From the NCBI GenBank assembly GCA_964016885.1, contig OZ024759.1, positions 33,542,001 through 33,606,000 of the forward strand: a stretch of 64,000 nt of DNA, written 5' to 3'. The notes beneath the pieces are model-generated. The model had not been told where the DNA came from. It was given only the letters and a program-made list of their open reading frames with translations, and ran no database searches. Each line of letters opens with the position of its first letter. Position 1 is the first letter of the stretch. Below, piece by piece: positions 1 through 64,000 of the stretch. The position numbers and the translations under genes are program-made. Source of the stretch: Eledone cirrhosa. Taxonomy: Eukaryota.

Positions 1-44
1 GGTCTCTTCTCCCATGACCTTCTCAAAACTAAGTGGGCAAAGAA

Positions 45-495
45 GAAGTGTTCAAATCCCACCGAGGTCAACTTTGTATTTCGTCCTTTCACAGACGTTA
101 AAATAAGTATCAGGCCATTATATATATGACGATTTAATCAAATTTCCCATGAACATTGTGCCTAAAGTAGAAATAATTTTTATACGGAAAAAGGCGGTGG
201 TTTGACAATATCATTACAGGGCTGGACACAATATGTGGTGTGTAGCTGCGATTTTTACATTCTGACTTCAAATCCCATTAAGGTCAACTTTGCGTTTTAT
301 CCTTTCAGAGTCGATGAAATAACTACCAAGGCTGTACTGGGGGTTGATTTAACCGGATTTCTCCTTTCCCACAATTAGTTGTCTTGTGCCTAAAGTAGAA
401 ATCATTTTTATACAAAAAAAGGTGGGGCTAACACACGCGGTAGAGCGTCGGACAAAATGTTTAGCAGGATTTAGTTACGACTATTTTACCTTCTA
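45..495 (+). mobile_element. Cluster of 2-3 decayed tRNA-derived SINE copies (family A)
   Basis: B-box-like GTTCAAATCCC followed by gaggtcaactttg...cctttc...aaataagta and the tail tgtgcctaaagtagaaa, seen twice (~50-175, ~193-405), plus a head fragment at ~421-495. Matches the younger copies at 35.6 and 59.2 kb. Confidence 0.75.
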
Positions 496-1459
496 AGACG
501 TGTGTGTGTGTATGTGTGCGTGTCCACATATGTATATATATATTTATATATATGTGTGTGTGTCTGTGCGAGGGACCCACATCTAGTGGCACGTCAAAAC
601 CAGATCGATAAAATATATATATATACTAGTCATGAAAGAATAAAGGACTAAATCCCATCAAAATAATTATAGTAGAAGAAAAATAATATAAAATAAAATA
701 AAATAAAATAAAAACCACCTTAATAAAACCATCTTTCTTTTATATAAAAACGTCATGTTTGAAAAGTGTAAAACTTGATGACGTTTCTTCCAACATGTGT
801 TTAATCCTTATGGTATTACTTCGCTAATATTTAATACATTCTATGACAGCAGACAATATATCTGATAGATACAAGCGAGAGAAAATACTTAAGAAAAACT
901 TGTAAATAGCGTTAGAACAACTGTAATTGTCATCAGAATTTGTTGCGGTCAGAATTCATTGTGGTAATAATTTATTGTGGTCATTATTTATGGCGGTCAA
1001 TATTTATTACGATCATAAATTATTGTAGTCGAAGGTCATGTGATAAATGGAAATAAATCGGCCTGATATTTTCTTGTTCGTAGATGTTAACAGATAATTC
1101 GTTCCCTATTAATTACTAAAGTGGCTGGTGAGTATACATACACCACCAACTACATATATACATACACCCCCATATGCATATACACCACACACACACATAT
1201 ATATACACTCCCACATGCATATACACAAGACACACATTATATATATATATATATACACACATACACACATATATATATATATATATATATGGCAACGGTG
1301 TGTAACGCTGGTTTACTGCAGTTATCCTCAAGAAGCAGGATGTTAATAATATTAAAAGGATCAGACACAAAGAATATCTCTCTGTCTATATATATATATA
1401 TATATTTGAAATACGTATAACAAAATAAATAGGAATGTACAAATGAAACCGTCTTTCTT

Positions 1460-1539
<80 letters not shown>

Positions 1540-2812
1540 CATGTGTAAAAATGAATAAAATATATAGTGCGAATTCAAATTACGTCAACAAGTTTCAAAT
1601 TTCTTCTTGTCTCAACAATCATAGTGAGAAATCAATTCATCCCAGTGATGACTTAACTGGAATTGATCCAATCTAGGGCCTTCCCACACCATTGGAGTAA
1701 CATCTCCCTGGTTGTCTTCCACCGCTTTCTGTTTAATTTTGGCGAGTTGTATGTGGTTGAGGCTATATAACCCACAGTTGGAGTTGGATGATCGTTGACT
1801 CTCAGGAGTTCATCTGATATATTAACAGCTTTTGATTTTGTTCTGCTGGGGTCCCACTTATCCTTGTTACTAGACTAGGGTTTCGTAGGGAGAGGGTTTA
1901 GTTTCCCACCTCTCGACCCTGTAGCAGGTCGTATTGGGTTACATGGCACCAGAAACCATGAATTAAAATTTTAGCTTTAAAAAAAACTAGTTTGTCGTAA
2001 AATGAGTTAAATTGACCTTACAGTTATCGAACCCCAGAGAGAGAGAGGGAAAGAAAGAAAGACAGCGTGTGTGAGTCACTGGTAATGTGTGTGTGTGTGT
2101 GAGAATGTGTGATTGTGAATGTGTGAACATATTTGTATGTGTGCTTATATGTATGTATATTTGTGTGAGTGAGTGTGTTGTATTTCTGTTTAAGATGAGC
2201 TGTTTTCTGAAAAATATATTCATATATGTACGCCGGCCATGAATTTCCATGTGTGTGTATGCGAATTTGCGAGTGTGTGTGTGTGTGTGCGCGTGTGCGT
2301 GTGTTTGAAAGAGGGTGTGAATGTTTTTGTTGTATATCTGTTTAAGATGAGCTGATTTCAGAAAAATACATTCATATGGATACGCGAATGTGTTTGCATG
2401 TGAAAGAGAGTGTGTTTATGATTACGTGTGCATGTGTGTGTCTGTAGGTGTATGAATTTAAAGGTGTATGAATGTGCATCTGTCGTATATTTGTTTAAGA
2501 CGTGCTGTTTTCTCAAAATTACCTTGATATATATCGCTACGTCACGTAAGAAATTTTTCTGTAGGAAAATTCTAGAAAACCGTAAATGTCAAAACATGAA
2601 AAAAAAAGAAAACACATAAAGAATAAAAAGCGAAAAAATAAACAAATCAATAACTAAATAAATAAAATAAAGATAAAAATAATTAAAACTACAAAAACTT
2701 ACGAAAATGTATAAATAAAGCGAGAATCAGTACAACAACGTTTAAGAATAAATATATTTCATTTTTGAAATCTTTCTCTATCTTCCACACCACTTTCTCT
2801 CTGTCATTGAAT

Positions 2813-2844
<32 letters not shown>

Positions 2845-3079
2845 CATATACATATATATATACATACATATATATATATACATATATATACATACATATA
2901 TATATATATACATATATACATATATATACATATATATATATATACATACATATATATATACATACATATATATATACATACATACATATATATATATATA
3001 TACATACACATATATATATACATACATATATATATACATACATATATATATACATACATATATATATATATACATACAC

Positions 3080-3132
<53 letters not shown>

Positions 3133-3139
3133 CATACAC

Positions 3140-3208
<69 letters not shown>

Positions 3209-3686
3209 CATATATATGTGTGTGTGTGTGTCGTTGTGTATTTGTGTAAAATTATATATATATATATATACATACACCGATACACATACATTCACACACA
3301 CACACACACAGAGAGACACACACACATAGACACACACACACACATATCTATCTATCTATCTATCTATATATATATATATATATATATTCTTATTGGGAGA
3401 TATATCATGAATTTTATTTGAGCTTTGCATTGGAGGAATCATTACTGTTGACAGGCTTTGTAACAAAATAACTTTTAAACATTGTTGTAATGGAGCGAGA
3501 GGTTTATCTGATATGTATCAACATCCCCCCTCCGTGCATTGTAGGATTATACTGTTTAGTGGGTTTTTTTCTTCTACAGAAATGATGAATGAATGTTGAA
3601 CCTTTAGCCAAGCTGTGATAGGTATACACACATTACACTTACTATATATATATATATTTATATATATTATATATATATATATGCCT

Positions 3687-3753
<67 letters not shown>

Positions 3754-3819
3754 CATATGCCTACATATATAATTGTAACTATATATATATATATATATAT
3801 ATACCTACATATATATTTA

Positions 3820-3864
<45 letters not shown>

Positions 3865-4356
3865 ACATATACATTTATAACTAAATATATATATATATAT
3901 ATATACGTATATATATATATATGCCTATATATATATATATATGCATACATTCATATATATATATATATATATATATATGCATACAGTCATATATAAATAT
4001 ATATATATATATATACATATGTAAAGATACACACACATATGTGTGTATATGTATGTGTGTGGCTGTGTGTGGCTGTGCACGTTATGATTTTTCCCCTTCT
4101 CTTGAAAGCAGCAAACCCTTCAAAATCCTGAAACCAGAAAATCACACACACTCTCATGTGCACATGCATACACAGGCGCATACACACACACAAGTGCACA
4201 TACATACTCACATATCGTACACATATGACATGCACGTACTCACATGCATATATAGGCCCGGATACTCACACGAATACACATATACATATGTATATATATG
4301 TACAGACATACACACACACACATTTGATATTCTGTTTGCTACATGTTTTTATATTA

Positions 4357-5010
4357 CTTTCTATATCGTTCAATATGGAAGCAATACTGTTTCTATATCG
4401 TTCAATAGTAATGTGAAGCTGTTTCTATATCGTTCAATATGAATGTGATACTGTTTCTATATCGTTCAATAGTAATGTGAAGCTGTTTCTATATCGTTCA
4501 ATATGAATGTGAAGCTGTTTCTATATCGTTCAATAGTAATGTGAAGCTGTTTCTATATCGTTCAATATGAATGTGAAGCTGTTTCTATATCGTTCAATAT
4601 GGAAGCAATACTGTTTCTATATCGTTCAATATGAATGTGAAGCTGTTTCTATATCGTTCAATATGAATGCAATACGGTTTCTATATTGTTCAATATGAAA
4701 GCAATACTGTTTCTATATAGTTCGATATGAATGTGATACTGTTTCTATATAGTTCGATATGAATGTGATACTGTTTCTATATCGTTCAATATGAATGTGA
4801 AGCTGTTTCTATATCGTTCAATATGAATGCGATACTGTTTCTATATCGTTCAATATGAATGTGAAGCTGTTTCTATATCGTTCAATATGAATGTGAAGCT
4901 GTTTCTATATCGTTCAATATGAATGTGAAGCTGTTTCTATATCGTTCAATATGAATGCGATACTGTTTCTATATCGTTCAATATGAATGTGAAGCTGTTT
5001 CTATATCGTT
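4357..5010. repeat. 32-bp minisatellite, about 20 copies
   Basis: Unit ctgtttctatatcgttcaatatgaatgtgaag; period 32 (e.g. 4803 to 4835); variants gcaata/gtgata/gtgaag. Confidence 0.95.
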
Positions 5011-5255
5011 ACTTTAGTTGTGGATCCTTATTCTTTTTTTTATTTCTATAGTCACAGTTGACCTTTTGTGTATTTGTGGCTCTTGTTGCTGTTGATGTTG
5101 CCGTCATTCTATTTGTTCATATTGCTGTTGTTGTTGTTGTATTTATCTTTTGCTGGATTCCATGTTTTCGTTATCGTTTCTGAAGTTGTTATTGTAATTG
5201 TTTTTGTCATCATTTTTGTCCCTCTTGACGAAGTTACTTTGTTTTTAATTTTTTT

Positions 5256-5300
<45 letters not shown>

Positions 5301-5613
5301 AGGGAGAGAGAGAAAGATAGACACATGCCCCCACCCCCTCTCTCTGAGTGTGTATGTGTGCCTGTGTGTGTGTGTTTACGTGTGCGTGTTATGCTACTGT
5401 TATTGTTGCTATTTTTTCTTGTTGTTGTTTTCTTCCGTTTCTTTATATCACAGTTCATAAATTTTACTCCACTGCTCTTTGATAAATTTATCCTTAAATT
5501 GCATTTAGATAAAACTAAGATAACATAAAATAAAACAAAATAAAAGACAAGAAAAATAAAAACAAAATAAAACATAGATTAAACAAATAACATAATAAAA
5601 AATAAAAATAGAA

Positions 5614-5648
<35 letters not shown>

Positions 5649-6029
5649 ATACAATAAAAATATGAATATAAAAACAAAAATATTGAATATCATTAAAAAT
5701 GAAACAAATTTATATGGAAAAAAAAGTATGTGAAGTTATTTTTCTTCTCGTTTCTTTACGCACTTTTGAATAGGAGTTATTGAGTATTTTAATGGGTGGA
5801 TGGGAAGTGGAATAGCAGAATTAATTATGGATTGAATGTAATAAATCAAGCAAACCTATAAATGATGATGAAACGATTGCTAATTCCCCACCACCCACTT
5901 CGTCTTCCTCTTCGCCATTTTGTTATCAATCGCGCCATTTACAAGGTTTCCCCATTTCTATTTAAAGTTCATTTCTTTCATATTAACTACGAAACATACA
6001 CACGATACTGAATGATATATATCACGTTA

Positions 6030-6355
6030 TGATGGCGGCGAATTGACAGGATCGTTAGAACGTCGGATCGAATGTTGTGTGCTATTCGTTTCAGTTCTCT
6101 GCACTCTGAGTTCAAATCCCAGCCGAGGTCAACTTTACGTTTCATCTGTTCGAGGTCGATAAAAAAATGTATCAGCCTAATACTGGAGTCGATTTTTCTT
6201 CTGTATCCATGTTTCTCTCTGTATCCTTCTCTTGGATAGAATGATTTGTGGTATATGTCCGGCCTTCTGCTTTCTGAGTTCAAATCCCAGCCGAGGTCAA
6301 CTTTCATACATTCGAGGTCGATAAAAAAAAGTCTCAGTCTAGTTCTGGGGTCAAT
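6030..6355 (+). mobile_element. Two decayed SINE family A fragments
   Basis: ctgagttcaaatcccagccgaggtcaacttt...ttcgaggtcgataaaaaaa occurs at ~6105 and ~6274. Confidence 0.75.
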
Positions 6356-6614
6356 TCCCTCTCTATATCTCTTTTTCACTTTGATTCTCTCATTTTCTCT
6401 CTATCCTTATTTAGAAGAAGTCATCTGTATTCAGGCCTGGAGAAGAGATGAGTGGTCACCTTTTGGTTTAAAAATGCCCTTGAAACGCCGTGGGTCCCAA
6501 CGAATCCTCTACGATTCGGCCAGGAGTTACGAGTACCTGCAAGCATATCGGGTATAGAGGAGTATGGATTACTGGTTAATATATTCTATTTGCTACTTTA
6601 AGATTGTCACGTAG

Positions 6615-6790
6615 GGCATGTGAAGGCCATTAACATTATCATGTATGGCATGTGAAGGCAGTTAACATTACCATGCATGGCATGTGAAGAAAGTTAAGAT
6701 TATCATGTACGGCATGTGAAGGATACTCAAATTATCATGTATGGCATGTGAAGGAAGCTCAAATGATCATGTATGGTATGGGAAGTAAGT
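6615..6790. repeat. Degenerate ~32-bp tandem repeat, 5-6 copies
   Basis: Recurrent ggcatgtgaagg...attatcatgtat. Confidence 0.8.
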
Positions 6791-7039
6791 TAAGCGTTCT
6801 TCATTGTCGTAGTACTCAATACACACCCACTGGCCGGTCAACGTGACTTCACACCTCCTAGATGTTAACTCTGTTGGATGTGGGAGATATCAGCTCTCCT
6901 CTCTGTATTATATTACTATCAAGGTTTCTACAACCTTCTTATCTCAGCAACTCTATTAACTCCGAACGTGACCTTACGTTTCATCAATGGAAAATGTATT
7001 TTTAATGTGATCTGTGGTGTACATTAACGATGTTATTAT

Positions 7040-7140
7040 TAGTGGTGGTTATGGTGGCGATGATGATGATGGTAGTGATGGTGGTGGTGTCGGCGGCGGT
7101 GAGGGTGGTATGGTGGTTGTGATACTAATGGTGGTGGTTG

Positions 7141-7172
<32 letters not shown>

Positions 7173-8230
7173 AAGGTGGTATGGTGGTTGTGATGGTGAT
7201 GGTAGTTGTGGTGGTGGTGGTGAAGGTGGTATGGTGGGTGTGATGGTGATGGTGGTTGTGGTGGTGAAGGTGGTATGGTGGGTGTGATGGTGATGGTAGT
7301 TGTGGTGGTGGTGGTGTCGGCGGTGGTGAGGGTGGCATGGTGATTGTGATGGTGATGGTAGTTATGGTGGTGGTGGTGAAGGTGGTATGGTGGTTGTGAT
7401 GGTGATGGTGGTTGTGGTGGTGAAGGTGGTATGGTGGTTGTGATGGTGATGGTGGTTGTGGTGGTGAAGGTGGTATGGTGGTTGTGATGGTGATGGTGGT
7501 TGTGGTGGTGAAGGTGGTATGGTGGTTGTGATGGTGATGGTGGTTGTGGTGGTGAAGGTGGTATGGTGGTTGTGATGGCTATGGTAGTTGTGATGGTTAT
7601 GGTAGTTGTGGTGGTGTCGGCGGTGGTGAGGGTGGTATGGTGATTGTGATACTAATGATGGTGGTTGTGATGATGATTAAGATGGTGCTGGTGATGGTGG
7701 TGGTGGTGAAGGTGGTATGGTGGTTGTGATGGTGATTGTAGTTGTGGTGGTGGTGGTGGTGGTGAAAGTGGTATGGTAGTTGTGATGGTGATGCTGATGG
7801 TGAAGGTGGTATGGTGGTTGTGATGCTGATGATGGTGATGGTGGTGGGTAGGGCTGGTATGGTTATTATAGCGATGTTGTTGTTGGTGGTACTGCTGCTT
7901 GTGATGATTATTGAATTAGTCTTGATGGCCGTAATGATGGCCGTGGAGGTGGTGGTGGTGGTATGATGGGTGTCATGCTGATTGATGGTGGTAAGGTGGG
8001 TACGGCTGGTATGGTTATTAAAGCGATGTTGTTGTTGGTGTTGATGTTGGTGCTGGTAGTGGTGGTGATGAGGTCGATGATGATGATGATGTTTGAATTA
8101 GTCTTGATGGATGTGATGATGGTGGCGATAGTAATGGTGAAGGTGATACGAATGTTATAGTGATTTTGTTGTTACTGAGGTGGTTGTAATAGTGATGATG
8201 TCGATGATTGTGATGGAGTTAGTCAAAATG
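7040..8230. repeat. (GGT/GAT)n-derived low-complexity tract with a 44-bp higher-order unit
   Basis: Unit ggtgaaggtggtatggtggttgtgatggtgatggtggttgtggt repeated at 7375, 7419 and onward. Confidence 0.85.
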
Positions 8231-8816
8231 GCGGTGTGGTCCACATTGAAAAGATTTATTGAAATAGTAAACAGAAGTTCGATAGAATATTTCTGAAACG
8301 ATTGTTCGGTTTCTGGAATATTTTATTATTTAAAATCGAACACCAGTGAATAAAGAATCCTGTTTGACCTGCTGCAAAGAACAGATCAAACTTTCTCTAT
8401 TTTAAACCATTATCTCTTAAACACGGGAGGAGATAATGAATAATGTATTCAGAAGTCTTCATAAAAAGAGAAATTTGTCAGAGATGAAATATATTTGATA
8501 TTATGCTTAATAAAGTTTGAACTAAGATTACGTATATACAGTAATATCAGTTCAACTAAGTTCATATTTAAATCTTGTGAAAAGAATATTGTTTGAGATA
8601 AACACAATAGAGATAAACATCTGACTATAAATTGTAAATTCCTGTTGTGTAATCTCAACGATCCAAAAATCCAGTCATTAACCCCTCCCCTAAAACAGCG
8701 GATTTTGAAAGAGTTTCGCGAGATATTTAGTTTACATTCAACTAAACAAACTCCTGTTACAAGGATCCCGGGAAGCTATAAGTATCCACCATATTGTTTG
8801 CCAGTTGAGATGTAAA

Positions 8817-9227
8817 ATAATTGTTTCTACTTTTGGCACAAGGCCAGAAATTACCTAGTGCATTACTGTTACTTTATTTTATCGACCCCGTAAGGATGAA
8901 AGGCTAGGTTAACCGAAAAGAGAACAAAGATAGATAGATAGATAGATAGACAGGCAGATTTGAAAACATGAGTGTACTGGCCAATGTCTTCTGTTTTTAC
9001 TTTATTTCAAGTCAGTCAATCATATTAATAATAATTAATAAATAATAATTGTTTCTACTTTTGGCACAGGGCCAGCAATTACCCAGTCCATTACTGGTAC
9101 TTTATTTTATCAGACCCCGTATAGATGAGAGGCAAAGTTAACCTCAGCGGGATTTGAACAGAGAATAGCAAGGATCGTAACTCTATGCTTAAACGCATGG
9201 CGTCCGACCCTCTAACGATACTGCCAA
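8817..9227 (-). mobile_element. Two SINE family A copies (3' fragment 8817-8912; near full-length 9047-9227)
   Basis: Reverse complement of the SINE consensus: aattgtttctacttttggcacaaggccag...cgggatttgaac...atactgccaat. Confidence 0.85.
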
Positions 9228-9837
9228 TATTTATCAGCTTGTCACGTTAACATTACGATCAGTTTTGGAGGCGTTTGAACGTAATTTTTGAAAATTACTA
9301 AGCCTGCATTTTCTGCTACAGGGTCCACACTTCCCCATGTCGAATCCTGTGACAAATGTTAACACCACATGACGCTCCCCACTATGTATATTTCCACAAT
9401 ATTACTACTTGCCAAAGGGTATTTAACTCTGAAGTCGAGAATCATTCGGTTTCCTAAATAGAATTTTAGTCTACGACTTCAATTATGCCGTAAGCGTGGT
9501 TTTGTCTTTGCGTGTAATTGTTTTCAACGGTCCAAAAAATCACATATTATCTTCGTTCTTTTCCGTTCTTTGCCAGGAAAAGTTTCCATGAACCAAAGTA
9601 TCATCTCCTTCTCTATCTTCGGTTGCAACGTTTTTTGAAATATTTACTTCTGCGTTCACAGATTGACTTTTTTAGTTTCAGAAGATCCAGTTAAGGGTGA
9701 AAGCAGCGATTGTTTGCTGTTTAATCAGTTATTTTAATAAATATGTGCTCTACACATACATATATATGAATATATACATATATATACACATACATATATA
9801 TTAATATATACATATATATACACATACATATATATTA

Positions 9838-9869
<32 letters not shown>

Positions 9870-9944
9870 GATAACATACATACATACACATATATATACA
9901 CATACATATATACATACACATATATATATATATATACATACATG

Positions 9945-9976
<32 letters not shown>

Positions 9977-9996
9977 CATATATATATACATACATG

Positions 9997-10028
<32 letters not shown>

Positions 10029-10061
10029 CATATATATATACATACATATATATATACATAC

Positions 10062-10096
<35 letters not shown>

Positions 10097-10147
10097 CATA
10101 TATATATACATACATATATATATATATATACATATATATATACATAC

Positions 10148-10180
<33 letters not shown>

Positions 10181-10245
10181 CATATATATATACATACATA
10201 TATATATACATACATATATATATACATACATACATATATAAATGT

Positions 10246-10291
<46 letters not shown>

Positions 10292-10365
10292 ACATATATA
10301 TATACATATATATATATATGTATATATATATATACATATATATATATATGTATATATATATATAC

Positions 10366-10415
<50 letters not shown>

Positions 10416-10696
10416 ATATATTTATAGGAAGAATTCTAGTTCACGTAACAGCATTAAATATTTCTCTGATCAATATATAGATTTTAAAATTGGCTTTGAA
10501 GCATAATTAATGATTTCTGTCGGATATATAATTGAAGACATTTAGCTGTAATCTATTTTACTATTCCATCGCTACGTATACCGTACAGACCACTTAGGAA
10601 ACAGTTCTATGTATATGGATATAGAGCCATACGTATACATATGTGATGTGTGTATATATATATACATTTGTATATATATATATGCACATATACATT

Positions 10697-10740
<44 letters not shown>

Positions 10741-10986
10741 TATACATTTGTATATATATATATATATATATATGCACATATACATTTGTATATATATATA
10801 TATATATATATGCACATATACATTTGTATATATATATATATATGCACATATACATGTGTATATATATATATATATGCACATATACATGTGTATATATATA
10901 TATATATGCACATATACATTTGTATATATATATATATATATGCACATATACATTTGTATATATATATATATGCACATATACACATT

Positions 10987-11026
<40 letters not shown>

Positions 11027-11152
11027 CAAATATACATTTCTATATATATACACATATATATGCATATACATATATGCATTTATATATCTATATATACATT
11101 TGTATATATATATATATATATGCACATATCTATGCATATACTTTTGTATATT

Positions 11153-11258
<106 letters not shown>

Positions 11259-11443
11259 TACACGTATATATACAGATGCATATATGTATATACATATTCA
11301 TGAATGAGAACATGCGTATACATATTTATGTATACACAAACACACCAACATACACTTATAGATACATACATAGGTACATGCATACACGCGTATGTATACT
11401 CGTCAGCGCGCACACACGCAGACACACATACATATATACATGT

Positions 11444-11479
<36 letters not shown>

Positions 11480-11482
<3 letters not shown>

Positions 11483-11789
11483 AATTAATAAAAATAATGA
11501 ATAAAAACAAAGAAACAGTTCCTTATATTAAACAATCCATCATGTTACGATCGTTTCTAGGATATATATGTGTGTGTTGGTATGTATATCATATAGATCC
11601 ATGTAAATTTTTTACAAACTATCAGAAGGAATATACATACCTACACATATATATACTGTCTTCAGAAATAATCTATACGATATACATACCAACACAAACA
11701 TATATATCGTAGAAACGATCGGAAAATGATGAATTTTTTAATATAAGGAACTGTTTCTTTGTTTTTATTCATTATTTTTATTAATTTAT
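11480..11789. mobile_element. Foldback element (arms ~11480-11598 and ~11671-11789) with a minus-strand HHR-like core; Penelope-pLTR-like
   Basis: ataaattaataaaaataatgaataaaaacaaagaaacagttccttatattaaa is the reverse complement of the right arm end. Left end abuts (TA)n. Confidence 0.7.
11542..11669 (-). ncRNA. Putative, probably decayed, type I hammerhead ribozyme with a long stem II
   Basis: Minus strand reads attt-CTGAAGA-c...(~100 nt, largely self-complementary)...a-GAAAC-GATC-GTA-acat. Stem III is the palindrome ACGATCGT. The other arm reads GAAACGATCGGAAAAT, suggesting an ancestral stem I attt/aaat. Confidence 0.45.
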
Positions 11790-12080
11790 CTTGACTCTGG
11801 TTTCCAGTGTTTTTCATCGAAAACATTTTGAATACATCTTCTCTTTTTATGATATTTGGATTACATTGAGTTCTTCATACGGATTGGACACTACCGTACA
11901 TTTTGCTAGATTTATCTACATATATATATATGTATATATATGTGTATGTATTTTCATTCTAAGTCAATTCCTAAAGCTATTTGCACTTGAGTCACCATCC
12001 TTCTGCTGCTGAGGCATAAATGTATCGTGTAGTACATCGTCCTAGTTGCGTAATCTGGTTTATATATATATATATGTGTG

Positions 12081-12122
<42 letters not shown>

Positions 12123-12199
12123 AGCTCAAATCTATGCAGGTTTAGCTGGCCTCCTACAAGGTATATCTCGTTGGAGGTGTCTTGGGTAATGTAATGATA

Positions 12200-12362
12200 G
12201 GAATCCCAGTCCTATCATATCATTTCTACAGCTGAGTAAACTGGAGCAATGTAGAATAAAGTGTCTCGCTCAAGGAAACAACACATCACCCGGTTCGAGA
12301 ATTGAACTCACAGCCTTTCGATGGCCAGTCCAGTGCTCTAACCAGTAAGCCATGCGCCTCCA
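12200..12362 (-). mobile_element. tRNA-derived SINE (family B)
   Basis: Minus strand: ggaggcgcaTGGCTTACTGGttagagc (A box)...GAGTTCAATTC (B box)...ccttgagcgagacactttattc...ccagtttactcagctg, resembling a conserved SINE central domain. Confidence 0.8.
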
Positions 12363-12932
12363 CTAATCTGGTAATCTGGTATTTTGAGCCTTACCTCAGT
12401 CCCTGGGCAAGCATGATCTCTACGTGTTGCAGTCTCCCACATATATAAGTTGATTTTCTCTCTGCCTCACCAGCCTTAACCCTCTTTCTGCCTGCACATA
12501 TAACATGTTCCGTTACTACGACAGGCTTGCTGTGATATTTACTCTGTTATCAGGGCATGCATATCAGAACAAAGCTCACCCCACCATATATCAGTAATGA
12601 ACAACTAATCGCACATTAGCTGCATCCACTGAGAAAACGTGACACAGCGGAAACGATTCATATACACAAGAACATCCATTATTTTAGATTTGGGGTTACA
12701 GTGCCCATAATAATAGGGAAATAGTTTATGATTTAGAGTATGGTGACAGCAGTCCCGTCAGCTTTATTTAATTGGCCGCGGTATTGAAGTTAAGTACTAC
12801 TTCCAACTGTTCCTTCCAGGAAGTCCGAAAACATGGAGAGAGAAAAGAAACAGAGTGGGGGATACACTGATAAAAATATACTAGATTAGTTATAATATCG
12901 ACTCACTAGTAAATAAAATAATAGTTATAATA

Positions 12933-13363
12933 TCAATTTCTACTATAGATACAAGGCCAGCAATTTTGAGGGAGGGGATAGGCGATAAAATCGACCCCAG
13001 GGCATTACTGGAGCTTTATGTTATCGACCCCGTAGGATAATAGGCAAAGGATAAGAAGTAAAGGAAAAGTAAAGGATAAGAGACAAAATTAACCTCGGAC
13101 TGGGACCTTAAAAGTCCATAATTATGCCGCTAAGCATGGTGATCGATGCTCCACCGCCCTACTGACAACAATAATTCTTTCTACTATTGGCACAAGGTCA
13201 ACAATTAACCAGCACATTACTGGTACTTTAGTTTATGGACCCCCGTAAGGATGAAAGGCAACGTTAACCTCGGCGGGATTTGAACTTAGTATGGCAAGGG
13301 CCGTAACTCTATGCGTCAAAGCATGGCACCCGACCCTCTACCGATACTGCCAATCTACCGCCC
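12933..13363 (-). mobile_element. Two tandem SINE family A copies (decayed 12933-13160; full-length ~13170-13363)
   Basis: Reverse complement of the consensus, ending ...gatactgccaatctaccgccc. Confidence 0.85.
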
Positions 13364-14189
13364 TACTATAGATAACAATAATAACAATAATAATAACAAT
13401 AACAAATGGCGTCCGAAGCAGTTACATGATCGGTGACATGGAACGTAGAAATATTGATTACATGTTTCACAGAATGTGGTCAAATTTGCAGTTAACGACT
13501 GAGTTTGCACATCGGAAATCTTTTGAAAGGTATGCCCATCATTGTTCAGGTGAAATTGTCTCCTCCCAAGATAAATATAACTGTCAGCTATTACTTGACG
13601 GTTCGATAAGCCTGTTGACACCTCATCATCTAAATATTATACACCATCATTAACGGAAGATGAATAAATATTTCCTTTCCCTCTTAGCACAGCTCTAATC
13701 TAACATCTAAACTGCTTGTCAAATGAGTGAAGAATTCTCGAGAAACGTTTGAATAATGTTTGTTCAATATACAAACACTTAAGTTATACTATATATACAC
13801 CACACCCTTCTACAGTGTATATATATATATACACACATACACATTTATATATAAATATACATGGATATTCACACGGACATCTATCTATCTATCTCTCTCT
13901 CTCTCTATATATATATATATAGTATATATATAGATGTCCGTGTGAATATCCATATATATATATGGATATATGGATGTGTGAACATTTATATATACATAAA
14001 TATATATATAAATATGTATATATCTATATATATATATATACATTCACAAACATATATGTATTTATACTTGTATACGCATACACATCATACACGCATGTAT
14101 ATATATATATATATATATATATATGCTTGTGTGTGAGAGTATGTGTGTATGACAATCCCTAAATCTTGTCATTAATACCCACTAAACTT

Positions 14190-15445
14190 TACTAAACCCT
14201 CCCCCACCTCCACCACTTTACAGAACCCTCCACCGCCTCCCCTACCACTACACACCACCGTACATCACCCTCCAGCTCCTCCCCTACCACTCTACACCAC
14301 CGTCTCATCACCTTCCCCACCACTACCACTACACACCGCCGTACACCACGCTCCCCCCCACCACTATACACCACCGTCTCACCACCTCCCCCACCACTCT
14401 ACACCACCTCCCCCACCACTCTACACCACCTCCCCCACCACTCTACACCACCTCCCCCACCACTCTACGCCACCGTCTCACCAGAGTTGGTATTAATAAC
14501 CATAGTCTGGAATATTGATATTAATATCAATAAAAATAATATGGCGTCTTTCACCATCATCATCATCGTCGTCATCATTATTATCGCCATCATCATCATC
14601 ATCATCGTCATCATTATTATCGCCATCATCATCATCGTAATCCTCATAATGCCACATGTTCTAATTAATGTCATCATCACAGTCGCTATGATCAGCGCCG
14701 CTGTCATCATGGCCAACACCATCGGCGCCGCCATTGTCGCCGTCGTCTTCGTCATCTCCATAACCACACATGCCATCGTCATCGTTATCATCGTTAGATG
14801 TCAGTGGTGGTGATGGTGGCGGTGGTGGAGGTGGCGGAGGTGGTGGTGGTGGTGGTGCTGGTGGTGGTGGTGGTGGTGATGGTGGTGGCGGAGGTGGTGG
14901 CGGTGGCGGTGGTGGAGGTGGTGGTGGTGGCGGATGTGGAGGTGATGAATTTGGATGATGGTGGTGGCTGTGGCGGAAGTGGTGGGGTAGTGACGGTGGT
15001 GATAGTGGTGGTGGTGGTGGTGGTGGTCGTGGCGGAGGTGGTGGTGGTGGCGGTGGCGGAGGTGGTGGATTTGGTGATGGTGTTGGTGGTGGCTGTGGCG
15101 GAAGTGGTGGGGTAGTGACGGTGGTGATAGTGGTGGTGGTGGTGGTGGTGGTCGTGGCGGAGGTGGTGGTGGTGGCGGTGGCGGAGGTGGTGGATTTGGT
15201 GATGGTGTTGGTGGTGGCTGTGGCGGAAGTGGTGGGGTAGTGACGGTGGTGATAGTGGTGGTGGTGGTGGTGGTGGTGGTAGTGATGGTCGTGGCGCAGA
15301 TAGTGATGGTGGTGGGGTAGTGACGGTGGTGATAGTGGTGGTGGTGGTGGTGGTGTTGGTGGTAGTGATGGTCGTGGCGGATGTAGTGACAGTGGTGGAG
15401 GTGGCGGAACTGGTGATGGTGATGGCTGGGGTGGTATGGAGATGG
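14190..15445. repeat. C-rich (CCA), (CAT) and G-rich (GGT/GGC) low-complexity tracts
   Basis: Trinucleotide-derived repeats with internal block duplications; source of the Pro/Gly/Val/His ORFs. Confidence 0.85.
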
Positions 15446-15512
15446 TGTCAATGCTGTAGTCAATATACACGAGATAAATGTGATTGTATCCGTGTGTCCG
15501 TCCAAATAATAT

Positions 15513-15673
15513 TCTCGGACGCCATGCTTTGACGCATAGAGTTACGGCCCTTGCCATTCTGAGTTCAAATCCCGCCGAGGTTAACTTTGCCTTTCATCCT
15601 TACGGGGTCGATAAAATAAAGTACCAGTAATACACTGGTTAATTGATGGCCTTGTGCCAAAAGTAGAAACAAT
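15513..15673 (+). mobile_element. SINE family A, 5'-truncated
   Basis: cggacgccatgctttgacgcatagagttacggcccttgccattctgagttcaaatcccgccgagg...tgtgccaaaagtagaaacaatt. Confidence 0.9.
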
Positions 15674-15880
15674 TATATATATATAGAATGTGAGATAGAG
15701 AGGTAGAGAGGTAGATAGATAGATAGGTGAAGTAGATATTTATTTACGTAAGTAATATCCGACAATGAACGGAGAGCGAATCCGGGGATTTCAGAGAGAG
15801 AGAGAGAGCGCCCGTGGAAGTTGGGAAGAGTATTATACATAAGTACCCAATAGCAACAGAGAGCTGATGCTAGGAGTGCC

Positions 15881-16067
15881 AGCGGTGGATTGGCAGTATC
15901 GGCAGAGAGTCGGACGCCATGCTTTCCAGCATAGTTACGTCCCTTTATGGTCTGAGTTCAAATCCCGCCGAGGTTCATTCTGCCTTTCATTCTTAGTGGT
16001 TCGATAAAATAAAGTACCATTAAAGTACTTGATAATTGCTGCCCTTGTGACAAAAGCTGAAACAATT
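15881..16067 (+). mobile_element. SINE family A, full-length
   Basis: gcggtggattggcagtatcggcagagag (A-box-like)...gagttcaaatcc (B box)...gaaacaatt. Confidence 0.9.
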
Positions 16068-16314
16068 ATTTTTATAACCCTTATTCCAGTTCAATTCTAA
16101 GGTAGAACATTTGACGGAGCTGACCCTCTTTACACAAAAAAAACCCATTTGACAGGTTGTCACAGAATGCGATATTTATCTAAAGAAAAAAAGCAAAAGG
16201 CTTCTATCCCACACATTCTATGCACAAACATACACATATATATATATATATACATATATTATAAATAACAATCAAAGATGTCTCTCTCACTTTCTCTAAA
16301 TACACACACACATA

Positions 16315-16349
<35 letters not shown>

Positions 16350-17250
16350 CTATATATATAATATAAGATCAAAATATGGTTAAAAGAGTGGGATGATATC
16401 TGCGTTCTCATCAGATAAACTAGGGAGACATGATATGAAGCTTAAAAACACTTGTGAATAGTGAAGTTTTAAATCAACATATGAAAAAAAATTAAGATTG
16501 ATGTATGAGATTGGGAAAAAGTGAGGGGGGGGGTAAGGAAGACGAAGACATGAGAGTAAAGGATGGTGGGTGGAGGAGTATAAGAAGGAAGGATGAGAGA
16601 GGAGGAGAGATGGGTTATAGACAGAGAGAGAGATAGCCTTTACAACTGAGAAAATATATATATTGTCTTACAGAGAGAAATTAAAAAGTTGGAAGATAAT
16701 AGATAATTTAAAAGATTTTGAAATTTAAAGTTAATGAGGTTTATGCATGAAGAAAAAGGAATTAAGAATAGTATTAAATTAAGGTTTGTATATTGAAGGG
16801 TTTAATAATATGTGCGAGGAAAAGAATTTATTAATATGTATTATTAAAATAAAAATATTAATGTTATTAAGGATATAATGTGGAAAGAAGGAGAAGAATG
16901 AATGAGTTATGAATTTCGAGCAATTAGTTAGGGTTTAAGTTTGTTTTTATGTAATGTAATATGTGTACGTAAATAGTTTGTTCAAAATGAGCGCGGAGGG
17001 AAAGAAGAAAGGAATGTTCAGGAACAAAATACCTAACATCAAAAAATATATATGTTTACGAAATATTTTCTAATGGTAATAACAAAATATATTAAAAGAA
17101 ATTAGTTAGGGTTAAAGTTTGTTTTTATGTATTGTAATATGTAAAAGTCAAATTAAGTAGTAGTTTAATATATATATATATATGTATATGTATATATATG
17201 TATATGTATATATGTATATGTATATATGCAAAAGTCAAATTAAGTAGTAG

Positions 17251-17296
<46 letters not shown>

Positions 17297-17313
17297 GTCT
17301 ATATATATATATG

Positions 17314-17384
<71 letters not shown>

Positions 17385-17387
17385 ATG

Positions 17388-17456
<69 letters not shown>

Positions 17457-17561
17457 GTATATATTTGTATATATATATATATGTGTATATATATATATAT
17501 ATTTGTATATATATATATATTTATATATATTTATAGATACGTATGTGTATATATATATATG

Positions 17562-17634
<73 letters not shown>

Positions 17635-17739
17635 GTATATTTGTATATATATGGGTATATATATATATATGTATGTATGTATATATTATAAATAATAATC
17701 AAGATGTATCTCTCACTTTCTCTAAATATGTACATATAC

Positions 17740-17811
<72 letters not shown>

Positions 17812-17913
17812 GTACATGTAAAAGTAAGTATATTTTATTTATATGATATTATATTTATTAGGCACATGAATCTATGGATGTATTGAATATTAGAAATATT
17901 CTCAGGTGCAGCT

Positions 17914-18072
17914 TCACATTATGAATCCTACAGGAAAAGGAAGGTTGGAAAGATTTGAATACGAGGTTAAAATGGCGCGAATGAAGATATCTTTAACCTT
18001 TGCTTCTTCTACCGGAAGCAACAGTGCCATTTCGTCACCTGATACATCTGATCCAGCTAAAAGTTTCACAGC
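17914..18072 (-). CDS. Candidate terminal coding exon of an unidentified gene
   Basis: Acceptor-like ttgtgttgcag| followed by non-repetitive [52 protein letters not shown]. No homology recognised. Confidence 0.3.
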
Positions 18073-18339
18073 CTGCAACACAAGCGAGCTACATTTTACA
18101 CACAAACAAATGCACAGGGACGCCCTCATAAACGTAGACACACACGCACACGCACACTGGCGTATATATAATGTATACACACATATACATATATATATAT
18201 ATATACATATATATACATATATATATGTATATATTTATATATATGTATATATTTATATATATGTATATATATATATGTATATGTATATATATATTTATAT
18301 ATATGGATATATATTTATATATATGTATATATATTTATA

Positions 18340-18380
<41 letters not shown>

Positions 18381-18381
18381 G

Positions 18382-18414
<33 letters not shown>

Positions 18415-18550
18415 GTATATATATTTATATATATGTATATATATTTATATATATGTATATATATTTATATATATGTATATATATTTATATATATGTATAT
18501 ATATATTTATATATATGTATATATATTTATATATATGTATATATTTATAT

Positions 18551-18957
18551 ATACAATTAACAACAAAGAGCGCTTAGAACATAGGTATATCTTTAATTGC
18601 TAACAGTGTTTCGTCCACACTAGAAGTGGCACTCTTCAGAGCATACAGAGTAAATACATAGTATACAAGCATTGACAAAGCCAAAACAGAAGAATATATG
18701 TGGGGATACCATAAGTTGGTATCCCCACATATATTCTTCTGTTTTGGCTTTGTCAATGCTTGTATACTATGTATTTACTCTTTATGCTCTGAAGAGTGCC
18801 ACTTCTAGTGTGGACGAAACACTGTTAGCAATTGAAGATATACCTATGTTCTAAGCGCTCTTTGTTGTTAATTGTATTACGGCTCTGTCCGCTGACATTG
18901 AGCTAACCATATACTGCCTATTTGATAAGGGGAGTGTTACACACTCCCAATTCTCTC

Positions 18958-18960
<3 letters not shown>
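18551..18960. mobile_element. Near-perfect foldback (161-bp arms, 5-nt loop) plus a unique tail, inserted in (TA)n; Penelope-pLTR-like
   Basis: 18551-18711 is the reverse complement of 18717-18877 with 2 mismatches seen. The tail 18878-18960 has the hairpin gggagtgt-tac-acactccc, then (TA)n. Confidence 0.85.
18785..18830 (+). ncRNA. Minimal type I hammerhead ribozyme (mirror copy on the minus strand at 18598-18643)
   Basis: tgct-CTGAAGA-GTgCCAC(ttctagt)GTGGAC-GAAAC-act-GTT-agca. Stem I tgct/agca, stem II with one bulge, 2-bp stem III, GUU triplet. Confidence 0.75.
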
Positions 18961-19033
<73 letters not shown>

Positions 19034-19594
19034 TTATATATATGTATATATATGTATGTATATATATTTATATATATGTATATATATATATATTTATATA
19101 TATGTATATATATTTATATATATGTATATATATATATTTATATATATGTATATATATATTTATATATATGTATATATATTTATATATATATGTATATATA
19201 TTTATATATATGTATATATATATATGTATATATATTTATATATATGTATATATATATATATGTATATATATGTATATATATTTATATATATGTATATATA
19301 TATATTTATATATATGTATATATATTTATATATATGTATATATATATTTATATATATGTATATATATTTATATATATGTATATATATATTTATATATATG
19401 TATATATATTTATATATATGTATATATATATTTATATATATGTATATATATATTTATATATATGTATATATATTTATATATATGTATATATATATTTATA
19501 TATATGTATATATATATTTATATATATGTATATATATTTATATATATGTATATATATATTTATATATATGTATATATATATATATATGTATATG

Positions 19595-19651
<57 letters not shown>

Positions 19652-19729
19652 GTATATATATATTTATATATATGTATATGTATATATATATGTATATATA
19701 TATTTATATATATATGTATATATATATTT

Positions 19730-19779
<50 letters not shown>

Positions 19780-20011
19780 GTATATATGTTTATATATATG
19801 TATATGTATATATATATATGTATATATATTTATATATATGTATATGTATATATATATATGTATATATATTTATATATATGTATATATATTTATATATATG
19901 TAAATATATATTTATATATATGTATATATATTTATATATATGTATATATATTTATATATATGTATATATATATTTATATATATGTATATATATTTATATA
20001 TATGTATATAT

Positions 20012-20043
<32 letters not shown>

Positions 20044-20248
20044 GTATATATATATTTATATATATGTATATGTATATATATATTTATATATATATGTATA
20101 TATATATTTATATATATGTATATGTATATATATATATATGTATATGTATATATATATATATGTATATATATATGTATATATATATATATATGTATATATA
20201 TATGTATATGTATATAAATGTATATATATATATGTATATATATATATG

Positions 20249-20416
<168 letters not shown>

Positions 20417-20450
20417 TATAGATATGTATATATGTATATATGTATATATG

Positions 20451-20528
<78 letters not shown>

Positions 20529-20530
20529 CC

Positions 20531-20636
<106 letters not shown>

Positions 20637-20653
20637 TATAGTAAGAATAATAG

Positions 20654-20785
20654 TTTCAGAAGATGCCGTTAATGGTGAAAGCAGCAATTATTTGCTTAAA
20701 CTCTAATACTTTATATTAATATATATATGTCCAGAATTAGCCTTCGAAACGGCTTGAGCTCAGCCGTCGGGGTCCTACTCGTTCC
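20654..20785 (+). mobile_element. Short dispersed element ending in twin hairpins next to (TA)n
   Basis: The 57-bp end 20729-20785 matches 56392-56448 with 2 differences. The upstream motif gttaa(t/g)ggtgaaa(g/c)cagc recurs at ~9676-9750 and ~56510-56580. Confidence 0.65.
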
Positions 20786-20836
20786 TATATATATATATCT
20801 ATATATATACATATGCACATGTATACACATGCATAG

Positions 20837-20900
<64 letters not shown>

Positions 20901-21250
20901 ACATTCATATATATATATATATTTAAACTACAAACTAAGCGAAAAGAAAATTGAGACGAAATTAAACAATGCATAAAACGAGAAGATACGAGACTAGGTC
21001 ATAAAATTAATATAGATCATATCAGGATTTTCGCCGTATGAGACAGAGTGAAATCGTCAGAATTTTTATGGTATATAGCATGTGTAAGCTAATTTGATCT
21101 GATAGCCTTTCTTACGTCACGACGTTACAAGTAAACACGCAAACTTTATACTCACGTATATAATTATATATGTAAACGTGATTGTAAATAGGTTTTCCCA
21201 TATAATTATATATAAATATATATGCATACACATACATATATATTTATATA

Positions 21251-21291
<41 letters not shown>

Positions 21292-21346
21292 GCATATATA
21301 TATATATGCATATATATATATATTTATATATGCATATATATATATA

Positions 21347-21488
<142 letters not shown>

Positions 21489-21493
21489 ATATA

Positions 21494-21541
<48 letters not shown>

Positions 21542-21545
21542 TATA

Positions 21546-21599
<54 letters not shown>

Positions 21600-21601
21600 T
21601 A

Positions 21602-21647
<46 letters not shown>

Positions 21648-21664
21648 TATATTATATATATATA

Positions 21665-21715
<51 letters not shown>

Positions 21716-21730
21716 TATATATATACATAC

Positions 21731-21780
<50 letters not shown>

Positions 21781-22581
21781 AATACACACACATATATATA
21801 TATACATATATACACACACACATGTATCTATATGCATATATATGTGTATATATATAATATATATATATATAGTATATATATTATATATACTAACACACTT
21901 GAACACAGAAAGAGATACGCGAGGCGAATAAATACTATAGTGGAACCTTTCTTCAGCCTGCTCCTGGAATGCAATTTCGTGCATACACGCTGACATTCAT
22001 AGATATATACATGTGTGTGTGTGTGCGTGTGTGTGTATGTATATATATATATATATATACATACACATATATATATATACACATATATATATATACATAT
22101 ATATATTATATACATTTCATTTGATGTGTGTCTACTTCAATGCACTTTCTTCCGGTGTTGTCTTTTAAAAAGGAATTAGTCGTATGTCATGTGTGGTGAT
22201 TGTCAATGTTTAACAATGTCAGGAATCTACATTGTGTATAGTGCTGTATCATGTGCAGAAGGTGTATATAAGTGGGTTAAGGTGTATATAAGGAAGGCTA
22301 GAGTACTACAAAAAGAGAAATGACATACACTGATATACTATACAATAAGTTAGTGTCCCCCATTGTATATATGTACGTATATACACATGCATTTATGCAT
22401 ATATTTTATGTATATATATATATATAAATAAATATATATATATTTATATATAAATATACACATATATCTCTATATATACATACATATATGTGCACATACA
22501 TATACACATATATTTATATATATACATACATATATGTGTACATACACATTACATATATAATGAAGAGATATACATATACTT

Positions 22582-22726
<145 letters not shown>

Positions 22727-22778
22727 CACGTATACGTATATATATATATATAGACATACATATGCATAACGATACACA

Positions 22779-22822
<44 letters not shown>

Positions 22823-23247
22823 TATATATTCTTTTCGACAACTATCGTATCTGTATCGTTGTCAGTTTGCACTTTATAAGCTGTATTCATTCCGGTAAGC
22901 TTCAAAGTTTCCTTCACAGCAATGTCTCTTATCAAACGTTTCTGCTTCATTAAGCGGAAGTAAGTTACTTCTTCCGGTAAGTATTTCACGCCTGTCTATT
23001 GTAATATCATACAACTCGTTTTCATCATATGTGATACTTACTGTATATACGAATGTATATATGTCTGTTTATATAAATATATGTATGGAAATATGTATAT
23101 ATGCATGTATGTATGTATGAAGGCGTGTGTGAAACTATGCATGCATGTATATATATATATATAATATATATAGATATGTGTGTGTTTGCGAGGGTATCTC
23201 TGTATATTCATATATCTCACTCCATCCGTCTCTAACTTATACATACA

Positions 23248-23298
<51 letters not shown>

Positions 23299-23377
23299 AT
23301 ATATATATATATGTGTATACATATATATATATACATATATATATTATACATATATATATATACATATGTATATATAC

Positions 23378-23410
<33 letters not shown>

Positions 23411-23500
23411 AATACATATATATATATATATATAAATACATATATATATATATATATATAAATACATATATATATATATATATATATATAAATACATATA

Positions 23501-23536
<36 letters not shown>

Positions 23537-23548
23537 ATATATACATAC

Positions 23549-23583
<35 letters not shown>

Positions 23584-23586
23584 TAC

Positions 23587-23619
<33 letters not shown>

Positions 23620-23646
23620 TACATACATACATACATACATACATAA

Positions 23647-23682
<36 letters not shown>

Positions 23683-23724
23683 CATATATATATATATAAA
23701 TACATATATATATATATACATACA

Positions 23725-23760
<36 letters not shown>

Positions 23761-23787
23761 TATACATACATATATATATATACATAC

Positions 23788-23820
<33 letters not shown>

Positions 23821-23833
23821 CATATATATATAC

Positions 23834-23898
<65 letters not shown>

Positions 23899-23997
23899 CA
23901 TATATATACATATATATATATATATATACATAGATATATATACATATATATATATGCATACATATATATATATATATATATACATACATATATATAT

Positions 23998-24062
<65 letters not shown>

Positions 24063-24349
24063 CATACATATATATATATATAGTATACATACATATATAT
24101 ATACATACATATATATATATATACATACATATATATATATACATACATATATATATATATATACATACATATATATATATATACATACATATATATATAT
24201 ATACATACATATATATATATATATACATACATATATATATATATATACATACATATATATATATATATACATACATATATATATATATATATACATACAT
24301 ATATATATATATATATACATACATATATATATATATGCATACATACATA

Positions 24350-24380
<31 letters not shown>

Positions 24381-24458
24381 CATACACATATATATATATA
24401 CATACATACATATATATATATATATACATACATATATATATATATGCATACATACATA

Positions 24459-24497
<39 letters not shown>

Positions 24498-24516
24498 CAT
24501 ACATATATATATACAT

Positions 24517-24595
<79 letters not shown>

Positions 24596-24763
24596 AATAC
24601 ACACATACACATATATATATATATACATATATATATATACATACATATATATAAATACACACATACACATATATATATATATACATATATATATATACAT
24701 ACATACATATATACATACATATATATACATACATACATGTGTATAAATATATATATATATATT

Positions 24764-24901
<138 letters not shown>

Positions 24902-24983
24902 TATATATATATATATATGTGTATATATATATATATATATGTGTATATACATATATATGTGTGTATATATATATATATATATT

Positions 24984-25018
<35 letters not shown>

Positions 25019-25063
25019 ATATATATATATATATGTGTGTATATATATATGTGTGTATATATA

Positions 25064-25094
<31 letters not shown>

Positions 25095-25287
25095 GTGTGT
25101 ATATATATATGTATATATATTTATATATATATATGTATATATATATATATGTATATATGTATATATATATATGTATATATATATATGTATATATATATAT
25201 ATGTATATATGTATATATATATATATATATGTATATATAATATATATATATATATAATAATAATAATATATATATATATATAATAAT

Positions 25288-25343
<56 letters not shown>

Positions 25344-25347
25344 ACAG

Positions 25348-25394
25348 ATTCCTGATGATTTCTGAAGAATGAAACAGTTCTAGTCCTGTAGAAT
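25348..25394 (+). ncRNA. Type I hammerhead ribozyme motif (copy 1)
   Basis: attc-CTGATGA-t-ttc(tgaa)gaa-t-GAAACAG-ttctagtc-CTGTA-gaat. Stem I attc/gaat, stem III ACAG/CTGT, GUA triplet, U.U at the base of stem II. Confidence 0.7.
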
Positions 25395-25661
25395 ATCATC
25401 TATATTAAAACTTTTATACTCTGCAATGTATTGAGTACCTTACTTACTGTGGTTACCTCCGATTCAACCCGGAATAACGTATAATAATATATATATATCT
25501 ATATATATATATATATATGTGTATATATATATATATATATATGTGTATATATATATATATGTGTGTATATATATATATATATATTTGTATATATATATAT
25601 ATATATATGTGTATATATATATATATATATATGTGTGTATATATATATGTGTGTATATATA

Positions 25662-25692
<31 letters not shown>

Positions 25693-25859
25693 GTGTGTAT
25701 ATATATATGTATATATATTTATATATATATATGTATATATATATATATGTATATATGTATATATATATATGTATATATATATATGTATATATATATATAT
25801 GTATATATGTATATATATATATATATATGTATATATAATATATATATATATATAATAAT

Positions 25860-25919
<60 letters not shown>

Positions 25920-25923
25920 ACAG

Positions 25924-25970
25924 ATTCCTGATGATTTCTGAAGAATGAAACAGTTCTAGTCCTGTAGAAT
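25924..25970 (+). ncRNA. Type I hammerhead ribozyme motif (copy 2)
   Basis: Identical to 25348-25394. Confidence 0.7.
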
Positions 25971-26091
25971 ATCATCTATATTAAAACTTTTATACTCTGC
26001 AATGTATTGAGTACCTTACTTACTGTGGTTACCTCCGATTCAACCCGGAATAACGTATAATAATATATATATATATCTATATATATCTATA

Positions 26092-26126
<35 letters not shown>

Positions 26127-26979
26127 ACACACAGACAATTGTGATTACGGTATCGGTCGCTTACTAATAAGGTTGGACATATTTGATTCCCGGACCGCAG
26201 CATTGATTTAATGCAATCGTATCCGATATGGTATCATATGGTTGCACATTTAATTGATGGAGAAGAAACCATAGCAAAAATTAGTCCCGTTCAGGTGATA
26301 ATATTTATTTTAATATGACATTACTTCAAATGTCGAATTGATTTATTGATACACGGTTGGATGGTTCGTTGGATGTCGTCTGATTATTTTCAATTGCATT
26401 AACGTCATATACTTTGCTCTAAAAGACAAAACCAAAAAGCAAATGGCCGCATTTATTTGCTGTGCAGGAACTAGATATTCTCTGTAGTCTATTGTATGCT
26501 TTCGTAAGCTTTCTTAAACAACCAGTGTGTAGGATGTGTGAGCTTAGAAAGATATCATGTCAGAATCGGACAGATCAATCACCGTTTCGTTGCTTGTGTC
26601 GTCTGATCGTCTATCTATGTTCTTTAGCATTAAAGATTAAAAACAAAATGGCCGTAGTTTATATTACTGACATTAGAAATTGTTTTATATTAGATTGCAT
26701 GTTGTGTGTTCAATTCCACAGCCGTCTAAACCCACATAGACACAACTTCAGGATTATAAAGCGGACGTCTTAACCAACTCTTCCATGCCTGCGTGTAATA
26801 TTGTTTATACACCATCAACATCATCATCGTCAGCGTCTTCATCACCATCGTCATGATTATCATCATCATTCTCACAGCAATACATCAACAGCTCTACCAC
26901 CACCAGCAGTAACAACAACAATAACAAGGGCAACTACAACAGCAACAGAAGAAATATCCACAACAACAACAGCAACAAT

Positions 26980-27165
26980 AATTGCGTCTACTTTTGGCAC
27001 AAGGCCAGCAATTATCCCAGTGCATTACTGCTACTTTCTTTTATCGACTATCGACGCCGTAAGGATGAAAGGCAAAGTGAACCTCGGCGGGATTTGAACT
27101 CAGACTATAAAGGGAGGGAACTATGCTACAAAGAATGGCGTCCGACCTTCTACTGCCAACCTCCA
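26980..27165 (-). mobile_element. SINE family A
   Basis: ctacttttggcacaaggccagcaatt...cctcggcgggatttgaactcagac...tactgccaa. Confidence 0.85.
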
Positions 27166-27809
27166 TTGGTATTTCAGATAAATATATCGCAATCTTTCCT
27201 TCCTAAAAACATGACTCATCCAAAATCTAACAACAAAAGCAATTATTACTAAACAAACAATGACAATATTTTCATTAGCATTCTCTTTTCCTGCTTCTCA
27301 ACTCCACATTCAGTGTACCTCCTCCTCCCTTTCCTCCGACTCCTCCGCTTATCATCCTCATTATCATTATCACAAACAACAACAGCAACAACGACAACAT
27401 CATATCATGATGTCTCCTATTGTAGTTAAACGGTGATCTGGTAGTTAAACGGTGATCTGGTTGCCAAAACCTTTACACCAGTTGTATTCTCCATACAAAT
27501 CTACTTGAATTAAAATTTAAACAACAACAACAACAACAAAAAAAAGCAATTGCACTGACACAGCAACAACAATAACAACATCAGCAGTAGTAGCAATACC
27601 TCACGTGCACTCACCAACCGCGGCAACAACAAGAACAAGAACAAGAACACCAGCAGCAAAATTAACATCACAACCACCACCACAACCATGATGTCCACCA
27701 TCATCGCCACAACCTTCAACAGCACTATGACAACCATTATGACAACCACCAGTAACAACACTACCACCAACACTACACCCATCGCCACCATCAAAGGCAT
27801 CGACACCAA

Positions 27810-28505
27810 TTCAGCATGACCGCCACCATTAACGCCACCATCTCCACCACAAACGTTAACACCACCATCTCCACCACCACCATTAACACCACCATCTCCA
27901 CCATCACCATTAACACCACCATCTCCACTATCAACATTAACACCACCATCTCCACCCCCACCATTAATACCATCTTCACCACTACCATTAACACCACCAT
28001 CTCCACCACTACCATTAACACCACCATCTCCACCTCTACCATTAACACCACCACTCCACCTCTACCATTAACACCACCATCTCCACCTCTACCATTAACA
28101 CCACCATCTCCACCTCTACCATTAACACCACCATCTCCACCATTAACACCACCATCTCCACCACCACCATTAACACCACCATCTCCACCTCTACCATTAA
28201 CACCACCATCTCCACCTCTACCATTAACACCACCATCTCCACCACAACCGTTAACACCACCATCTCCACCACCACCATCTCCACCATCACCATTAACAGC
28301 ACCATCTCCACCACCACCGTTAACACCACCATCTCCACCCCCACCATTAATACCATCTCCACCATCACCATCTCCACCACCACCATTAACACCACCATCT
28401 CCACCTCTACCATTAACACCACCATCTCCACCACCACCATTAATACCACCACCTCCACCTCTACCATTAACACCACCATCTCCTCTACCATCAACACCAC
28501 CATAA
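27810..28505. repeat. 27-bp minisatellite
   Basis: Unit accattaacaccaccatctccacctct with variants. Confidence 0.9.
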
Positions 28506-28861
28506 ACACAGAAAACAGCAACAAAAACAAGCAAAAGCAGAGACATTTAATCTAATTTAACCAAACTGCTGAGTGTAATAAATCTCATAAACAATTGGAA
28601 GGAACACATCTAACACCACCACACACACATATCACCATATAAACACACACACATCACCATATACAGACACTACACACACACACACAGCATCATAGACAGA
28701 CATACATTGTATATAGTATACAATAACTTAAACAGCCCAAACAACAATAGCTCCAATGCAAACAAACGGTGAGGTGGAGAATGTTGCGTGGAAAGATGCA
28801 TATATATAAACATAAATATATACATAGATATATATGAATATATAAACACACACACACACAT

Positions 28862-28892
<31 letters not shown>

Positions 28893-29006
28893 ATATATAT
28901 AATTTAGATGTAAATACAAGTATATACAGACACAAACAGTCCCAGAAACATACACGCAAGCATATATATAATTGCATATACATACACATACTATATATAA
29001 ATACAC

Positions 29007-29060
<54 letters not shown>

Positions 29061-29457
29061 GTGAGAGAGCATCTAGTGAGATATACAAAAGGGATACAAT
29101 AGGGAGAGACAAGCAAACACAAGCCACATAACATATAATAGTCTATCCTGATCAGTGTGAATTGAAATGAATTGAATTAAGGAGAAATCATTTGTGTTTT
29201 CTTTTTTTTCCTCGTCAAATAACAATGGCGGTTATATGACGTAAATGAGAGATGGCGCTTAGAGTGAGATGTGAACACGTTTGCTGTTATTTGGAATGCA
29301 GGAACAATGTGAGAACTAGACCACATCAATATCTGCAGTCTTATTTTTCATATCAGCAATTTTTGTCTATTGTGATGTTAGATGCATTTATATCGCAGTT
29401 AGGATAAAAGTTTATATTATATATTTTATTTGTGCCTCGTGTGTATGTGTGTGTGTG

Positions 29458-29541
<84 letters not shown>

Positions 29542-29563
29542 TATATATATATATACACACACA

Positions 29564-29605
<42 letters not shown>

Positions 29606-29616
29606 CACACACATCC

Positions 29617-29658
<42 letters not shown>

Positions 29659-29732
29659 TTATATTATATTTGCTGCTGTGTATATTTGTAGGCTATGTGT
29701 ATATACATTTATATTATATCATATTTGTGCCT

Positions 29733-29790
<58 letters not shown>

Positions 29791-29981
29791 CCTTTATACT
29801 ATATTTGCTGCTGTGTATGTTTGTAGGTTGAGGGAATCTATATATATATACATTTCTATTCTATTATATTCGTACCTTGTGTCTTTATTTGTATAATGTG
29901 TGTTCCTTTTTAGTATTTGTATATCTAGTTGGACTGATCGTAAATTTTTCTGTTATCTATTGACATTGTGTGTATGAATAA

Positions 29982-30022
<41 letters not shown>

Positions 30023-59377: not shown

Positions 59378-60704
59378 ATTATTTAATAAATTTGGAACAT
59401 AATTTTCTCATGTCGACTGGATACAAATAAACAGTAAATTTCCCTGTAGTTGCTTAGTGTGAGTGTGTCCATGAAATATATATACACCCGGTCTGAACAA
59501 AAAGGGACCAAACTCCCACTGTCACTGACTACGTCTCTCCCGCTCTCCCCATCTCACAGTATTATGAGCAAATGGGGGCCCACGAGTTTGGAACGTTACA
59601 CAGTTTATTTCCTGAACTTATGACAGGATATTGTTTTTAGAAAACACAGCCTCTGCAGTTGCTGTTTAACTATTATGTATGCACTTTGAACATATAGATG
59701 CAGTTTCATTTCTGGAGCCTTGATTCATTGAGGGAGAGAACTATGGCCAGAGATCGATGAAATAATATCAGTGATCCAATAAAGAAAACCCGTAACCCCG
59801 ATAAAGAAACATATTTAAATTGAACAGTTTTGTATAAATAAACCCGAGATGTTTCAGGCATTTTGATATGGAAAAAGTTGAAATGTTTATAAAGCAGAAA
59901 ATATTCATCTAATTCTTATTAAAATCTAGAGTAATGATAGCTAAAGATGAGAGAGGCATATGATGGCGACTACAACGGCGATGATAAGAATAGTAATAAT
60001 TATATCTTATTTAGGGTAGTAATTTGGCGGAGGGGAAATTCGGTTAATAATAGTAAAAAGAAGAATGAAGAAAGTGGAGTAAAAAGAAGAATGAAGGAGA
60101 ATGGCGAAGAAGAAAGTGGAGAAAAAGGTGGAAGAGGAAAAAAAGAGGAGGGTATAATGATGAAGGATGTGGAGGGGGAGATGGAAGGAGGGCTGGATGG
60201 ATAGGAGGAGGTTGACTTGATAACAGATAAGAAATGACAAATATCTTAGAGAAACAGACATTAATAAATAAAAATGAATACAATTTAAAACAAATAGCTA
60301 AAGGAACACCACTACCTTCAAACACACCAACAGTACCGCCACCACCGATAACACCAACAACATCACCACAACTACCGATAACACCAACAACAACAACATC
60401 GCCACCAAGAACACCACCAACAACACCATCAATACCATCACCACCAACAAAGACGACAACACCACCACACCCTAGACTACCACCACCGCAACGCCACCGC
60501 CACTAGCGTCAACACAACCACCCTCATCACCACCACTACTACCGACAACACCAGCGCCCTCAACACCACCACTACTACCGACAACAGCACCACACCACCA
60601 CCAGCAAAAGTGAGAACCACAAGGGGAGAGAAACGTGGAGGACAAGAAAGATATGAACAAAAGAAAGCATGTATCTCATATAGAAGAAATAATATATATA
60701 TATA

Positions 60705-60735
60705 TATACACATAAACATATATATATATATACAC

Positions 60736-60790
<55 letters not shown>

Positions 60791-60895
60791 AATATATATA
60801 TATATATATATACACATAAATATATATATATATAAATACACATAAATATATATATATATAAATACACATAAATATATATATATATATATATACAC

Positions 60896-60942
<47 letters not shown>

Positions 60943-61275
60943 AATATATATATATATATATACACATAAATATATATATATATATATATATACACATAAA
61001 TATATATATATATATATATATACACATAAATATATATATATATATATATACACATAAATATATATATATATATATATATACACATAAATATATATACACA
61101 TAAATATATATATATATATACACATAAATATATATATATATATATATATACACATAAATATATATATATATATATATATACACATGAATATATATATATA
61201 TATATATATACACATAAATATATATATATATATATATACACATAAATATATATATATATATATATATACACATAA

Positions 61276-61306
<31 letters not shown>

Positions 61307-61341
61307 AATATATATATATATATATTTATATATACACATAA

Positions 61342-61374
<33 letters not shown>

Positions 61375-61377
61375 CAC

Positions 61378-61418
<41 letters not shown>

Positions 61419-61437
61419 AATATATATATATATATAT
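60705..61437. repeat. Compound satellite cacataaa(ta)n
   Basis: Directly visible. Confidence 0.9.
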
Positions 61438-61705
61438 ATATAAAGGACGTAAAATAAAAAAATATTTTTTTAAAAAAAATTTAAAAAAAATTTTTTTCTT
61501 ACTTAAATTTTCACTCCAACTAATTAGTTTCTGCAATGGGATAAAGACAGTTACGTAATTCAACTGTCGAGAATTCATTGCGTCATCAGGAAGTCTATTC
61601 TCAGTTAAGTCTCCAGGCAATGCGCGGACACTGGCGGCTCATATAAAAATAATAATAATTCGGTAGATCGAACAGCTTGCGAGGACTGAATTCTATGTAC
61701 CGAAA
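61438..61705 (-). repeat. Inverted 268-bp partial copy of the 558-bp unit, including an HHR at 61513-61594 (-)
   Basis: Reverse complement of 61802-62069; left end fused to (TA)n. Confidence 0.95.
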
Positions 61706-61912
61706 GGCGTCAGTCATCTTACCATCCCATTCCTTCTAACTAGCCTCTGTGTCACGTGATTGATTCTTTAGAATCGGCCATTTGACTTGAAGCAGTGAGA
61801 ATTTCGGTACATAGAATTCAGTCCTCGCAAGCTGTTCGATCTACCGAATTATTATTATTTTTATATGAGCCGCCAGTGTCCGCGCATTGCCTGGAGACTT
61901 AACTGAGAATAG

Positions 61913-61994
61913 ACTTCCTGATGACGCAATGAATTCTCGACAGTTGAATTACGTAACTGTCTTTATCCCATTGCAGAAACTAATTAGTTGGAGT
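61913..61994 (+). ncRNA. Type I hammerhead ribozyme, unit 1
   Basis: acttc-CTGATGA-c-gcaatg...cattgc-a-GAAAC-taatta-GTT-ggagt. Stem I acttc/ggagt (one G.U); stem II gcaatg/cattgc with an inner hairpin gacagtt/aactgtc; palindromic stem III AACTAATTAGTT. Confidence 0.78.
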
Positions 61995-62470
61995 GAAAAT
62001 TTAAGTAAGAAAAAAATTTTTTTTAAATTTTTTTTAAAAAAATATTTTTTTATTTTACGTCCTTTATATTATTGTTCTGCATTCTCCTGCATTGAACCAC
62101 CTAGGTACTATGACATAACCTGTGTATTTGCTGGCATGGGCGTGCATCTGTGCGCTTATGTTAGTTGATATATTAAATTATCTATATTTATCTCCAAATC
62201 ACTGATTTGTCGAGCAAACTTGTCAAAACCACTTCTAAAAAAATTTTTTTTGGGGTGTTAGTAGGCGTCAGTCATCTTACCATCCCATTCCTTCTAACTA
62301 GCCTCTGTGTCACGTGATTGATTCTTTAGAATCGGCCATTTGACTTGAAGCAGTGAGAATTTCGGTACATAGAATTCAGTCCTCGCAAGCTGTTCGATCT
62401 ACCGAATTATTATTATTTTTATATGAGCCGCCAGTGTCCGCGCATTGCCTGGAGACTTAACTGAGAATAG

Positions 62471-62552
62471 ACTTCCTGATGACGCAATGAATTCTCGACA
62501 GTTGAATTACGTAACTGTCTTTATCCCATTGCAGAAACTAATTAGTTGGAGT
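62471..62552 (+). ncRNA. Type I hammerhead ribozyme, unit 2
   Basis: Identical to 61913-61994. Confidence 0.78.
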
Positions 62553-63028
62553 GAAAATTTAAGTAAGAAAAAAATTTTTTTTAAATTTTTTTTAAAAAAA
62601 TATTTTTTTATTTTACGTCCTTTATATTATTGTTCTGCATTCTCCTGCATTGAACCACCTAGGTACTATGACATAACCTGTGTATTTGCTGGCATGGGCG
62701 TGCATCTGTGCGCTTATGTTAGTTGATATATTAAATTATCTATATTTATCTCCAAATCACTGATTTGTCGAGCAAACTTGTCAAAACCACTTCTAAAAAA
62801 ATTTTTTTTGGGGTGTTAGTAGGCGTCAGTCATCTTACCATCCCATTCCTTCTAACTAGCCTCTGTGTCACGTGATTGATTCTTTAGAATCGGCCATTTG
62901 ACTTGAAGCAGTGAGAATTTCGGTACATAGAATTCAGTCCTCGCAAGCTGTTCGATCTACCGAATTATTATTATTTTTATATGAGCCGCCAGTGTCCGCG
63001 CATTGCCTGGAGACTTAACTGAGAATAG

Positions 63029-63110
63029 ACTTCCTGATGACGCAATGAATTCTCGACAGTTGAATTACGTAACTGTCTTTATCCCATTGCAGAAACTAAT
63101 TAGTTGGAGT
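63029..63110 (+). ncRNA. Type I hammerhead ribozyme, unit 3
   Basis: Identical to 61913-61994. Confidence 0.78.
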
Positions 63111-63588
63111 GAAAATTTAAGTAAGAAAAAAATTTTTTTTAAATTTTTTTTAAAAAAATATTTTTTTATTTTACGTCCTTTATATTATTGTTCTGCATTC
63201 TCCTGCATTGAACCACCTAGGTACTATGACATAACCTGTGTATTTGCTGGCATGGGCGTGCATCTGTGCGCTTATGTTAGTTGATATATTAAATTATCTA
63301 TATTTATCTCCAAATCACTGATTTGTCGAGCAAACTTGTCAAAACCACTTCTAAAAAAAAATTTTTTTTGGGGTGTTAGTAGGCGTCAGTCATCTTACCA
63401 TCCCATTCCTTCTAACTAGCCTCTGTGTCACGTGATTGATTCTTTAGAATCGGCCATTTGACTTGAAGCAGTGAGAATTTCGGTACATAGAATTCAGTCC
63501 TCGCAAGCTGTTCGATCTACCGAATTATTATTATTTTTATATGAGCCGCCAGTGTCCGCGCATTGCCTGGAGACTTAACTGAGAATAG

Positions 63589-63670
63589 ACTTCCTGATGA
63601 CGCAATGAATTCTCGACAGTTGAATTACGTAACTGTCTTTATCCCATTGCAGAAACTAATTAGTTGGAGT
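63589..63670 (+). ncRNA. Type I hammerhead ribozyme, unit 4
   Basis: Identical to 61913-61994. Confidence 0.78.
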
Positions 63671-64000
63671 GAAAATTTAAGTAAGAAAAAAATTTTTTTT
63701 AAATTTTTTTTAAAAAAATATTTTTTTATTTTACGTCCTTTATATTATTGTTCTGCATTCTCCTGCATTGAACCACCTAGGTACTATGACATAACCTGTG
63801 TATTTGCTGGCATGGGCGTGCATCTGTGCGCTTATGTTAGTTGATATATTAAATTATCTATATTTATCTCCAAATCACTGATTTGTCGAGCAAACTTGTC
63901 AAAACCACTTCTAAAAAAATTTTTTTTTGGGGTGTTAGTAGGCGTCAGTCATCTTACCATCCCATTCCTTCTAACTAGCCTCTGTGTCACGTGATTGATT

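What the first reader, a model, noticed from the sequence alone, without database searches (positions are those of the whole stretch)
61438..62069. Array starts with an inverted 268-bp copy fused to (TA)n, a Penelope-type junction
Seen: 61438-61705 mirrors 61802-62069 with no differences noticed, around a 96-bp spacer. The inversion breaks at ...cctttatat, which has microhomology with the (TA)n flank, and it contains a whole antisense HHR. Known: PLE insertions often begin with a partial inverted pLTR. Inference: the array was inserted recently by PLE machinery from a multimeric RNA rather than growing only by unequal crossover.
Basis: partly seen in the sequence, partly recalled or inferred. 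Interest (0 to 1): 0.7.

Follow-up and report, generated by a model that had tools for sequence, protein, structure and literature searches.

The report
Retrozyme array with Penelope-type inverted start
A tandem array of a 558-base non-coding repeat, each unit carrying a hammerhead-ribozyme motif, starts with a perfect 268-base inverted copy joined to a TA microsatellite; this is the usual footprint of Penelope-like jumping genes, so the array was likely pasted in from an RNA longer than one unit, a known kind of element with a tidy junction.

Summary
61438-61705 is the reverse complement of 61802-62069 (268 of 268 bases) around a 96-base spacer, with 5 bases shared with the (TA)n flank and a whole antisense type I hammerhead (HHR) motif. 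The array holds four identical 558-bp units plus 60 bases and runs off the window. It fits a non-LTR retrozyme of an abundant, diverse family found in several species, with compensatory changes in helix II. A head-to-head 5' inversion in (TA)n is a published hallmark of Penelope-like element (PLE) insertions. It is also routine here: 4 of 6 other HHR-motif loci in the window show it, with aged arms, against 0 of 18 SINE-like hits. The founding insert was probably longer than one unit, because its start is not a family boundary. How many units arrived at once cannot be told. Still missing: read support for this junction (not listed in 4 runs, inconclusive), the far end of the array, an autonomous PLE partner, expression and cleavage. 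Verdict: new member of a known kind. Its modest value is as a footprint linking retrozyme arrays to PLE insertion.

The parts
60692..61437 (.). (TA)n microsatellite with short interruptions; left flank and inferred target (start approximate)
61438..61442 (.). 5-base microhomology shared by TA tract and inverted arm
   Evidence: 5 of 558 unit positions give a run of 5 or more
61438..61705 (-). inverted arm, unit positions 97-364, 268 of 268 identical to unit 1
61513..61594 (-). antisense type I hammerhead motif inside the inverted arm
61706..61801 (+). 96-base spacer = unit positions 1-96; head-to-head junction at 61705/61706
61706..62263 (+). unit 1, 558 bp, 35% GC, no Pfam match for its 79-codon ORF
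61913..61994 (+). type I hammerhead motif: helix I 5 bp, core at 61918, C.A opposition then 6-bp helix II with a 37-base internal arm, palindromic helix III, predicted cut after 61989 (GUU triplet)
   Evidence: covariation
62264..62821 (+). unit 2 (HHR motif 62471-62552)
62822..63381 (+). unit 3, 560 bp (HHR motif 63029-63110)
63382..63940 (+). unit 4, 559 bp (HHR motif 63589-63670)
63941..64000 (+). start of unit 5; array cut by the window end
18551..18960 (+). comparator A: unrelated HHR-motif element, head-to-head arms of 161 bp (2 mismatches, 5-base spacer), (TA)n on both sides
47289..47586 (+). comparator B: head-to-head arms of 137 bp (9 mismatches, 24-base spacer), long-helix-II HHR motif on both arms
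11480..11789 (-). comparator C: head-to-head arms of 119 bp (7 mismatches, 72-base spacer), HHR motif on the minus strand, TA tract at left
41465..41620 (+). comparator D: decayed inverted HHR segment joined head-to-head to a sense remnant of family E; overlap only 16 bp; TA on both sides

Best explanation
The array is made of identical 558-base non-coding units that each carry a type I hammerhead motif, and its 5' end is a head-to-head inverted copy fused to a TA tract, likely the footprint of a recent insertion made in trans by a Penelope-like element from an RNA longer than one unit. Shown: the geometry, the identity of arm and units, the microhomology, the family's abundance, and the same junction at other HHR-motif loci. 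Inferred steps: (1) a source array is transcribed into a multimer or a re-ligated circle; (2) a PLE GIY-YIG endonuclease nicks the (TA)n tract and its RT copies the RNA from a 3' start beyond the window, through at least one unit boundary and through intact cut sites, stopping at unit position 1; (3) the inverted arm arises either when the new cDNA end folds back and copies itself from position 97 to 364, or when the second target strand primes on the RNA at position 364 by pairing of the 5 shared bases; (4) the ends are joined by microhomology. The sequence does not separate the two routes in step 3. The short spacers at all five loci (5-96 bases) lean to fold-back. Later local expansion by unequal crossover may have added units.
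For: Exact head-to-head inversion at the RNA-sense 5' end with a 5-base TA microhomology. PLE insertions often carry an adjacent inverted 5'-truncated copy and favour (TA)n (PMC8557442 passages). Head-to-head is the commonest arrangement and was read as self-priming (PMC3846280 passages). A purified PLE protein cuts and extends both strands of AT-rich DNA and uses uncleaved RNA (PMC11167929 main text). In the window, 4 of 6 other HHR-motif loci have the same head-to-head junction against 0 of 18 SINE-like hits (Fisher p=0.0014, post hoc). Contig record 9 of run X4 crosses the 62263/62264 boundary without a break (62130-62484, 4 other letters), so position 1 is a truncation point and the founder exceeded one unit. 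Arm and all four units share six alleles that are the minority in run X22. Helix II pair 62485/62531 changes from C-G to U-A in the X4 and X6 contigs that span it, and the majority allele at 62474 turns a U.G of helix I into C-G. The monomer folds better than shuffles, z=-4.17.
Against: The junction was not among the joints listed for 4 of 4 runs, and 62564-62687 (which holds the TA-junction position) was skipped by the tool. No RT or GIY-YIG gene was seen in the window (ORF list read by eye; 5 ORFs scanned), and no genome is held, so no partner is identified. A PLE in vitro starts RT at a site not homologous to the target, so the microhomology is not the canonical start. The motif has a GUU triplet and a C.A opposition at the base of helix II (both recalled as sub-optimal), the free fold does not form helix III, and 8 of 9 Xenopus dimers tested in the 2026 preprint did not cleave. 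The comparator loci were found first as palindromes and the motif scan was relaxed afterwards; the strict scan missed A, B and C.
Confidence: 0.68

Rival explanations
1. A PLE-type insertion of only a partial tandem (between one and two units) founded the locus, and the array grew afterwards by local unequal crossover or slippage. This shares the junction mechanism and differs only on the origin of copy number.
For: Partial tandems are the typical PLE product. The 2026 preprint favours local amplification after insertion. Identical units fit a recent local expansion as well as a one-step insertion.
Against: None decisive. The model of Cervera and de la Pena 2020 predicts tandem cDNA from a circle. 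This rival is counted inside the best explanation, as roughly half of it.
Confidence: 0.33
2. The inversion is a DNA-level event: a replication template switch or fold-back repair at the fragile TA tract beside an existing array, or integration of extrachromosomal circular DNA from another array with a fold-back junction.
For: Microhomology and short inverted duplications are general products of end-joining and template switching (recalled). The arm is identical to the adjacent unit. The window is 47% simple repeats by TRF masking.
Against: The inversions in this window sit at HHR-motif loci, all five head-to-head relative to the ribozyme sense. SINE-like copies in the same TA-rich setting show none; their one inverted pair is tail-to-tail and 68% alike.
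Confidence: 0.15
3. The inversion is a read chimera or assembly artefact at the edge of a collapsed repeat.
For: Zero differences between arm and units; homopolymer-only differences between units; junction not listed in the runs laid.
Against: The mirror stops after 268 bases and passes into different flank sequence. Loci A, B and C have the same build with 2-9 mismatches between arms, which a chimera of one molecule would not give.
Confidence: 0.09
4. The insert was made by a LINE (APE-type) machinery through twin priming, not by a PLE.
For: Twin priming gives 5' inversions with target microhomology (search listing only; details recalled). Cervera and de la Pena 2020 left LINEs open as mobilisers.
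Against: No poly(A) tail or target duplication can be judged with the far end missing. The HHR build (short helix I, long helix II, palindromic helix III) resembles PLE variants, and complete loci A and D end in (TA)n with duplicated arms in the PLE manner.
Confidence: 0.08

Closest known systems
Metazoan non-LTR retrozymes (Cervera and de la Pena 2020, PMC7229834: parts 2-3 of 6 and Discussion read; Li, Clavereau and Pollet 2026, bioRxiv 10.64898/2026.07.22.740005: parts 1 and 3 of 5 read, supplements not seen)
   Same: Non-coding tandem units, one type I HHR per unit, GC under 50%, high copy number, self-paired monomer.
   Different: Unit of 558 bp is above the 150-450 bp quoted in 2020. The HHR has a long helix II arm, a C.A opposition and a GUU site. 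Term searches of the two main texts found no description of inverted array ends ('inverted' 0 hits in the 2020 paper; one hit, in a reference title, in the 2026 preprint).
Endonuclease-bearing PLE insertions with an inverted pLTR (Craig et al. 2021, PMC8557442; Arkhipova et al. 2013, PMC3846280; passages read)
   Same: Adjacent inverted 5'-truncated copy, head-to-head, partial tandems, TA/AT-rich target, microhomology at the 5' junction; solo pLTRs can be moved in trans.
   Different: No RT-GIY-YIG ORF here. The tandem part is a multi-unit non-coding array. Tail and target duplication cannot be seen because the far end is outside the window.
PLE minimal hammerheads (Cervera and de la Pena 2014, PMC4209133; passages read)
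   Same: Short helix I, large helix II with an unpaired base at its 5' end, small palindromic helix III; pairs of HHRs 100-700 bp apart on opposite strands were already noted in Schistosoma.
   Different: Here an extra unpaired A faces that base, helix II carries a further 37-base arm, and the motif sits in a tandem array.

Membership tests
Non-LTR retrozyme | Two or more tandem units, each with a complete type I HHR motif | tested here: met
   4 of 4 complete units carry the motif
Non-LTR retrozyme | Non-coding, low GC | tested here: met
   35% GC; six-frame translation shows short frames only; the 79-codon ORF has no Pfam match. LTR/PBS/PPT features were not searched.
Non-LTR retrozyme | Dispersed multi-copy family | tested here: met
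   983 contigs in X1 and 5,924 of 12.47 million reads in X22 laid, 85-100% alike; runs of organisms A-H hold 0.2-0.7 of the words
Non-LTR retrozyme | Unit of about 150-450 bp as first described | tested here: not met
   558 bp; a size range rather than a strict criterion, and the 2026 preprint searched periods up to 1000
Non-LTR retrozyme | Transcribed, self-cleaved and circularised RNA | not testable with these tools
   Only 0.04-share RNA runs were listed and none was laid; no cleavage assay
Type I hammerhead ribozyme | Conserved core with helices I-III and covariation | tested here: met
   compensatory 62485/62531 change in X4 and X6; Rfam models did not detect it
Type I hammerhead ribozyme | Canonical pair at the base of helix II and an efficient cleavage triplet | tested here: not met
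   C.A opposition and GUU; the canonical state is recalled; activity untested
PLE-type insertion | Adjacent head-to-head inverted 5' copy | tested here: met
PLE-type insertion | (TA)n or AT-rich target | tested here: inconclusive
   Left flank is (TA)n; right flank outside the window
PLE-type insertion | 30-40 bp tail or target-site duplication at the 3' end | not testable with these tools
   Array runs off the window; no genome held
PLE-type insertion | Homology of the unit to the pLTR of an autonomous PLE | not testable with these tools
   No genome; pattern scans of metagenome and viral contigs gave 0 loci
Autonomous PLE | RT plus GIY-YIG ORF | tested here: not met
   No such ORF in the unit

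The most novel reading that the evidence does not exclude
Retrozyme arrays are inserted in one step as multimers by PLE enzymes rolling round a circular RNA, and the head-to-head inverted arm at array edges is a direct genomic footprint of that event. I found no such footprint described for retrozyme arrays in the papers searched. This genome, with several HHR families showing the junction at different ages, would let one both name the mobilising PLE and decide between fold-back and second-strand priming as the origin of PLE inversions.
Probability: 0.35. Interest if true: 0.55.

Novelty: new member of a known kind. Interest (0 to 1): 0.33.

Why it matters
That PLEs mobilise animal retrozymes has so far been argued from shared ribozymes, co-occurrence and pLTR homology. 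How PLE inverted ends form is stated as unresolved. An array edge with the PLE junction is a structural line of support, and a genome rich in such junctions makes both questions countable. One locus with one visible end does not settle either, and the junction type itself is well known.

Tried and rejected
Whole genome: none held, so the far end, the empty site and the partner PLE could not be sought. Rfam: 0 matches at gathering level and only chance hairpin matches at E up to 5. Exact-pattern scans: 0 loci in metagenome contigs and viral contigs. Reads: 4 of 24 listed runs were laid on one rotated monomer, 62130-62687. The expected opposite-strand joint 62264/62360 was not listed. X1 pieces are about 80-110 bases and 978 pieces were not shown, so this is inconclusive. 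The two opposite-strand joints and the loose ends of X22 are set aside: its read ends pile up at AATT sites and 85% of its reads run on unlike, so they look like library ligation products. No homology was found between the 558 unit and loci A, B, C or E beyond short low-complexity or core-motif matches. No tRNA and no A/B-box match to recalled patterns. Our-findings look-ups by place and by sequence were empty, as were two word look-ups. Paper searches found no description of inverted ends for retrozyme arrays; subscription papers and bioRxiv supplements were not visible and may hold one. The host looks like an octopod-type genome from its microsatellite texture; that is recalled, not tested, and nothing rests on it.

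Full report
Observation. 61438-61705 is the reverse complement of 61802-62069 at 268 of 268 bases, these are the maximal limits, and the spacer is 96 bases. The array consists of units starting at 61706, 62264, 62822, 63382 and 63941, of 558-560 bp, which differ only in homopolymer length; it runs off the window. The spacer is unit positions 1-96 and the inverted arm is positions 97-364, so the junction is head-to-head. The outer break shares 5 bases with the TA tract, a run reached at 5 of 558 unit positions. The inner break shares one base. The mirror does not continue past 61438 (16 of 60 bases).

The unit. Each unit has a type I hammerhead motif (61913-61994 in unit 1; antisense 61513-61594 in the arm): a 5-bp helix I, the core at 61918, a C.A opposition followed by a 6-bp helix II with an internal arm, a palindromic helix III and a predicted cut after 61989 at a GUU triplet. 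No hit of this score arose in 30 shuffled windows. Rfam does not detect it. The hammerhead-constrained fold is 1.2 kcal/mol above the free fold, and the helix III palindrome can pair between two copies (-9.0 to -10.8 kcal/mol), as described for dimer-acting animal HHRs (PMC4209133 passages). The monomer folds at z=-4.17 against 100 shuffles. The unit is 35% GC with no Pfam match for its one 79-codon ORF. Cleavage and expression are untested.

The family. Of 24 runs listed, 20 hold part of the stretch; runs of organisms A-H hold 0.2-0.7 of its words. I laid 4 of them on one rotated monomer. Organism A has a large and varied family: 983 contigs in X1 and 5,924 of 12.47 million reads in X22, spread from 85 to 100% identity. 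In X4 and X6 the helix II pair 62485/62531 changes on both sides (C-G to U-A), and the majority allele at 62474 improves a helix I pair. In X1 the 62531 change occurs largely without the listed 62485 change, which I could not resolve, and 84 variant rows were not shown. The window's arm and all four units share six alleles that are the minority in X22, so they descend from one recent template. Whether organism A is the window's species is not known. X4 record 9 runs through the 62263/62264 boundary unbroken, so unit position 1 is a truncation point, not a family end. To rebuild that same boundary locally from an insert of one unit or less would need a duplication with exact breakpoints, so the founder most likely exceeded one unit and crossed intact cut sites (inference). 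That points to an uncleaved multimer or a re-ligated circle. It does not say how many units arrived at once.

Is the junction real, and is it special? The reads did not settle the first question: the expected joint was not listed in any of the 4 runs, the TA-junction position was skipped, and X22's joints coincide with AATT library ends. The window itself gives indirect support. Three unrelated HHR-motif loci are head-to-head inversions beside TA-rich tracts with aged arms: A 18551-18877 (161 bp, 2 mismatches, spacer 5), B 47289-47586 (137 bp, 9 mismatches, spacer 24) and C 11480-11789 (119 bp, 7 mismatches, spacer 72). A fourth, D 41465-41620, has a 16-bp overlap. Two HHR-motif loci lack an inversion: E (25352 and its exact duplicate 25928, counted once) and a decayed candidate at 20657. 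That is 4 of 6 besides the array, against 0 of 18 hits of a SINE-like family, whose only inverted pair is tail-to-tail and 68% alike (Fisher p=0.0014). This test is post hoc: A-C were first seen as palindromes, the strict scan missed them, the relaxed scan (0.3 chance hits per shuffle at the lowest score) recovered A, B and C, and D came from similarity to E. TA microhomology at A and C is 3 bases, which is weak (8-10% of positions); none is evident at B or D. Aged arms cannot be read chimeras, so the architecture is real in this genome, and it is routine.

Mechanism. PLE insertions often carry an inverted 5'-truncated copy next to the 5' end and favour (TA)n (PMC8557442 passages). Head-to-head is the commonest form and was attributed to self-priming, and solo pLTRs can be moved in trans (PMC3846280 passages). 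A purified PLE protein cuts and extends both strands at AT-rich DNA, uses unprocessed RNA, and starts at a site without homology to the target (PMC11167929 main text). I therefore favour insertion in trans by a PLE from a longer-than-unit RNA (0.68). The arm would come from fold-back of the new cDNA or from second-strand priming at the shared five bases; spacers of 5-96 bases at all five loci lean to fold-back, though short elements limit the possible range. About half of that 0.68 (0.33) is the variant in which a partial tandem was inserted and then grew locally, as the 2026 preprint proposes. Rivals: DNA-level template switch or circle integration (0.15), artefact (0.09), LINE twin priming (0.08).

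Comparison and novelty. The array meets the sequence criteria of a non-LTR retrozyme (PMC7229834; 2026 preprint), except that the unit is longer than the 150-450 bp first quoted; the RNA criteria are untested. It is not an autonomous PLE. The junction is a known PLE hallmark, and opposite-strand HHR pairs 100-700 bp apart were noted in 2014. Term searches of the two retrozyme papers' main texts found no account of inverted array ends, nor did the listings of eight paper searches; supplements were not seen. Earlier scan notes describe similar elements in other animals (unchecked leads). Verdict: a new member of a known kind, interest 0.33. The most novel reading, that array-edge inversions are a direct footprint of one-step PLE insertion of retrozyme multimers, has probability 0.35 and interest 0.55 if true.

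Noticed in passing
window 18551-18960: Complete small insertion: (TA)n, 161-bp near-perfect palindrome with a 5-base loop and a type I HHR motif on each arm (also a GUU site), an 83-base sense extension, then (TA)n. The cleanest PLE-type junction in the window.
   Followed up: partly
window 47289-47586 and 11480-11789: Two older head-to-head inversions whose HHR motifs share the array's unusual build (C.A at the base of a long helix II) without sequence homology to it; in C, helix II is a long hairpin of about 100 bases rich in TA.
   Followed up: partly
window 25292-25498 and 25868-26074; 41465-41620; 46960-47060: A further HHR family with a long helix III: two exact copies 576 bp apart inside a 7-kb TA tract (local duplication or assembly repeat), a decayed inverted/direct copy at 41.5 kb, and what look by eye like two isolated tail fragments near 47.0 kb.
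   Followed up: partly
window 20645-20785: Decayed HHR-like element (one core change) between TA tracts, no inversion.
   Followed up: partly
window, 18 hits, e.g. 59192-59386, 35615-35808, 42574-42769: About 190-bp dispersed SINE-like family, 73-92% alike; used as the control.
   Followed up: partly
window 55254-56131: Probable Tc1/mariner remnant: 107-bp inverted termini (92%) and an ORF with Pfam HTH_32 (E=2.7e-08).
   Followed up: partly
window 43516-44994: Several adjacent minus-strand frames that read like a broken DNA-transposon gene; no Pfam match for 3 frames tested.
   Followed up: partly
window 4358-5010, 6598-6793, 47724-48600: Minisatellites with 32-, 32- and 30-bp units.
   Followed up: no
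runs X4-X11: Near-identical words of the unit occur in runs labelled with several other organisms; shared ancestry among related species or horizontal spread was not examined.
   Followed up: no
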